Of a DNA stretch of 64,000 bases, positions 1 through 64,000 are shown one piece after another. The number at the start of each line of letters is the position of its first letter. Positions within the stretch are counted from its first letter, which is position 1. Position numbers and translations under genes: made by a program. The DNA comes from an uncultured Actinomycetota bacterium (GTDB lineage Bacteria; Actinomycetota; Actinomycetes; JACCUZ01). Under the pieces are notes generated by a model, which saw only the letters and a program-made list of their open reading frames with translations, was not told the origin of the DNA and made no database searches. The DNA is taken from positions 363,849 to 427,848 of the forward strand of contig CAWCFV010000002.1 of NCBI GenBank assembly GCA_963794995.1. The letters run 5' to 3'.

Positions 1-115
1 CAGGGCTGGAGCCTGCTGTGCAACGGCGTCGTGCTCTTCGACGACACCGGTGAGCTGCTGCCCGACGGCACGGTCATCGGCCCGCACCGCCCCACCGACC
101 ACTACGCCGCCGCCT
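1..115 (+). CDS. 3' end of an unidentified plus-strand gene (partial, enters the window from upstream)
   Basis: Open frame from the window edge ending at TGA around 113-115 (..GWSLLCNGVVLFDDTGELLPDGTVIGPHRPTDHYAAA*). Convergent with gcvP. No recognisable family. Confidence 0.3.
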
Positions 116-148
116 GAACCGTCCGGCCGGGCCGCCGCGCCCGTCGCC

Positions 149-3048
<2,900 letters not shown>

Positions 3049-3061
3049 GGTCACTCGGGCC

Positions 3062-3230
3062 TCCGCCGGGGTCGTCGACCGCACACCGGCAGCCGGCCGG
3101 CGTACGGTCCCCCTCTGTCGCGGGTGCTCCAGAGCTGCCTCGACCGCGTGGTCCTGGGTGCCTGAGAGGTTCCGGGGAGGTTGCCCCTTCGGCGCCGCAC
3201 CGAGTGGCTGGTGCGGTCTCTCCCACGCGG
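3062..3230 (-). promoter_or_regulatory. Glycine riboswitch in the gcvP 5' leader (aptamer 1 clear; second aptamer degenerate or ghost)
   Basis: Minus-strand RNA reads GGGAGAGACCGCACC..GGCGCCGAAGGGGCAACCUCCCC..CUCUCAGGCA, followed by CUCUGGAGCACC... This matches the conserved glycine-aptamer motifs GGAGAG and CCGAAGGGGCAA and the P1 closing CUCUCAGG. It sits immediately 5' of gcvP. Confidence 0.7.
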
Positions 3231-3266
3231 GTTCGTGAGCAGGCTCACCCTACCCCGGGGCGGGCC

Positions 3267-3896
3267 TCAGCCGGTCTGGCGGGCCGCGCGTCGGGCGGAG
3301 AGCTCGTCGGTGCCCGAGGACGACCCGTCGGCCCCGTGAACACCGTCGCCACCGTCGGCCCGCTCCCCCGGCATCTCTGCCAGGGAGCCCTCGACCTCGC
3401 GCCACACGCGCCCGACGGCGATCCCGAACACGCCCTGGCCGCCCTGCACCAGGTCGACGACCTCGTCGGCGGAGGTGCACTCGTAGACGCTGGCGCCGTC
3501 GCTCATCAGGGTGATCTGGGCCAGGTCGTCGACCCCGCGCTCGCGCAGGTGGGCCACCGCGGTGCGGATGTTCTGCAGCGAGACCCCGGTGTCGAGCAGC
3601 CGCTTGACCACCTTGAGCACCAGGATGTCGCGGAAGCTGTAGAGCCGCTGGCTGCCCGACCCGGCGGCGCCGCGGATGCCGGGCTCGACCAGCCCGGTGC
3701 GCGCCCAGTAGTCCAGCTGCCGGTAGGTGATGCCGGCCGCCGAGCAGGCGGTCGGACCCCGGTAGCCCATGTCCTCGGGCAGCACCGGCAGGTCGTCGGT
3801 GAACAGCAGCCCCTGCTGACCGGCCTGGGCCCGGGCCCGCTCGTGGGCGACCGGGTCGCGCCCGGGCGCGCCGCTGGTGGAGCCGTTGTCGCTCAC
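3267..3896 (-). CDS. MerR-family transcriptional regulator (homolog of M. tuberculosis Rv1830, McdR-like)
   Basis: The 209 aa product has a MerR HTH (GYRGPTACSAAGITYRQLDYWARTGLV). It is collinear with Rv1830 along its length and keeps the conserved position between gcvP and the DUF151 gene. Confidence 0.85.
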   Translation of the reverse strand: MSDNGSTSGAPGRDPVAHERARAQAGQQGLLFTDDLPVLPEDMGYRGPTACSAAGITYRQLDYWARTGLVEPGIRGAAGSGSQRLYSFRDILVLKVVKRLLDTGVSLQNIRTAVAHLRERGVDDLAQITLMSDGASVYECTSADEVVDLVQGGQGVFGIAVGRVWREVEGSLAEMPGERADGGDGVHGADGSSSGTDELSARRAARQTG

Positions 3897-3965
3897 GCGG
3901 ACCTCCGTCTCACGCCCCGGGGGGAAGAACCGTCTCGCCCTCGGGGGGCCAGCAGGTCCGGGCGG

Positions 3966-3987
3966 GTAGTTCCATCGGTGGAACTAC
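3966..3987. promoter_or_regulatory. Perfect 9-bp inverted repeat GTAGTTCCA-tcgg-TGGAACTAC upstream of the MerR gene (candidate MerR operator)
   Basis: Read directly from the sequence. It lies about 70-90 nt upstream of the MerR start at 3896. MerR-family proteins bind dyads within their own promoters. Confidence 0.4.
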
Positions 3988-4086
3988 ACCAGGGGCGTTT
4001 CCTGCTGGTGACGGTACGGCCCGACCGTCGGGCGGTCAACGACGCCGCGCCCGTGTCGGGGCAAACTCTGCACCTCCGGTAGAGGG

Positions 4087-4587
4087 TCAGCTGGCCGGGG
4101 GCTCCTGCGGGGCGGGGCCCTCGAAGTCCTCGGGAGAGATCTGGTCGAGGAACTCGCGGAACTTCTCCACCTCGTCCTCCTGCTCGTCCGGGATGCTGAT
4201 GCCGGCCTCGGCGAGCACCTCGTCGGAGCCGAAGATGGGGGTGGCGGTGCGCAGCGCGACCGCGATGGCGTCGGACGGGCGGGCGCTGACCTCCATCCCG
4301 GAGGCGAAGACCATCTCGGCGTAGAAGACGCCGTCGCGCAGCGCCGTGATCCGCACCTGCGTGAGCTGCTGGCCGGCGGCCTCGAGCAGGTCGCGGATCA
4401 GGTCGTGGGTGAGCGGGCGCGGCGGGACCACACCCTGCTGGGCGAACGCGATCGCGGTGGCCTCGCCGGCGCCGATCCAGATCGGCAGGTAGCGCTCGCC
4501 GCCGGACTCCTTGAGCAGGACGATCGGCTGGTTCGACGGCATCTCGACCCGCACCCCTACGACGTCCAGCTCGTTCACGTCGCCCAC
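4087..4587 (-). CDS. Bifunctional nuclease family protein (DUF151; Rv1829 homolog)
   Basis: 166 aa, MGDVNELDVVGVRVEMPSNQPIVLLKE..., typical of the DUF151/BFN family. Conserved neighbour of the two MerR genes. Confidence 0.8.
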   Translation of the reverse strand: MGDVNELDVVGVRVEMPSNQPIVLLKESGGERYLPIWIGAGEATAIAFAQQGVVPPRPLTHDLIRDLLEAAGQQLTQVRITALRDGVFYAEMVFASGMEVSARPSDAIAVALRTATPIFGSDEVLAEAGISIPDEQEDEVEKFREFLDQISPEDFEGPAPQEPPAS

Positions 4588-4655
4588 CCTACCCGCGGGA
4601 CCGCCGCCCGCCGAGCGGCGCCGGGACGCATCCCGCGACGCCCGCGGGCGGTCCG

Positions 4656-5402
4656 TCAGCGGCCGGTGACGTCGCGCAGACGGGACCGGACGAGGGCGGT
4701 GTGCAGGCGCAGGGACAGCGCCCCCATCTCGCGCGCGACCTCCTCGGCGCGGGCCCTCGCCTGCGGGTCGCGCTGCCGGAGCAGCGGCCCCACGACCTGG
4801 CCGACGAGGTCGACCTCGCGGTCGGCGGCGGTGCGGAACGACCGCAGGTGCCGCGGCTCGAGGCCGTAGTCGGCCAGCTGTGCGACGGCCGTCGCGATGA
4901 CCAGGGCGTCCGCGTCGAAGTGCTCGACCGCGCCGGCCCGGCCACGCAGCGGCGCCACCAGCCCGTACCCCTCGATCTCGGCCAGCAGCTCGGCGTCGAT
5001 CTTCGCGGCGACCTGCAGCTCCTCGCGGGAGAGCCGTAGCTCGCTGGCGCTGCCCAGCGCCCGGGGGCCGGGCGCCCAGTCCGGGCGGCCGGCGCCGGCC
5101 GGCGGCTGCGGCCGGCCCCCCGGTGTCACCGGCGGCTCGAGCCCGCGGTCGAGGGCGTCCAGGTGCTCCTTGATCACCCGCAGCGGCAGGTAGTGGTCGC
5201 GCTGGGTGGCCAGGACGTAGTGCAGCCGGGCGACGTCGGCGTGGCTGAACTTGCGGTAGCCCGACGGTGTCCGGGCCGGCTCGACGAGACCTTCGGACTC
5301 GAGGAACCTGATCTTGGAGATCGTGACGTCGGGGAAGTCGGCGCGCAGCTGCGTCAGCACCTCCCCGATGCTCATCAGCGACCGGGAGGGAACGGCGCTC
5401 AT
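4656..5402 (-). CDS. MerR-family transcriptional regulator (Rv1828 / FtsR-like)
   Basis: MSAVPSRSLMSIGEVLTQLRADFPDVTISKIRFLESEGLVEP... is a MerR HTH plus the Rv1828-type C-terminal domain. Start placed at the ATG 5400-5402 (M27 of the ORF) to avoid overlapping the FHA gene. Confidence 0.85.
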   Translation of the reverse strand: MSAVPSRSLMSIGEVLTQLRADFPDVTISKIRFLESEGLVEPARTPSGYRKFSHADVARLHYVLATQRDHYLPLRVIKEHLDALDRGLEPPVTPGGRPQPPAGAGRPDWAPGPRALGSASELRLSREELQVAAKIDAELLAEIEGYGLVAPLRGRAGAVEHFDADALVIATAVAQLADYGLEPRHLRSFRTAADREVDLVGQVVGPLLRQRDPQARARAEEVAREMGALSLRLHTALVRSRLRDVTGR

Positions 5403-5412
5403 CGGCGAGCGC

Positions 5413-5943
5413 TCACCCGTGCCCCCCGCCGGCGCTCGGGTAGAAGACCAGCCGGTACTTGCCGACCTGGACCTCGTCACCGCCCGCCAGGGTGGCCTCG
5501 TCGATGCGCTCGCGGTTGACGTAGGTGCCGTTGAGGGAGCCGACGTCGCGGACGTGGTAGCCGCTGTCGCCGCGGACGAACTCCGCGTGGCGCCGGGACA
5601 CCGTCACGTCGTCGAGGAAGATGTCCGACGACGGGTGCCGGCCGGCGGTGGTGGTGTCCGAGTCGAGCAGGAACCGGCTGCCGCTGTTGGGCCCGCGGCG
5701 GACCACGAGCAGCGCGGAGCCGGTGGGCAGGGCGTCGACGGCGGCCTGGTCGGCGGTCGAGAGCGCCTCGGAGCGCTCCTTCTCCTTCTCCTCCCCCGGC
5801 TCGAATCCCTCGTTGATCGTGATCGTCGACGTCTCGCCGGGCGAGGCGGCGGCCGGGGTCGCCGGCTTGAGCGCCGCGCCGCAGCTGCTGCAGAAGCGCG
5901 CGTCGTCGGTGTTGCTGTGCCCGCACTGGGTGCAGAAGGGCAT
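5413..5943 (-). CDS. FHA-domain protein with an N-terminal zinc-ribbon (GarA/OdhI-position homolog)
   Basis: MPFCTQCGHSNTDDARFCSSCGAAL is a CxxC..CxxC ribbon. The C-terminal FHA domain reads ..GRHPSSDIFLDDVTVSRRHAEFV..GSLNGTYVN.. ATG at 5941-5943 is preceded by GGGAGG. Confidence 0.8.
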   Translation of the reverse strand: MPFCTQCGHSNTDDARFCSSCGAALKPATPAAASPGETSTITINEGFEPGEEKEKERSEALSTADQAAVDALPTGSALLVVRRGPNSGSRFLLDSDTTTAGRHPSSDIFLDDVTVSRRHAEFVRGDSGYHVRDVGSLNGTYVNRERIDEATLAGGDEVQVGKYRLVFYPSAGGGHG

Positions 5944-6213
5944 CGGGCTGCCTCCCTCGCCCTGGTGGGGCGGGTGCCGCCGTCCATGAGGCTGGACGGT
6001 CTCGGGCGGACGGTGGGCGGTCGGGCGTGTGGCTGTCGGACGGTCGGACCGCCCTCGCCCCCAGGCTACGACCCGACGGTGAAGGCCGGAGCACACCGGG
6101 TGAAGTGTCGACCTTCACCCCAGGTCGAGGCGAGGGTGCCGATCCAGGAACCTACGGGCCGCCCGCGACCGGGTCAACCGGTGCGGCAGAACAGCCGACC
6201 GGACGTCACCCGG

Positions 6214-6615
6214 TCAGGCGCCCAGGGCCGCCTGGTAGCCCGCGGCGTCCAGGAGCGCGTCCGCGGCGGCCGGGTCGTCGGGCCGGATGGTGAGCATCCA
6301 GCCGTCGCCGTACGGGTCGGAGTTGACCAGCTCGGGGGACGCGTCGAGGGCCTCGTTGCGCTCGACGACCGTCCCGCTGACCGGGGCGAAGAGGTCCGAG
6401 ACGCTCTTGGTCGACTCCACCTCGCCGCAGGTGTCGCCGGCGGCCACCTGGCTGCCCACCTCCGGGAGGGTGACGAAGACGATGTCGCCCAGGGCGTCCT
6501 GCGCGTAGTCGGTGACGCCGATCCGTAGGGTCTCGCCCTCGCCGCGGACCCACTCGTGGTCCGTCGTGTACCGCAGGTCCTCCGGGATCACGTGCGCGCC
6601 ACCCACTGCCTTCAC
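6214..6615 (-). CDS. gcvH: Glycine cleavage system H protein
   Basis: ..VIPEDLRYTTDHEWVRGEG..EVESTKSVSDLFAPVSG.. is the lipoyl-Lys motif region. Alternative GTG start. Confidence 0.9.
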   Translation of the reverse strand: MKAVGGAHVIPEDLRYTTDHEWVRGEGETLRIGVTDYAQDALGDIVFVTLPEVGSQVAAGDTCGEVESTKSVSDLFAPVSGTVVERNEALDASPELVNSDPYGDGWMLTIRPDDPAAADALLDAAGYQAALGA

Positions 6616-7409
6616 TCGTCGGAGCTGCTGCCGTCGTCGTCAGCGGCCGGGCGAGCGTAACGAGGCGACGCAGTCGCCCGCAAGGACGTGATCGTCACCT
6701 CGTCGCGCGACGTCACGACGCCCTGCGCGTCCTTCTGCCGGAGCACGTCGAAGATGCCCCCCGGGATGTCCAGCGCCCCCGCCAGCGTGCGTGGCTCGCC
6801 GATCACGAGGAAGCGGTAGGGCGACACGAGCAGCGTGCCGTCCACCAGGATGCCCGGCTGGTCCTCCTCGGCGGGGTCGGCGAAGGAGGTGCCGGCGACC
6901 ACCCGGACCGCCGGTCCGTCGAGGGAGGCGACCTCGACGGCCTCCGCGCCGGCGTCGCGCAGCTCCTGCAGGGCGTCCAGCAGCACCTCCGACCCGACCG
7001 CGCCGCGCGGGTCGCTGATGGTGAGCTCGATGCCGGGACCGGTGGCGGGCAGGGTGCCGGCCAGGATCCCGAGGACCCGCGCGCGCTCCTGGGCGTCCTG
7101 CAGTGCGGCGCGGGAGCCGCCGCTGCCGGCGGTGACCCGGGCCCTGGTGTCCTCGAGGTCGCGCGCCTCCTGCCGCAGCCTGGCGGCGCGCTCGGTGACG
7201 TCGTCGAGGATGCGCACCAGGTCGGTCTGCCGCAGGCCCTCCAGCCCGGCGTCCTGGGTCGAGCGCACCTGCACCACGACGGCGAACCCGAGCACGGCGC
7301 ACAGCACCGCCGGGAGGACGTGGCCGCGCTTGACCCGCGGCCGGAAGGCCGAGACGAGCCGGGTCCAGGCCGTGCGCTGGGGCGAGGCGGGCGCCGGGTC
7401 GCTCGACAC
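6612..7409 (-). CDS. DUF881 domain-containing membrane protein (Rv1825-like)
   Basis: Single TM segment plus a coiled-coil and the DUF881 C-terminal domain. GTG start chosen at 7407-7409 to abut the sbp stop. GTGA overlap with gcvH. Confidence 0.75.
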   Translation of the reverse strand: MSSDPAPASPQRTAWTRLVSAFRPRVKRGHVLPAVLCAVLGFAVVVQVRSTQDAGLEGLRQTDLVRILDDVTERAARLRQEARDLEDTRARVTAGSGGSRAALQDAQERARVLGILAGTLPATGPGIELTISDPRGAVGSEVLLDALQELRDAGAEAVEVASLDGPAVRVVAGTSFADPAEEDQPGILVDGTLLVSPYRFLVIGEPRTLAGALDIPGGIFDVLRQKDAQGVVTSRDEVTITSLRATASPRYARPAADDDGSSSDE

Positions 7410-7410
7410 G

Positions 7411-7743
7411 TCAGGCCTTGAAGAGCTGGCGCCGGATCGCGGCGGTGTTGGCGAAGATGCGGATCCCCAGGACGACGACCACACCGGTGGACAGCTGGGT
7501 CCCGACGCCGAGCTGGTCACCGAGGTAGACGATCAGCGCCGCCACGGTGACGTTGGAGACGAAGGAGATGACGAACACCTTGTCGTCGAAGATGCCGTCG
7601 AGCAGCGCACGCAGACCGCCGAACACCGCGTCGAGGGCTGCCACGACCGCGATCGGCAGGTAGGGCTGCAGCCAGGTCGGCACCGTGGGCTCGAGGAAGA
7701 GCCCGGCGACGATCCCGAGGACCAGCCCGATGGCGGCGATCAC
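7411..7743 (-). CDS. sbp: Small basic protein Sbp (DUF1290; Rv1824-like)
   Basis: The 110 aa product is hydrophobic and Gly/Ala-rich (MIAAIGLVLGIVAGLFLEP...). Its position between two DUF881 genes is conserved. Confidence 0.7.
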   Translation of the reverse strand: MIAAIGLVLGIVAGLFLEPTVPTWLQPYLPIAVVAALDAVFGGLRALLDGIFDDKVFVISFVSNVTVAALIVYLGDQLGVGTQLSTGVVVVLGIRIFANTAAIRRQLFKA

Positions 7744-8702
7744 CGGTCCGTGCTCCCCGGCGTCGACCCGTCCCCCGCCGTCGGGCTCCCCGTGCCCGTG
7801 GCGCCACCCGTGTCGCGGCCGTCCACCCCGGGGACCACGGCGTAGCGCAGGCCCACACCGACGGACGCCGGCAGCGACACGCTCTCGTCGTCGGTCACCG
7901 AGTACGTGATGCCGTATCCCTCCAGAACCTGCAGGTAGCTACCGCCGAACCCTCCCACGAACCGCTCCCTCATCGACTCCGGCTCTCCGATGGCCCGCAC
8001 GACGTACGGCGGCGTCAGCGGCCGGAAGTCGACGAGGACCGCCTCGCCCGCGGCCGAGATCGCGCTGAGCATCGTCAGGCGCTGGCGGTTGACCGACACC
8101 GCCTCGGCGCCCGCGGCCCACACCTCGTTCACGACCGTCTGCAGGTCGCGGTCGGTCACCCGGCCCTCGTCCGCGACCCCTGTCCGGGGGTCGACGTCAG
8201 CGCCCTCGCTCTCGCGGTCCGCGTCGTCGAGCCGCACCACCATCCCGGGACCGACCACCGCGCCGGCGCCGGTGGCCGCCTCCAGCGCGTCCAGCTGCGC
8301 GGCGAGCTCGACGCCCTCGCCCGTGAGCGCCAGGGACCGGCGCTGGGCCCGCTGCACGTCGGCCCGCTGCCGGTCCAGCGCCCGCTGGTCGCGCCGGTTC
8401 TCCGCGGCTCGCTGCTGCACCTCGGTCACCAGCTCAGCGCGGGCCTCGGCCGCCGACCCGGCCCGGGAGCGGGCCTGCTCGTAGGCCGTGGCGAGCAGCA
8501 GCCCCACCGCCAGCAGGCCCACGGCGAGCACCAGGACCCGGCTCCGGCCGGGGGGTGGCTCACCCGCCCGGCGGCGGGCCGCAGCCCGCGCGTACCCCTC
8601 GTCGATCGACCCCTCGACCAGGTCACGTAGCAGCAGCATCGAGTCCGCCCGGCGGGGCGGCTCGTCGGTGCGCGGCGGGGCCTGGTGCGACATCGCGCCC
8701 AT
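7740..8702 (-). CDS. DUF881 domain-containing protein (Rv1823-like)
   Basis: 320 aa with an N-terminal TM segment, a coiled-coil (..AAEARAELVTEVQQRAAENRRDQRALDRQ..) and the DUF881 C-terminal domain. ATGA overlap with sbp. Confidence 0.75.
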   Translation of the reverse strand: MGAMSHQAPPRTDEPPRRADSMLLLRDLVEGSIDEGYARAAARRRAGEPPPGRSRVLVLAVGLLAVGLLLATAYEQARSRAGSAAEARAELVTEVQQRAAENRRDQRALDRQRADVQRAQRRSLALTGEGVELAAQLDALEAATGAGAVVGPGMVVRLDDADRESEGADVDPRTGVADEGRVTDRDLQTVVNEVWAAGAEAVSVNRQRLTMLSAISAAGEAVLVDFRPLTPPYVVRAIGEPESMRERFVGGFGGSYLQVLEGYGITYSVTDDESVSLPASVGVGLRYAVVPGVDGRDTGGATGTGSPTAGDGSTPGSTDR

Positions 8703-8726
8703 CGTGGCAGACCGGGTGACCGGACC

Positions 8727-11219
8727 TCAGCCGGTGCGCGCCACGACCTCCGACCAGTGCTCCAGCAGCGCTGCCGCGGCGGCGTCGTCACCGGCCTCGG
8801 CCCAGACATGGGTCACCGGCTCGGCCGGGTCGGGCAGGACCAGTGCCCAGCTGCCGTCACTCTCGAGGACCCGGACCCCGTCGGTCGTGTCCAGCGGCCG
8901 GGTGCCGGCCGCCTCGACGACGGTGCGCATGACCATGCCCTTGGCGGCCCAGGGGGTCGGTACCGCGCGGCGGCTGACGTGGCTGCGCGGGATCCGCGCG
9001 TCGATCTCGGACAGCTGCAGCTGCGTGCGCGCCACGAGTCCGGCGATCTGCACGAAGGCCGCGATGCCGTCGTAGGTCGTCGAGAACTTCGGCACCACGA
9101 AGCCGCCGCGCCCGTCGCCGCCGAAGACCACCCCGGGCTTGCTCACGGCCTCGGTCACCGCGGCGGCGCTGGTGGCGCACCAGCGGATGTCGACGCCGTG
9201 GAACAGGGCCACCTGCTCGGCCACGCGCGTGGTGGTGACCGGCAGGGCGACGGTGCCACCGACGGACTCGGCGGCCACCAGGTCGAGCACGACGAGCAGG
9301 GCCCGCTCGTCGTCGATGGGAGCCCCCCGGTCGTCGACGAGCGACAGCCGCTCGCCGACCGGGTCGAAGTGCACCCCGAACGCGGCCTTGCTCGAGCCGA
9401 CCAGACGGCCCAGCCGGCGCAGGGACTCGAGACGCTCCTCGGGACTCTCGGTCGGTGAGGCCTCGTCCAGTCCGTTGTTCACGGTGAGGACGTCGAGCCC
9501 GAGGCGACCGAGCAGGCTGGGCAGCACGAGCGACGCGGTGCCGCCGCCGGTGTCGACCACGACCTTGAGACCGCTGTCGGACAGCCCCTTGACGTCCACC
9601 TGGCGCAGCAGCTCGAGGGCGTAGGCCTCCATCACCCGCGGCGGGAACGACAGGTCCCCGATCTCGCCGGGGAACGCGCGGCGGAACTCGGCGCGGGAGA
9701 AGGTGCGCTCCAGCCGGCGCTGCCCGGCAGCGTCGACGTCGGCCCCGTGCCGGTTCAGGAAGGTGATGTCGACGCTCTCGGGCTGGCCCGGTGAGGTGCG
9801 GATGACGATGCCGCCCTCGCGGCCCTGGGAGGTCGCGAGGCGGGCGACCGGCACCGGGACGACCTCGAGGTCGACGACGTCCATGGCGCTGGCCGTCAGC
9901 GCGCCGGTGATGGCGCGCTTGAGCGACCGGGCGGCCCGCGAGACGTCGCGCGAGGTCGTGACCACCGAGCCCTTCTTCAGGGTGCTGGCCCAGGCGCTGG
10001 CGAGCCGTACCGCCAGCTCGGGGGTGATCTCGACGTTGACGATGCCGGAGACGCCGCGCGGCCCGAACAGCCGCCGCTGCCCGCGCGACTCGAACACCAG
10101 GTCGGAGCTGACCACCGAGCCGGCCTCGACGTTCTTGTAGGGGTAGACCCGCACGCCGGCCGCGAGGATGGCCTCCTCCTCGACGACGCACTCGTCACCG
10201 ACGACGACGCCCTCGTCGAGGCGGGCGCCGCGCATGATGTCGGTGTTCTTGCCCACCACGCAGGCGCGCAGGTTGGTCTGGGGGCCGACGAAGACGTTGT
10301 CGTGGACGACCGCCCGGTGCAGGAACGCGCCGGCCTTCACGATCACGTTGCTCCCGACGACGGTGAACTCGCGCAGCTCGGCCCCGGCCTCGACCTTGGC
10401 GTAGTCACCGACGTAGAGCGGGCCCTTGAGCACCGCGTCGGGATGCACGTCCGCGCCCTCGGCGATCCACACGCCGCTGCTGACCTCGAACGCGTCCATG
10501 TCGACGTCGACCTGACCGGTGAGCACGTCGGCCTGGGCGCGCATGTAGGACTCCTGGGTGCCGACGTCCTCCCAGTAGCCCTCGGCGACGTAGCCGTACA
10601 CGGGGAGCCCGGCATCGAGCAGCCGGGGGAACACGTCCCCGGACCAGTCCACCGGCTCTCCGACGGCGACGTGGTCGAGCACCTCGGGCTCCATGACGTA
10701 GATGCCGGTGTTGACCGTGTCGGAGAACACCTGCCCCCAGGTGGGCTTCTCGAGGAAGCGCTGCACGCGGTTGTCGTCGTCGACGATCGTGATGCCGAAC
10801 TCGAGGGGGTCGGGGACGCGAGTCAGGCAGACGGTGACCAGGGCGCCCTTGTCCTGGTGGAACTTCACCAGGTCGGTGAGGTCGAAGTCGGTCAGTGCGT
10901 CGCCGGAGATGACGAGGAAGGTGTCGTCGCGCAGCAGGTCCTCGGCGTTCTTGACGCTGCCGGCGGTGCCGAGCGGGGTCTCCTCGGTCGCGTAGTGCAG
11001 CGTCATGCCGAGCTCTTCGCCGTCACCGAAGTAGTTGCGCACCAGGCTGGCGAGGAACTGCACCGTGACGACCGTCTCGGTGAAGCCGTGCCGGGCGAGC
11101 AGCCGGAGCACGTGCTCCATGATCGGCTTGTTGACGATCGGCAGCAGCGGCTTGGGCATGCTCACCGTCATCGGACGGAGGCGGGTCCCCTCTCCCCCGG
11201 CCATCACGACAGCCTTCAC
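8727..11219 (-). CDS. Nucleotidyltransferase (mannose-1-phosphate guanylyltransferase-like) fused to a phosphomannomutase-like domain, about 830 aa
   Basis: The N-terminus has the NTP-transferase signature [30 protein letters not shown], then left-handed beta-helix hexapeptide repeats, then PGM/PMM-like domains. The GTG start at 11217-11219 has AGGAGG 7 nt upstream. The PMM domain I motif reads [11 protein letters not shown] rather than TASHNP. Confidence 0.8.
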
Positions 11220-11250
11220 CGCGACCACCTCCTGCCGGGGCCGGGCCTGT

Positions 11251-11841
11251 TCACGCCGCGACCCCCTCCGGCTCGACGCGCACAAGGGCGCGCACCTGGA
11301 CCAGGTACAGGACACCTGCCCACCAGTACAGCGCCGTACCCCAGATGGTGAAAGCCCAGCCGAAGGCGTGGGCGACGTCCCCCACGACGCTGGTCCACTG
11401 GCCGAGGAGGATCAGCGGGAGCCCGGACAACAGGTTGAAGGTGGCTGCCTTGCCCAGGTAGTGGACGGGCAGCGGGCCGTACCCGTGGCGCCGTAGGACG
11501 GGCAGGGTCGTCGCGAGGACGAGGTCGCGGCCGACCAGCACCAGGGTGAGCCACAGCGGGACCACGCCGCGGATCGTCAGTCCGACCAGCGTCGCCAGGA
11601 TGTACAGGCGGTCGGCGGCCGGGTCGAGCAGCGTCCCCAGCCGGCTGGTCTGCCCCCAGGCCCGGGCGATCTTGCCGTCGAGGTAGTCGGTGACGCCGCT
11701 GACCATGAGCACCAGCACCGCCGGCCCGTCGTGCCCGGTGAGCACCAGCCAGAAGAACACCGGGACGCCGACCAGCCGGAGCACGCTGAGCGCGTTGGGC
11801 AGCGTCACCACCCGGTCGCTCGGTGTCACGGCTGCCGGCAC
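11251..11841 (-). CDS. CDP-alcohol phosphatidyltransferase family protein (PgsA-like; Rv1822 position)
   Basis: 196 aa polytopic membrane protein with the CDP-OH_P_transf motif ..[27 protein letters not shown].. Confidence 0.8.
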
Positions 11842-11914
11842 GGGCAGGTCCCCTCTCCCCTGGGCCGGGTCCGCGGCCCACGTCGTCCGAGCCTAGTCGG
11901 ACCGTCAGACCCGC

Positions 11915-11984
11915 TCGTTTGCGACCTGAGCCCCCGACACGCCGGGGTATCCCCCGGCGTGTCGGGGAGCCAGGTCGCAAACGA
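11915..11984. repeat. 70-bp nested-palindrome repeat element, copy 1 (MITE/REP-like)
   Basis: Outer inverted repeat TCGTTTGCGACCTG...CAGGTCGCAAACGA flanks an inner perfect 13-bp hairpin CGACACGCCGGGG-tatc-CCCCGGCGTGTCG. A second copy (about 87% identical) lies at 39239-39308. Confidence 0.7.
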
Positions 11985-12020
11985 TCATCCGTCGAGGAGC
12001 TCGCGCCCGGTGGCGCAGGG

Positions 12021-13931
12021 TCAGCGGACGCGCCGGCCGGTCTCGGCGGTGGAGTAGCCGCCCAGCGCCTCGACCGAGGCCCGGAAGGCCGGGTCGTCCA
12101 GGAGTGCGAGCAGCGGGTCGAGGACGCCGGAGCCCAGCGTCTCGGGCGTCGTCACCAGGTCGTACGGCTCCTCGGCCACCGGCACGAAGTCCAGCCCGAA
12201 GGCTGCGGCCGCCGCCCGGATGCCGAGGCCGGTGTCGACCCGTCCCGCTGCGACGGCCGCGGCCACCGCGAGGTGGGTGCTCTCCTCGCGGCCGTAGCCG
12301 GTGACGTCGGCCGTGGCGACACCGAGGCGGGACAGCTCGTGGTCGAGCAGCACCCGGGTGCCGGCACCGCGCTGGCGGTTGACGTAGCGCAGGCCGTCGC
12401 GGGCCAGGTCGGTGACGCCGCTGAGGCCGAGCGGGTTCCCGGGCGCGACGATCAGCCCCTGCTGCCGGTGCACCAGCCGGACCACCGCCCCCTTCCCCTC
12501 GCCGAGGACGCGGTCCAGGTACGGCAGCGTGTACGCACCGGTCGCGGGGTCGAGCAGGTGCGAGCCGGCGACATGGCACAGCCCGTCGCGCACGGCGGCC
12601 AGCCCGCCGAGCGAGCCCACGTTGGACGACACCAGGGTCAGGCCCGGGTCACGTTCGCGCAGCGCGGACGCCGCGAGGTCCAGGACGAGGTCGTGCGACC
12701 CGATCGCGACGATGCTGCGGGAGACCTCGTCGAGGCCACGCAGCAGCTCGACCTCGACCTGCTCCCCCGCGTGGTGCCCCTCGAGCCCGGCCGGGACGAC
12801 GAGCAGGCCGTCCGCGCGCACGAGGGACGTGAGCACCCCGGCGCCGCGGGGCAGCGGGGTCGCCACGACCTGGCCGCCGACCACGCCGAGGCGGACGCGG
12901 ACCCAGTCGTCCGAGCCCGCCTGCGAGGCGAGCTTGCGGGCCAGCCGGGCGGTGGTGGTCGGGCGGCGGACGGGAGCCGCCCCCTCGAGCCCCGCCAGCA
13001 GCGGCGCGGCGAAGATGTCGAACGTCAGCGCCGCCGACACGGGGAAGCCGGGCGCACCCAGCACCGGGGTCGCGTCGACCACCCCGAGCACGACCGGATG
13101 GCCCGGCCGGACGGCGACGCCGTGGACGGCGAGGACCCCCTCGTCGGCCACCACCTGCGCCGTCCAGTCGTCACGCCCCGCGCTGGACCCCGCGAGCACG
13201 ATCACCAGGTCGCTGACGGCGGCCGCGTCGTGCACCGCGGCGGCGAGGAGGGCGGGCCGGTCCGGCACGACCGCCGTGACGGTCGCCGCCACGCCGAGCT
13301 GCCGGGCCTGCGCGGACAGCATCAGCGAGTTGGTCTCCGGGATCTCGCCGGCGCCGAGCGGCTCCCCCACGGCGCGGATCTCGTCGCCGGTGGGGATCAC
13401 CGTGATCCGGGGCGTCCGGCGCACGAGCAGCTCGGTGAGCCCGGCCGCCGCAGCCGCCGCCAGGTCGTAGGGCCGCAGACGGTGACCGGACGGCAGCAGC
13501 AGCTCGGTCGCCGCGACGTCCTCGCCGACGTGGCGCACATGGGTCCACGGTGCGACGGCCGCGCGCAGCTCGGCACCGGCCGGTGAGTGGTGCACGTGCT
13601 CGCGCATGACGACCGCGTCGCGACCGGCCGGCACCGGGTCGCCCGTGTCCACGACGTCGAACTGGCCCGGGTGCAGGACCACCGGGGTGCTCTCGGCGGC
13701 GCCGTACGTGTCGGTCGCGCGCACGGCGATGCCGTCCATGGCCGCCGCGTCGTAGTCGGGCGAGGACCGCCGGGCCCATACCGGCTCGGCGGTGACGCGC
13801 CCGAGGGCCACGCCGACCGGGACCGTCACGGCCTCGACCCGGTCGGGGCAGCCGGCACCTTGACAGGCGTGACGCCACGCAGCGGTCGCCTCGGCCGCCG
13901 GCACGTCGTGGACGAACGGGCTCTCGCTCAC
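12021..13931 (-). CDS. moeA: Molybdopterin molybdotransferase MoeA fused to a C-terminal PBP-like (molybdate/tungstate-binding-like) domain
   Basis: The MoeA domains start at VSESPFVHDVPAAEATAAW.. and include the GDE/GAG regions. A C-terminal domain of about 230 aa (..SIVAIGSHDLVLDLAASA..HLLDPATGAYTLPYL..) resembles the PBP_like domain found on MoeA and ModE proteins. GTG start forms a GTGA overlap with the upstream moeA stop. Confidence 0.8.
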   Translation of the reverse strand: MSESPFVHDVPAAEATAAWRHACQGAGCPDRVEAVTVPVGVALGRVTAEPVWARRSSPDYDAAAMDGIAVRATDTYGAAESTPVVLHPGQFDVVDTGDPVPAGRDAVVMREHVHHSPAGAELRAAVAPWTHVRHVGEDVAATELLLPSGHRLRPYDLAAAAAAGLTELLVRRTPRITVIPTGDEIRAVGEPLGAGEIPETNSLMLSAQARQLGVAATVTAVVPDRPALLAAAVHDAAAVSDLVIVLAGSSAGRDDWTAQVVADEGVLAVHGVAVRPGHPVVLGVVDATPVLGAPGFPVSAALTFDIFAAPLLAGLEGAAPVRRPTTTARLARKLASQAGSDDWVRVRLGVVGGQVVATPLPRGAGVLTSLVRADGLLVVPAGLEGHHAGEQVEVELLRGLDEVSRSIVAIGSHDLVLDLAASALRERDPGLTLVSSNVGSLGGLAAVRDGLCHVAGSHLLDPATGAYTLPYLDRVLGEGKGAVVRLVHRQQGLIVAPGNPLGLSGVTDLARDGLRYVNRQRGAGTRVLLDHELSRLGVATADVTGYGREESTHLAVAAAVAAGRVDTGLGIRAAAAAFGLDFVPVAEEPYDLVTTPETLGSGVLDPLLALLDDPAFRASVEALGGYSTAETGRRVR

Positions 13932-15184
13932 CGGTACAGCGTGACGTCGACGTCGGCGCCGGCCGGCAGCCCGGTGGCGTCCTCGGCCACGGAGATCCAC
14001 CCGTCCGCCGCGGTGAGCACCGACAGCAGCGCCGAGGCGCCGAACAGCGGTGTCGCGGTGTCGCCTTCGCGGGCGCGCACCAGGCGGACCTGGACGATGT
14101 CGCGCCGACCTGTCTGCGACGCCACCTGGCGGTCGAGCCGGGCTCGCACGACCGGCTCGGGCGGGGGCCGGGTGACACCGGCGAGCCGGCGCACCAGCGG
14201 CACGCCGACGAGCCGGAACACCACCAGGGCCGAGAGCGGGTTGCCGGGTAGCCCCACCACCGGCACTCCCCCGCAGTCGGCGAGAAGCGTGGGCTTGCCC
14301 GGTCGGACGGCCAGGCCGTGGCACAGGATCCCGGGCGGGCCGAGCCTGGACACGGCGTCGGCGGTCTCGTCGCGGGCCCCGACCGAGGAGCCTGCGGAGA
14401 CCACCACCACGTCGCAGCCGGCAACCGCCTCCCGCAGCACCGACTCCAGCGTCGTCGCGTCGTCGGGCACGATCCCGAGCAGCACCGGCTCGCCACCCGC
14501 CTCCCGGACGATCCCCGCGAGCGCCGACGCCGTGGCGTCGCGCACCTGGCCGGGACGCAGCACCGGGGTCCCCGGCGGGACCACCTCGTCCCCGGTGGAC
14601 AGCACCCCGACGCGCGGCCGCCGGTGGACCGCCACCTCGACGACCCCGGCGGCTGCCAGCAGGCCGAGGTCCTGCGCCCGGAGGGGTCGCCCGGAGGGGA
14701 CCAGCACCGACCCGGCGGCGACGTCCTCGTCGGCCCGGACCGTGCCGTCACCAGGAGCGGCCGGGCGGGTCACCTCGACCGAGCCCGGCATCGTCTGCTG
14801 GGTGTGCTCCACCATCACGACGGCGTCCGCACCGTCGGGCAGGACCGCCCCGGTCGGTACGGCGACCGCGGCTCCGCTGCGGACCGCGACCTCCGGGGGC
14901 CGGCCCATCGCCACGGCCCCCACCAGCTCGAGGTACGACGGCATGGCCTCCGTGGCCCCGAAGGTGTCGGCGGCCCGGACGGCGAACCCGTCGACGGTCG
15001 ACCGGGCGAAACCGGGCAGCGGTCGCGTGGCGGTGACCACAGCAGCCGGGGTCCGGCCGAGCAACGCGTCGAGGCCGACAGGCTCGGCCCCGGTCGGGGC
15101 GAGGTCCGTGAGCAGCGCGAGGGCGGCATCCACCGTGACCGTCGTGAAGAACTCGCGCCCCACGGCGCGGGCAGGAGGAGGCAC
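13928..15184 (-). CDS. moeA: Molybdopterin molybdotransferase MoeA (stand-alone paralog)
   Basis: 418 aa with classical MoeA architecture (..VAEDATGLPAGADVDVTLYR C-terminus). Alternative GTG start 3 nt downstream of the fdsGB stop. Confidence 0.85.
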   Translation of the reverse strand: MPPPARAVGREFFTTVTVDAALALLTDLAPTGAEPVGLDALLGRTPAAVVTATRPLPGFARSTVDGFAVRAADTFGATEAMPSYLELVGAVAMGRPPEVAVRSGAAVAVPTGAVLPDGADAVVMVEHTQQTMPGSVEVTRPAAPGDGTVRADEDVAAGSVLVPSGRPLRAQDLGLLAAAGVVEVAVHRRPRVGVLSTGDEVVPPGTPVLRPGQVRDATASALAGIVREAGGEPVLLGIVPDDATTLESVLREAVAGCDVVVVSAGSSVGARDETADAVSRLGPPGILCHGLAVRPGKPTLLADCGGVPVVGLPGNPLSALVVFRLVGVPLVRRLAGVTRPPPEPVVRARLDRQVASQTGRRDIVQVRLVRAREGDTATPLFGASALLSVLTAADGWISVAEDATGLPAGADVDVTLYR

Positions 15185-15187
15185 CGG

Positions 15188-16879
15188 CTAGTCCCGCGGC
15201 TGCGGCCGGGCGACCGCACCGCCGCGGTGCAGGCCGAGCACGCTGGCGACCGGGCCCAACGCGACCTGCCCCAGCCCGCAGATCGAGGTCTTGCGCAGCG
15301 TCCGCTCCAGCTCGACGACCTGCGCCTCGCCGTCGTCGTCGAGACCGCCCGCCGCCAGCGCGGTGGTCAGGATCGTGTGGGCCTTGGTGGAGCCCACCCG
15401 GCACGGGACGCACTTGCCGCACGACTCGTCGCGGAAGAACCGCAGGACGTTCGTGGCGGCCGCGAGCAGGTCGGTGCCCTCGGCCATCACGACCAGCGCT
15501 CCGGAGCCGAGCATGCTGCCCGCCTCGGCGAGGGCGTCGAAGTCGAGGCGCGCGTCCAGGCCGTCCGGGCCGAGGAAGTTCGACGAGGCGCCGCCGGGCT
15601 GCACGGCCGCGAGGGCTCGTCCTCCGGACACGCCGCCGGCCAGGTCGAGCAGCGAGCGCGCGGTGGTGCCCATCGGCACGCAGTAGACGCCCGGTCGTTC
15701 GACGTGGCCGGACACGGCGAAGAACTTCAGGCCGTGCGACTCCCCGTCGCCCTGGTCCTTCCACCACTGCGCACCACGGCTGACGATCACCGGGACGTCG
15801 GCGAAGGTCTCGACCGAGTTCATCAGCGTCGGCCGCCCCCAGAGTCCGTGGACCGCGGGGAACGGGGGCTTGTTCCGGGGCTCGCCACGGTGGCCCTCCA
15901 TGCACTCGAGCAACGCCGACTCCTCGCCGAGGATGTAGCCGCCGGGAGAGACGAACACCTCGACCGAGAGCCGTCGGCCGCTGCCCAGCACGTCGGCCCC
16001 GAGCAGGCCCTCGCGGCGCAGCAGGTCGAGCTCGGCACGGATCACGTCGGTCTCCGGGCCGTACTCGTGCCGTACGAAGACCCACCCCTCCTCGGCTCCG
16101 ACGACGACCATCCCGAGGAGCAGCCCCTCGAGCACGAGGTGCGGCTGGTCGGCGAGGATCTGCCGGTCCTTGAAGGTTCCCGGCTCGGACTCGTCGGCGT
16201 TGCACACGACGTAGGCCGGACGGGCCTCCTGCCCCGCGACCATGGCCCACTTCCGGCCGGTCGGGAAGCCGGCGCCGCCCATCCCCCGCAGGCCGGACTC
16301 GGTCAGTGCGGTGACGACCTCGTCGCCGGTGAGGTCGCCGGCGAGCACCCGGCGCAGGACCTGGTAGCGCTGCTGCCCCTCGGCGTACGGGTCGTTGGGC
16401 CACGGCTCAGCGCGGCCGGACGGGGTCGGCCCCGCGGCGGGGACCTCGTCGGCCCGGGCCGCCTCGACGAGCGCGACGGCGTCCTCGCCGGCCGCGGGCT
16501 GCTCGTCCACCGCGACGGCAGGGGCGATGTCGCAGCGTCCGAGGCACGACACCTCGCGCACCTCGACATCGGCGTCGTCGTCGTAACGCTGCCGCAGGCC
16601 GGCGATCCCGTCGTCGCCCTCGCGCAGCCAGCAGCTGAGGTCGTGGCACAGGTGCAGGGACACCCGGGGCGGCGGCTCGGTGCGGAAGTGGGGATAGAAG
16701 GACACCAGGCCCTGGATCTCGTACAGCGGCCGGCCGGCCTCCTGCGAGAGCGCCACCAGCTCCTCCCGGGGGAGCCAGCCGCGCCGCTCCTGGATGGCGT
16801 GCAGCGCGGGGATCAGGCTCGGCCCGGGAAAACGGCCGTTGCGGGCCTCCGCCCCGGGCGCCCGTCGTCCGTCCGTCAC
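15188..16879 (-). CDS. NAD(H)-linked diaphorase subunit, fused NuoE-like and NuoF-like (FdsG-FdsB-type formate dehydrogenase beta/gamma)
   Basis: The N-terminus is a thioredoxin-like 2Fe-2S domain (..LIPALHAIQERRGWLP..CHDLSC..CLGRC). This is followed by the 51-kDa NuoF core (GMGGAGFPTGRKW.., FMN/NADH sites, CGKCVPCRVG 4Fe-4S). The GTG start at 16877-16879 overlaps the fdhA stop (GTGA). Confidence 0.85.
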   Translation of the reverse strand: MTDGRRAPGAEARNGRFPGPSLIPALHAIQERRGWLPREELVALSQEAGRPLYEIQGLVSFYPHFRTEPPPRVSLHLCHDLSCWLREGDDGIAGLRQRYDDDADVEVREVSCLGRCDIAPAVAVDEQPAAGEDAVALVEAARADEVPAAGPTPSGRAEPWPNDPYAEGQQRYQVLRRVLAGDLTGDEVVTALTESGLRGMGGAGFPTGRKWAMVAGQEARPAYVVCNADESEPGTFKDRQILADQPHLVLEGLLLGMVVVGAEEGWVFVRHEYGPETDVIRAELDLLRREGLLGADVLGSGRRLSVEVFVSPGGYILGEESALLECMEGHRGEPRNKPPFPAVHGLWGRPTLMNSVETFADVPVIVSRGAQWWKDQGDGESHGLKFFAVSGHVERPGVYCVPMGTTARSLLDLAGGVSGGRALAAVQPGGASSNFLGPDGLDARLDFDALAEAGSMLGSGALVVMAEGTDLLAAATNVLRFFRDESCGKCVPCRVGSTKAHTILTTALAAGGLDDDGEAQVVELERTLRKTSICGLGQVALGPVASVLGLHRGGAVARPQPRD

Positions 16880-19773
16880 GCCGGTGCCCCCGCGGCCTCG
16901 AGCCTCACGGCGCAGAACTTGAACTCCGGGATCTTCCCGACCGGGTCGACCTCGTCGATGGTGAGCAGGTTGGCGGCTGCCTCCCGGAAGTGGAAGGGGA
17001 TGAAGACGTTGCCACGCGCCTCGCGGGTGGACACCCGCAGGTGCAGCTCGATCCGGCCGCGTCGCGAGCTCACTCTGACCATCTCGCCGTCGACCAGCCC
17101 GAGCTCGCGGGCGTCCTCCGGGTGCACGTACACCTCCGCGCGTGGGGCGATCGTGTCGAGGGCGAACGACCGCCGGGTCATCGAGCCGGTGTGCCAGTGC
17201 TCCAGCAGGCGACCGGTGTTGAGCACCAGCGGGTACTCGTCGTCCGGCAGCTCCTTGGCCGGCAGCCACTCCGCGGCGACGAGGTGCGCCAAGCCGTCGC
17301 CGGTGTTGAACCGGTCGTCGAACATCACGACGGTGCCGTCGGAGTGCTCGGGGTCGTCGTTCGGGTACAGCTTGCCCGTGCCACCGAGGACCTCCCAGTC
17401 GAGGTTCCGGTAGCTCGGCATCAGCCCGACCATCTCGTCGAAGACCTCGCTCGGCGAGACGTAGTCCCAGTCGAGACCGACCCGGCGCGCGATCTCCTGG
17501 GTGATCCACCAGTCCTCGCGCGCGTCACCGGGCGGGTCCAGGACCTTGCGGCCGCGCTGCACCCGCCGGTCGGTGTTGGTGTACGTGCCCTCCTTCTCGA
17601 GGTACGAGGTCGCCGGCAGGATCACGTCGGCGAACTCCGCCGTCTCGGTCACGAAGATGTCCTGCACCACGAGGAAGTCCAGCGCCGACAGCGCCTTGCG
17701 CACCTTGTTGGTGTTCGGGTCGGACATGAACGGGTTCTCGCCCATCATGTACATGGCGCCGACCCCTGGACCGCCCTTGGGGGACCCGTCCAGGATCGAG
17801 TGCACGATCTCGGTGACGGTCAGGCCGCGCCCGGTGGGCAGTGGTGACGACCAGGCCTGCTCGAAGCGGGCCACGACCCCGGCGTCGTCGGCGGACTGGT
17901 AGTCGGGGAAGAACATGGGGATCAGACCCGAGTCCGACGCCCCCTGCACGTTGTTCTGACCGCGCAGCGGGTGCAGACCGGCGCCCGGCTTGCCGACGTT
18001 GCCGGTGATCGCGCACAGCGCGATCAGGCAGCGGGCGTTGTCGGTACCGGTGGTGTGCTGCGAGATGCCCATCCCCCAGAAGATGATGCCGGCTGCCGCC
18101 TCGCCCCAGACCTTCGCGACCTTGCGGATCAGCCTGGCCGGCACGCCGGTGATCTGCTCACCCCGCTCGGGCGGGTAGTCGGCGACGGTGCGCGCCAGAT
18201 CGTCGTAGCCGCTCGTGCGGTCGGTGACGTACTTCTCGTCGACAAGACCGGTCGCGATGATCTCGTGCATCACCGAGTTGTAGAAGGCGACGTCCGTGCC
18301 GGGCTTGAGCTGGCAGAAGATGTCCGCGTGGTCAGCCATCTTGTCGGCGCGGGGGTCGACGTAGATGATCGTCGTCCCGTTGCGACGCGCCTGCTTGAAG
18401 AACGACGACGCGACCGGATGGTTCGCGGTGGCGTTGCTGCCGGTGATCAGGGCGACCTCGGAGTTGACGACGTCGCCGTACGTCGTCGACACCGCGCCGG
18501 AGCCGATCCCTTCGAACAGCGCGGCCACGCTGCTGGCGTGGCACAGCCGGGTGCAGTGGTCGATGTTGTTCGACGTGAAGGCCGTGCGGATCAGCTTCTG
18601 GAACAGGTAGGCCTCCTCGTTGCTGCACTTGGCCGAGCCGAAGCCCGCGATCCCGTCGGGGCCTCTCTGGTCGTGGACCTCGCGCAGTCTGCGGGCGACC
18701 AGGTCGAGGGCCTCGTCCCAGGTGGCCTCCCGGAAGTGCGGCAGCACCTCCTCGTAGGGCACCAGGCCTCCCGGCTTGGTCCGCCGCCGGCCCTCGCCCT
18801 GCTGGTCGTCGTCGGCTCGCTGGTCACCCCGGACGTCTCCCGTCAGCGGGCCCTTGGGATAGGACTCCTCGCGCCGGATCAGGGGCACCGTGAGCCGTTG
18901 CGGCGAGGCGGCGTAGTCCCACCCGTAGCGCCCCTTGACGCAGAGGCGTCCCTTCGAGCCCGGCTGGTCGCGGCCGTCGGCGAACGCGATCGCCCCCCGC
19001 TCCCGGTCGACGAAGTAGGTGAGCGCGCAGCCGACGCCGCAGTAGGGGCAGACGCTCTCGACGGCCTCCAGCTCGGTACGCGGCCGGATCGGGATCTCGC
19101 GGATCGGCTTGTTGGTGAGGGCGCCGGTGGGGCAGGACGCCACGCACTCCCCGCAGGTGACGCAGGAGGACGCACCCATCGGGTCGTCGAGGTCGAAGGA
19201 GATCCTGGTCGCGTAGCCCTTCCCTGACCGGCCGATGACGTCGTTGCCCTGGAGGTCGTCGCAGGCCCGGACGCAGCGGTCGCACAGGATGCACGCGTCG
19301 TGGTCCACGGCGATCACGGGGTTGGACATGTCGGTGCCCCGGCCCCCGCCGCGCGGCAGGTCCCCGGCCGCGACGTCGTACCGCGCGGCCAGGCCGAGCA
19401 GCAGGTTGTCGCCGGTGGTGGTCTGCTTCGGGTCGTCCTCAGGAGCGGGCTGGTCGGCGACCAGCAGCTCGGTGAGGGTCGCGCGGCTGCGCTCGATCTC
19501 GTCAGAGGTGGTGGTGACCTCCATGCCGTCCTCGCACGGACGCACGCAGGCGGCGGCGTAGACGCGGCCGCCGACGTCGACCACGCACATCCGGCACACA
19601 CCGACGGGGTCCATCCGCTCGTCGTGACACAGCACGGGGATGTCGATGCCGGCGTCGCGCGCCGCGGTCCAGATCGTGGTGCCCTCGGCCACGCTGAGGC
19701 TGCGCCCGTCGACGGTGACCTCGACGGTTCTCGGCGTGGTCTGCGTCGGCGGCGCGTCAGCGGTCGCGGTCAC
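16876..19773 (-). CDS. fdhA: Formate dehydrogenase catalytic (alpha) subunit, Mo/W-bisPGD, cysteine-type, with NuoG-like Fe-S N-terminus
   Basis: 965 aa. N-terminal 2Fe-2S/4Fe-4S modules (CHDERMDPVGVCRMC.., CILCDRCVRAC, CVTCGECVASCP). The active-site stretch TRLCHASSVAAL matches the FdhF RVUHGPSVAGL region with Cys in place of Sec. GTG start overlaps the AOR stop (GTGA). Confidence 0.9.
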   Translation of the reverse strand: MTATADAPPTQTTPRTVEVTVDGRSLSVAEGTTIWTAARDAGIDIPVLCHDERMDPVGVCRMCVVDVGGRVYAAACVRPCEDGMEVTTTSDEIERSRATLTELLVADQPAPEDDPKQTTTGDNLLLGLAARYDVAAGDLPRGGGRGTDMSNPVIAVDHDACILCDRCVRACDDLQGNDVIGRSGKGYATRISFDLDDPMGASSCVTCGECVASCPTGALTNKPIREIPIRPRTELEAVESVCPYCGVGCALTYFVDRERGAIAFADGRDQPGSKGRLCVKGRYGWDYAASPQRLTVPLIRREESYPKGPLTGDVRGDQRADDDQQGEGRRRTKPGGLVPYEEVLPHFREATWDEALDLVARRLREVHDQRGPDGIAGFGSAKCSNEEAYLFQKLIRTAFTSNNIDHCTRLCHASSVAALFEGIGSGAVSTTYGDVVNSEVALITGSNATANHPVASSFFKQARRNGTTIIYVDPRADKMADHADIFCQLKPGTDVAFYNSVMHEIIATGLVDEKYVTDRTSGYDDLARTVADYPPERGEQITGVPARLIRKVAKVWGEAAAGIIFWGMGISQHTTGTDNARCLIALCAITGNVGKPGAGLHPLRGQNNVQGASDSGLIPMFFPDYQSADDAGVVARFEQAWSSPLPTGRGLTVTEIVHSILDGSPKGGPGVGAMYMMGENPFMSDPNTNKVRKALSALDFLVVQDIFVTETAEFADVILPATSYLEKEGTYTNTDRRVQRGRKVLDPPGDAREDWWITQEIARRVGLDWDYVSPSEVFDEMVGLMPSYRNLDWEVLGGTGKLYPNDDPEHSDGTVVMFDDRFNTGDGLAHLVAAEWLPAKELPDDEYPLVLNTGRLLEHWHTGSMTRRSFALDTIAPRAEVYVHPEDARELGLVDGEMVRVSSRRGRIELHLRVSTREARGNVFIPFHFREAAANLLTIDEVDPVGKIPEFKFCAVRLEAAGAPA

Positions 19774-21674
19774 GTCTGGGTCCTGCCCCTCGTCGGCACC
19801 TTGCCAGCAATGTCGTCACCCTCACCCACGGCGTCCGCCGTGTCCACCACCCGGCCCGGCCGCGTCCCGCTGTGCGGCACCGGCGGTCCGGCCGGCCGCC
19901 CCTGCGGGTCCAGGCCCCGGGCCGCCCAGTAGCCGTCGACCATCGAGCGCAGCCGCTCCGGTGTGAGCCGGGCCGTGCGGCCGGACGGCAGCTCGAGGGC
20001 CTCGGCGAGCAGCCGGGGCGGCAGCCAGTCGTCCTCGGCCCGCCAGCCCTCGCGCAGGTTGTACTCGCGCTTGGCCAGCACGATGCGCCGGGCGGTGGCC
20101 CGTAGCTCGTCGGCGTCCATGTCCCAGCCCGTGACGAGGGACAGCAGACCGGCCCACTCCCCCCACGGCGCGTCCGGGTCGTCCGGGTCGGTGAACACGC
20201 CGCGGAGGAACTTGCACAGGATCATCGAGTCGATCGCGGCCGCACGGTCCTCGGTCTCGATGGCGGCGCGGACGTGCTCCGGGCCACCGTCCAGCCGGTC
20301 GAGGTCGCCGCTGAGGTCGGCCTCGTAGGCGCCCGACCGGTTGTGGTCGGCACCGCGCGCGTTGACCGCCAGCCCGAGCGCCATCGCGTGCAGCGAGCGC
20401 GGCTCGTAGCCGGGCAGCTCCAGCCCCTTGACGTGCACGGCGTACGCCGCGGTCCCGTTGCCCAGCTGCTCGGCCGCGGCGCGGGAGCCGAGTGCCAGCA
20501 GCGGGCCGATGCCGGTCCCGCGGCCGATCTCGTCCAGCGCGCGCAGCAGGGCGGAGCCGTCGCCGAACCGCAGCCAGGGCGCGTCGAGCAGCCCCCGCTC
20601 GGCGCACTCCATCGCCCAGGCGATGGTCCCGCCGGCGGAGATGGTGTCGATGCCGAGGTCGTCGCAGCGGGCGCTCGCCTCGAGGACGTCGTCGGGGTCG
20701 GCCACCCCGCAGAGCGGACCGAGGGCGAAGACGTTCTCGTACTCCACCCGCGCCGTCCGACCGCCCCCGGCGCCGGACGTCCGGTAGATGTGCTCGCAGC
20801 CGATCGAGCAGGACGCGCAGCTGCTGCGCGCGTGGCCACGCAGGTCGGCCAGCTCCTCGGCGGCCAGGGCCGGCGCGCCCTCGAAGGTCGACTCCTGGAA
20901 GTTGCGCGACGGCAGTGTCGAGAGCGCGTTGAAGGCCAGCAGGTTGGCGAGGGTCCCGAGCTCGCGGTACTTCGCGGTCGCGGCGCCCAGAGATCGGGTG
21001 CGCAGGTCCTTGGCGGCGGCGACCACGCCGGCCGGGTCGGCCGGGGCGACCTTGGTGCGCGGCCGGACCGCGACCGCCTTGAGGTTCTTGGCGCCGAGGA
21101 CGGCACCGAGGCCGCCCCGCCCGGCGTGCCGGCCGTCGTGCGACACGGTGGCGTAGCGGACGCCGCGCTCGCCCGCCGGCCCGATCGCGGCCACCCGGAA
21201 CGCCCGCCCGAAACGGGAGCGGACCGACTCCTCGGTCTCGGCGGCCGTCGTGCCCACCTCGTCGTCGGCCGGCTCCAGTCGGACCGCGTCGCCGTCGACC
21301 AGCAGCACGCTCGGCCGGGCGGCGCGGCCGACGACGACGATCGCGTCGTGACCGGTGAGCTTCCCGGCGATCGCGAAGTGACTGGACGCCAGGGCGTCGG
21401 TGAGCATCCCGGTGAGCGGGGACTTGGCGACGACGGCGAACTTCGCACTGGTGGTCAGCGGGGTGCCGACCAGGGGCGAGAACACGAACGCGAGCGGCGC
21501 CTCGGGGGCGAGCGCGTCGACGCCCGGGGGCGACAGGTCGAGCAGCAGCCGGACACCCAGCCCCGCCCCGCCGAGGTGCTCGCGCAGGACCCGGTCGGGC
21601 AGCGCCACCAGCCGGCTGGTGCCGTCGGTCACGTCGACCACCAGAGCCCGCCCGAAGTAGCCGCCGGGGGCCAC
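19770..21674 (-). CDS. Aldehyde:ferredoxin oxidoreductase family protein (tungsto-/molybdopterin AOR)
   Basis: The AOR N-terminal domain begins ..GGYFGRALVVDVTDG.. and contains ..AVVAKSPLTGMLTD... The catalytic domain has a CxxCxxxC 4Fe-4S motif and EHIY..GPLCG..DDLGIDTISAGGTIAWAMEC motifs. GTG start at 21672-21674 lies 1 nt after the mobA-moaD stop. Confidence 0.85.
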   Translation of the reverse strand: MAPGGYFGRALVVDVTDGTSRLVALPDRVLREHLGGAGLGVRLLLDLSPPGVDALAPEAPLAFVFSPLVGTPLTTSAKFAVVAKSPLTGMLTDALASSHFAIAGKLTGHDAIVVVGRAARPSVLLVDGDAVRLEPADDEVGTTAAETEESVRSRFGRAFRVAAIGPAGERGVRYATVSHDGRHAGRGGLGAVLGAKNLKAVAVRPRTKVAPADPAGVVAAAKDLRTRSLGAATAKYRELGTLANLLAFNALSTLPSRNFQESTFEGAPALAAEELADLRGHARSSCASCSIGCEHIYRTSGAGGGRTARVEYENVFALGPLCGVADPDDVLEASARCDDLGIDTISAGGTIAWAMECAERGLLDAPWLRFGDGSALLRALDEIGRGTGIGPLLALGSRAAAEQLGNGTAAYAVHVKGLELPGYEPRSLHAMALGLAVNARGADHNRSGAYEADLSGDLDRLDGGPEHVRAAIETEDRAAAIDSMILCKFLRGVFTDPDDPDAPWGEWAGLLSLVTGWDMDADELRATARRIVLAKREYNLREGWRAEDDWLPPRLLAEALELPSGRTARLTPERLRSMVDGYWAARGLDPQGRPAGPPVPHSGTRPGRVVDTADAVGEGDDIAGKVPTRGRTQT

Positions 21675-21675
21675 C

Positions 21676-22527
21676 TCAGCCGCCCGCGTCGGCGGAGAGG
21701 AACGCCACGGCGTCACCCGCGTGCAGCGGCAGCTCGGGGTCGCGTCCGGTCTGGTCGCCGTTGACGGCAGCGAGGACGTGCCTGTCCAGCGGAAGGTCGA
21801 CCGACGACGCGGCCTCCCCGACCGTCGCGGCCGGCACGGTGCGGGCCCCGCGGCCGTGCCGCGTCGCGAGGACCCCGAAGCACTCGACCGTCACCGCCGG
21901 ACCGGGACGCGCACGGGCCGCGGCGTAGTCGTCCGGTTCGTTGACGTTCAGCACCGACTCCAAGGTGGGGTCGGCCTCCCGCAGCACCGGGTCACGGAGC
22001 AGCTCGTCGTCGTCGAGGCGCAGCACCGTCGCCTGCTCGAACACGAAGGCCGGGCGCAGCCGATCGGCCGCCACGAGCGCCGACACCCGGTCGGCCAGGC
22101 GGGTGCGGTAGGCCGCGGCGAGCGGCTGCGGGTACCCCCGAGCCACCGGCAGCACGACGTCGAGCCCCGGGTCGGTCCCGAGGGGTCGCACCACCCTGCG
22201 GACGAAGGCCGGGTGCAGGAACGGCAGGTCGGTCGAGCAGATGAACGCCGCCTGGGCCCGGCCGGTCAGCGCGGCCAGCCCGACGGCGATGCCTTGAAGC
22301 GGTCCCCGGCCCTCGCGCGGGTCGTCGACGACCTCGACGCCCTCGGGCAGCGGCGGCAGCGGCTGGCCCGGCGCGCGGACCACCAGCAGCGGCCCGAGCC
22401 CGGCACGCTCCAGCACGGCGCAGGTCCGGCGCAGCAGGGTCGAGCCGTGCCACTCGAGGTCGGCCTTGGCCCGGCCCATGCGCGACGACCGGCCCCCTGC
22501 CAGCACGACGCCGGCGTACCCGGCCAT
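21676..22527 (-). CDS. mobA: Molybdenum cofactor guanylyltransferase MobA fused to a C-terminal MoaD/ThiS-like ubiquitin-fold domain ending in Gly-Gly
   Basis: N-terminus ..AGVVLAGGRSSRMGRAKADL.. is the MobA fold. The C-terminal 85 aa (..VTVECFGVLATRHG..LAAVNGDQTGRDPELPLHAGDAVAFLSADAGG*) aligns to MoaD, including the terminal GG. ATG at 22525-22527; an alternative GTG start lies at 22552-22554. Confidence 0.8.
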   Translation of the reverse strand: MAGYAGVVLAGGRSSRMGRAKADLEWHGSTLLRRTCAVLERAGLGPLLVVRAPGQPLPPLPEGVEVVDDPREGRGPLQGIAVGLAALTGRAQAAFICSTDLPFLHPAFVRRVVRPLGTDPGLDVVLPVARGYPQPLAAAYRTRLADRVSALVAADRLRPAFVFEQATVLRLDDDELLRDPVLREADPTLESVLNVNEPDDYAAARARPGPAVTVECFGVLATRHGRGARTVPAATVGEAASSVDLPLDRHVLAAVNGDQTGRDPELPLHAGDAVAFLSADAGG

Positions 22528-22872
22528 CGCCTCGTCGTCCTGCGCGCGCTCCACCTGCCGATCGTAGGCACGTGCTCCCGTGCCCGTGTGACCGCGTCAC
22601 GGTCCGTGGCCGTCCTCTCACGGTGGGGCCGCCGGCGTCCTCTGGTCGGGTGGTCGTCGTCGGTTGTGGCAGCGACGCGCCACGCGCGGTCGTAGGTTCG
22701 CGGGGATCAGGACGCAGAGATCCGAGCCGTCCTCACCGGCCTCCTCGGAGGCACGGAGAGACGCGGTCGCCTAGACGGCTCGGGGAGCGAATGGCGAGAC
22801 CGACCCAGGAGACAGCCGCTGCCGGCGGCGCGAGGGGTGGGGTGACCGATGGCGTTCCCGAGGTCCACGACG

Positions 22873-23854
22873 ATGCGACGACTCGTCTGCACGGCAGGCG
22901 GCGTGCTGCTGGTGGCGGTGAGCGTCACGGCAACGACGCCCGCCACGGCGGCCGACCACGACAACCAGGCCTCCGACCGCGGCGCGGCGCAGCGAGCCGA
23001 TGCGCCGGGGCAGGTCAAGAAGCAGGACGCAGCACCGACGCCCGCGGCCGGGACGACCGGCTCCTCGCAGCCGGCGCCGACGTCCGGCGCCGCACCTGCA
23101 GGGCCCGCCACCACGGCGGCCGCGACCGCGACGGTGGGAGCCGACAGCCGTTCCGGCGCCCGCGGCGGCACCTCGGGAACCGTCGACCAGCCGCAGCCGC
23201 TGTCGACCGCCGACCGGAACCCCGGTGGGGCGAACGGTCAGTGCCCGGGGGGTGCGTACTGCTCCACGCGCAGCGGCCTGCCCTCGGGCAACGGCAACGG
23301 CAAGGGCAACGCGGTGGGCAAGCCGTGCGCCGGCTGCGTCGGCAAGGCGGACAACAAGAACCCGCCCGGTCAGCGCCCCGACGGGAGCGACCACAACAAG
23401 GGCTACGAGTGCGACGGCAACCACGGCATCGGCCGGACCAACCCGGCGCACACCGGATGTGCACGCACCACCCCGCCGCCGGTGACACCGCCGCCCGGTG
23501 ACCCCGCCCCCGGTGACACCGCCGCCCGTGACACCGCCGCCGGTGACCCCGCCGCCGGTGACCCCGCCCGTCACCCCGCCCTCGGTGACTCCCCCGCCGG
23601 TGACCCCGACCCCGGTCGCCCCCGAGTGCGTGCCGGCTGCCGGCCAGGACGCGGACTGCGTCGCGGTCGAGGGCGAGAAGAACGGTCCCGGGCGCGACCG
23701 GCCGACGAGCACGCCGCCGGCCGCGCCGGTCCGGGTCCTCGCGCAGACCGGGGGGAACGGCGTCCCCGGCCTCGTGACGATGGCCCTGCTCAGCGTCCTG
23801 GCCGGGTGCCTGCTCCTCGCCGCGGCCGCGCACGGCCGACCGGGGCGCCGCTGA
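22873..23854 (+). CDS. Secreted, LAXTG-anchored surface protein with a Cys-containing domain and (PPVTP)n repeats; frameshifted inside the repeat array
   Basis: Signal peptide MRRLVCTAGGVLLVAVSVTATTPATAADH. Mature Cys-rich region (GQCPGGAYCS, GKPCAGCVGK, GYECDGNHGIGRTNPAHTGC), then about 9 PPVTP 15-nt repeats. C-terminal sorting signal LAQTG plus a hydrophobic segment plus RPGRR. The reading frame switches by +1 at about 23494-23500, where one repeat unit carries an extra C. Confidence 0.6.
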
Positions 23855-23886
23855 CGCCGCCGGACGGCCAGGTCAGGTCGGCCAGG

Positions 23887-24735
23887 TCAGGCCACGACCG
23901 CCATGGTCGGCCGGTGCGCGTGCACGAGGACGTGCAGGCTCACCGAGCCGACCAGGGCGCCGGTCAGCCGCCCGTGGCCGCGCGACCCGATGACGAGCAG
24001 GCCCGCCGTCCGGGCTGCGTGGTCCAGCACGTGGGCCGGGTGACCGGTCACGACCCGCTCCTCGACCTCCAGGTCGGGGAAGCCGCTCCGGACCGGTTCG
24101 AGCACCTTCGCGACCAGCGACCCGCCCCACTCGACCAGCTCGCGGTCTGAGGGGCGCACGAGCGAGGCGCCGGCACGCGGCCACTGGACCGCGTGCAGTA
24201 CGACGAGCCGGACGCCCCTCAGCGAGGCCTCGGTGGCTGCCTGCCGCAGCGCCGACGCGCTCGAGGGCGACCCGTCGACGCCCGCCACGACGGGGGCACC
24301 CGGGTCGGCGTCCGCGACGTAGGCGGGGACGATCGTCACCGGGCACGGGGCGCGCTGCAGGCAGCGGAGGCCGACAGACCCCAGCAGGAGCCCGGAGACC
24401 CCCGTGTGGCCGCGGGCACCCATGACGAGCAGCTCGGCGTCGCGAGCCGCGTGCACGAGCTGCTCACCGGGGTCCCCGTGCTCGACCCGGGTGACCACCG
24501 AGACCTGCGGCGGCACTCCGGCCAGCTGCTCCTGCTGCATCCGCGTCGCGGCCTCCTCGACGCTCCGGTCCGTCACCAGGGTGGACCGGTCGGGCATCAG
24601 CGACGGGCCGAGCAGACCGCAGACGGTGACCACGTCGACCTGGGCGTCCCGCAGCGCCGCCTCCTCGAAGGCCCATCGGGCGGCGGCGGTCGAGTTGGGT
24701 GATCCGTCGAGACCTACCACGATGCGTCCGGACAT
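23887..24735 (-). CDS. Universal stress protein, tandem UspA domains
   Basis: MSGRIVVGLDGSPNSTAAARWA.. and a second ..PVVAGVDGSPSSASALRQA.. module. ATG at 24733-24735 with a GAGGAGG SD. The rest of the listed 787-aa ORF is antisense to the ATPase gene. Confidence 0.85.
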   Translation of the reverse strand: MSGRIVVGLDGSPNSTAAARWAFEEAALRDAQVDVVTVCGLLGPSLMPDRSTLVTDRSVEEAATRMQQEQLAGVPPQVSVVTRVEHGDPGEQLVHAARDAELLVMGARGHTGVSGLLLGSVGLRCLQRAPCPVTIVPAYVADADPGAPVVAGVDGSPSSASALRQAATEASLRGVRLVVLHAVQWPRAGASLVRPSDRELVEWGGSLVAKVLEPVRSGFPDLEVEERVVTGHPAHVLDHAARTAGLLVIGSRGHGRLTGALVGSVSLHVLVHAHRPTMAVVA

Positions 24736-24897
24736 TTCGCCTCCTCGCTGGGTCGTCCCCCCACTGTGGCCGCTCCCGCGGCCGGCTCGCCGGGGCCGGA
24801 CGGCACCCCCGCCCGGGACGTCCGGCCGGAGCGGCGGGCCGAAGGTCCGGGCCCTTCTGCCCTGTCCCCGGCACGGGTCGCGCGATGGGGTGGGGGC

Positions 24898-27604
24898 ATG
24901 GCCGCGACGACCACTCGGGCGAACGCGCCCCAGCACAGCCTGGACCAGTACGACGTGGTGGTCCTCCTGGGCAGCGACCCCAAGCGGGGGCTCACGGAGG
25001 CCGAGGCGGCGCAGCGGCTGGAGCGCTTCGGGCCGAACGTCCTGCCGGCCACCGCGGGCGTCTCGGCGCTCCGCCGGCTCCTCCGGCAGCTGCAGCACCC
25101 GCTCATCTACGTGCTGCTGGCAGCAGGTGCGGTGACCCTCGCACTCGGCGAGTACGTGGACTCCGCCGTCATCTTCGGGGTCGTCGTCGTGAACGCGGTC
25201 GTCGGCTACATCCAGGAGTCGCACGCCGAGGCGGCCCTGGACGCGCTGCGGGCGATGGTCCGCACCCGGGCCAGCGTGGTGCGTGACGGCCGGGCGCGCA
25301 TCATCGCCTCCGACGGGCTCGTCCCCGGTGACCTCGTCCGGCTGGAGGCCGGCGACAAGGTGCCCGCCGACCTGCGCGTCCTGCGCCACGCCGAGCTCAA
25401 CGTGGACGAGTCGGCGCTGACCGGCGAGTCGCTGCCGGTGGCCAAGGACGAGGCGGCCCTCCCGCTGGGCACCGCCGTCGCCGACCGCCGGAACATGCTG
25501 CACTCGAGCACGCTGGTCACGCACGGCAGGGCCTCGGCGATCGTCGTCGCGACCGGTGCCGACACCGAGATCGGCCGCATCCACCGCCTGGTCGGCACGG
25601 CCGACGTCCTCGCCACCCCCCTGACCCGCAAGCTGTCCTGGTTCAGCAAGGTGCTGACCGTGGTCATCCTCGGCCTGGCGGTCGTGACCTTCGCGATCGG
25701 CGTCCTGCGCGGCGAGCCGGTGGCAGGCATGGTGACGGCAGCGGTCGCCCTCGCGGTCGGTGCGATCCCTGAGGGGCTGCCCGCCGCGGTGACCATCACC
25801 CTGGCGATCGGCGTCTCCCGGATGGCCAGGCGCCGCGCCGTGATCCGCCGGCTGCCGGCCGTCGAGACCCTCGGCAGCACGACCGTGATCTGCACCGACA
25901 AGACCGGGACCCTCACCTCGAACCAGATGACGGTCCGGTCGCTGTGGACCCCGGCGGACCGGCTGGCCGTCACCGGTGTCGGCTACTCGCCGGACGGCCT
26001 GCTCACCGACGAGAGCGGACAGGTCGCGCTTCCCGGACCGGACAGTGCGGCGCACCTGAGCCTGCTGGCGGCGGCACTGTGCAACGACGCCCGGCTGGGC
26101 GAGGGCGCCCACCGGCTGGGAGGTCGTCGGCGACCCCACCGAGGGTGCCCTGCTCGTCGCGGCCGGCAAGGCGGGCTTCGACCTGGACGGCATCCGGGAG
26201 GACCTGCCTCGGACGTCCACGGTGCCTTTCACCTCCGAGCGCCGCTTCATGGCGACGCTTCACCAGGGCGGGACCACCGGCTCTCCGATGGTCCTCGTCA
26301 AGGGCGCCGTGGAGCGCGTCCTGCTCATGTGCGCCGACCAGCTGGGGGCCGGCGGTCGGGCCGCCCCGCTCGATCACGACGCCGTCACGGCTGAGGCCGA
26401 GCGGCTGGCGTCGGACGGGTTCCGCGTGCTCGCCACCGCCGTGTGCTCCGGTCCCGACTGCCGGCTCGACGAGGAGTCGCTGACCGGCACCCTGACGCTC
26501 ACCGGCCTGCTGGCGATGCACGACCCGCCCAGACCTGACGCCCGCGCTGCGGTGGAGAACTGTCACGCGGCGGGCATCGAGGTGAAGATGATCACCGGGG
26601 ACCATGCCGGGACGGCCCGGGCCATCGCGGCTCGGGTCGGGATCCTCCCCGAGCACGAGACCGGGGCCGTGCTCACCGGCCGTGACCTGGACGTCCTGTC
26701 CGACGACGAGTACGCCGACGCGGTCGACCAGGTGAGCGTGTTCGCGCGGGTGTCCCCCGAGCAGAAGCTGCGCCTGGTGCGGGCGCTCCAGACGCGCGGC
26801 CACGTGGTCGCGATGACCGGTGACGGCGTGAACGACGCCCCGGCCCTGCGGCAGGCGGACATCGGCGTCGCCATGGGTCGCGGGGGCACGGAGGTCGCCA
26901 AGGAGGCGGCCGACATGGTGCTGACCGACGACGACTTCGCCACGATCGAGGAGGCGGTGGAGGAGGGTCGCGGCGTCTTCGACAACCTGACCAAGTTCAT
27001 CGTGTGGACGCTGCCGACGAACATGGCCGAGGGCCTGGTCATCCTCGTGGCCATCGTCCTCGGGCAGGTGCTGCCGATCCTCCCGGTCCAGATCCTCTGG
27101 ATCAACATGACGACCGCCGTCGCCCTCGGCCTGATGCTGGCCTTCGAGCCCCGCGAGCCGGGCATCATGACGCGCCCGCCCCGGGACCCGTCCCGGCCGC
27201 TGCTCACCGGTGCCCTCGTGAGCCGCATCCTGCTGGTGTCGGCGCTGCTGGTGGGTGGCGCCTGGTGGGCCTTCGAGTGGGAGCGCGCCGCCGGGGCGTC
27301 CCTGGCCGAGTCGCGGACGGTGGCGCTCAACCTGTTCGTGACCGTCGAGGTGTTCTACCTGTTCGCCTGCCGGTCGCTGACCCAGCCGGTGCGCCGGATC
27401 GGCTACCTCAGCAACCACTGGGTCCTCGGTGGCGTGGCCGTCCAGGTCGTCGGCCAGGTCGCACTGACCTACCTGCCGGTCATGAACAGGCTGTTCCACA
27501 CGGCTCCCGTGTCGGCCGAGTCCTGGCTGCGCATCCTGGTCGTCGCGGTGCTGGCCTCGGTGGTCGTCGGGGTGGACAAGCGCCTCCGGCACCAGCCGAT
27601 GTAG
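24898..27604 (+). CDS. P-type cation-transporting ATPase (P2-type, Ca2+/Mg2+-like); apparent frameshift near 26105-26125
   Basis: Listed ORFs 24766..26394 and 26222..27604 together contain TGES, DKTGTLT, ..WEVVGDPTEGALL.., TGDHAGTA, MTGDGVNDAPAL and 10 TM segments. The two halves lie in frames 1 and 2 and join at ..CNDARLGEG / WEVVGDPTE. Confidence 0.85.
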
Positions 27605-27657
27605 GGCGCACCGCGTGGGGTGGGCCGTGCAGGGTGGGCAGCGGAGGGCCTGCCCGG

Positions 27658-27819
27658 CTATCCCTTCAGCACCCGGTACAGCCCGTAGATCACGCCAGGG
27701 ACGTGTCCGAGCAGCTGCAGCAGGAAGGCCCAGAGCACTCTGATGCTTGGCCCCTCCTTGAGCAGCACGGCCAGGAACGGGAGGAAGAAGCACAGGAGGA
27801 CGAGAAGTGCCTTGCGCAC
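27658..27819 (-). CDS. Pmp3/YqaE family small hydrophobic stress protein (UPF0057)
   Basis: 53 aa, VRKALLVLLCFFLPFLAVLLKEGPSIRVLWAFLLQLLGHVPGVIYGLYRVLKG. GTG start at 27817-27819. Confidence 0.7.
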   Translation of the reverse strand: MRKALLVLLCFFLPFLAVLLKEGPSIRVLWAFLLQLLGHVPGVIYGLYRVLKG

Positions 27820-27892
27820 GCGATGACCTCGGTTCGGTGAGTTCCCGGGCGACGGAGTCGCCGCAGGAGAGCGGCCGTGGACAGGGAGGCGA

Positions 27893-28636
27893 CTAGGACG
27901 GGACGCGCGCGCCGGTGGGGTCCACACCGGGGGCCTGCGGCACCTCCCTGCTCACCGGCAGGTCGAAGACGGGCGACACCAGAGCGGCGAGGGCGGCGCC
28001 GAGGAGTGGGGCAAGGACGAACAGCCAGACCTGCGAGAGTGCGTCACCTCCGGCGAGCAGGGCCGGACCCAGCGAGCGCGCCGGGTTCACCGAGGTGCCG
28101 TCCAGAGGAATCCCCACCAGGTGGATGACGACGAGGACCACCCCGATGGCGAGCCCCGCGAAACCAGGCGCCGCAGCACGCCCGGTCACGAGGATGACGA
28201 CCAGCACCAGCAGGCAGGTCCCGAGGACCTCGAAGACGAAAGCCCCACCGCCGCTGACGGTGTCTCCCCACGAGTTGGCACCCAGGCCACCGGTCTGGTC
28301 CTCGACCCCGCCGAAGTCCGAGGTCATGAGCTTGAGGAGCGCAGCAGCTGCGACACCACCGACGAGCTGCGCGCTCCAGTAGGCGCCGGCCTCGCGCAAG
28401 GACATCCCTCTGCGCAGCAGGACGCCGAGAGTGACCGCCGGGTTCACGTGGCAGCCGGAGGTCGGGCCGATCGCGTAGGCAAGAGCCAGCAGCGTCAGTC
28501 CGAACGCCAACGCGACCCCGGTCGCTCCGACCGCGTCGATGCCGAAGACGGCTGACCCCACGGCGAAGAACACCAGCGTGAACGTCCCGATGAGCTCTGC
28601 CACTGCCTTGCGCACCAGGTCAGACACGAGGGCCAC
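27893..28636 (-). CDS. aqpZ: Aquaporin Z (MIP family water channel)
   Basis: Two NPA boxes (HVNPAVT, SVNPARS) and six TM segments; 247 aa. Confidence 0.9.
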   Translation of the reverse strand: MALVSDLVRKAVAELIGTFTLVFFAVGSAVFGIDAVGATGVALAFGLTLLALAYAIGPTSGCHVNPAVTLGVLLRRGMSLREAGAYWSAQLVGGVAAAALLKLMTSDFGGVEDQTGGLGANSWGDTVSGGGAFVFEVLGTCLLVLVVILVTGRAAAPGFAGLAIGVVLVVIHLVGIPLDGTSVNPARSLGPALLAGGDALSQVWLFVLAPLLGAALAALVSPVFDLPVSREVPQAPGVDPTGARVPS

Positions 28637-28777
28637 CCGTCGTCACCGCTACCCGCGTTGGGAGCCAGGGGTGCACTCTCCTCGCCCGGGGCCGCGTCAG
28701 CAAGGGGAGACGTCGGTATGCGACCGCGGGGTCCGGACCGACCGCGGAAGGTCCCGCGTGTGCCGTCGCGCGACGGG

Positions 28778-30103
28778 TCACGCGACGAAACGACGGTGGT
28801 GCGCCAGGCGCACGCGCTCGAGATCGCCCTCGGGCAGCTCGTCCAGCCTGCTGCCCTCGAGTGTCAGGTCGGCCTGCCGACGCAGTGCACCGATGACCTC
28901 GGCGTGCACGACGGGGTCGAGCGAGTCGATCAGCAGTCGGAGGATCTCCAGCAGGTAGATCTGCACCGTAGGAGAACCTGCGGCGGCGATGCGCACCTCG
29001 TCGAAGGCCAGCCCGACCACCTCTGCTGCGGTGACGGCCTGGGACAGCAGCAGCCGGCGCTGACCCTCACGCAAAACCCTCTGTCCACCCAGGCCGCTGA
29101 CCACCACCCCACGCACCACGGTGCCCAGGTGGAACATGGCGTCCTGAGCCGTCGTGGGGTCGTTGATGCCGGGCGACAACGCCTTGAGGGCCACGTCGGC
29201 GAGCTGCCGGACCCCGAAGGTCCCGTCCTGCTGCATGGTGCGCGACGGGCCGACCATGACGGCTGCCCGGGCCGACGCCCGGGCCACGGCCTCGTCCTGC
29301 GGTGACGGCCAGATCGTGCACAAGGCGGTGCCGGTGATGGCGTAGCGTCCTGCCCTCGTCTCCAGACGCATGGTCGACCCGGGGCCGAGGGACTGCAGCA
29401 GCGCCCGGTGGTCGACCTGTTGGACCCATCCGTGGTCGTCGAAGGCGACGCGGAACCCTTCCCCGGGCGGCATCTCGCCGTCCTCGTCGTCTCCGGACGA
29501 CGGGGTGAGGACATCGGGTAGGCCCCGGAGCGCCTCGTCCGCAGCCCTGTGCAGGATGTGGGAGATGTTCATCGCATGCGCGCTGTGGCTGATGAAGCCC
29601 ACGATGGCGAGGATCGACACCAGGCCGAAGACCACGGCCAGCAGGATGGAGATGCTGGGCACGACAGCCTCGCCGCTCTGCTCCAGCGGACCCCGCACGC
29701 TGCGCAGCACGATCAGGCAGTACGTGAAGGTGCCGACCACCACGCCCATGACCCGCTTGTTGAACGGGTCGCGGAAGAGACCATGTGCCACGCGCGGCGA
29801 GTACTGGCTCGATGCCAGCGAGATGAGCAGCAGGCTCACCGAGAAGGCGATCGCGGCGAAGGTCAGCGTGGCGCCGGCGATGACACTGAGCACCTGACGG
29901 GCGCTGTCGACCGTCGAGGACAAGGGATCCGGGATGCTCTCCACCCGCGCGTCCACCACGAGTGCAGCCTCACCCAGGAGGACGGCACCGACGATGAAGA
30001 GCATCGGTACGTAGAACAGGCTGCTACGCAGCTTCTCCTGGGCCGACCGCAGCTTCACGAACACGTCAGTCTCCGACCTCTGTGGCGTCGCCCCCGTCGG
30101 CAT
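28778..30103 (-). CDS. DUF2254 domain-containing membrane protein
   Basis: 441 aa with N-terminal TM helices and the characteristic ..GINDPTTAQDAMFHLG.. region of the DUF2254 family. Confidence 0.7.
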   Translation of the reverse strand: MPTGATPQRSETDVFVKLRSAQEKLRSSLFYVPMLFIVGAVLLGEAALVVDARVESIPDPLSSTVDSARQVLSVIAGATLTFAAIAFSVSLLLISLASSQYSPRVAHGLFRDPFNKRVMGVVVGTFTYCLIVLRSVRGPLEQSGEAVVPSISILLAVVFGLVSILAIVGFISHSAHAMNISHILHRAADEALRGLPDVLTPSSGDDEDGEMPPGEGFRVAFDDHGWVQQVDHRALLQSLGPGSTMRLETRAGRYAITGTALCTIWPSPQDEAVARASARAAVMVGPSRTMQQDGTFGVRQLADVALKALSPGINDPTTAQDAMFHLGTVVRGVVVSGLGGQRVLREGQRRLLLSQAVTAAEVVGLAFDEVRIAAAGSPTVQIYLLEILRLLIDSLDPVVHAEVIGALRRQADLTLEGSRLDELPEGDLERVRLAHHRRFVA

Positions 30104-30289
30104 CTGGACGAGCCGTCGTCACCAGCGCGAGTGGAACGCTACATCGGACGCGCTGACGCCGGCCCCCGGCGCGCGGCCGCTCCGCTCGTCGCAGGCAGCG
30201 GTACGCTCCGGTGACCGCTGCGGCGTCGGCCGTCGTGACCCACCGTCGCGTCCGGCGAGACCCCCACCCCTGCGAAGCCGAGGTACGAG

Positions 30290-31318
30290 TTGAAGGTCCT
30301 GGTGACCGGCGCTACCGGCTACGTCGGCGGCCGACTCGTGCCGCTGCTGCTCGAACGCGGTCACGACGTGCGCACCACGACGAGCGACCCCGACCGCGAG
30401 CAGCCGTGGTGGGGCAGCCGGGTGGACACCGTCGTCATGGACGCGCTGGACGCCGGTCAGGTCACGGCCGCCTGCGAGGGTGTGGACGCCGTCGTCTACC
30501 TGATCCACGGGATGGGCGGCGAGGACTTCGCCGAGACCGACCGCCGGGCGGCCACCCATGTCGCCGACGGCGTACGGACCCAGGGCGTCGACCGGATCGT
30601 CTACCTCTCCGGCCTGGTTCCCGACGTCGCCGAGTCCGAGCTCTCGGAGCACATCAGGTCCCGACGGGAGGTCGAGCGGATCCTGGGTGAGACGTCCGCG
30701 ACCGTCGTCGTCCTGCGTGCGGCGGTGCTCCTGGGAAGCGGGTCCACCTCGTTCGAGATCATCCGGCAGGTCAGCGAACGGATGCCCGTGCACACGGTGC
30801 CGGACTGGATGGATTCGCTGGTGCAGCCGATAGCGGTCGTGGACGTGCTCGAGGCGCTGGTCGGTGCGCTCGGGTACACCGGCAGGTCGCGCCACTTCGA
30901 CGTGGGCGGACCCGACCGGCTGCGCTACGGCGCGCTGCTCGAGGCCTACACCGCCCAGGCGGGGCTCGAACGGCCCATGGTCCACGTCCCGCTGCTGCCC
31001 ACGACCCTCGTCGGCACCCTGGTGGGCAGCCTCACCGATGTCCCCCGGCCGACGGTCGAGGCGCTGGTGGAGAGCCTCCACCACGACATGGTCGTCGCGG
31101 ACAGCGACTTCGAGGCTGCCCTGCTTCCGGCAGGCCATCGGCTCGTGGGACTTGACGAGGCCCTCCGGCGGTCGCTCGCTCCGCAGGCGACCGGGCCCGA
31201 GGACTCGGACCCGATGGGTCCGCTGCCGCAGGACCCAGTCTGGGCCAGCGGCGGTGACGACCGCCCCCCGCTGGCTCGGGTGATCGACGCGGTCAAGAGC
31301 GTCGTGCCGGGTTCCTGA
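30290..31318 (+). CDS. NAD(P)-binding Rossmann-fold oxidoreductase (atypical SDR / NmrA-like)
   Basis: MKVLVTGATGYVGGRLVPLLLERGHDV.. is a GxxGxxG dinucleotide-binding motif. No catalytic YxxxK is obvious. Confidence 0.7.
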   Translation: MKVLVTGATGYVGGRLVPLLLERGHDVRTTTSDPDREQPWWGSRVDTVVMDALDAGQVTAACEGVDAVVYLIHGMGGEDFAETDRRAATHVADGVRTQGVDRIVYLSGLVPDVAESELSEHIRSRREVERILGETSATVVVLRAAVLLGSGSTSFEIIRQVSERMPVHTVPDWMDSLVQPIAVVDVLEALVGALGYTGRSRHFDVGGPDRLRYGALLEAYTAQAGLERPMVHVPLLPTTLVGTLVGSLTDVPRPTVEALVESLHHDMVVADSDFEAALLPAGHRLVGLDEALRRSLAPQATGPEDSDPMGPLPQDPVWASGGDDRPPLARVIDAVKSVVPGS

Positions 31319-31430
31319 GCGCATCACCTGCGGGGGCCCGGGGCGGTGGATCCGTCGGCGGACTGCTGGGCACGAGCAGCAAGGCCCCGCCCGATCTCGT
31401 CGGACGGGGTCTCGCTCCCGCAACTTCTCC

Positions 31431-31506
<76 letters not shown>

Positions 31507-31608
31507 GCACCCCGGCGGTCACCGCCGGAGCGGACCAACTCTAGCCGCACCCGGCGATCATGCGCGACGCGCCCCGGCAGGGATACGGGCAGGTCGCGCA
31601 TGCTCGGT

Positions 31609-32070
31609 TCAGTCGTGGCCGGCGACCCGGGTGTGCTCGGTGACGAGGCGGGCGAACTCCGCCGCCTGCCGGCGGGCCCGGTCCCCCTCGGACTTCTGCA
31701 CGCCCATGGCGGCCAGCGCGTCGCCGTCGGACAGGTCCAGCAGCATCCACGGGTCGTCCCGCAGCAGCCGGACGCCCACCACCTCGGCCCACTCCAGCCG
31801 CCGACGTCCGAGAACGTTGACCACCAGAACCCCGGCGTCGGACGCCTCCACCCGGACGTCGGCGAGCCGGTGCAGCAGGTAGACCGTGCCCAGCGCGAAC
31901 ACCACGACCCCGATCCGCGAGCCCGGGCCCCACGGGTGCGGCCCGCCACCCGGCAGCGCGAGCGCGAGGGCGACCAGCGTCGCGAGCACCGCCACGGCCA
32001 CGGCATAGACGACGCGCCTGGCCCGCACCGGGCGGAACACGGTGCGCCCGGGTTCGGCGCGGCGGCTCAC
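31609..32070 (-). CDS. Bacterial PH-domain-containing membrane protein (conserved neighbour downstream of hisG)
   Basis: VSRRAEPGRTVFRPVRARRVVYAVAVAVLATLVALALA.. is two TM segments followed by a PH-like domain. GTG start forms a GTGA overlap with the hisG stop. Confidence 0.6.
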   Translation of the reverse strand: MSRRAEPGRTVFRPVRARRVVYAVAVAVLATLVALALALPGGGPHPWGPGSRIGVVVFALGTVYLLHRLADVRVEASDAGVLVVNVLGRRRLEWAEVVGVRLLRDDPWMLLDLSDGDALAAMGVQKSEGDRARRQAAEFARLVTEHTRVAGHD

Positions 32071-32912
32071 AGCCGGCAGGCGTGGATGTCGGTGACCAGG
32101 ATGCCGCGGGCCCCGATCTCCCAGAGCTCGTCCATGATCTGGTTCGTCTCGGAGCGCGGCACCATCGCGCGCACCGCGACCCATCCCCGGTCGTGCAGCG
32201 GCGACACGGTCGGCGACTCGATGCCCGGCGTGAGGCGGACCGCCTCCTCGACGCCCTCGGCGCGGATGTCGTAGTCCATCAGCACGTAGCGGCGGGCGAT
32301 GATGACGCCCTGCATCCGGCGCACGAGCTGGGACACGGCCGGCGACTCGCTCGCTCCGGAACGCTGCACCAGCACGGCCTCCGACTCCAGGATCGGGTCG
32401 CCGACGACCTCGAGCCCGGCCTGGCGCAGGGTGGTGCCGGTCGAGACGACGTCGGCGATGACGTCGGCGACGCCGAGCCGCACCGCGGTCTCGACCGCCC
32501 CGTCGAGGCGCACGACCTCGGCGTCGACCCCCCGGTCGGCGAAGTACTTGGCCAGCAGCCCGCTGTACGAGGTGGCGACCCGCTTCCCGGCGAAGTCGGC
32601 CACCGTGCGGGCCGAGCCCGGCCTGGCCGCGAAGCGGAAGGTGGACTCGGCGAACCCGAGCCGGAGGATCTCCTCGGCCGGGGCCCCGCTGTCGAGCAGC
32701 AGGTCACGACCGGTGATGCCGACGTCCAGCTCGCCGGAGCCGACGTAGGTCGCGATGTCCCGCGGGCGCAGGAAGAAGAACTCGGTGTCGTTCCCGGGGT
32801 CGTGCAGCACCAGCTCGCGCGGGTCGGAGCGCTGCCGGTAGCCCGACTCGCGCAGCATGTCGGCGGCGGGCTCGGCGAGGGAGCCCTTGTTGGGCACAGC
32901 GACGCGCAGCAC
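32067..32912 (-). CDS. hisG: ATP phosphoribosyltransferase (long form)
   Basis: MLRVAVPNKGSLAEPAADMLRESGY..; 281 aa including the C-terminal regulatory domain. Confidence 0.9.
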   Translation of the reverse strand: MLRVAVPNKGSLAEPAADMLRESGYRQRSDPRELVLHDPGNDTEFFFLRPRDIATYVGSGELDVGITGRDLLLDSGAPAEEILRLGFAESTFRFAARPGSARTVADFAGKRVATSYSGLLAKYFADRGVDAEVVRLDGAVETAVRLGVADVIADVVSTGTTLRQAGLEVVGDPILESEAVLVQRSGASESPAVSQLVRRMQGVIIARRYVLMDYDIRAEGVEEAVRLTPGIESPTVSPLHDRGWVAVRAMVPRSETNQIMDELWEIGARGILVTDIHACRL

Positions 32913-32936
32913 GGCGGGGACCTCTCGGTGGTGTCT

Positions 32937-33209
32937 CTACAGGTGAGCGTAGACGTCGTCGAGCGTGAGGCCTCGGGCGATCATCAGCACCTGCAGGTGG
33001 TACAGCAGCTGCGAGATCTCCTCGGCGGTGCGCTCGGGCGACTCGTGCTCGGCGGCCATCCAGACCTCCGCGGCCTCCTCGACGACCTTCTTGCCGATCG
33101 CGTGGAGCCCGCCGTCCAGCGCGGCAACCGTGCCGGACCCCCCTGGACGGGTGGCCGCCTTCTCGCTGAGCTCGGCGAACAGCGCGTCGAACGTCTTCAC
33201 ACCGCCCAT
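32937..33209 (-). CDS. hisE: Phosphoribosyl-ATP pyrophosphatase
   Basis: 90 aa, [31 protein letters not shown]..; ATG at 33207-33209. Confidence 0.9.
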
Positions 33210-33265
33210 CGTCGCAGAGCCGGCGACGCCGACCGGACACCGTCCATCGAGCGGCGGCCGCCCGC

Positions 33266-33751
33266 CTACCGGGAGCGGTCGCCTGCAGCGTCGCGCAGGG
33301 CGACCGCGGTGGCGACCGCGGCCACCGCGGCCTCGAAGCCCTTGTCCTCCCGGGAGCCCTCGAGCCCGGCCCGGTCCAGCGCCTGGGCGTCGTCGTCGCA
33401 GGTGAGCACCCCGAACCCGACCGGGACGCCGGTGTCGACCGAGACCCGGGTCAGGCCGAGGGTGGCGGCCTGGCAGACGTAGTCGAAGTGCGGCGTGCCG
33501 CCGCGGATCACGACGCCGAGCGCGACCACCGCGTCGTAGCCGGTGCCGGCCAGCCGGGCCGCCGCCACGGGCAGCTCGAAGGATCCCGGCACCCGGACCA
33601 GCGTCGGTGCGTCGACCTTGGCGGCGGCCAGCCCCCGCAGGGCGCCCGCGACCAGCCCGTCCATCACCTGCTGGTGCCACTGCGCGGCGACCACGGCCAC
33701 CCGCAGGCCCGACCCGTCGACCTCGACGTCCGGCGCGCCCGCCCCGCTCAC
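33266..33751 (-). CDS. ribH: 6,7-dimethyl-8-ribityllumazine synthase
   Basis: 161 aa (..[29 protein letters not shown]..). GTG start preceded by AGGAGG. GTGA overlap with the ribBA stop. Confidence 0.9.
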
Positions 33752-35010
33752 CTCGGCACCTCCTGGCTGCTGCCGGGGGGCGACCCGAGACCGGGGATCA
33801 GGTGGCCCATCCGGTCCCGCTTGGTGCGCAGGTAGCCGATGTTCTCCGGGGTGGGGTGCACCGCCAGCGGCACCTGCTCGACGACCGTGAGCCCCTGCTC
33901 CTGCACCCCGGCGACCTTCGCGGGGTTGTTGGTGAGCAGCCGCACCGACGTGACGCCCAGGTCCCCGAGGATCTGCGCCCCCACGGTGAAGTCCCGGGCC
34001 TCGACGGGCAGCCCCAGGTCGAGGTTGGCGTCGACCGTGTCGCGCCCGCCGTCCTGCAGGCCGTAGGCCGCGAGCTTGTGCAGCAGGCCGATCCCCCGGC
34101 CCTCGTGGCCGCGCAGGTAGACGACGACGCCGCGGCCCTCGTCGGCCACCGTGCGCAGCGCGGAGTCCAGCTGCGGGCCGCAGTCGCAGCGCAGGGACCC
34201 GAGGACGTCGCCGGTCAGGCACTCCGAGTGCAGCCGGACCAGCACCTTCGTCCCCGTGCCGATCTCACCGCGGACCAGCGCCACGTGCTCGACCCCGTCC
34301 ACGGCGCTGCGGTAGCCGAGGGCCCGGAACTCGCCGTACCGCGTCGGCAGCCGGGTCTCGACCACCCGCTCGACCAGGGCCTCGGTGCGCTTGCGGAAGG
34401 AGACGAGGTCGGCGATCGAGACCAGCGCCAGGCCGTGCTCGTCGGCGAACTCGCGCAGCCGGGGCAGCCTGGCCATCGAGCCGTCGTCGTCGACGACCTC
34501 GGCGATCACCCCGGCCGGGGTGAGACCGGCGAGGCGGGCCAGGTCGACGGCCGCCTCGGTGTGCCCGGCGCGGCGCAGCACGCCGCCCTCGACCGCGCGC
34601 AGCGGGAAGACGTGACCGGGCCGGGTCAGCTCGTACGGCTCGGTCGCGGAGTCGACCAGCACCCGGATGGTCCGCGCGCGGTCGGCGGCCGAGATGCCCG
34701 TGCTCACCCCGTCCCGGGCGTCGACCGACACGGAGTACGCGGTGCGCTTGCGGTCCTCGTTGACGTAGGTCATCGGGGGCAGCCGCAGCCGGTCCAGCTC
34801 CGGCCCCTCCATCGGCACGCAGACCACCCCGGAGGTGTGCCGGACGAGGAACGCGAGCAGCGCAGGGGTCGCCCTGGCCGCCGCGACGACCAGGTCGCCC
34901 TCGTTCTCCCGGTCCTCGTCGTCGACGACGACGACCGCCTTGCCTGCCGCGATGTCCGCGACGGCCCGCTCGATCGGGTCGAGCCGGACGCCCGGCGCCG
35001 GGCCGGTCAT
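33748..35010 (-). CDS. ribBA: Bifunctional 3,4-dihydroxy-2-butanone-4-phosphate synthase / GTP cyclohydrolase II
   Basis: 420 aa with the DHBP synthase N-terminus (..[15 protein letters not shown]..) and the GCHII Zn site ([15 protein letters not shown]). ATGA overlap with ribM. Confidence 0.9.
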
Positions 35011-35705
35011 GCGACCGTCTCCAGCATCGGGTCGGCCAGTGGCTCGTCGCGGGCGATCCGGCGCCACGCCAGGAACCCGTACACGACGAGCACGCCGTAG
35101 ACGCCGTAGAGGATCGCCGACGGGTAGAGCTTGAAGTACAGCAGCTCGGGGACGCCGACCAGGTCGACCGCGATCCAGCACAGCCAGAAGTCCACCCAGC
35201 CCCGGGCCATCGCGTAGGTCGCGAGGATGGACCCGACGAAGATCCACGCGTCGGCGAGGAAGTACCACCACGGCGCCGGCCAGGTGGCACCGATCAGGCG
35301 GAACACACCGAAGAGCACCAGGACGCCCACCAGCGCCAGCAGCAGGTAGCGGCTGCGTTCGGCCGGTGTCGCCCAGCGCGGCGAGACGGCCGCGCCACCG
35401 GTGGCCACCCGGCCGCGCCGGGCCTCGCTCCAGCGCTTCCAGCCGTAGATCGAGACCCCGACGAAGAACACCTGGCGACCGGCCTGGCCCAGCAGCGGGA
35501 TGGTCTGCCCGTTGACCGCGGTGCCGATGAAGACGGTGAACAGCAGGACGTTGCCGACGATGCCGACCGGCCAGGCCCACACCCGCCTGCGCAGCCCACC
35601 GATCGCCGAGGCGAAGCCGAACGCGTTGCCGAGGATCTCCCGCCAGGCGATCTCGTGCCCGCTGATCGTGAGGTGCGCCTCGTACAGGTCCTGGAACACG
35701 GTCAT
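35007..35705 (-). CDS. ribM: PnuC-family transporter inside the rib operon (riboflavin transporter RibM/PnuX type)
   Basis: 232 aa polytopic PnuC-like protein, embedded between ribE and ribBA as in Corynebacterium and Streptomyces rib operons. Confidence 0.75.
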
Positions 35706-36328
35706 GAGGGGTTCTCCGGCGTGGTGGGGGCAGGGGCTTGCGCGGGCGGCATCAGCCGCTCGACGTACTTGGCGACGACGTCGACCTCGAGGTTCACCGG
35801 GTCACCGGCCCGGCGGGTGCCGAGGGTGGTGAGCTCGAGGGTGGTCGGGATGAGGCTGACGGTGAACGAGTCGGCCGCGACCGAGGCGACGGTGAGCGAG
35901 ACGCCGTCGACGGTGATCGACCCCTTGTGCACGACGTACCGGGTGAGGTCGGCGGGCAGTGAGATGCGCACCACGTCCCAGTGCTCGGAGGGCTCGCGGG
36001 ACACGACCCGGCCGGTCCCGTCGACGTGGCCCTGGACGAGGTGGCCGCCGAGGCGGCCGCCCAGCTGGACCGGGCGCTCCAGGTTCACCCGGTCGCCGAC
36101 GGCCAGCGCGCCGAGGCTGCTGCGGTCGAGCGTCTCGCGCATGACGTCGGCGCTGAACCGCTCGCTCTCGGTCCCGGTGACCGTCAGGCACACGCCGTTG
36201 ACCGCGATCGAGTCGCCGCGCCCGGCGTCCTGCACGACGACGGGTCCTCGCAGGGTGAGCCGGACGCTGTCCCCCAGGTCGGTGAGTGCCACCACCTCAC
36301 CCAGCTCCTCCACGATGCCGGTGAACAT
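35702..36328 (-). CDS. ribE: Riboflavin synthase alpha subunit
   Basis: [15 protein letters not shown]..., 208 aa with two lumazine-binding repeats. ATGA overlaps on both sides. Confidence 0.9.
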
Positions 36329-37488
36329 CAGGCCTCCTCCGGGCCGCGGCGGGGACGGGCGACGACGCGCACGTCGGCGCCGGAGCGGCTCACGTCGACG
36401 ACCTCGAGCGGCACGGCGTCGGCGAGCGTGCCGATGCCGGTGCCGGACAGCGCCGGCAGGCCGGCGCCGAGCAGGGTCGGCGCGAGGTGGGCCACGACCC
36501 GGTCGACGAGCCCGGCTCGCAGGAAGCCCCCGGCCAGGGTCGGTCCGCCCTCGAGCAGGACGTACGTGTGGCCCTTCGCGTGCAGCGCCGCCAGCAGCGC
36601 CCCGAGGTCTACCCGGCCGTCCGGCCCGGCGCCGACCTCGGCCACGGTGGCGACCCACGTCACCGCCGCCGCGTCGAGCACCCGGGCGCCGGACGGCACA
36701 CGGCCGTGGCTGTCGACGACCACGCGCAGCGGCTGCTCCGCGGCGAGGACCCCGTCGGGGTCGCGCACCGTGAGGTGCGGGTCGTCGGTGCGGACCGTCC
36801 CGGCGCCCGCGACGACGGCGTCGACCTCGGCCCGCAGCCGGTGCGCCTCGGCACGGGACTCGGGCGAGGAGATCCACCGGCTGGTGCCGTCGGCCGCCGC
36901 GACCCGTCCGTCGAGGGTCGAGGCGAGCTTCCACACGACGAACGGGCGGCCGCGGCGTACGCCGGTCAGCCAGCGCTCGTTGGCCCGCTCGGCCTCGTCG
37001 GACAGCAGGCCCCCGACGACCTCGACGCCGCCCGCGCGGAGCACGTCGGCACCGCCGCCCGCGGTCGCGGTGGGGTCGGCGACGGCGTGGACGACGCGGG
37101 CGACGCCGGCCGCCAGCAGCGCCGCGGTGCACGGCCCGGTGCGTCCGGTGTGGGCGCACGGCTCGAGGGTGACCACGACCGTGCCGCCCCGGGCCCGGTC
37201 GCCGGCCGCCGCGAGGGCCGTGACCTCGGCGTGCGGGCCGCCGGCCCGCTCGTGCCGGCCCTCGCCGACCACCTCGCCCCCGGGGCCGAGCACCACCGCG
37301 CCCACGTTCGGGTTCGGGTGGGTGGCCTCGCCGACCGAGGCGGACAGCGCCACGGCGCGGCGCATCGCTGCCGTCTCGCGGTCGTCGGTCGGGCCCTGCA
37401 CCGGTGCTCCTGCCGCTCGGGCGGGCTCCGGGGGTTCGCCGGGGACACCGGCGTCGGGCACCGGCGCCCGCGGCGGTGGCCGGGTCAC
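36328..37488 (-). CDS. ribD: Bifunctional diaminohydroxyphosphoribosylaminopyrimidine deaminase / 5-amino-6-(5-phosphoribosylamino)uracil reductase
   Basis: Deaminase Zn motif (HAEV..LEPCAHTGRTGPC) plus the reductase domain. Start uncertain: GTG 37486-37488 or an internal start at VQGPTDD or MRRAVAL. Confidence 0.9.
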   Translation of the reverse strand: MTRPPPRAPVPDAGVPGEPPEPARAAGAPVQGPTDDRETAAMRRAVALSASVGEATHPNPNVGAVVLGPGGEVVGEGRHERAGGPHAEVTALAAAGDRARGGTVVVTLEPCAHTGRTGPCTAALLAAGVARVVHAVADPTATAGGGADVLRAGGVEVVGGLLSDEAERANERWLTGVRRGRPFVVWKLASTLDGRVAAADGTSRWISSPESRAEAHRLRAEVDAVVAGAGTVRTDDPHLTVRDPDGVLAAEQPLRVVVDSHGRVPSGARVLDAAAVTWVATVAEVGAGPDGRVDLGALLAALHAKGHTYVLLEGGPTLAGGFLRAGLVDRVVAHLAPTLLGAGLPALSGTGIGTLADAVPLEVVDVSRSGADVRVVARPRRGPEEA

Positions 37489-37517
37489 CGGGCACCGCGA
37501 CGTCGCCGACGCCCGGC

Positions 37518-37668
37518 GTGCTGCCTCCCATCCGGACTGTCACCGTCGGTCCCGGAGTTCCACCGGGTCAACCGGCCGGGCGTCCCACGTGGCTCGTGGG
37601 CTGCTCGGACGCGGGTCGCGGACTGTCACCGCCGGTTCGGAGTTGCACCGACCCCGGAGCACGCGTAC
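37518..37668 (-). promoter_or_regulatory. FMN riboswitch (RFN element) in the ribD leader
   Basis: Minus-strand RNA has the two duplicated half-motifs GGUGCAACUCCGAACCGGCGGUGACAGUCC and GGUGGAACUCCGGGACCGACGGUGACAGUCCGGAUGGGAGG. The P1 helix GUGCUCC...GGGAGGCAGCAC closes them. It sits immediately 5' of the rib operon. Confidence 0.75.
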
Positions 37669-37796
37669 GTCGAACCTGTACGGGGTCCAGTCTGCCACGG
37701 CGCGTTCGCGTCCGGGGGCTGCGCCGGTTCAGCGCATCCGCAGCTGCCGTCGGGCCGTAAGTGGGGGTCACGCGCACGTCGAGGGAGGGTGGCAGG

Positions 37797-38441
37797 ATGC
37801 TGACCGAGGTCGCCCCCGCTCCGAGGGGGCCGCAGGTGGCATTCCGGGGAGGCGCGCGCGTGACCGGTGCCCCTCGCGCGCGCCGCGTCCCGGACGAGCG
37901 GGACCACGACCTGGAGCGGTCGTTCCGCGACGGCGACGAGGCCGGGCTCGCGGCCGCGTACACCCGGTGGTCGTCGCTGGTCTTCACCGTCGCCCTCCGC
38001 GCGCTGGGCGACCGCGACGACGCCGAGGACGTCACCCAGCAGGTGTTCGTCGCCGCGTGGCGCGGGCGGGCCGGCTTCAACCCAGGCTCGGGCAGCCTGC
38101 CCGGCTGGCTGCTCGGGATCACCCGCAACAAGGTCGCGGACCGCTGGGCGGCACGGGAGCGCGAGCGCCGGCAGACCGAGGCGGCGACCAGGGTGGCCAG
38201 CCTGCACCCCGCACCCTCCCCCGCCGACGACGTCACGGCCCGGGTGCTGCTCGCCGACGAGCTGGAGCGCCTCGACGAGCCGGCCCGCCGCATCATGCGG
38301 CTGGCCTTCTACGACGACCTCACCCACACCCAGATCGCCAGCCTGCTGACCATGCCGCTGGGCACCGTGAAGAGCCACATCCGCCGCTCCCTCGGGCGGC
38401 TGCGCACCCGGCTGGAGGTCGACGATGTCTCCGCACGATGA
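37797..38441 (+). CDS. ECF (sigma-70 family) RNA polymerase sigma factor
   Basis: Region 2 (..[42 protein letters not shown]..) and region 4 (..[25 protein letters not shown]..). Start taken at MLTEV; upstream alternative starts are possible. Confidence 0.8.
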
Positions 38442-39222
38442 GCACACCAGCGCCGACGACCTGGCGCTCAGCGCGCTCGGTGAGCAGCTCGACGTCTCCG
38501 GCGAGACGCACCTGGCCGACTGCCCGCAGTGCCGGGCCGAGGTCGACGAGCTCCGCGCGGTGGTGGCCGGGGCCCGGGCGGCCACCGGCGACGACGTCCC
38601 GCAGCCGCCGCCGGACGACGTCTGGCGGGCGATCGTCGAGGAGCTCGGTCTCGACCCCGCCGCCGCGGCACCCGCGACTGCCGGGCTCGCTGCCGCCGGC
38701 CCGGCCGGGGTTCCCGCCCCGGCGGAGGTCCCCGGGCGTCCGGTGCCCTCCGCTGCCGACCGGCCGGCACGGTGGGGCCGCCGGAGCGCGGTGCTCGCGG
38801 CGGCGGCCGCCGCCGCGGGGCTGCTGGCCGGCTCGGTCGTCACCGGGCTGGTCCTGTCCGGTGACGACGACGGCGGCCAGGGCCAGGTCGTGGCCAGCAC
38901 CCGGCTCGCTGCCCTGCCCGACCGGCGGGGCAGCGGCGAGGCCGAGGTGCTCGGTGTCGGCGACGCCCGGGTCCTCGAGCTCGACGTCTCCGGGCTGACC
39001 CCTGGCCAGGGCTTCTACGAGGTGTGGCTGCTCGACGAGAAGGCGGAGCGGCTGGTGTCGATCGGGCTGCTGGACCCGGCCCGGGGACCGACCGCCCGGT
39101 TCCCGCTGCCGGCCGACCTCGACCTCGCCACGTTCCCCGTGGTGGACGTCTCGCTGGAGCCGGCCGACGGCGACCCGTCCCACTCCGGCGACAGCATCGT
39201 CCGCGGCACCCTCACCGGCTGA
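38425..39222 (+). CDS. Anti-sigma factor (zinc-finger N-terminus, RskA-like C-terminal domain)
   Basis: [12 protein letters not shown] is the HxxxCxxC anti-sigma Zn motif. A TM segment is followed by an anti-sigma-K-type C-terminal domain. 17-nt overlap with the sigma gene. Confidence 0.75.
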
Positions 39223-39238
39223 CCCCCGCCCGACCCCG

Positions 39239-39308
39239 TCGTTTGCGACATCCGTCACCGACACGCCGGGGCACTACCCGGCGTGTCGGGGAACCAGGTC
39301 GCAAACGA
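39239..39308. repeat. 70-bp nested-palindrome repeat element, copy 2
   Basis: TCGTTTGCGACatc..CGACACGCCGGGg-cacta-CCCGGCGTGTCG..CAGGTCGCAAACGA. Same architecture as copy 1 at 11915-11984; both are followed by TCATC. Confidence 0.7.
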
Positions 39309-39322
39309 TCATCAAGGGACGG

Positions 39323-40018
39323 TCAGGACGGGTCGCCGGAGGTCCACCAGGACGCGGCGGTGGCAGCCTCGGCGGCGGCCCGGAGCTGCTGCACCGCGGT
39401 CGCGGGGTCGTCGGCCCCGTAGACCGCGGAGCCGGCCACGAACACGTCGGCGCCGGCCTCGGCGCAGCGCTCGATGGTGTCCCCGGCGACCCCGCCGTCG
39501 ACCTGGACCCACAGGTCGAGGTCGCGGCCCTTCGCCAGCTCGCGGACGGCCCGGACCTTCGGCAGCACCAGGTCGAGGAACGTCTGCCCGCCGAAGCCCG
39601 GCTCCACGGTCATCAGCAGCACCATGTCCAGCTCGGGCAGCAGCTCGGTGTACGGCTCGATCGGCGTCGCGGGACGCAGCGCCATCCCGGCACGCACGCC
39701 GGCGCCGCGCAGCTCGCGGGCCAGCTTGACCGGGGCGGCGGAGGCCTCGATGTGGAAGGTGACGCTGCCGGCGCCGGCCTCGGCGTACCCGGGTGCCCAG
39801 CGGTCGACGTCCTCGATCATCAGGTGCAGGTCGAGGGGCAGCGCGCTCACCGCGGCCAGCCGCTGGACCACGGGCAGGCCCAGGGTGAGGTTGGGCACGA
39901 AGTGGTTGTCCATGACGTCGACGTGCACCCAGTCGGCCGCCGGGGCGACCCGGGCGACCTCGCCGGCCAGGTCGGTGAAGTCGGCCGACAGGATGCTCGG
40001 AGAGATCTGCACGCCCAT
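39323..40018 (-). CDS. rpe: Ribulose-phosphate 3-epimerase
   Basis: [35 protein letters not shown]..; 231 aa. Confidence 0.9.
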
Positions 40019-40062
40019 GCCGGCGAGCCTAGTGCGCGGCGGTGCCGCTCACCCGCGCCGCG

Positions 40063-40153
40063 GCTCAGCTGCGCCGCAGCAGTCCCGCTCAGCTGCGCCG
40101 CAGCAGTCCCGCTCAGCTGCGCCGCAGCAGTCCCGCTCAGCTGCGCCGCAGCA
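40063..40153. repeat. 24-bp direct tandem repeat, 3.8 copies (GCTCAGCTGCGCCGCAGCAGTCCC)
   Basis: Perfect copies at 40063-86, 40087-110 and 40111-134, plus a partial fourth copy. Each unit contains the palindrome GCTGCG-C-CGCAGC. The rsmB stop codon (40137-40139) lies inside the fourth unit. Confidence 0.8.
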
Positions 40154-41523
40154 AGGACAGGTACATCGCGTCGGTGCCGTGCCGGTGCGGCCACAGCTGG
40201 ACGTGCGGCCCCTCACCCAGGTCGGGCACCCCGGGCAGCAGCGGCCGGGCATCGACCCGCTCGACCCCGTCGTGCCGGCGCAGGACGTCGCTGACGACCG
40301 TGCCGGTCTCGGCCAGGTGCGGCGAGCACGTGACGTAGGCGACCAGGCCGCCGGGCCGTACCGCGTCGAGCGCCGCGCCCAGCAGCTCGCGCTGCAGCGC
40401 CGCGAGCGGCGGGATGTCCGCGGGCTGCCGGCGCCAGCGGGCCTCCGGGCGGCGCCGCAGGGCGCCCAGGCCGGTGCACGGCGCGTCGACCAGCACCCGG
40501 TCGAAGGCCGCGGACGACCACGCCGGCCGGCGCCCGTCGGCGACCACCACGTCACCGGTGGCGCCGACGGCCCGCCGGACCAGCCGGGCGCGGTGCGGGG
40601 CGACCTCGGCGGCGAGCACCCGGGCGCCCCGGCCCTCGGCCAGCCCGGCGAGGAGCGCGGCCTTGCCGCCCGGTCCGGCGCACAGGTCCAGCCAGCGCCG
40701 GTCGGGCCCCTCCAGCGGCGCCTCCGCGAGCGCGACCGCGACCAGCTGGCTGCCCTCGTCCTGGACGCCGGCCCGGCCCCGGCGCACGGCCTCGACCGCC
40801 CCGGGGTCGCCGCCCGGCAGGACGGCCGCGTACGGCGACCACCGGCCGGGCTGCGCGCCCGCGGCGAGCAGCTCGCCGACCTCGGCCCGGCCCGGGCGGG
40901 CGACCAGGGTCACCGCGGCCGGCACGTTGTCCGCGGCCAGCAGCGCCGCGGTCTGCACGAGGTCACCGGACAGCGCGTCCCGCAGGGCCGACACGACCCA
41001 GCGCGGGTGGGAGTGCACGACCGCGAGATGACCCAGCGGGTCGGTGTCGTACGGCGGCGCGACCTCCTGCAGCCAGGCCGCGAGGTCCTGACGTCCCACC
41101 CGGCGCAGCACGGCGTTGACGAACGCGCTGCGCCCCTCACCGAGGACCGCCCGGGCCAGCTCGACGGTCGCGCCGACGGCGGCGTGCGGCGGGACCCGCA
41201 TGGCGAGCTGCTGGTGGGCGCCGAGCCGGAGCACGTCGAGGACCGGCGGGTCGACCTGGTCCAGCGGCCGGTCCGCGCAGGCGGCGAGCACGGCGTCGTA
41301 CGTCCCGCGGCCGCGCAGGGTGCCGTAGCCGAGCTCGGTGGCGAAGGCCGCGTCGCGCGCCTCGGTGACCCCGCGGTCCCGCAGCAGCCCGGGAAGGGTG
41401 AGGTTGGCGTAGGCGTCGCGCTCGGCGACGGCGCGCAGCAGGTCGAACGCGACCCGGCGCGGGGCGTCCGGCTGGGCGCTTGGCGCGGCGGGCCGGCCGT
41501 CGGCGGGCGGGCGGCGGGGTCAT
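40137..41523 (-). CDS. rsmB: 16S rRNA (cytosine967-C5)-methyltransferase RsmB/Sun; N-terminal region needs a +1 frameshift
   Basis: The listed ORF 40137..41291 is the methyltransferase core. It continues upstream in frame with no stop and no start codon through the NusB-like domain (..[31 protein letters not shown]..) up to the fmt TGA. An ATG overlapping that TGA (ATGA, 41521-41523) gives [13 protein letters not shown] (like M. tuberculosis Sun MTPRSRGPRRRP) in the +1 frame. The frames rejoin if one G of the GGGG run at 41461-41464 is removed. Confidence 0.85.
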
Positions 41524-42455
41524 CCCAACGCCCCGCCCTCGAGGTCGCGGACCCCGCGGGCCCACGCATCGGCCGCCATCGGCCGGCGGCCCGCCGCGCG
41601 GACCTCGCCGAGCCGGACGGCGCGGCCGTCGCCGGTCCCGACGATCACCTCCCGCCGGCCGACCCTGACCCGGCCGGCGTCGAGCGGGACGTCGTCGGGG
41701 CCGGCCACCGGCTCGACCGGGCCCAGCCCGACCCGCTCGCCCTGCCAGGTGGTCCACGCCCCGGGGGCCGGGGTGCAGGCGCGGACCAGGCGGTCGACCC
41801 GCTGCGCGGTAGCCGACCAGTCGACCCGGGCGTCCGCCGTGGTGATCTTGGGTGCGAGGCTGACCCCCTCGGCGGGCTGCGGCCGGGCCACCAGCTCGCC
41901 GCGCTCCAGCGCGTCGAGGGTGGTGACGAGCAGCCCCGCCCCGGCCACCGCGAGCCGGCCGAGCAGGTCGCCGCTGGTGTCGCGCGGGCGGACCGTCTCG
42001 GTCATCACCGACAGCACCGGCCCGGTGTCCAGGCCCTCCTCGAGGGTGAACACGCTGGCGCCGGTGACGTCGTCGCCGTGCAGGAGGCAGTGCTGGACGG
42101 GCGCCGCCCCGCGCCAGGCGGGCAGCAGCGAGAAGTGCAGGTTGACCCAGCCGTGCGCGGGCAGGTCGAGCAGGCTGCGCGGGACCAGCGAGCCGTAGGC
42201 CACCACCGGGCAGCAGTCCGGCGCCAGCTCCGCGAGCCGCGCGTGCAGGGCCGGGTCGCCGGCACGGGCCGGCTTCAGGGTCTCGACACCCGCCTCGGCG
42301 GCCCGGACGGCGACCGGCGAGGCGACCTCGCGACGGCCGCGGCCGGCCCGAGCGTCCGGCCGGGTCAGGACCGCGACCACCTCGTGCCGGGATCCGAGCA
42401 GCGCGTCCAGCGCAGGGACCGCTGCGTCGGGGGTCCCCGCGAAGACGAGCCGCAT
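41520..42455 (-). CDS. fmt: Methionyl-tRNA formyltransferase
   Basis: [20 protein letters not shown].. with the HxSLLPxxRG motif ([17 protein letters not shown]). The listed ORF has a 29-codon N-terminal extension that is unlikely to be real. Confidence 0.9.
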
Positions 42456-42475
42456 CGTGTGGTCGGGCCGCAGCG

Positions 42476-43021
42476 CTAGAGCGCGCGGCCGCCCATCGGG
42501 TGCGGCGAGAGCTTGACCGGGGGCGCGGTCCCGCCGGCCCACTCGGCCTCGCGGATCGCCTTGAGCGCGGCCTTGCGCTGCTCGCGGTCGAGCCGGTCGA
42601 TGAACAGGATGCCGTCGAGGTGGTCCGTCTCGTGCTGCACGCAGCGGGCCAGCAGGTCGGTGCCCTCGACGGTCACCGGCTCGCCGTGCATGTCGAAGCC
42701 CTTCGCCACCACGCCGTAGGCCCGGACGCAGGGGTAGGCCAGGCCGGGGAACGACAGACAGCCCTCGTCGTCGTCCAGCGTCTCGTCGGTGAGCTCGAGC
42801 GAGGGGTTGACCAGGTGCCCGAGGACGTCGTCGACGTGGTAGGTGAACACCCGCAGCCCGACGCCGATCTGCGGGGCCGCGAGCCCCACGCCGGGGGCGT
42901 CCAGCATGGTGTCCTGCAGGTCCCTGACCAGCGTCCGGAGCTCGCGGTCGAAGTCGACGACCGGCTCGGCCGGCGTGCGCAGCACCGGGTCGCCGAAGAG
43001 CCGGATGGGCTGCAGGGCCAC
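42476..43021 (-). CDS. def: Peptide deformylase
   Basis: Motifs [18 protein letters not shown] and QHETDHLDG; 181 aa. Confidence 0.9.
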
Positions 43022-43069
43022 GGGGCGTGCTCCTTCTCGGGTACGGCGGGGGGTGGGCGGTCGCCCAGT

Positions 43070-43696
43070 CTACGGCGCCCCACGCAGCAGCCCGAGCCGG
43101 TGCAGGTCGTCGCGCAGGTCGTCGGCGCCGACGAACCGCAGCCCGACCATCCCGGCGCGCCCGGCCGCCTCGACGTTGACCGCGGAGTCGTCGACGAACA
43201 CGGTGCGCCCGGCCGGCAGCCCGTGGCGGTCGAGCAGCAGCCGGAAGACGGCCGGGTCGGGCTTCATCACGCCCTCGACCCCGGACACGACGACGTCCTC
43301 GAACAGCTCGAGGAACGGGAACCGGCCCCGGGCGTGCGGGAACGTCTCGGCCGACCAGTTGGTCAGGGCCAGCAGGCGGACGCCTTCACGGTGCAGGTCG
43401 TGCAGGACCTCGACGGTCCCCGCCACCTCGCCCACGAGGGTCTCGGCGAACCGGGCGGGGTAGGCCGCCAGCAGCTCGGCCCGGTGCGGGAACCGTCGCG
43501 AGTGCTCGGCGACCAGGTCGGCCCAGCGCGCGCCGCCGTCGGCCCGGCGGTTCCAGGCAGCGAAGTCGACCTCGGCGAAGAAGTCCTCGATGCCGTCGTC
43601 GGGCAGCAGCCGGCGGTAGAGGTGGCGCGGGTCCCAGTGGACCAGGACACCGCCGAGGTCGAACACGACGGCCACGGGGGGCGGGGGGCTGCTCAC
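43070..43696 (-). CDS. HAD-superfamily hydrolase (subfamily IA)
   Basis: N-terminal [10 protein letters not shown] is the DxG/D motif I. Motifs II and III are present (..LTNWS.., ..VFVDDS..). 208 aa. Confidence 0.75.
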
Positions 43697-45774
43697 GCGA
43701 TCTCCTGGGGGTCGACCTGCAGGCGTACGGAACCGGACTGCTTGTGCGCGCTGCGCACCACCGCCGCGGCCTTGAGCGCGCGCACGGTCGCCGCGCCCTC
43801 GCCTCGGGGGGCCCGGACCAGCAGGCGCTCCTGCTCGGCGTGGCCGGGGCCGGCGACCGGGACGGGCCCCAGCACCTCGGCGTGCGCCGGGAGCTCGAGC
43901 GCCGCCAGGAAGCCCGCGAGCGCCTCGGGCTCGCCGGTGAGCGAGGCCATCCGGGCCTCCGGGGGCAGCCGCAGGGCGGAGCGCTCCGCCAGCTCACGCT
44001 CGGCGAATCCCGCCTGGTCGAAGCGCACCAGCGCCTGGACGGCCGGCGCGGACGAGTCGGCGAGCAGCACCACGGTCCCCCCGTCGGACGCGGGGCGCAC
44101 CAGAGCCGCGGCGGCGGTCCAGCGACGCAGCGCCTCCTCGTCGGCGCGCAGCCCGGGGCGCCCCAGCAGCGCCCAGCCGTCGAGCAGCAGGGCGGCGGCG
44201 TAGCCCTCGTCGGCGACCGGCTCGGCGCCCGGTGTCGCCACGACCAGCGCGGGCTCGGGTCCCACCCGGGTCAGGACCGCCGCGGTGCCGCCGCTGCTGC
44301 GCACGGGGAACCGGGGGAAGGCGCGCCCGAGCTCCTCGGCGGTGCGCCCGGACCCCACCACGGTGGCGCGCAGCCGATTGCCCTCGCAGGCCGGGCAGGC
44401 CCAGCCGGCCGCGGCGACCCCGCACCACCGGCAGGCCGGGGGCCGGTCGGCACCGGCGGCGCCCAGCGGTCCGCGGCAGGCCGCGCAGCGGGCCGTCGCC
44501 CGGCAGGTGGCGCAGGCCAGGCCGGGCCGGTAGCCCGCGCGCGGCACCTGGACGAGCACCGGGCCACGCGCCAGACCCTCGCGGGCCACCCGCCAGGCCT
44601 GGGTGGGCAGCCGCGCGCCCCGGACACCTCCCTCGGCCGGGTGGTCGCCACCCGGGTCGGCCACGACGTGCGGGGCGGCCCGCCGGACGACCTCGCGGGG
44701 CGCCGCCACGGTCCGGGCCCGCCCGGACCGGACCAGCGCCGCGGACTCGGCGGTCCGGGAGTGGCCGGCGACCACGAGGCTGGCGCCCTCGAGGGTGCTG
44801 CGCAGCCCGAGCACGGTGCGGACGTGCGGGTAGGGCGCCCGGGGCTCGGCGTGCAGGTCGTCGCCGTCGTCCCACACCACCGCCAGCCCCAGGTCGTGCA
44901 CCGGGGCGAACATGGCCGCCCGGGTGCCGACGACCAGCCGGACCTGGCCGCGGCGGACGCGCAGCCAGCGGCGGTAGCGCTCGGCCGGGCCCGGCTCGGC
45001 GGTGAGGACGACGTGCCGGTCGGGTCCGAGCAGCGCGGTGAGGGCGGCGTCGACGCGGACCACGTCGCGGTGGTCGGGCAGGACGAGCAGCGCGCCGCGG
45101 CCGGCCGCCAGCGCGGTGCCGGCCAGCCTGGCCAGCTCGTCCGGCCAGGCCGGGCCGGGCAGCGCCGACCACACCGCCCGGACGGCGGCGCCGTCGTGGA
45201 CCGCGTCGAGCAGCGCCGGCCCGTGCTCGTAGCGGGACCACCCCTCGTGCTCGGGTCGCTCGGGTCGCTCGGCTCGCTCCCTGGCCGCGGGCTCCTGCTC
45301 GACCCGGGCGTGCCGCGGCGGGACGGCCAGGCGGAGCACGTCGGCCAGCGTCCCGGCGTACCGGTCGGCGACCTCGCGGGCCAGCCGCAGGACCTCCGGC
45401 GCCAGCACCGGCTCGCCCGACACGACCCGCTCGAGGGGCGCCAGCCTTCCGGCGTGCTCGCTGGCGTCGGCCCGCTCCAGCAGGTAGCCGTCGACGAGCC
45501 GGCCGGCGAAGCGCACCCGCACCCGGACGCCCGGTCCTGCCACCTCGTCCAGCTCGGCAGGGACCTGGAAGTCGAACGGCCGGTCGAGGTGGGCCAGCCC
45601 GACGTCGACCGCCACCCGCGCCACCGGTCGGACCGCGGCGGCGGGCCGTGGCGCCGACGACCGCCGACGGGCGGGGCGGGCCGGGGCCCTCGGCGCGGCC
45701 GGGGCGCGCGACCCGCCCGCGGACTGCAGCAGCGCCAGCTGCTCGCCGTCCGGTCGCTCGCTCACGGCGCCCAT
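43693..45774 (-). CDS. priA: Primosomal protein N' (PriA, actinobacterial type)
   Basis: The start is assigned to an ATG at 45772-45774. This is the in-frame MGAVSERPDGEQLALLQ of the listed 843-aa ORF (read as its 151st residue by hand count). It lies 64 nt below the metK stop at 45839 and is preceded by a GGTGGG purine run. The upstream 150 codons of the listed ORF overlap metK and are treated as a spurious extension. The body has PriA helicase-like domains with a Cys-rich zinc-binding insertion (CATCRATARCAACRG..CRWCG..CPACEG). Confidence 0.8.
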   Translation of the reverse strand: MGAVSERPDGEQLALLQSAGGSRAPAAPRAPARPARRRSSAPRPAAAVRPVARVAVDVGLAHLDRPFDFQVPAELDEVAGPGVRVRVRFAGRLVDGYLLERADASEHAGRLAPLERVVSGEPVLAPEVLRLAREVADRYAGTLADVLRLAVPPRHARVEQEPAARERAERPERPEHEGWSRYEHGPALLDAVHDGAAVRAVWSALPGPAWPDELARLAGTALAAGRGALLVLPDHRDVVRVDAALTALLGPDRHVVLTAEPGPAERYRRWLRVRRGQVRLVVGTRAAMFAPVHDLGLAVVWDDGDDLHAEPRAPYPHVRTVLGLRSTLEGASLVVAGHSRTAESAALVRSGRARTVAAPREVVRRAAPHVVADPGGDHPAEGGVRGARLPTQAWRVAREGLARGPVLVQVPRAGYRPGLACATCRATARCAACRGPLGAAGADRPPACRWCGVAAAGWACPACEGNRLRATVVGSGRTAEELGRAFPRFPVRSSGGTAAVLTRVGPEPALVVATPGAEPVADEGYAAALLLDGWALLGRPGLRADEEALRRWTAAAALVRPASDGGTVVLLADSSAPAVQALVRFDQAGFAERELAERSALRLPPEARMASLTGEPEALAGFLAALELPAHAEVLGPVPVAGPGHAEQERLLVRAPRGEGAATVRALKAAAVVRSAHKQSGSVRLQVDPQEIA

Positions 45775-45838
45775 CCCACCACTGGCCCGGGACACGCCCT
45801 CCCCCGGCGCTCGCCGGGAGGCGGGCGCCGGGCGGTCG

Positions 45839-47038
45839 TCAGGCGGAGGTGGCGGCGGCCCTGAGGGCGTCGACCCGGTCGGTGCGCTCCCAGGTGAAGT
45901 CGGGCAGCTCGCGGCCGAAGTGGCCGTACGCCGCGGTCTGGGCGTAGACCGGGCGCAGCAGGTCGAGGTCCCGGATGATCGCCGCGGGCCGCAGGTCGAA
46001 CACCGCGGTGACGGCGTCCTGGATGACCCCGGGCGCGACGGTCTCGGTGCCGAAGGTCTCGACGAACAGCCCGACCGGGTGCGCCTTGCCGATGGCGTAG
46101 GCGACCTGGACCTCGCAGCGGCGGGCCAGCCCGGCCGCCACGACGTTCTTGGCGACCCAGCGCATGGCGTAGGCCGCCGAGCGGTCGACCTTGGACGGGT
46201 CCTTGCCGGAGAAGGCGCCGCCACCGTGCCGGGCCATCCCGCCGTAGGTGTCGACGATGATCTTGCGGCCGGTGAGCCCGGCGTCGCCCATCGGGCCGCC
46301 GACCTCGAAGCGGCCGGTGGGGTTCACCAGCAGCCGGTAGCCGGAGGTGTCGATGTCGACGCCGTCGAGCACCGGCTTGACGACCTGCTCGGCGATGTCG
46401 GGCTGCAGCATCGACTCGAGGCCGATGTCGGAGGCGTGCTGGCTGGAGACGACCACGGTGTCGAGGCGCACGGCGCGGTCGCCGTCGTACTCGATGGTGA
46501 CCTGGGTCTTCCCGTCGGGGCGGAGGTAGGGGACGGCGCCGTCCTTGCGCACCGCGGTGAGCTGCTGGGCCAGCCGGTGCGCCAGGTGGATCGGCAGCGG
46601 CATCAGCTCGGGGGTGTCGTCGCAGGCGTAGCCGAACATCAGCCCCTGGTCACCGGCGCCCTGGCGGTCCAGCGGGTCCTCGACGGACTCGCCGGTACGC
46701 GCCTCGTAGGCGGAGTCGACGCCCTGCGCGATGTCGGCGGACTGCGCGCCGATCGAGACCGAGACGCCGCACGAGTGGCCGTCGAAGCCCTTGGCCGAGG
46801 AGTCGTAGCCGATCGCGAGGACCCGGTCGCGCACGATCCTGGCGATGTCGGCGTACGCCGAGGTGTTGACCTCGCCGGCGACGTGGACCTGGCCGGTGGT
46901 GATCAGGGTCTCGACGGCGACCCGGCTGGCCGGGTCCTGCGACAGCAGCTCGTCGAGGATGGCGTCGCTGATCTGGTCGGCGATCTTGTCCGGGTGGCCC
47001 TCGGTGACTGACTCCGAGGTGAACAGGCGGCGGGACAC
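45839..47038 (-). CDS. metK: S-adenosylmethionine synthase
   Basis: [29 protein letters not shown].., [19 protein letters not shown]; 399 aa. Confidence 0.95.
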
Positions 47039-47092
47039 GGAACTCCTAGGCGGTTCGGGACCGGTGCGGACCGGAGGGACGGCTGCGCGAGT

Positions 47093-48355
47093 CTACCGGG
47101 CCGACGGGGCCGGCCAGAGCCGCTGCACGGCGTCCCACACGGCCTCCGCCAGCGCCTCCTTGGGCCCCAGGGCCACCGGCGTCTCCGCGCCGTCGGCACC
47201 GAGCAGCACCGCGGCGTTGTCGGTCCCCTCGAACCCGGTGGGGTGCCCGGCGGCCCCCACCTCGTTGACGACCATCAGGTCGGCGCCCTTGGCGGCCAGC
47301 TTGGCGCGGCCGTGGGCCAGCACGTCGCCGTCGGCGTCGCCGGTCTCGGCGGCGAAGCCCACCACCACCTGGCCGTCGCGGGCCCGCGGCGCGCGGGCGA
47401 CCTCCGCGAGCACGTCGGTGGTGCGCACGAGCGCGACCGACTCCGGCTCCCCCGGGCCCTTCTTGATCTTCGTCTCGCGGTGCTCCCGCGGCCGGAAGTC
47501 GGCCACGGCGGCCGCCATGACCACGGCGTCAGCGGTGGTCGCGGCCTTGAGCACGGCCTCCCGGAGCTGCTCGGCCGACACCACGGGCACCACCTCGACC
47601 CCCGCCGGCTCGGGCAGCGTCACGTTGGCGGCGACGAGGGTGACCCTGGCGCCGCGGGCCGCGGCAGTCGTCGCCAGCGCCCAGCCCTGCCGCCCCGACG
47701 ACCGGTTGCCGAGGTAGCGCACCGGGTCGAGGTGCTCGCGGGTGCCGCCGGCAGACACCACCACGTGGCGCCCCTCGAGGTCACGGACGGAGGCGCGCCC
47801 GGCGAGAGCGCGGACCGCGGCCGCGAACAGCTCGGCCGGCTCGGGCAGCCGGCCCGGCCCGCTGTCGGCCCCGGTCAGCCGGCCCGAGGCGGGGTCGAGC
47901 ACCTGCACGCCCCGGGACCGCAGCGTCGCGACGTTGGCCTGGGTGGCCGGGTGCAGCCACATCTCGGTGTGCATCGCGGGGGCCATGACCACCGGGCACC
48001 GCGCGGTGAGCAGCGTGCTGGTGAGCAGGTCGTCGGCCAGCCCGTGGGCGGCCCGGGCCAGCAGGTCGGCGGTCGCCGGCGCCACCACGACGAGATCGGC
48101 CTGCTGGCCGAGGCGGACGTGCGGCACCTGGTGGACGTCGTCCCAGACCTCCGCCGTCACCGGCTGGCCGGACAGCGCCGCCCAGGTGGGGACCCCCACG
48201 AACTCCAGCGCCGCCCGGGTCGGGACGACGCGCACGTCGTGCCCGCTCTCGGTGAGCAGCCGCAGCAGCTCGACCGCCTTGTAGGCGGCGACCCCGCCGC
48301 CGACCCCGAGGACGACGCGCGGCCGGTCGTCTGTGTCGTGACGAGGACCGGTCAT
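47093..48355 (-). CDS. coaBC: Bifunctional phosphopantothenoylcysteine decarboxylase / phosphopantothenate-cysteine ligase
   Basis: N-terminal flavoprotein domain (VVLGVGGGVAAYKAVELLRLL) and C-terminal CoaB domain; 420 aa. Confidence 0.9.
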   Translation of the reverse strand: MTGPRHDTDDRPRVVLGVGGGVAAYKAVELLRLLTESGHDVRVVPTRAALEFVGVPTWAALSGQPVTAEVWDDVHQVPHVRLGQQADLVVVAPATADLLARAAHGLADDLLTSTLLTARCPVVMAPAMHTEMWLHPATQANVATLRSRGVQVLDPASGRLTGADSGPGRLPEPAELFAAAVRALAGRASVRDLEGRHVVVSAGGTREHLDPVRYLGNRSSGRQGWALATTAAARGARVTLVAANVTLPEPAGVEVVPVVSAEQLREAVLKAATTADAVVMAAAVADFRPREHRETKIKKGPGEPESVALVRTTDVLAEVARAPRARDGQVVVGFAAETGDADGDVLAHGRAKLAAKGADLMVVNEVGAAGHPTGFEGTDNAAVLLGADGAETPVALGPKEALAEAVWDAVQRLWPAPSAR

Positions 48356-48386
48356 GCCGCCAGTGTGCCCGACGGCGGGTCCGGCC

Positions 48387-48653
48387 TCAGGCCTGGTCGA
48401 TCTTCTCGTAGCCGAGCATGCCGGTGTTGATCTCGCGCATCGCGATGGACAGCGGCTTCTCGTGGACGTGGGTCTCGACCAGCGGCCCGACGTACTCGAG
48501 CAGGCCCTCGCCCAGCTGGGAGTAGTACGCGTTGATCTGGCGGGCCCGCTTGGCGGCGTAGATGACCAGGCTGTACTTCGAGTCGGTCGCGGCGAGGAGC
48601 TCGTCGATGGGCGGGTTCGTGATGCCCTCAGGCGCGGCGGCGATGCCGGACAC
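48387..48653 (-). CDS. rpoZ: DNA-directed RNA polymerase subunit omega
   Basis: 88 aa, ..[35 protein letters not shown].. Confidence 0.9.
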
Positions 48654-48713
48654 GGTGGTGCCTTCCGTCGAGTGACACTGGGCGGTGCGGACAGGCCCGC
48701 ACGCGGTCCGGGG

Positions 48714-49265
48714 TCAGCGCCCGGACGCGACTGCCAAGGCTACCAGCCGGGCCGCGACCTCCGAGACGTCGCTGTTGACCAGCGTGAGGTCGAACTCCGG
48801 CTCCGCGGCCAGCTCCTCGCGCGCCAGCGCCAGTCGCCGCTCCATGACCTCGGGGGTCTCGGTCCCCCGGCCGGCCAGCCGGCGCACCAGCTCGTCCCAC
48901 GACGGCGGGGCGAGGAACACCAGCAGCGCGTCCGGGACCTGCGAACGCACCTGGCGGGCGCCCTGGATCTCGATCTCCAGGACCACCGGGTGCCCGAGGG
49001 CCAGGTGGTCGAGGACCGGCTGCCGCGGCGTTCCGTAGAGGTTGCCGGCGAACTCGGCCCACTCCAGCAGGCCCCCGCCGTCGACGAGCTCCTGGAACTG
49101 CTCGCGGGTGACGAACCGGTAGTGCACGCCGTCGACCTCGCCGGGACGGGGGAACCGCGTGGTGGCCGACACCGAGAGCCAGACCTCGGGGTGGTTCTCC
49201 CGCAACGTCCGCAGGACGGTGCTCTTGCCGACCGCTGAGGGGCCGGACAGGACGACGAGCCGGGG
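48714..49265 (-). CDS. gmk: Guanylate kinase (5' end and start codon unresolved)
   Basis: The listed ORF 48714..49205 lacks the P-loop. The P-loop is encoded in frame immediately upstream ([26 protein letters not shown]). There is no ATG, GTG or TTG in any frame for about 120 nt upstream. The only candidate start is a CTG that overlaps the mihF stop (CTGA). Confidence 0.85.
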
Positions 49266-49294
49266 TGCGCCGCCCCCTGTGCCGTCGGCGGCGT

Positions 49295-49624
49295 TCAGGC
49301 GGTGCCGCCGAACTCCCGCTCGAGGGCGGCGAGCTGCTGGGTGCCGAGCCCGCGGACCCGGCGGCTCTCGGAGATGCCGATGTCCTCCATGATCCGGCGG
49401 GCCCGGACCTTGCCGACCCCGGGCAGCGACTCGAGCACCGAGGACACCTTCATCTTGCCCACGATGTCGTTGCCGCCCTCGCGACTGCCCTCCTTGAGGA
49501 CCTCGATGAGCGACGCGCCGGAGTGCTTGAGGCGGTTCTTCACCGCGGCCCGCTCACGTCTCGCGATCGCGGCCTTCGCGAGGGCCGATGCTCTCTGCTC
49601 GGGGGTCAACGGGGGCAGGGCCAC
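49295..49624 (-). CDS. mihF: Integration host factor (actinobacterial mIHF)
   Basis: 109 aa, [46 protein letters not shown].. Confidence 0.9.
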
Positions 49625-49794
49625 GAGAGGTCACCTCGGCGTCGGAACATTGCGAACGGAACGAGTCAGGAACCTAGCGACTGCCGACCCCGCCTAGCAA
49701 TGCGGCAGGTTCCCTCGGGCCGTCAAATCGTCCGATCGACCGAGCCCGCCATCGGCCGGCAGGGCGTTGCCCGGCAAGGGATCCGGGCGCCCGT

Positions 49795-50481
49795 GTCAGG
49801 ACGCGAGGGCAGTGGCCAACGCCCGGGCGGCCGCGGCGATGTCGGGGGCTCCGGTGAGCGGACGGCCGACGACGAGCAGGTCGGCCCCGTCGGACATCGC
49901 CTGCTCCGGCGTCGAGGTCCGGGCCTGGTCGTCACCCCCTCCCCCCGGGGACGGACGCCGGGGGTGATCAGTGTGATGTCGGCTCCGACCTCCCGGCGGA
50001 CGTCGGCGACCTCGAGCGGTGAGCAGACCAGGGCGCGCGCGCCACCCTCGACGGCGAGCGCGGCCAGCCGGCGCACGGCGTCCCGCGGCGCATCGGCGAA
50101 GCCGACGGCTGCGAGCGCGTCGGCGCTGAGCGAGGTGAGGACCGTGACGCCGGTCACCCGGGTCGTGGGCAGTGCCTCGACCGCGGCCCGCACCATCGCC
50201 GGGCCGCCCGCCGCGTGGACCGTGAGGTAGGTGGGCGCGAGGTCGGCCACCGCCCGGGCCGCCCCGGCCACGGTGTGCGGGATGTCGTGCAGCTTGAGGT
50301 CGAGGAACACGTCGCGCCCGCCGCTGGCCTCACGGCACGTCACGACGGCGTCGTGCCCGTGGCGCAGGAACAGCTCCAGCCCGACCTTCACGGTGCTCAC
50401 GTACGGACCGGCCGCGGCAGCCCAGGCCACGGCGGTCTCGAGGTCGTGGGTGTCCAGGGCGAGTGCGACGGGGCTGGGCAT
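49795..50481 (-). CDS. pyrF: Orotidine 5'-phosphate decarboxylase; C-terminal 48 codons are in the +1 frame
   Basis: The listed ORF 49723..50481 matches PyrF through ..[13 protein letters not shown] and then becomes unrelated. The expected C-terminus ([49 protein letters not shown]) is found in the +1 frame and ends at TGA 49795-49797. The switch occurs inside the CCCCGGGGGG run at 49938-49950. Confidence 0.85.
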
Positions 50482-50495
50482 GGCAGGCGGGCTCC

Positions 50496-51488
50496 TCAGC
50501 GGTCGTGGTGGCGGGCGAGCTGGCGGTGGGCGTGGCCGACGGCGTCCTCGAGGCGGGCGAAGCCGCGCGCCGCGAGCGCGTCGGCGAGCTCGGAGAGGAC
50601 CCGGACCGGCGCCGAGGGGTCGTGGAAGACCGCCGTGCCGACCGACACGGCGCTCGCCCCGGCCAGCACCAGCTCGAGGGCGTCCAGGCCGGAGGCCACA
50701 CCGCCCATGCCGAGGACGGGCACGTCCGGCAGCGCCGCGTGCACCTGCCAGATGCAGCGGACCGCGACCGGCTTCACGGCCCGACCGGACAGCCCGCCGG
50801 TCACTCCGGCGAGCACCGGGCGCATCGTGTCGAGGTCGATCGCCATCCCGAGCAGCGTGTTGATCATCGACAGCCCGTCGGCACCGGCGTCGACGCAGGC
50901 CCGGGCGATCGCCACGATGTCGGTGACGTCCGGCGAGAGCTTCGCGAGCACCGGCACCGACGGCGCCGTGTGCCGCCGCACCGCGGCGACCACCTCGGAC
51001 GCGGCACCGGGGTCGCAGGCGAAGACCAGCCCGCGGTTCTCGACGTTGGGGCAGGAGATGTTGACCTCGACGGCGACCAGCCCCGGGGCACCGCGCAGTC
51101 GGCGGGCGAGCTCGGCGTACTCCTCGACGCTGCCCCCGGCGATGGACACCACCGCCCTGGCCCCCTGCTCGTGCAGCCAGGGCAGGTCGTGCTCCAGGAA
51201 GGCGTCGATGCCCGGGCCCTGCAGCCCGATCGAGTTGAGCATCCCCCCGGCCGTCTCGGCCATCCGGGGCGTGGCCCGGCCGGACCGCGGCTCCAGCAGG
51301 ATCGACTTGGTGACGACGGCCCCGAGGTCGGCGACGTCGAAGAACTGCCCGAGCTCCCGGCCGGCCGCCGCGCAGCCCGAGGCGGTGAGCACCGGGTTGG
51401 GCAGCCGCAGGCCGCCGAGCCGGGCGGTCAGGTCGACGACGGGCCGCGCGGCGGCGGGAGCCTCGACGGTCCGCACGTGGAAGCTCAT
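50496..51488 (-). CDS. pyrD: Dihydroorotate dehydrogenase, class 1B catalytic subunit
   Basis: ..LPNPVLTASGCAA..; the FMN-binding barrel motifs of family 1 are present. It is paired with an adjacent pyrK. Confidence 0.9.
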   Translation of the reverse strand: MSFHVRTVEAPAAARPVVDLTARLGGLRLPNPVLTASGCAAAGRELGQFFDVADLGAVVTKSILLEPRSGRATPRMAETAGGMLNSIGLQGPGIDAFLEHDLPWLHEQGARAVVSIAGGSVEEYAELARRLRGAPGLVAVEVNISCPNVENRGLVFACDPGAASEVVAAVRRHTAPSVPVLAKLSPDVTDIVAIARACVDAGADGLSMINTLLGMAIDLDTMRPVLAGVTGGLSGRAVKPVAVRCIWQVHAALPDVPVLGMGGVASGLDALELVLAGASAVSVGTAVFHDPSAPVRVLSELADALAARGFARLEDAVGHAHRQLARHHDR

Positions 51489-51510
51489 ACGGTGCGCTCC
51501 TCGGGTGTCA

Positions 51511-52382
51511 TCAGTGCCCGCCCGGCACCGGGGCGCCGACGGTGCCTGCAGGGACGGTCCCCACGTCGTCCCAGCGGACCCGGTCGCCGGGGAACACCGG
51601 GCCCTCGGTGCACGACCGGACCATCCGGGTCAGCCCGTCGTCACCGACGACGGGCAGCACGCAGGTCATGCAGACCCCGATGCCGCAGGCCATCGACTCC
51701 TCCACCGCGCACTGCGCCGGGACACCCGCGCCGGCCGCCACCTGGCTGACCGCCCGCAGCATCGGCATCGGGCCGCAGGCGTACACGACGTCGGTGCGGG
51801 CGGCGGCCATCACCTGCGGCAGGACGTCGGTGACCCGGCCCCGGGTGCCGGCCGAGCCGTCGTCGGTGGTGACCGCCACCGACGAGGCCATCCGCTTCGC
51901 GTCCAGGACGCCGAAGAGGCGGTCGTCGGACCCGGCCCCGAGCACGAAGTCGACCCGGCAGCCGCGGCCGCGCAGCGCCTCGGCGAGCGCGAACAGCGGC
52001 GCGGCGCCGTAGCCGCCCCCGACCAGGGTGGCACTGGCGGCCTCGCGGGGCAGGCTGAACGGACGCCCGAGCGGCCCGACCACGTCGACCGGCGTGTGCG
52101 GCGGCGCGCCGGCCAGCCAGGCGGTGCCGGCCCCCTTGGTGCCGACGACGATGTCGACGGTGCCGCCGTACACGCCCCGGGCCGAGGTCCGGTAGATCGA
52201 GAAGGCGCGGCGCAGCGTGAGCCCGGTGTCCGGACCGCCCACCGCCACGGCGACGAAGTGGCCGGGCCGGGTGCGCTCCGCCAGGCCGGGGGCGACGAGC
52301 GTGAGGTGGTGGTACGCGCCGACCCGGCGGCTGGTCAGCACCTGCCCGGCCACCTGGAGCGCCCCCTCGGACCGGTGCCCCA

Positions 52383-52383
<1 letters not shown>
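51511..52383 (-). CDS. pyrK: Dihydroorotate dehydrogenase electron-transfer subunit (FAD / 2Fe-2S)
   Basis: 290 aa. FAD/NAD-binding ferredoxin-reductase fold and a C-terminal Cys cluster CAVEESMACGIGVCMTC. The ATG 52381-52383 shares one nucleotide with the carB stop. Confidence 0.85.
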
Positions 52384-55691
<3,308 letters not shown>

Positions 55692-56805
55692 CTAGCGGAC
55701 TCCCCCGGTGGCGTCGAGCAGCGTGGCGAAGCGGTCGAAGAGGTACGCGGCGTCGTGCGGGCCGGCCGCGGCCTCGGGGTGGTACTGCACCGAGAAGGCC
55801 GGCACGTCGTGGCAGCGCAGGCCCTCGACGACACCGTCGTTCAGGCAGACGTGGCTGACCTGCGCGGCACCGAAGGGGGTGTCGAACGTGCCGTCGACGG
55901 GCGCGTCGACGGCGAACCCGTGGTTGTGCGCGGTGACCTCGACCTTGCCGGTGGCGCGGTCCTGCACGGGCTGGTTGATGCCGCGGTGGCCGTAGCGCAG
56001 CTTGTACGTGCCCAGGCCCAGCGCCCGCCCGAGCACCTGGTTGCCGAAGCAGATGCCGAACACCGGCACCGTCCGTCCCAGCAGGTCGGCGGTCAGCGCG
56101 ACCGCGCGGTCCGCGGTGGCGGGGTCGCCGGGGCCGTTGCTCAGGAAGACCCCGTCGGCGCCGGTGGCGAGCACGTCGTCGACCGACGAGGTCGACGGCA
56201 GCACGTGCACCTCGATGCCCCGCTCGGCCATCCGCACCGGCGTCATCGCCTTGATGCCCAGGTCGAGGGCCGCGACCGTGAACCGCTTCTCCCCCACAGC
56301 CGGCACGACGTAGGCCTCGGGCGTGGTCACCTCGCCGGTCAGGTCGGCGCCGGCCATCGAGGGCGTCGAGCGCACCCGGTCCAGCAGCGAGGCCGCGTCG
56401 GTGTCGGCCGTGCTGACACCGACCCGCATGGCACCGCGCTCGCGCAGGTGCCGGGTCAGTGCCCGGGTGTCGATCCCGCTGATGCCGACGACGCCCTGGC
56501 CCGCCAGCTCGTCACCGAGCGACCGTCGGGACCGCCACGACGACGGCCGGCGGGCCGGGTCGCGCACGACGTAGCCACTGACCCAGATCCGCCGCGACTC
56601 GGGGTCCTCGTCGTTGACGCCGGTGTTGCCGACGTGCGGGAGCGGTCATCACGACGACCTGGCGGTGGTACGACGGGTCGGTGAGCGTCTCCTGGTAGCC
56701 GGTCATGCCGGTGGAGAACACCGCCTCGCCGAAGGTCTCACCGGTGGCGCCGTACGACTCGCCCCGGAACTCGCGCCCGTCCTCGAGGACCAGCAGCGCC
56801 TTCAC
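55692..56805 (-). CDS. carA: Carbamoyl-phosphate synthase small subunit; N-terminal 56 codons are in another frame
   Basis: The N-terminus [56 protein letters not shown] lies on the frame of listed ORF 56512..57777. The rest (..[29 protein letters not shown].., GATase Cys-His) lies on ORF 55692..56567. The frames join if one nucleotide is removed near 56631-56643, restoring ..[30 protein letters not shown]... Confidence 0.9.
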
Positions 56806-58105
56806 TGCAGCTTCCCGTCGAGGACGGTCGGCCGGCCGCGGAGGAAGGTGGCGACCACCGCGCCCGGCAGGGTGCGGCCGGCATACGGCGTGTTGCGTGA
56901 GCGCGACGCCAGGGCGAACGGGTCGACCTCGCGGCGGGCCGCCGGGTCGACCAGGACGAGGTTGGCCGGCGAGCCTGCCTCGAGCGGCCGGCCGTGGTCG
57001 TCGAGCAGGCCGATGTGCGCCGGCCGGGTCGACATCCGGTCGGCGACGCCGGCCCAGTCGAGCAGGCCGGTCTCGACCATCGCCTCCTGCACCACCGACA
57101 GCGCGGTCTCGAGACCGAGCATCCCCATGGCCGCCGCGGCCCACTCGCAGTCCTTGTCCTCGTGCGAGTGCGGCGCATGGTCGGTGGCGACGGCGTCGAT
57201 GGTGCCGTCGGCGAGGGCCGCGCGCAGCGCGGTCACGTCGTCGGCCGTCCGCAGCGGGGGGTTCACCTTGAACAGCGGGTCGTACGAGCGGGCCATCTCG
57301 TCGGTCAGCAGCAGGTGGTGGGGGGTCACCTCGGCGGTGACGTTCCAGCCCTTCGACTTCGCCCAGCGCAGGATCTCGACCGACCCGGCGGTCGAGACGT
57401 GGCAGACGTGCAGGCGGGACCCGACGTGCGCGGCCAGCAGCACGTCGCGGGCGATGACCGCCTCCTCGGCCACCGCTGGCCAGCCCTGCAGGCCGAGCAC
57501 CCCGCTGAGCTCGCCCTCGTTCATCTGGGCGCCCTCGGTCAGCCGGGGCTCCTGGGCGTGCTGGGCGACGACACCGCCGAACGCCTTGACGTACTCCAGC
57601 GCACGGCGCATGAGGACCGCGTCGGACACGCAGTGCCCGTCGTCGGAGAAGACCCGCACCCGGGCCGCGGAGTCGGCCATGGCACCGAGCTCGGCCAGCC
57701 GCTCCCCCGCCAGGCCGACGGTGACGGCGCCCACCGGGCGGACGTCGCAGTGCCCCGCCTCCCGGCCCAGCCGCCACACCTGCTCGACCACGCCCGCCGT
57801 GTCGGCCACCGGATCGGTGTTGGCCATCGCGTGCACGGCGGTGAAGCCGCCGAGCGCGGCGGCCGCCGTGCCCGTCTCGACCGTCTCGGCGTCCTCCCGC
57901 CCCGGCTCGCGCAGGTGGGTGTGCAGGTCGACCAGCCCCGGCAGGGCGACCAGCCCGTCGGCGTCGAGCACCTCCGCGCCGGCCCGCGTCAGGCCGGTGC
58001 CGGCCTCGGCGACCACGCCGTCCTCGAGCACGAGGTCGGTGGCCGCCCCGCCGAGCAGCCGCGCCCCCTTCACGACGTAGGTGCGGCCGAGCCCGGTAGG
58101 GGTGG

Positions 58106-58109
<4 letters not shown>
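56802..58109 (-). CDS. pyrC: Dihydroorotase
   Basis: 435 aa amidohydrolase with ..[10 protein letters not shown].. as the metal-binding HxH. Confidence 0.9.
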
Positions 58110-59996
<1,887 letters not shown>

Positions 59997-60097
59997 CGCG
60001 ATACTCGGTCGTGCCGGCACCACCGGGCCGGCAGGCGAGACCTCAGGCAGCACCGCTCACCACGAGTGACGTGCGCGACCACGGAAGGACGGGCGTC

Positions 60098-60586
60098 ATG
60101 GCGACTGAGTACGCACGGGCGCTCGGAGGGCGACTGCGAGCGATCCGCACCCAGCAGGGGCTGTCGCTGCACGGCGTGGAGGAGAAGTCCGAGGGCCGCT
60201 GGAAAGCGGTCGTCGTGGGCTCCTACGAGCGCGGGGACCGCGCCGTCACCGTGCAGCGCCTCGCCGAGCTGGCCGACTTCTACGCCGTGCCCGTCTCCGA
60301 GCTGCTGCCCGACGGCGCGCCCCAGGGCGCGGCCGAGCCGCCCCCGCGGCTGATCCTCGACCTGGAGCGGCTGCAGACCGTCCCCGCCGAGCGGGCCGGG
60401 CCCCTGGCCCGCTACGCCGCGACGATCCAGGCCCAGCGCGGGGACTACAACGGCCGGGTCCTGTCGATCCGCCAGGACGACCTGCGCACCCTGGCGGTCA
60501 TCTACGACGAGACCCCGAGCCAGCTCACCGAGCAGCTGATCACCTGGGGCGTGCTCAACGCCGAGGCGCGCCGCGCCCTCGACTGA
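60098..60586 (+). CDS. bldD: Developmental transcriptional regulator BldD
   Basis: MATEYARALGGRLRAIRTQQGLSLHGVEEKSEGRWKAVVVGSYERGDRAVTVQRLAELADFYAVPVSELLP.. is near-identical in pattern to Streptomyces BldD (Xre-type HTH plus the c-di-GMP-binding C-terminal domain). ATG at 60098 behind GGAAGGA. Confidence 0.9.
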   Translation: MATEYARALGGRLRAIRTQQGLSLHGVEEKSEGRWKAVVVGSYERGDRAVTVQRLAELADFYAVPVSELLPDGAPQGAAEPPPRLILDLERLQTVPAERAGPLARYAATIQAQRGDYNGRVLSIRQDDLRTLAVIYDETPSQLTEQLITWGVLNAEARRALD

Positions 60587-60631
60587 CCCGACCGGCTCAG
60601 GTCCGGCGCCCGGGCTGCCGACGCTTCCTGG

Positions 60632-62695
60632 GTGACCTCTCTCCTCCCGGGGTCGGCATCCGGGCTCTCCTCCCGGGCCGCCGGGGCGTCGGCGCTCGCG
60701 CCCACGCGTCCCGCCGGGGGCACCGGCCGGACCGTCCGCCGGGGTGGCCACCTCCTCCCGCACCCCGTGGCCGGGCTGTCCTTCGCCCTGCTGCTGGTCG
60801 CGCTGGCGACCGGACGCCCGGCGCTGGTCCTGCTCGCCGTGGTGGGGCTTGCCGCGTCGGTGCTGCGCCGCTGGTGGCCGGCCGACCTCGCGCTGACCCT
60901 CGCCGTCCTCGGCCTGCTCGCCGGGGCCGTCGCGGTCGGCCTGGTGGCCGGCCGGACCGGTGTCGACCTGCTGGGCCACCCGACGGCGGTCACCGCCGGC
61001 TGGGCCACCGCCGGGATCGCCGCGCTCGCCGCCTCCGGCCGCACCTCCCGCCGGGCGCACCCCGGGCACCGGGTCGCCGGACCGGCCTGGGTGTTCCTGC
61101 CGGCCTGGTTCGCCATGGCCACCGGGGTGCTGCAGGCACTGTCCGGCTCGGTGGCCAAGTCGTGGGCGTTCCACGGCACCGACCTCGCCCAGCACATGAT
61201 CATGCTGGCCGCCGTCCAGCGGACCGGCCACCTCGACTACGACGTCTCCGGGCCCTACCCCCGGGGCGTCGAGACGCTGGCGATGCTGGTCTCCGTCCCC
61301 GACGCCCCGCTCGCCGCGCCCGCCGCCCTGCTCGCGTACGACCTGGGGCTGTACGCCGCGCTGTGCTGGTTCGCCCTCGCGGCCTTCCTCGTGGCGGGCG
61401 CGTCGCTCACCCTGCGCGTCGGCTCCGCGCTGGCGCTGCCCCCCCGGCTGTGCGCGGTGGCGGCCCTGACGCTGGGCCTCGGCGCCCTGGTCACCAGCTC
61501 CTTCGTGGCCGGCTTCGTCTACCTGGGCGCTGCTGCGAGCCTGCTCGCCGTGGTCACCGTCTGGTCGCTGCCCCTGGTGCTGCTCGTGCGACGGCCGGTG
61601 GCCCTGCCGTCGGTCGCGCTGCTCACCTGCGCGCAGGCGATGCTCCTGGCCCACCTCTGGCAGGCGCTGGTCGTCGTGCCCGCCGTGGCCCTGCTGGCGG
61701 TCGCCGCTCCGGGAGTCCGGCGGCTGGCCGGATGTCCCGCGACCCGCGCGACCCTGCGCGCGGTGCTGCGCGCGGCGCCGGTGGCCCTCGTGCTGCTGGC
61801 CGTCGCCGCGGTCCCGCTGCTCGCCGTGCTCGGCGCCGGGGGCGTCGGTCTGGCAGCGACCACCGGCACCTTCGGCGGGGCACCCTGGCGGATCCTGGTC
61901 CCGGCCCTGCTCTGCCTGCCGTGGGCCCTGCACCGCGCAGGCGGGGCCAGGTCCGCCTGGGTGCGGGCCCTGCTCGGTGCCGTCGCGGGCCTCATCGGGG
62001 TCTGGGCGCTGATGCTGCACGGCTCGGGGTCCCTCGACCTGAACCAGTGGTACCCGATGAAGGCCGCCTGGTTCCTCACGCTGGTGCTGGCCCCGGTCCT
62101 CGCCCTGGCAGCCACCGTCGCGACCGCGCGCGCGGCGGCCGCGGTGAGCACCCTGCTGGCCCGGACCGGCCGTCCGGCCGGGGTGCTCCGGGCGGGGACG
62201 CTGGCCCTGGTGCTCGCGACGCTGTTCGCCTTCTGGCTCCCCCACATGATCGGACCCGGCTCGGCCACCGCGGACGCCTGGCGGGCCGACGACCGGCGCG
62301 ACCAGCACGACGGTGAGGGCGGCCGGTCACGGGCCAGCGCCCAGCGCTTCGACCTGGCCAGCCGGTACGGCACCCCCGCCGACGGGCGCGTCGCGGTCCC
62401 GTACTTCCTCGGGTGGAGCGCGATGTGGGACACCGACGGCACGACGATGATCTCGGCGCTGCTGACCTTCCAGACCGGCCAGGGGCAGCTCTTCCACGAG
62501 CCCACGAACCTGTGCCGGGCGATCAGCCGGGTGGCCGGCCGGCGTCCCGCGGTCGTGGTCTCGAAGCTGTCCCCACGTCTGGTGCGGGCCGACCTCGCCA
62601 GTGATGGCTGCGCCGGCCGGGCGACCGTCCGGCACGTGCCGGGACACCTGGGTGACGTGCCGTTCTCGCGCGGCCTGCTGGCGCGTCCGACCTGA
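60632..62695 (+). CDS. Large polytopic integral membrane protein of unknown function (about 14 TM helices plus a C-terminal soluble domain)
   Basis: 687 aa, Ala/Leu-rich hydrophobic segments throughout. The C-terminal 150 aa are hydrophilic (..DAWRADDRRDQHDGEGG..VPYFLGWSAMWDTDG..). No recognisable motif; a GT-C-like glycosyltransferase fold is one possibility. Confidence 0.6.
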   Translation: MTSLLPGSASGLSSRAAGASALAPTRPAGGTGRTVRRGGHLLPHPVAGLSFALLLVALATGRPALVLLAVVGLAASVLRRWWPADLALTLAVLGLLAGAVAVGLVAGRTGVDLLGHPTAVTAGWATAGIAALAASGRTSRRAHPGHRVAGPAWVFLPAWFAMATGVLQALSGSVAKSWAFHGTDLAQHMIMLAAVQRTGHLDYDVSGPYPRGVETLAMLVSVPDAPLAAPAALLAYDLGLYAALCWFALAAFLVAGASLTLRVGSALALPPRLCAVAALTLGLGALVTSSFVAGFVYLGAAASLLAVVTVWSLPLVLLVRRPVALPSVALLTCAQAMLLAHLWQALVVVPAVALLAVAAPGVRRLAGCPATRATLRAVLRAAPVALVLLAVAAVPLLAVLGAGGVGLAATTGTFGGAPWRILVPALLCLPWALHRAGGARSAWVRALLGAVAGLIGVWALMLHGSGSLDLNQWYPMKAAWFLTLVLAPVLALAATVATARAAAAVSTLLARTGRPAGVLRAGTLALVLATLFAFWLPHMIGPGSATADAWRADDRRDQHDGEGGRSRASAQRFDLASRYGTPADGRVAVPYFLGWSAMWDTDGTTMISALLTFQTGQGQLFHEPTNLCRAISRVAGRRPAVVVSKLSPRLVRADLASDGCAGRATVRHVPGHLGDVPFSRGLLARPT

Positions 62696-62725
62696 GAGCG
62701 CCGGTCGGGCAGCCGGGGTCCGGCC

Positions 62726-63136
62726 TCAGGTGCCGAGGGCGGGCTTCAGCTCGACGAGCCGGCCCAGGAGGCCGTTGACGAACGACGGCGACTCGTCGGT
62801 CGACAGCGACCGGGCCAGCTCGACGGCCTGGTCCACGACCACGGCGTCCGGCACGTCGTCGCGCCAGAGCAGCTCGAAGGTGGCCAGCCGCAGCACCACC
62901 CGGTCGACCCCGGGCATCCGGTCCAGCGTCCAGCCCTGGGCGTAGGTCGAGAGCAGCTCGTCGATCCGGTCGCGGTGGGCGACCACGCCCTCGACCAGCT
63001 CGACGGTGAACTCCGCGACCGGCGGCTCGGCCGCGGCGATCCGGCCGGCCAGCGTCTCGAGCGGGTCGCTGCCGCGCTGGTCCGCCTCGAACAGCACGTC
63101 GACGGCGCGCTTGCGGGCCTTGCTGCGGGCGGACAT
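62726..63136 (-). CDS. nusB: Transcription antitermination factor NusB
   Basis: [22 protein letters not shown]..; 136 aa. The ATG shares one nucleotide with the efp stop. Confidence 0.9.
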   Translation of the reverse strand: MSARSKARKRAVDVLFEADQRGSDPLETLAGRIAAAEPPVAEFTVELVEGVVAHRDRIDELLSTYAQGWTLDRMPGVDRVVLRLATFELLWRDDVPDAVVVDQAVELARSLSTDESPSFVNGLLGRLVELKPALGT

Positions 63137-63702
63137 CAGCTGCCGGTGACCCGGCCCAGGTAGCTGCCGTCGCGGGTGTCGACCTTCACCTTCTCGCCGG
63201 TGGTGATGAACAGCGGCACGGCGATCTCGGCGCCGGTCTCCAGCGTCGCGGGCTTGGTGCCGCCGGTCGACCGGTCGCCCTGCATGCCGGGCTCGGTGTA
63301 GGAGATCGTGAGCTCGACCGCTGCGGGCAGCTCGACGTAGAGCGGAGTGCCCTCGTGGACGGCGACGACGGCCTCCTGGTTCTCCAGCATGAACTTCGCC
63401 ATCTCACCGACCGTCTCGCCGGGCACGTGCAGCTGCTCGTAGGACTGGTTGTCCATGAAGACGAAGTCCGAGCCCTCCTTGTAGAGGTACTGGAAGTCGC
63501 GCTTGTCGACCGTGGCCGTCTCGACCTTCGTGCCGGCGTTGAAGGTCTTGTCGACGACCTTGCCGGAGAGGACGTTCTTGAGCTTGGTGCGCACGAACGC
63601 GCCGCCCTTGCCGGGCTTGACGTGCTGGAACTCCACCACCGACCAGAGCTGGCCGTCGAGGTTGAGCACCAAGCCGTTCTTCAGGTCGTTCGTCGTCGCC
63701 AC
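63136..63702 (-). CDS. efp: Elongation factor P
   Basis: [44 protein letters not shown]..; 188 aa. Confidence 0.95.
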
Positions 63703-63761
63703 GGGGCAGAGTCCTTCGTCTCGCGTACGGGAGCGCGTCCGCCGCCGGCCGTGGCCGGGTC

Positions 63762-64000
63762 AGAGGACGAGCAGGTCCTTCGGGGTGGTCGTGAGCAGCT
63801 CCGGCGCCCCGTGGGGCTGGGTGCCCACGACGAGGGTGTCCTCGATGCGGACTCCCCCGCGTCCCGGCAGGTAGACCCCGGGCTCGACGGTCACCGGCGT
63901 GCGGGCCTGGAGTCTACCGGTCGCGCGGTAGCCCATCATGGGAGCCTCGTGGATCTCCAGCCCGACCCCGTGCCCCAGGCCGTGCGGGAACGCCTCGCCG
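63762..64000 (-). CDS. Xaa-Pro aminopeptidase / M24-family peptidase, C-terminal fragment (gene continues beyond the window end)
   Basis: The minus-strand frame ends ..VEPGVYLPGRGGVRIEDTLVVGTQPHGAPELLTTTPKDLLVL*. This is a typical M24B C-terminus. Its position upstream of efp is conserved. Confidence 0.6.

Follow-up and report, generated by a model that had tools for sequence, protein, structure and literature searches.

A palindromic repeat found in two copies in an uncultured actinomycetote genome probably belongs to a new dispersed REP/MITE/REPIN-like family

Small palindromic repeats such as REPs, REPINs, and MITEs affect the stability and termination of transcripts as well as the rearrangement of genomes; most documented examples come from Proteobacteria and a small number of other phyla. 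The roles proposed for REP/BIME elements are stabilization of transcript ends, termination, and effects on supercoiling. Among the best-described systems, REPINs are inverted REP doublets mobilized by RAYT transposases (Bertels & Rainey 2011, PMC3116915; RAREFAN preprint, 10.1101/2022.05.22.493013). Bacterial MITEs are 70–300 bp long, with 15–30-bp TIRs and no coding capacity, and REPs are found mainly downstream of coding regions; the survey that gives these descriptions covered REPs over eight phyla and does not mention Actinobacteria/Actinomycetota (PMC3733652). Here, we describe a palindromic element from that phylum and compare it with these systems.

The whole stretch of DNA that we analyzed, called the window below, is 64,000 nucleotides long, comes from an uncultured Actinomycetota bacterium, and has a G+C content of 74%. 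The original prediction described a nested palindrome of 70 bp in two intergenic copies, and both copies were borne out in position and length (Table 1). They lie in the same orientation on the + strand and match at 60 of 70 core positions (86%), with a similarity that reaches 88 nt when the flanks are included (11902–11989 against 39226–39313, 74 of 88 matching). The TCATC said to follow each copy is present after both. Copy 1 is a nearly perfect palindrome with 33-bp arms that are 91% complementary (inverted repeat I25), and pairing in copy 2 is limited to the 11-bp ends and the 12-bp inner stem. An outer inverted repeat of 14 bp had been claimed for both copies; it was found in copy 1, but in copy 2 only the 11-bp TCGTTTGCGAC / GTCGCAAACGA are complementary. 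The stem of the inner hairpin falls in the 12–13-bp range given for it, with copy 1 at 13 bp and copy 2 at 12 bp. When the conserved 15-mer CCAGGTCGCAAACGA was sought across the window with up to three mismatches, 14 matches were obtained against 2.2 expected, and the exact and one-mismatch matches are the arms of copies 1 and 2.

Table 1. Positions of the element, its parts, empty sites, and other features in the window
Feature	Position	Strand	Evidence or remark
Copy 1, 70-bp core	11915-11984	.	sequence, direct repeat D9, inverted repeat I25
Copy 1 outer boxes	11915-11925 and 11974-11984		
Copy 1 spacers	11926-11932 (CTGAGCC) and 11967-11973 (GAGCCAG)		
Copy 1 inner boxes	11933-11944 and 11955-11966		
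Copy 1 loop region	11945-11954		
Copy 1 with weakly conserved flanks common to copy 2	11902-11989		C-rich left, TCATC right; 88-nt D9
Copy 2, 70-bp core	39239-39308	.	sequence, fold, profile match
Copy 2 outer boxes	39239-39249 and 39298-39308		
Copy 2 spacers	39250-39256 (ATCCGTC) and 39291-39297 (GAACCAG)		
Copy 2 inner boxes	39257-39268 and 39279-39290		
rskA-rpe convergent intergenic spacer, 100 nt	39223-39322		nearly filled by copy 2 and its flanks; ORF ends, Pfam
Empty site: carB stop / pyrK-like start overlap TGATG	52381-52385	-	alignment with L043 and L015; ORFs; Pfam
Candidate second empty site	4089-4109	.	BLAST synteny and alignment; junction unclean, boundaries uncertain
Glycine riboswitch	3139-3235	-	Rfam gathering score, 61.3 bits
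c-di-GMP-II-GAG riboswitch	22701-22814	+	Rfam gathering score, 50.4 bits
tRNA	31433-31506	-	Rfam gathering score
FMN riboswitch	37514-37666	-	Rfam gathering score, 78.5 bits

Open reading frame ends and Pfam matches confirmed the intergenic siting of both copies, beside moeA/PgsA-like genes in one case and anti-sigma/rpe genes in the other. The neighbors of copy 1 are two minus-strand genes, one for a MoeA-PBP fusion protein (stop 12021) and one for a CDP-alcohol phosphatidyltransferase (start 11841). Copy 2 lies between two convergent genes, one for an RskA anti-sigma protein (stop 39222, +; RskA_C) and the other rpe (stop 39323, -; Ribul_P_3_epim). The only open reading frames that cross the element are spurious, and the conserved peptides “PTRRGIPRRVG..PGRKRS”, already suspected of being artifacts, are confined to false long frames that overlap real genes.

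Several other features were observed in the window. The gene upstream of copy 1 (12021–14324, -) encodes MoeA fused to a C-terminal PBP-like domain (PF12727). Beyond rpe, a perfect 24-nt tandem repeat, GCTCAGCTGCGCCGCAGCAGTCCC, in 3.8 copies (40063–40153) fills the rsmB-like/rpe spacer; this looks like a lineage-specific expansion beside the copy 2 gene, because the same spacer is only ~30 nt long in relatives (L105: 1971–2000). At 23477–23635, there is an array with a 15-nt period, CCGCCGGTGACNCCG-like and of at least seven units (repeat family D1), which probably codes a Pro/Thr/Gly-rich repeat.

We then scanned one genome per species for TCGTTTGCGAC-N33-63-GTCGCAAACGA, with exact 11-bp ends. 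The scan yielded at least 103 stretches with at least 111 matches, and at least 108 exact-ended copies fell in 12 related uncultured Actinomycetota genomes (soil MAGs), so the element is not a two-copy pair. All but a few of the listed matches are 68–72 nt long, and nearly all of those listed are in the 12 Actinomycetota MAGs (prefixes CAVVAH, CAWDZK, CAVSCX, CAWARY, DATBDW, and others), with at least 10 copies on single contigs. In L002, L029, and L065, copies stand in tandem or in clusters. Against the family profile, nhmmer returned copy 1 with E = 1.7e-22 and copy 2 with E = 1.2e-21, and the same kind of search over 867 kb of flanking DNA added only four further copies, all degenerate. No unpaired end boxes or half-sites were found in the 867 kb, viral contigs gave no match to the element, and a literature search on the box sequences returned only unrelated primers. 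On balance, the two palindromes are probably members of a new multi-copy, non-coding family of REP/MITE/REPIN-like palindromic repeats. Tens to hundreds of extragenic copies, some of them tandem or clustered, are also a feature of REPINs.

A sharing of the 11-mer TCGTTTGCGAC across phyla was considered and set aside. In locus L039 (2150–3870), from a Chloroflexia MAG (CAWJLE), a palindromic element of at least 150 bp contains TCGTTTGCGAC; this is a different element, and the shared 11-mer may be due to chance. Its left arm is interrupted by an IS that carries a DUF772 transposase gene, and CTGAG is duplicated at the junctions.

Gain and loss of copies could be followed at several loci. The window is syntenic with five fetched loci at 80–88% identity. 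The copy 1 locus is also filled in two relatives (L014 and L054), where moeA and the element are separated by a further mycothiol-S-transferase/DinB gene that is missing from the window. Copy 2 is absent at the orthologous rpe/rskA junction in four relatives (L104–L107), reached through their Rpe homologues; one of these has an extra gene at the junction, and the other three have unrelated spacers of 58–89 nt. The spacers that replace copy 2 show ordinary folding (z about -0.5), and a hairpin is therefore not required at the rpe/rskA junction.

The opposite case was found at the carB/pyrK junction (CPSase and DHODB_Fe-S_bind by Pfam), where L043 and L015 carry a ~102-bp insert with the element exactly at the overlap of the two genes and the window is empty. 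The insert is bounded by an 8-bp direct repeat, CGCTGATG (CATCAGCG on the + strand), at -15 and +17 from the core, so the carB stop and the pyrK start are both restored. A 14-bp direct repeat also surrounds the copy in L049. Target-site duplications, which the original prediction had raised, are thus seen as 8 bp at one clean site, but over all copies, direct repeats of at least 7 nt are not significantly enriched (29 copies against ~18.5 expected), the clear cases being those of 8 and 14 bp. A second empty site at 4089–4109 is probable from synteny and alignment; the equivalent stretch in L002 has ~377 bp that include two tandem copies, one of them degenerate. Other comparisons of filled and empty sites are blurred by intergenic divergence. 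Together with the copy number, the variable site of copy 2 and the one filled/empty site support the reading of the two palindromes as a dispersed, REP-like or mobile element. The original prediction was to fail if the two copies stood alone, at terminators of convergent genes kept in place in relatives, and neither the copy number nor the copy 2 junction bears that out. Differences in presence and absence, and a target-site-like duplication at one clean site, are shared with MITEs such as Correia/NEMIS, RUP, ERIC, and Nezha; unlike in MITEs, duplications are not demonstrable at most copies.

The anatomy of the element was consistent across the family. A unit comprises the 70-bp core flanked at either end by ~15 nt that are loosely conserved, C-rich at the 5ʹ side and G-rich at the 3ʹ side, and the full unit is probably ~100 bp. 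Read from the outside in, an arm consists of the C-rich flank, G(A/C), TCGTTTGCGAC, a 7-nt spacer, (C/A)CCGACACGCCG, and the variable loop, with the same consensus in both arms. The spacer consensus is C-T-n-n-n-T-C, and the loop is 8–10 nt long. Profiled over 106 copies, the flank has 66–73% C at -9 to -14, is enriched in A at -3 to -8, has G at -2 in 91% of copies, and has A or C at -1.

In this anatomy, the element shares traits with each of the described systems and departs from each of them. A hairpin of ~70–100 bp with two inverted conserved arms and a variable loop is REPIN-like, but the arms are not short palindromic REPs: each 33-nt arm is without a palindrome of its own in a core of 68–72 bp, and the outer end of either arm is G(A/C)TCGTTTGCGAC, with no GTAG or CGTC tag. 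Whereas REPs are 20–40 bp long with a terminal tag, the element is two to three times longer and has two distinct boxes per arm. Its size, its inverted-repeat arms, and its non-coding, intergenic position beside genes are like those of the MITEs named above. Unlike MITEs, the whole element is one palindrome, and its best-conserved blocks are internal, with the outermost ~15 nt conserved only in composition. Such internal rather than terminal conservation is unusual for a MITE.

The two arms of a copy nevertheless differ in their spacers. Spacer positions 14–16 are complementary in only 19–40% of copies, and the spacers of one copy’s two arms are identical in none of the 108 copies listed. In 64 copies, the motif NTGGN[TC]C is confined to a single arm; only 1 copy has it on both arms, where 10 would be expected. 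As the spacers never match between arms, the folded hairpin always has a 2–3-nt bubble, and the two arms can be told apart. The simplest cause of this asymmetry would be a founder copy that was itself asymmetric, and selection against perfect long palindromes may add to it. The same preference for heterodimers has been discussed for REP dimers (PMC3733652). Two other accounts of the arms and flanks were rejected. For a copy-specific outer stem, pairing of left and right flanks gave -20.5 kcal/mol within copies and -20.2 kcal/mol between copies (p = 0.30); for a guide-like coupling of spacer and flank, mutual information was at most 0.12 bit and was accounted for by subfamilies.

Two boxes separated by an unpaired spacer also recall the folded single-strand recombination sites of the integron attC type, which are acted on by a tyrosine recombinase. 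The layout is indeed like R-box / unpaired spacer / L-box / variable loop, and the spacer is never fully complementary (0 of 108). We nevertheless hold this origin to be extremely improbable: the element has no GTTRRRY / RYYYAAC core, neither of its boxes is the inverted form of the other, and the copies lie among housekeeping genes and not in cassette arrays, with no integrase found near them. An asymmetric founder copy is, moreover, the simpler explanation of the differing arms.

We next compared sequence constraint along the element. Fourteen groups of copies have both flanks in common across species, with 75–93% flank identity, and like REPINs, the element is retained at orthologous positions across species in a family that is still recognizable. 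Across 20 orthologous pairs in the same orientation, identity rose from 50% in the loop through 59% in the flanks and 73% in the spacers to 94% in the inner boxes; the 100% identity of the outer boxes is an inflated figure, as the scan required exact ends. To control for this bias, a metagenome scan was anchored on the inner boxes alone. Six of its 96 matches belong to the studied family, and eight of 10 complete outer boxes were exact. Because the boxes are near-invariant while the loops are near saturation, and because decayed copies are very few, these sequence comparisons argue for selection on the boxes, with continual renewal of copies as the alternative. The pattern is not that of old insertions in simple neutral decay.

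The same metagenome scan bears on the inner hairpin as a universal core, a notion that we rejected, as the remaining 90 of the 96 matches were unrelated hairpins or other repeat families. By a rough estimate, given how many natural hairpins metagenomes contain, an 11-bp stem is presumably shared about as often as this by chance, and the inner stem is thus not special outside the studied family. One unrelated multi-hairpin family has GGTTTCCCCGGGCGCCCGGGGAAACC beside a central hairpin, CCGACACGCCG-TTGCTGCAA-CGGCGTGTCGG, that has the same inner stem as the studied element. It was seen in soil metagenome contigs, mostly Ga0190274 (L108, L109, L117, L139, L145, L150, L154, L159, L160, L189, and L198).

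The genomic context of the copies was examined with two sets of gene calls. By frame composition, 41 copies are in convergent, 52 in co-directional, and 6 in divergent contexts. The median distance from a stop codon to the core is 32 nt, and 142 of the 207 adjacent gene ends are 3ʹ ends; this siting, mainly downstream of genes, is like that of REP/BIME elements in Enterobacteria and Pseudomonas. With a second, crude gene caller, 51% of element junctions were co-directional, 37% convergent, and 12% divergent, compared with 66%, 16%, and 19%, respectively, for junctions without the element in the same DNA (chi-square p = 7e-6). The copies favor convergent junctions, and divergent ones have fewer than their share. 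In crude calls, the best frame of the adjacent gene enters or crosses the element before its stop in five cases (L004 2200, L026 5322, L077 6236, L081 6623, and L049 7294), and a TGA abutting the core is the stop codon of the gene in L030 and L087.

Gene context was associated neither with the flank allele (GA or GC) nor with the orientation defined by the spacers, and orientation was not associated with local GC skew (p = 0.21). Across the 52 co-directional contexts, the transcribed strand folds better in 25 and worse in 25, giving no strand preference, and G-U pairs show no bias with the direction of transcription. Given the absence of any strand, orientation, flank-allele, or GC-skew association, any function would therefore be independent of orientation. 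An outward Shine-Dalgarno role for the G-rich 3ʹ flank, with the C-rich 5ʹ flank as its mask, was rejected as a general role. The idea fits L043 and L015, where an ATG stands 20 nt after the core, but most downstream starts are at least 50 nt away, and the flank composition is the same beside gene 3ʹ ends.

These patterns of constraint and siting are also what might be seen if the copies were DNA sites bound by a host protein (a nucleoid-associated protein, gyrase as at BIME-type sites, or a recombinase) and kept by selection rather than spread as a selfish transposon, with the boxes as the binding motif. At orthologous loci, conservation extends to the sequence itself as well as the structure (94% in the inner boxes, 50% in the loop); a copy is either whole or missing, with decay seen in few; neither strand nor orientation is biased with respect to transcription; and enrichment falls between convergent genes, where positive supercoils build up. 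As a full account, we consider this unlikely. It must explain the same 70–100-bp architecture at more than 100 unrelated places, and the filled/empty site with its 8-bp duplication, together with the lineage-specific copy 2, indicates insertion. The two views are compatible, as binding sites could be partly nested in the favored reading of a dispersed repeat family, through exaptation after spread.

The folding of the two copies was then assessed. Copy 1 folds at -70.8 kcal/mol on the + strand and -76.5 kcal/mol on the - strand (+ strand z = -11.2), and copy 2 at -58.1 and -53.3 kcal/mol, respectively (+ strand z = -7.3). The four strand versions have z-scores between -4.8 and -11.3, and none of 200 shuffles folded as well. 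A strong hairpin if transcribed is a further likeness to MITEs. Rfam returned no match at gathering score for the two copies; below threshold, the best matches were hairpin models of the miRNA type and mraW, which scored 30 bits where its gathering score is 50. RNAalifold on the family gave invariant pairs with essentially no compensatory change: inner-stem variants are mostly uncompensated, with paired positions either invariant or broken. No sigma-70-like promoter was found. The sRNA that had been suggested as one identity of the element is thus not supported, there being no Rfam match, no covariation, and no preference for the transcribed strand.

A canonical terminator, also suggested, fared no better, as no T-run follows the hairpin and neither copy was called terminator-like. 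In the copies listed, the tails after the family hairpins read TCATC, TCTTC, or GCGNN. The element does resemble intrinsic terminators in being a GC-rich hairpin shortly after stop codons, but it lacks a U-tract, a single sequence is repeated over more than 100 sites, and it is the sequence, not only the structure, that is conserved. We therefore give next to no credence to an ordinary pair of gene-specific terminators, alike by chance and conserved in place. Both copies are downstream of minus-strand genes, as such a pair would be, but with at least 108 copies elsewhere, copy 2 missing in four relatives, and no T-run, the explanation is already refuted.

A structured RNA family would differ in having selection act on the transcript, either as an sRNA or as a cis-acting 3ʹ-UTR element such as a non-canonical bidirectional terminator. 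Very stable hairpins on both strands, the short median distance after stop codons, and the enrichment at convergent junctions would all suit such a family. We judge it very unlikely, since no Rfam family covers the element and only generic hairpin/miRNA models match, well under their thresholds. In addition, there are no compensated pairs, strand folding divides evenly, neither a T-run nor a promoter is present, and the spacers that stand in place of copy 2 in relatives are not unusually structured.

We also searched for a protein that could mobilize the element. No transposase or parent IS with the element’s ends was found in the 867 kb of flanking DNA, a possible point of difference from MITEs. 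Y1/RAYT-like proteins gave no match by tblastn in 1.43 Mb; with approximate query sequences, this is weak evidence, though it may be a difference from REPINs, as is the one insertion with an 8-bp direct repeat. To our knowledge, IS200/IS605-type enzymes make no such direct repeats. Paralogue clustering of neighboring open reading frames found no multi-copy protein or transposase family near the copies. Genes lying between two copies were considered as mobilizing enzymes and rejected, one being a luciferase-like monooxygenase and another an AbiEi-like protein conserved at a single locus. The latter is a 350-aa gene tightly placed between two copies in L009 (5680–6895; also L038 904–2155 and L068), with gaps of 15 nt and 11 nt. 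Homologues of the protein carry PF09407 (AbiEi), the arrangement is found at one and the same locus in three species, and a homologue at 79% identity is encoded on the source contig of the window. The bracketing is probably a coincidence, though this is the only gene found so tightly bracketed.

Taking the two palindromes as members of a dispersed repeat family, we propose that the element spreads by transposition by means of a box-recognizing protein whose gene lies elsewhere in the genome. A DDE-type mechanism, cut-and-paste or copy-in, would be favored over a hairpin-guided single-strand mechanism, because the only clean comparison of filled and empty sites shows an 8-bp target duplication. 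Insertions would survive mainly downstream of genes, where no promoter is disrupted. Once in place, the element would give transcripts of either strand a very stable 3ʹ hairpin, and the DNA could form a cruciform. It may act as a bidirectional barrier or as a stabilizer of transcript ends in the manner of REPs and MITEs, and by likeness to these elements, a role as a transcript-end hairpin is plausible. The non-pairing spacer would keep the palindrome imperfect and may protect it against palindrome-directed deletion.

A bolder version of this reading would make the element a REPIN-like “persistent replicator”, vertically inherited and the first described in Actinomycetota, whose boxes and obligatory unpaired spacer are read by a dedicated enzyme that is not an obvious RAYT; the host may have co-opted the element as a bidirectional gene-end module acting on transcript ends or supercoiling. 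We offer this version tentatively and regard it as doubtful.

Collectively, we class the element as a new family within a known kind of repeat, from a phylum with few documented examples. Its clear anatomy, its retention at orthologous loci, and boxes that are 94–100% identical against ~50% for their neighbors make the element a good handle for finding the protein that recognizes it. For annotation, the element matters in two ways, as it creates spurious conserved open reading frames and can part translationally coupled genes, for example at the carB/pyrK junction. The family is also a ready marker for insertion polymorphism in this uncultured soil lineage.

Follow-up and report, generated by a model that had tools for sequence, protein, structure and literature searches.

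A six-gene minus-strand cassette at positions 12,021–22,554 of the window (the whole stretch of actinomycete DNA that was analyzed, 64,000 nucleotides in length) brings an aldehyde:ferredoxin oxidoreductase (AOR) family enzyme together with a formate dehydrogenase (FDH) and cofactor-assembly genes, and it is conserved across many soil actinomycetes. With a probability of roughly 0.6, we consider this cassette a self-contained tungsten module in which two cytoplasmic tungsten enzymes and the last steps of cofactor assembly are encoded in one operon. The original prediction had proposed a tungsten theme, which is reasonable because the FDH is homologous to a solved tungsten enzyme, the MoeA genes form an archaeal-type tandem, and TupA occurs in 11 related loci. 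The parts of the cassette are all known; their conserved combination, the MobA-MoaD fusion, and the spread in genera of aerobes appear to be undescribed.

Organization of the operon

The ORF check of the window recovered six tightly packed minus-strand ORFs, in the order mobA-moaD, AOR, fdhA, nuoEF, moeA, and moeA-PBP, with third-position GC of 0.93–0.95, a value that fits real genes in a 74% GC genome. All six genes lie at the coordinates given in the original prediction, which also named them correctly and described the layout of the operon correctly. At the mobA-moaD/AOR junction the sequence reads TGA-G-GTG with a 1-nt spacer, and the AOR start is therefore placed at 21,674 rather than at the longest-ORF start at 21,716. 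GTGA overlaps, which had also been noted before, can be read at the AOR/fdhA, fdhA/nuoEF, and moeA/moeA-PBP junctions, and the nuoEF/moeA junction reads TAG-CCG-GTG with a 3-nt spacer. From this spacing alone, co-transcription of the six genes is predicted.

Cross-locus comparison revealed a putative −10 element, TACGAT (22,561–22,566, minus strand), which lies within a conserved GTGCCTACGATCG motif and precedes the GTG start at 22,554 by 6 nt. Loci L001 and L002 share the motif with the window at identical spacing, L004 also contains it, and L005 retains part of it; a promoter scan returned no sigma-70 consensus promoter. The 6-nt distance between the −10 element and the start codon suggests that the operon transcript may be leaderless. 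About 35 nt past the moeA-PBP stop codon, folding identified a long perfect hairpin (11,915–11,984, minus strand; −95.6 kcal/mol, z = −9.3 relative to shuffles) that has no U-tract and is likely either the operon terminator or a repeat element. The low-coordinate flank encodes a CDP-alcohol phosphatidyltransferase, consistent with the PgsA-like neighbor named earlier. A tandem universal stress protein is also encoded near the cassette in the window, as is a P-type ATPase, and the window itself contains no tup genes.

Enzymes and cofactor-assembly proteins

The AOR-family enzyme (WorL; 19,770–21,674, minus strand) is a 634-aa protein without a small subunit that scored well above the Pfam thresholds for AFOR_N (202.2 bits, cut-off 29.8) and AFOR_C (332.9 bits, cut-off 27), in line with its predicted identity. 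Its closest solved structures are Pyrococcus furiosus AOR (1aor, E = 1.8e-88) and Acetomicrobium mobile WorL (9mqx_D), and it scores 300.8 bits against P. furiosus AOR and 250.7 bits against the formaldehyde oxidoreductase FOR. The cluster cysteines C286, C289, C293, and C487 are invariant in 20 clade members, as are T241, E311, Y423, and H444, which align to T243, E313, Y427, and H448 of the Pyrococcus enzyme; judged by alignment, no catalytic or cluster residue of the Pyrococcus AOR has been lost. No WorS, polyferredoxin, or ferredoxin gene is present in the operon or adjoining the AOR-only variants described below, and neither WorS polyferredoxin, WorN, nor WorABC is conserved across 81 loci. 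Since it lacks a WorS polyferredoxin, the AOR fits the "Class I" WORs, with a partner that resembles WorX and is here fused to MobA. It is probably a tungsten enzyme, although the AOR-family enzyme of E. coli is reported to use molybdenum and the window has no tup genes, both of which count against simply assuming tungsten here.

Directly upstream of AOR in 78 of 80 loci is the gene for the MobA-MoaD fusion (21,676–22,554, minus strand), which comprises a MobA-like nucleotidyltransferase (approximately residues 15–168) and a MoaD/ThiS-like beta-grasp domain (approximately residues 215–292) that ends in Gly-Gly. The former matches NTP_transf_3 above the Pfam gathering score (110.9 bits) and carries a LAGGxxxRMG motif that can be read from the sequence, while the protein falls under all NCBIfam MobA equivalog cut-offs (best 103.7 bits against 205). 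The ThiS match, at 17.2 bits against a cut-off of 22.5, is the sole expected Pfam domain under its cut-off; the terminal Gly-Gly is nonetheless nearly invariant in the orthologs compared. An AlphaFold2 model of this domain had a pLDDT of 90.4, and its best Foldseek matches were MoaD 6jbz_B (TM 0.75), SAMP1, and E. coli MoaD, with TM 0.75–0.77 for the top MoaD and SAMP1 hits. At the level of this predicted structure, a MoaD/ThiS sulfur-carrier fold is confirmed despite the low ThiS score, and the domain corresponds to WorX, a ThiS-like protein that adjoins many WOR genes and is defined in PMC13328260.

The FDH is encoded by two genes. FdhA (16,876–19,773, minus strand) has a NuoG-like N-terminus with 2Fe-2S and 4Fe-4S domains, matches Fer2_4, Fer4_Nqo3, Molybdop_Fe4S4, Molybdopterin (242 bits), and Molydop_binding above the Pfam gathering scores, and exceeds the NCBIfam cut-off for TIGR01591 (766 bits against 666). 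Its closest solved structure is the alpha subunit of the tungsten FDH1 of Methylorubrum extorquens (7vw6/7e5z; E = 1.8e-279, 933 bits), with which it shares an identical active-site motif, CTRLCHASSV. This motif and an uninterrupted ORF without in-frame TGA indicate that the metal is bound by Cys and not by selenocysteine, as the assignment to the Cys type had anticipated. The beta subunit (15,188–16,879, minus strand) is a NuoE-NuoF fusion of the FMN- and NAD-binding type, with 2Fe-2S_thioredx, Complex1_51K, SLBB, and NADH_4Fe-4S domains above the Pfam gathering scores in a single 563-aa protein; its closest solved structure is the FDH1 beta subunit (7e5z_B, E = 4e-104, residues 22–548). The protein stops directly after the NuoF cluster domain, with residue 548 of 563 as the end of its last domain, and Pfam detected neither Fer4 nor an extra C-terminal two-cluster ferredoxin domain; the additional ferredoxin domain seen in Bfu-type modules is thus missing. 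Taken together, FdhA and NuoEF probably constitute an NAD-linked tungsten FDH of the FDH1 type. An assignment to the FdsGBA(CD) type was rejected given that fdhA precedes the gene for a fused beta subunit and that FdsC and FdsD genes are absent. In M. extorquens, FDH1 is served by a dedicated tungsten maturation route that includes a MoeA paralog for tungsten (PMC13197769). FDH1 maturation there also depends on FdhD and MobB, neither of which is encoded in the operon, a point against a self-contained module.

The remaining two genes encode a MoeA of canonical length (418 aa; 13,928–15,184, minus strand) and its partner (12,021–13,931, minus strand), in which MoeA is joined to a cytoplasmic PBP_like (PF12727) domain of the oxyanion-binding type (231.9 bits), as in the archaeal MoeA1 type. 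Both match MoeA_N, MoCF_biosynth, and MoeA_C above the Pfam gathering scores. It had been suggested that one copy is of a molybdenum type and the other of a tungsten type; profile scores run counter to this, as both have the archaeal-type model NF011068 as their best match, MoeA-PBP over its full length (662.7 bits, cut-off 534) and the 418-aa MoeA with 403 bits. Both lie far under the model for the actinobacterial housekeeping MoeA (NF050098; 242 bits for the 418-aa copy and 206 bits for the other, cut-off 560), and an assignment to Glp was also discarded (274 and 219 bits, cut-off 475). Judged by these profiles, the two are an archaeal-type tandem. Such pairs have been proposed to be tungsten-specific, and the MoeA1 type co-occurs with TupA (PMC11733289). 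TupA-type lipoproteins with a TTTS motif are encoded within 10 kb in the 11 related loci, and in one locus (L075) a GntR-PBP_like regulator, TupA, and an ABC ATPase all lie inside the cassette.

Conservation and modularity

Among the 52 loci, from three classes of Actinomycetota, with enough flanking sequence to count the order of all six genes, 42 have the complete set in the same order, in unrelated flanking contexts. A relative is encoded in more than 560 pattern matches, more than 120 protein clusters share ≥74% identity, and the AOR clade is present in at least 80 species-level genomes from three classes; the earlier statement that AOR is uncommon in Actinobacteria is therefore misleading. 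Hosts include genera known as aerobic soil actinomycetes. Because no flanking gene is common to more than 14 of the 81 loci, the cassette is an independent unit.

The association of AOR with FDH is one-sided. FdhA follows AOR in 70 of 79 loci, the order AOR, FdhA, FdhB is constant, and the AOR/fdhA junction is a 4-nt overlap in 16 loci; unrelated genes lie between AOR and fdhA in three (L010, L042, and L047). Nine loci keep AOR without fdhAB, including L005–L007, which occupy the chromosomal position of the window cassette, and for six of the nine (L005–L007, L060, L073, and L074) fdhAB is present in the loci whose AOR is most closely related. In metagenomes, every FdhA at ≥71% identity for which upstream sequence is available follows AOR (21/21), while an order with separate FdsG and FdsB genes first, without AOR, appears only in loci whose FdhA is at 48–55% identity. 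It had been considered that the gene order might prove to be that of a widespread, already characterized FdsABG operon with an unrelated neighbor. It is indeed widespread, but our literature search found no paper that characterizes the six-gene order, and the AOR is not an unrelated neighbor given that all 21 close metagenomic FdhA proteins follow it.

Partial correlations of evolutionary distances give a further view of these relationships. The values group FdhA with NuoEF (0.58), the two MoeA proteins with each other (0.53), and AOR with MobA-MoaD or MoeA (0.31–0.33), against only 0.14 for AOR with FdhA and −0.01 for AOR with NuoEF. Co-variation thus ties FdhA to NuoEF and AOR to neither.

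Explanations for the link between AOR and FDH

The AOR–FDH link is best read as shared cofactor supply, to which sequential chemistry may be added, and not as a shared complex. We propose that the two enzymes are found in one operon because they draw on one scarce metal and one set of maturation proteins. The core consists of mobA-moaD, AOR, and the two moeA genes, with fdhAB as an optional insert. MoeA and MoeA-PBP would capture tungstate and insert it into molybdopterin; the MobA domain would add GMP to yield W-bis-MGD for FDH and may help to form the bis-pterin species for AOR, with the fused MoaD-like domain as a sulfur-carrier-like accessory of the WorX kind. The AOR, as a single-subunit enzyme, would oxidize aldehydes to acids and pass electrons to a ferredoxin encoded elsewhere, while FdhA and NuoEF would work alone as a two-subunit NAD-linked FDH of the Methylorubrum FDH1 type. 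We infer these metals, substrates, and electron partners from homology. Shared cofactor supply alone does not explain why this FdhAB clade was seen only beside AOR or why the AOR-to-FdhA order is so constant; both would follow from a link that is metabolic or physical.

A physical link had been part of the original prediction: AOR would dock on FdhA-NuoEF and send electrons through the NuoG-like Fe-S chain to FMN and NAD+, making it an NAD-linked AOR without WorS. We found no positive evidence for such a complex and regard it as improbable. The tight, conserved synteny and the lack of a ferredoxin or WorS gene in the operon are consistent with it, and WorABCSL (PDB 9mqx, PMC12318220) and BamB-I offer precedents in which AOR-family proteins are wired to NuoEFG-like modules. 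A polyferredoxin small subunit connects both WorABCSL and AorABC, however, WorS being the connector in both structurally characterized NAD-linked aldehyde-oxidizing WORs, and none is encoded here. Moreover, AOR, FdhA, and NuoEF have no extra conserved domain compared with stand-alone homologs, and the architecture of FdhA and NuoEF is that of an enzyme that works alone. The persistence of AOR without fdhAB in nine loci, the three loci in which the genes are split, and the lack of a Bfu-type ferredoxin domain in NuoEF also argue against it, as do the co-variation values of AOR (0.14 with FdhA and −0.01 with NuoEF), which show no excess when set beside the 0.58 of the FdhA-NuoEF partners.

One may postulate instead a metabolic link in which AOR oxidizes formaldehyde, or an aldehyde that yields formate, and FDH oxidizes the formate to CO2 with NAD+, giving a thiol-independent two-step route from aldehyde to CO2. 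That this FdhAB clade was found only downstream of AOR, when AOR itself occurs without FdhAB, is the dependence expected if FDH consumes the product of AOR, and the constant gene order and the 4-nt overlaps point the same way; the need of FDH for the cofactor genes of the cassette would nevertheless explain this dependence equally well. The AOR is also nearer to P. furiosus AOR than to FOR, characterized enzymes of the P. furiosus AOR group have broad aldehyde ranges (PMC13328260), and no C1-pathway gene is conserved nearby in the 81 loci; we view this route as unlikely. It is compatible with shared cofactor supply.

Quite doubtful, too, is a reductive role under oxygen limitation, with FDH as an NADH-consuming CO2 reductase and AOR reducing organic acids with reduced ferredoxin, by which aerobes could rebalance their redox state in hypoxic soil microsites. 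The window cassette lies near the universal stress protein and P-type ATPase genes, a pairing typical of hypoxia regulons in mycobacteria, although this neighborhood is not conserved in other loci. M. extorquens FDH1 has been described as favoring CO2 reduction (PMC13197769), and, according to PMC9295118, no enzymes other than AORs are known to reduce non-activated acids; this reduction, however, requires donors of very low potential.

Comparison with known systems

The nearest counterpart of the FDH is FDH1 of M. extorquens AM1 (7vw6, 7e5z), which likewise has two subunits, a NuoG-like N-terminus in alpha, the CTRLCHASSV motif, and a NuoE-NuoF beta subunit. Here, in contrast, the FDH sits with AOR, MobA-MoaD, and an archaeal-type MoeA pair, FdhD and MobB lie outside the operon, and the host is an actinomycete rather than a methylotrophic alphaproteobacterium. 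The FdsGBACD enzymes of Rhodobacter capsulatus and Cupriavidus necator carry an identical set of cofactors and likewise oxidize formate with NAD+, as predicted for the present FDH; they differ in that FdsG and FdsB are separate and upstream of FdsA, whereas alpha here precedes a fused beta subunit.

The AOR resembles Class I monomeric "M type" WORs such as P. furiosus AOR, Brevibacillus massiliensis WOR, and Cetobacterium WOR87, with one large subunit, one [4Fe-4S] cluster, conserved catalytic residues, an adjoining ThiS-like accessory gene, and no small subunit. Points of difference from this class are the fusion of the WorX-like domain with a MobA-like nucleotidyltransferase, the linkage of AOR to FDH and MoeA genes, and hosts that include genera known as aerobic soil actinomycetes; in the alignment, the Fe-bridging His383 of the P. 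furiosus AOR dimer is replaced by Leu. The electron-bifurcating WorABCSL of A. mobile (9mqx) and the BamB-I benzoyl-CoA reductase also have an AOR-family subunit beside NuoE-, NuoF-, and NuoG-like proteins, but they depend on the WorS/BamC polyferredoxin and on a NuoF of the Bfu type, which carries an additional ferredoxin domain. Neither feature occurs here, and the NuoG-like protein of the cassette is itself a complete formate dehydrogenase. Finally, the contiguous archaeal-type MoeA1/MoeA2 pair known from some bacteria (Commun Biol 2025, PMC11733289) shares with the present tandem the adjacent MoeA genes, one with a cytoplasmic PBP-like domain, and TupA in relatives; what distinguishes the actinomycete pair is its place in an operon with the enzymes that it presumably serves.

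Organisation of the operon and its surroundings

The window has a GC content of about 74% and carries six minus-strand ORFs between 12021 and 22554, whose third-position GC of 0.93–0.95 marks them as real genes in a genome of this composition. They encode a MobA-MoaD fusion (21676–22554), an aldehyde:ferredoxin oxidoreductase (AOR; 19770–21674), a formate dehydrogenase catalytic subunit (FdhA; 16876–19773), a NuoE-NuoF fusion (NuoEF; 15188–16879), MoeA (13928–15184), and a second MoeA fused to a PBP-like domain (12021–13931). The domains named in the original prediction were recovered by profile search: NTP_transf_3 in the MobA-MoaD fusion and AFOR_N and AFOR_C in AOR; Fer2_4, Fer4_Nqo3, Molybdop_Fe4S4, Molybdopterin, and Molydop_binding in FdhA; 2Fe-2S_thioredx, Complex1_51K, SLBB, and NADH_4Fe-4S in NuoEF; and two sets of MoeA_N, MoCF_biosynth, and MoeA_C, plus PBP_like, in the MoeA pair. 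Only the ThiS profile remained below its cut-off, with 17.2 bits against 22.5 for the MoaD-like domain. The junctions, read from the sequence, were likewise as first described, with GTGA overlaps at AOR/fdhA, fdhA/nuoEF, and moeA/moeA; the mobA-moaD/AOR junction is TGA-G-GTG, which places the AOR start at 21674, and the nuoEF/moeA junction is TAG-CCG-GTG.

Upstream of the operon, the motif GTGCCTACGATCG contains a TACGAT hexamer that lies 6 nt ahead of GTG 22554, with identical spacing in two related loci from other genomes (L001 and L002); the motif was also found in a third (L004). TACGAT may therefore be read as a putative −10 box of a leaderless transcript. The public gene call for MobA-MoaD (P0121, 283 aa) begins at an internal ATG at 22527; the conserved hexamer favors the longer form starting at GTG 22554, suggesting that this leaderless product is the real one. 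A sigma-70 consensus scan returned no promoter, and no Moco/Tuco riboswitch was found upstream of the operon. On the 3′ side of the last gene lies a perfect 70-nt hairpin (11915–11984, minus strand; −95.6 kcal/mol, z = −9.3) in which ~32 bases are paired and a U-tract is lacking; it may be a palindromic repeat element or act as a terminator.

Several other features were identified in the window. In the divergent intergenic region, the c-di-GMP-II-GAG riboswitch variant RF03169 is matched at 22701–22814 (plus strand; 50.4 bits, gathering score 40); the outer stem of this match is unpaired, and an ATG ORF begins 35 nt downstream of it, at 22849. The product of this ORF has a signal peptide, is Gly/Pro/Ala-rich, and matches no family. 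A tandem universal stress protein gene (23887 to ~24750, minus strand) adjoins a P-type cation ATPase that extends over two overlapping frames (24766–26394 and 26060–27604, plus strand), one with the N-terminal and E1-E2 domains, the second with the hydrolase and C-terminal domains, which suggests a frameshift, pseudogene, or sequencing error near 26000–26400. The pairing of these two genes recalls mycobacterial hypoxia-regulon neighbors; the neighborhood showed no conservation in related loci. Also present, all on the minus strand, are an FMN riboswitch (37514–37666), a tRNA gene (31433–31506), and a glycine riboswitch (3139–3235) just upstream of a large ORF (149–2941).

Distribution and modularity of the cassette

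A pattern scan using one genome per species found AOR relatives encoded in more than 560 stretches. The best 80 of these, at 70–86% identity, belong without exception to Actinomycetota, with hosts that include Geodermatophilus, Kribbella, Murinocardiopsis, Amycolatopsis, Pseudonocardia, Actinophytocola, Streptosporangiaceae, Nocardioidaceae, Frankiales, Mycobacteriales, Thermoleophilia, and Euzebyaceae. The best relatives of the window's AOR overall, at 85–88% identity, come from uncultured Actinomycetota and Sporichthyaceae-labelled MAGs. When related loci were searched with the six window proteins, the identical gene set and order was present in 42 of the 52 loci with sufficient flanking sequence, FdhA was encoded downstream of AOR in 70 of 79, and the median intergenic gaps across loci were 5, 27, −1, 1, and 8 nt. 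Clustering of neighboring ORFs revealed no flanking family common to more than 14 of 81 loci, indicating that the cassette travels as a unit. In 11 loci, a lipoprotein with a TTTS motif and a PBP_like_2 domain, identified as the tungstate-binding protein TupA, is encoded at most 10 kb away; no such transporter gene was found within the window. Between mobA-moaD and AOR in one locus (L075, 6522–9980, plus strand) lie a regulator with a GntR-type HTH and a PBP_like domain (PF12727), then TupA and an ABC ATPase; the GntR-PBP_like protein may be the factor that controls the cassette in response to tungstate.

The genes fdhA and nuoEF (together fdhAB) are absent from nine loci. Three of these (L005–L007) match the window in chromosomal position, next to the PgsA-like flank, and contain mobA-moaD, AOR, moeA, and moeA-PBP with fdhAB cleanly missing; two from elsewhere in the phylum (L060 and L074) share this arrangement, and four (L009, L018, L037, and L073) retain only mobA-moaD and AOR. 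As fdhAB is present in the nearest AOR relatives of L005–L007, L060, L073, and L074, it was lost or gained several times. The invariable core is thus AOR together with the MobA-MoaD fusion, a constancy made notable by the fact that AOR-family cofactors are not known to carry a nucleotide. In L037, an AIR-synthase-related protein of the SelD/ThiL/HypE-like fold family (11408–12388, plus strand) has a 4-nt overlap with the AOR stop codon and is possibly an additional cofactor-processing partner. In the reverse test, FdhA was used as query against metagenome contigs and only loci with upstream sequence were counted; AOR was directly upstream in 21 of 21 loci with FdhA of at least 71% identity, and the next FdhA relatives (48–55% identity) lacked AOR and had NuoEF upstream, as in the classical order.

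Enzymes, maturation proteins, and their proposed roles

FdhA scored 766 bits against the formate dehydrogenase alpha equivalog model, above the cut-off of 666, and its closest solved relative is the alpha subunit of FDH1, the two-subunit tungsten formate dehydrogenase of Methylorubrum extorquens (E = 1.8e-279), with an identical Cys-His active-site motif. NuoEF finds its top match in the FDH1 beta subunit (E = 4e-104) and terminates immediately past the NuoF cluster domain; on these grounds, FdhA and NuoEF are predicted to be a complete FDH1-type NAD-linked enzyme rather than a spare diaphorase. AOR matches P. furiosus AOR best (E = 1.8e-88), followed by the large subunit of the bifurcating tungsten oxidoreductase (WOR) of A. 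mobile. The cluster cysteines and four second-shell residues of AOR are invariant across the clade, and recent reviews regard those four residues as characteristic of members that oxidise aldehydes.

The C-terminal 75 residues of MobA-MoaD close with a near-invariant Gly-Gly, and a predicted model of this MoaD-like domain (pLDDT 90.4) most resembles mycobacterial MoaD, E. coli MoaD, and SAMP1 (TM ≤0.77); public annotation of the orthologues lists the MobA domain only. The domain corresponds to WorX, a ThiS-like protein whose gene adjoins those of many WORs (PMC13328260), and the fusion is a concrete lead to what WorX does. For both MoeA proteins the top-scoring model is NF011068, which the PBP-fused copy passes (662.7 bits, cut-off 534), and both are far from the actinobacterial housekeeping MoeA model and from the Glp model. 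Contiguous MoeA pairs of exactly this type occur in some bacteria, where they are TupA-linked and tungsten specificity has been proposed (PMC11733289, 2025). The PBP_like domain sequence had no match among solved structures.

The best-supported reading, for which we infer metal, substrates, partners, and transcription, is that the cassette is a tungsten module. In this scheme, tungstate would be inserted by the MoeA pair, the oxyanion being captured by the PBP_like domain; MobA would finish W-bis-MGD for the formate dehydrogenase, and the MoaD-like domain would serve pterin or sulfur handling for AOR. The partner of AOR would be a ferredoxin encoded elsewhere and that of the formate dehydrogenase would be NAD. 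A common need for tungsten and maturation proteins would account both for the confinement of this FDH clade to the cassette and for the ability of AOR to go without FDH.

The original prediction went further and proposed that AOR and the NAD-linked formate dehydrogenase share one electron-transfer complex. AorABC and WorABCSL, the NAD-linked aldehyde-oxidising WORs with characterised structures, make the link via a polyferredoxin small subunit; BamB has BamC as its partner (PMC13328260, PMC12318220). No polyferredoxin small-subunit gene was found in the operon, in the conserved neighborhood, or beside AOR-only variants, in which no gene for WorS (the polyferredoxin small subunit of WOR) or for a ferredoxin replaces fdhAB; nor was a ferredoxin-like ORF seen in the fdhA-nuoEF gap of a Pseudonocardiaceae locus (L079), where the longest ORF is on the opposite strand and methyltransferase-like by eye. 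Cassette components have no conserved extra domain relative to stand-alone homologues, and AOR and fdhA are separated by unrelated genes in three loci (L010, L042, and L047). A mirror-tree analysis of 25 complete cassettes gave uniformly high raw correlations (0.69–0.87), as expected of co-inherited genes; partial correlations were 0.58 for FdhA-NuoEF (positive control), 0.53 for MoeA-MoeA, 0.33 for AOR-MoeA, 0.31 for AOR-MobA-MoaD, 0.14 for AOR-FdhA, and −0.01 for AOR-NuoEF. This result points against a shared complex, as weak evidence given the small sample and the non-independence of the pairs. Physical association of the two enzymes is the least supported alternative. A sequential route in which AOR and then FDH convert aldehyde to formate to CO2 is compatible with the data. 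We consider it improbable that AOR and the FDH1-type enzyme work as a single functional unit, be it a supercomplex in which electrons from AOR enter the FdhA iron-sulfur chain directly, which would make AOR NAD-linked even though WorS is absent, or a channelled aldehyde-formate-CO2 oxidase, with MobA-MoaD as a dedicated tungsten bis-pterin assembly factor; were this true, aerobic soil Actinomycetota would be making routine use of tungsten.

Significance and relation to known systems

Conservation of the cassette extends across many lineages of soil actinomycetes, among them cultured Geodermatophilus, Kribbella, Murinocardiopsis, and Amycolatopsis, genera known as aerobic. All six genes are present in Geodermatophilus ruber DSM 45317, Kribbella sancticallisti JCM 14969, and Murinocardiopsis flavida DSM 45312. 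AOR-family tungsten enzymes are still seen as a speciality of anaerobes, and a 2025 review lists a single aerobic species as a known AOR producer. Our literature searches found no account of an actinobacterial AOR-FDH operon, of this cassette, or of the MobA-MoaD fusion, and no paper reporting that soil Actinomycetota have AOR genes. The soil actinomycete genera looked for do not appear in the supplementary tables of a 2026 WOR classification paper, and an Actinomycetospora paper considered as a prior description covers selenocysteine Mo-FDHs only. Expression of the cassette would mean that tungsten is used regularly in oxic soils; it would also make available culturable hosts and, for CO2-reducing FDH1-type enzymes and acid-reducing AORs, the full set of maturation genes. 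Both enzyme types are of biotechnological interest. The main interest lies in tungsten use in oxic soils and in the role of WorX.

Among known systems, the Bfu/WorABCSL and classical FdsGBA types were both rejected for the cassette, as their defining features are missing; Bfu-type modules have an extra ferredoxin domain, whereas the NuoEF of the window does not. The individual parts belong to described families, and it is their combination, in the cassette and in the MobA-MoaD fusion, for which no description was found: the cassette unites AOR, a predicted tungsten formate dehydrogenase of the oxygen-tolerant type, and cofactor insertion genes of the tungsten type.
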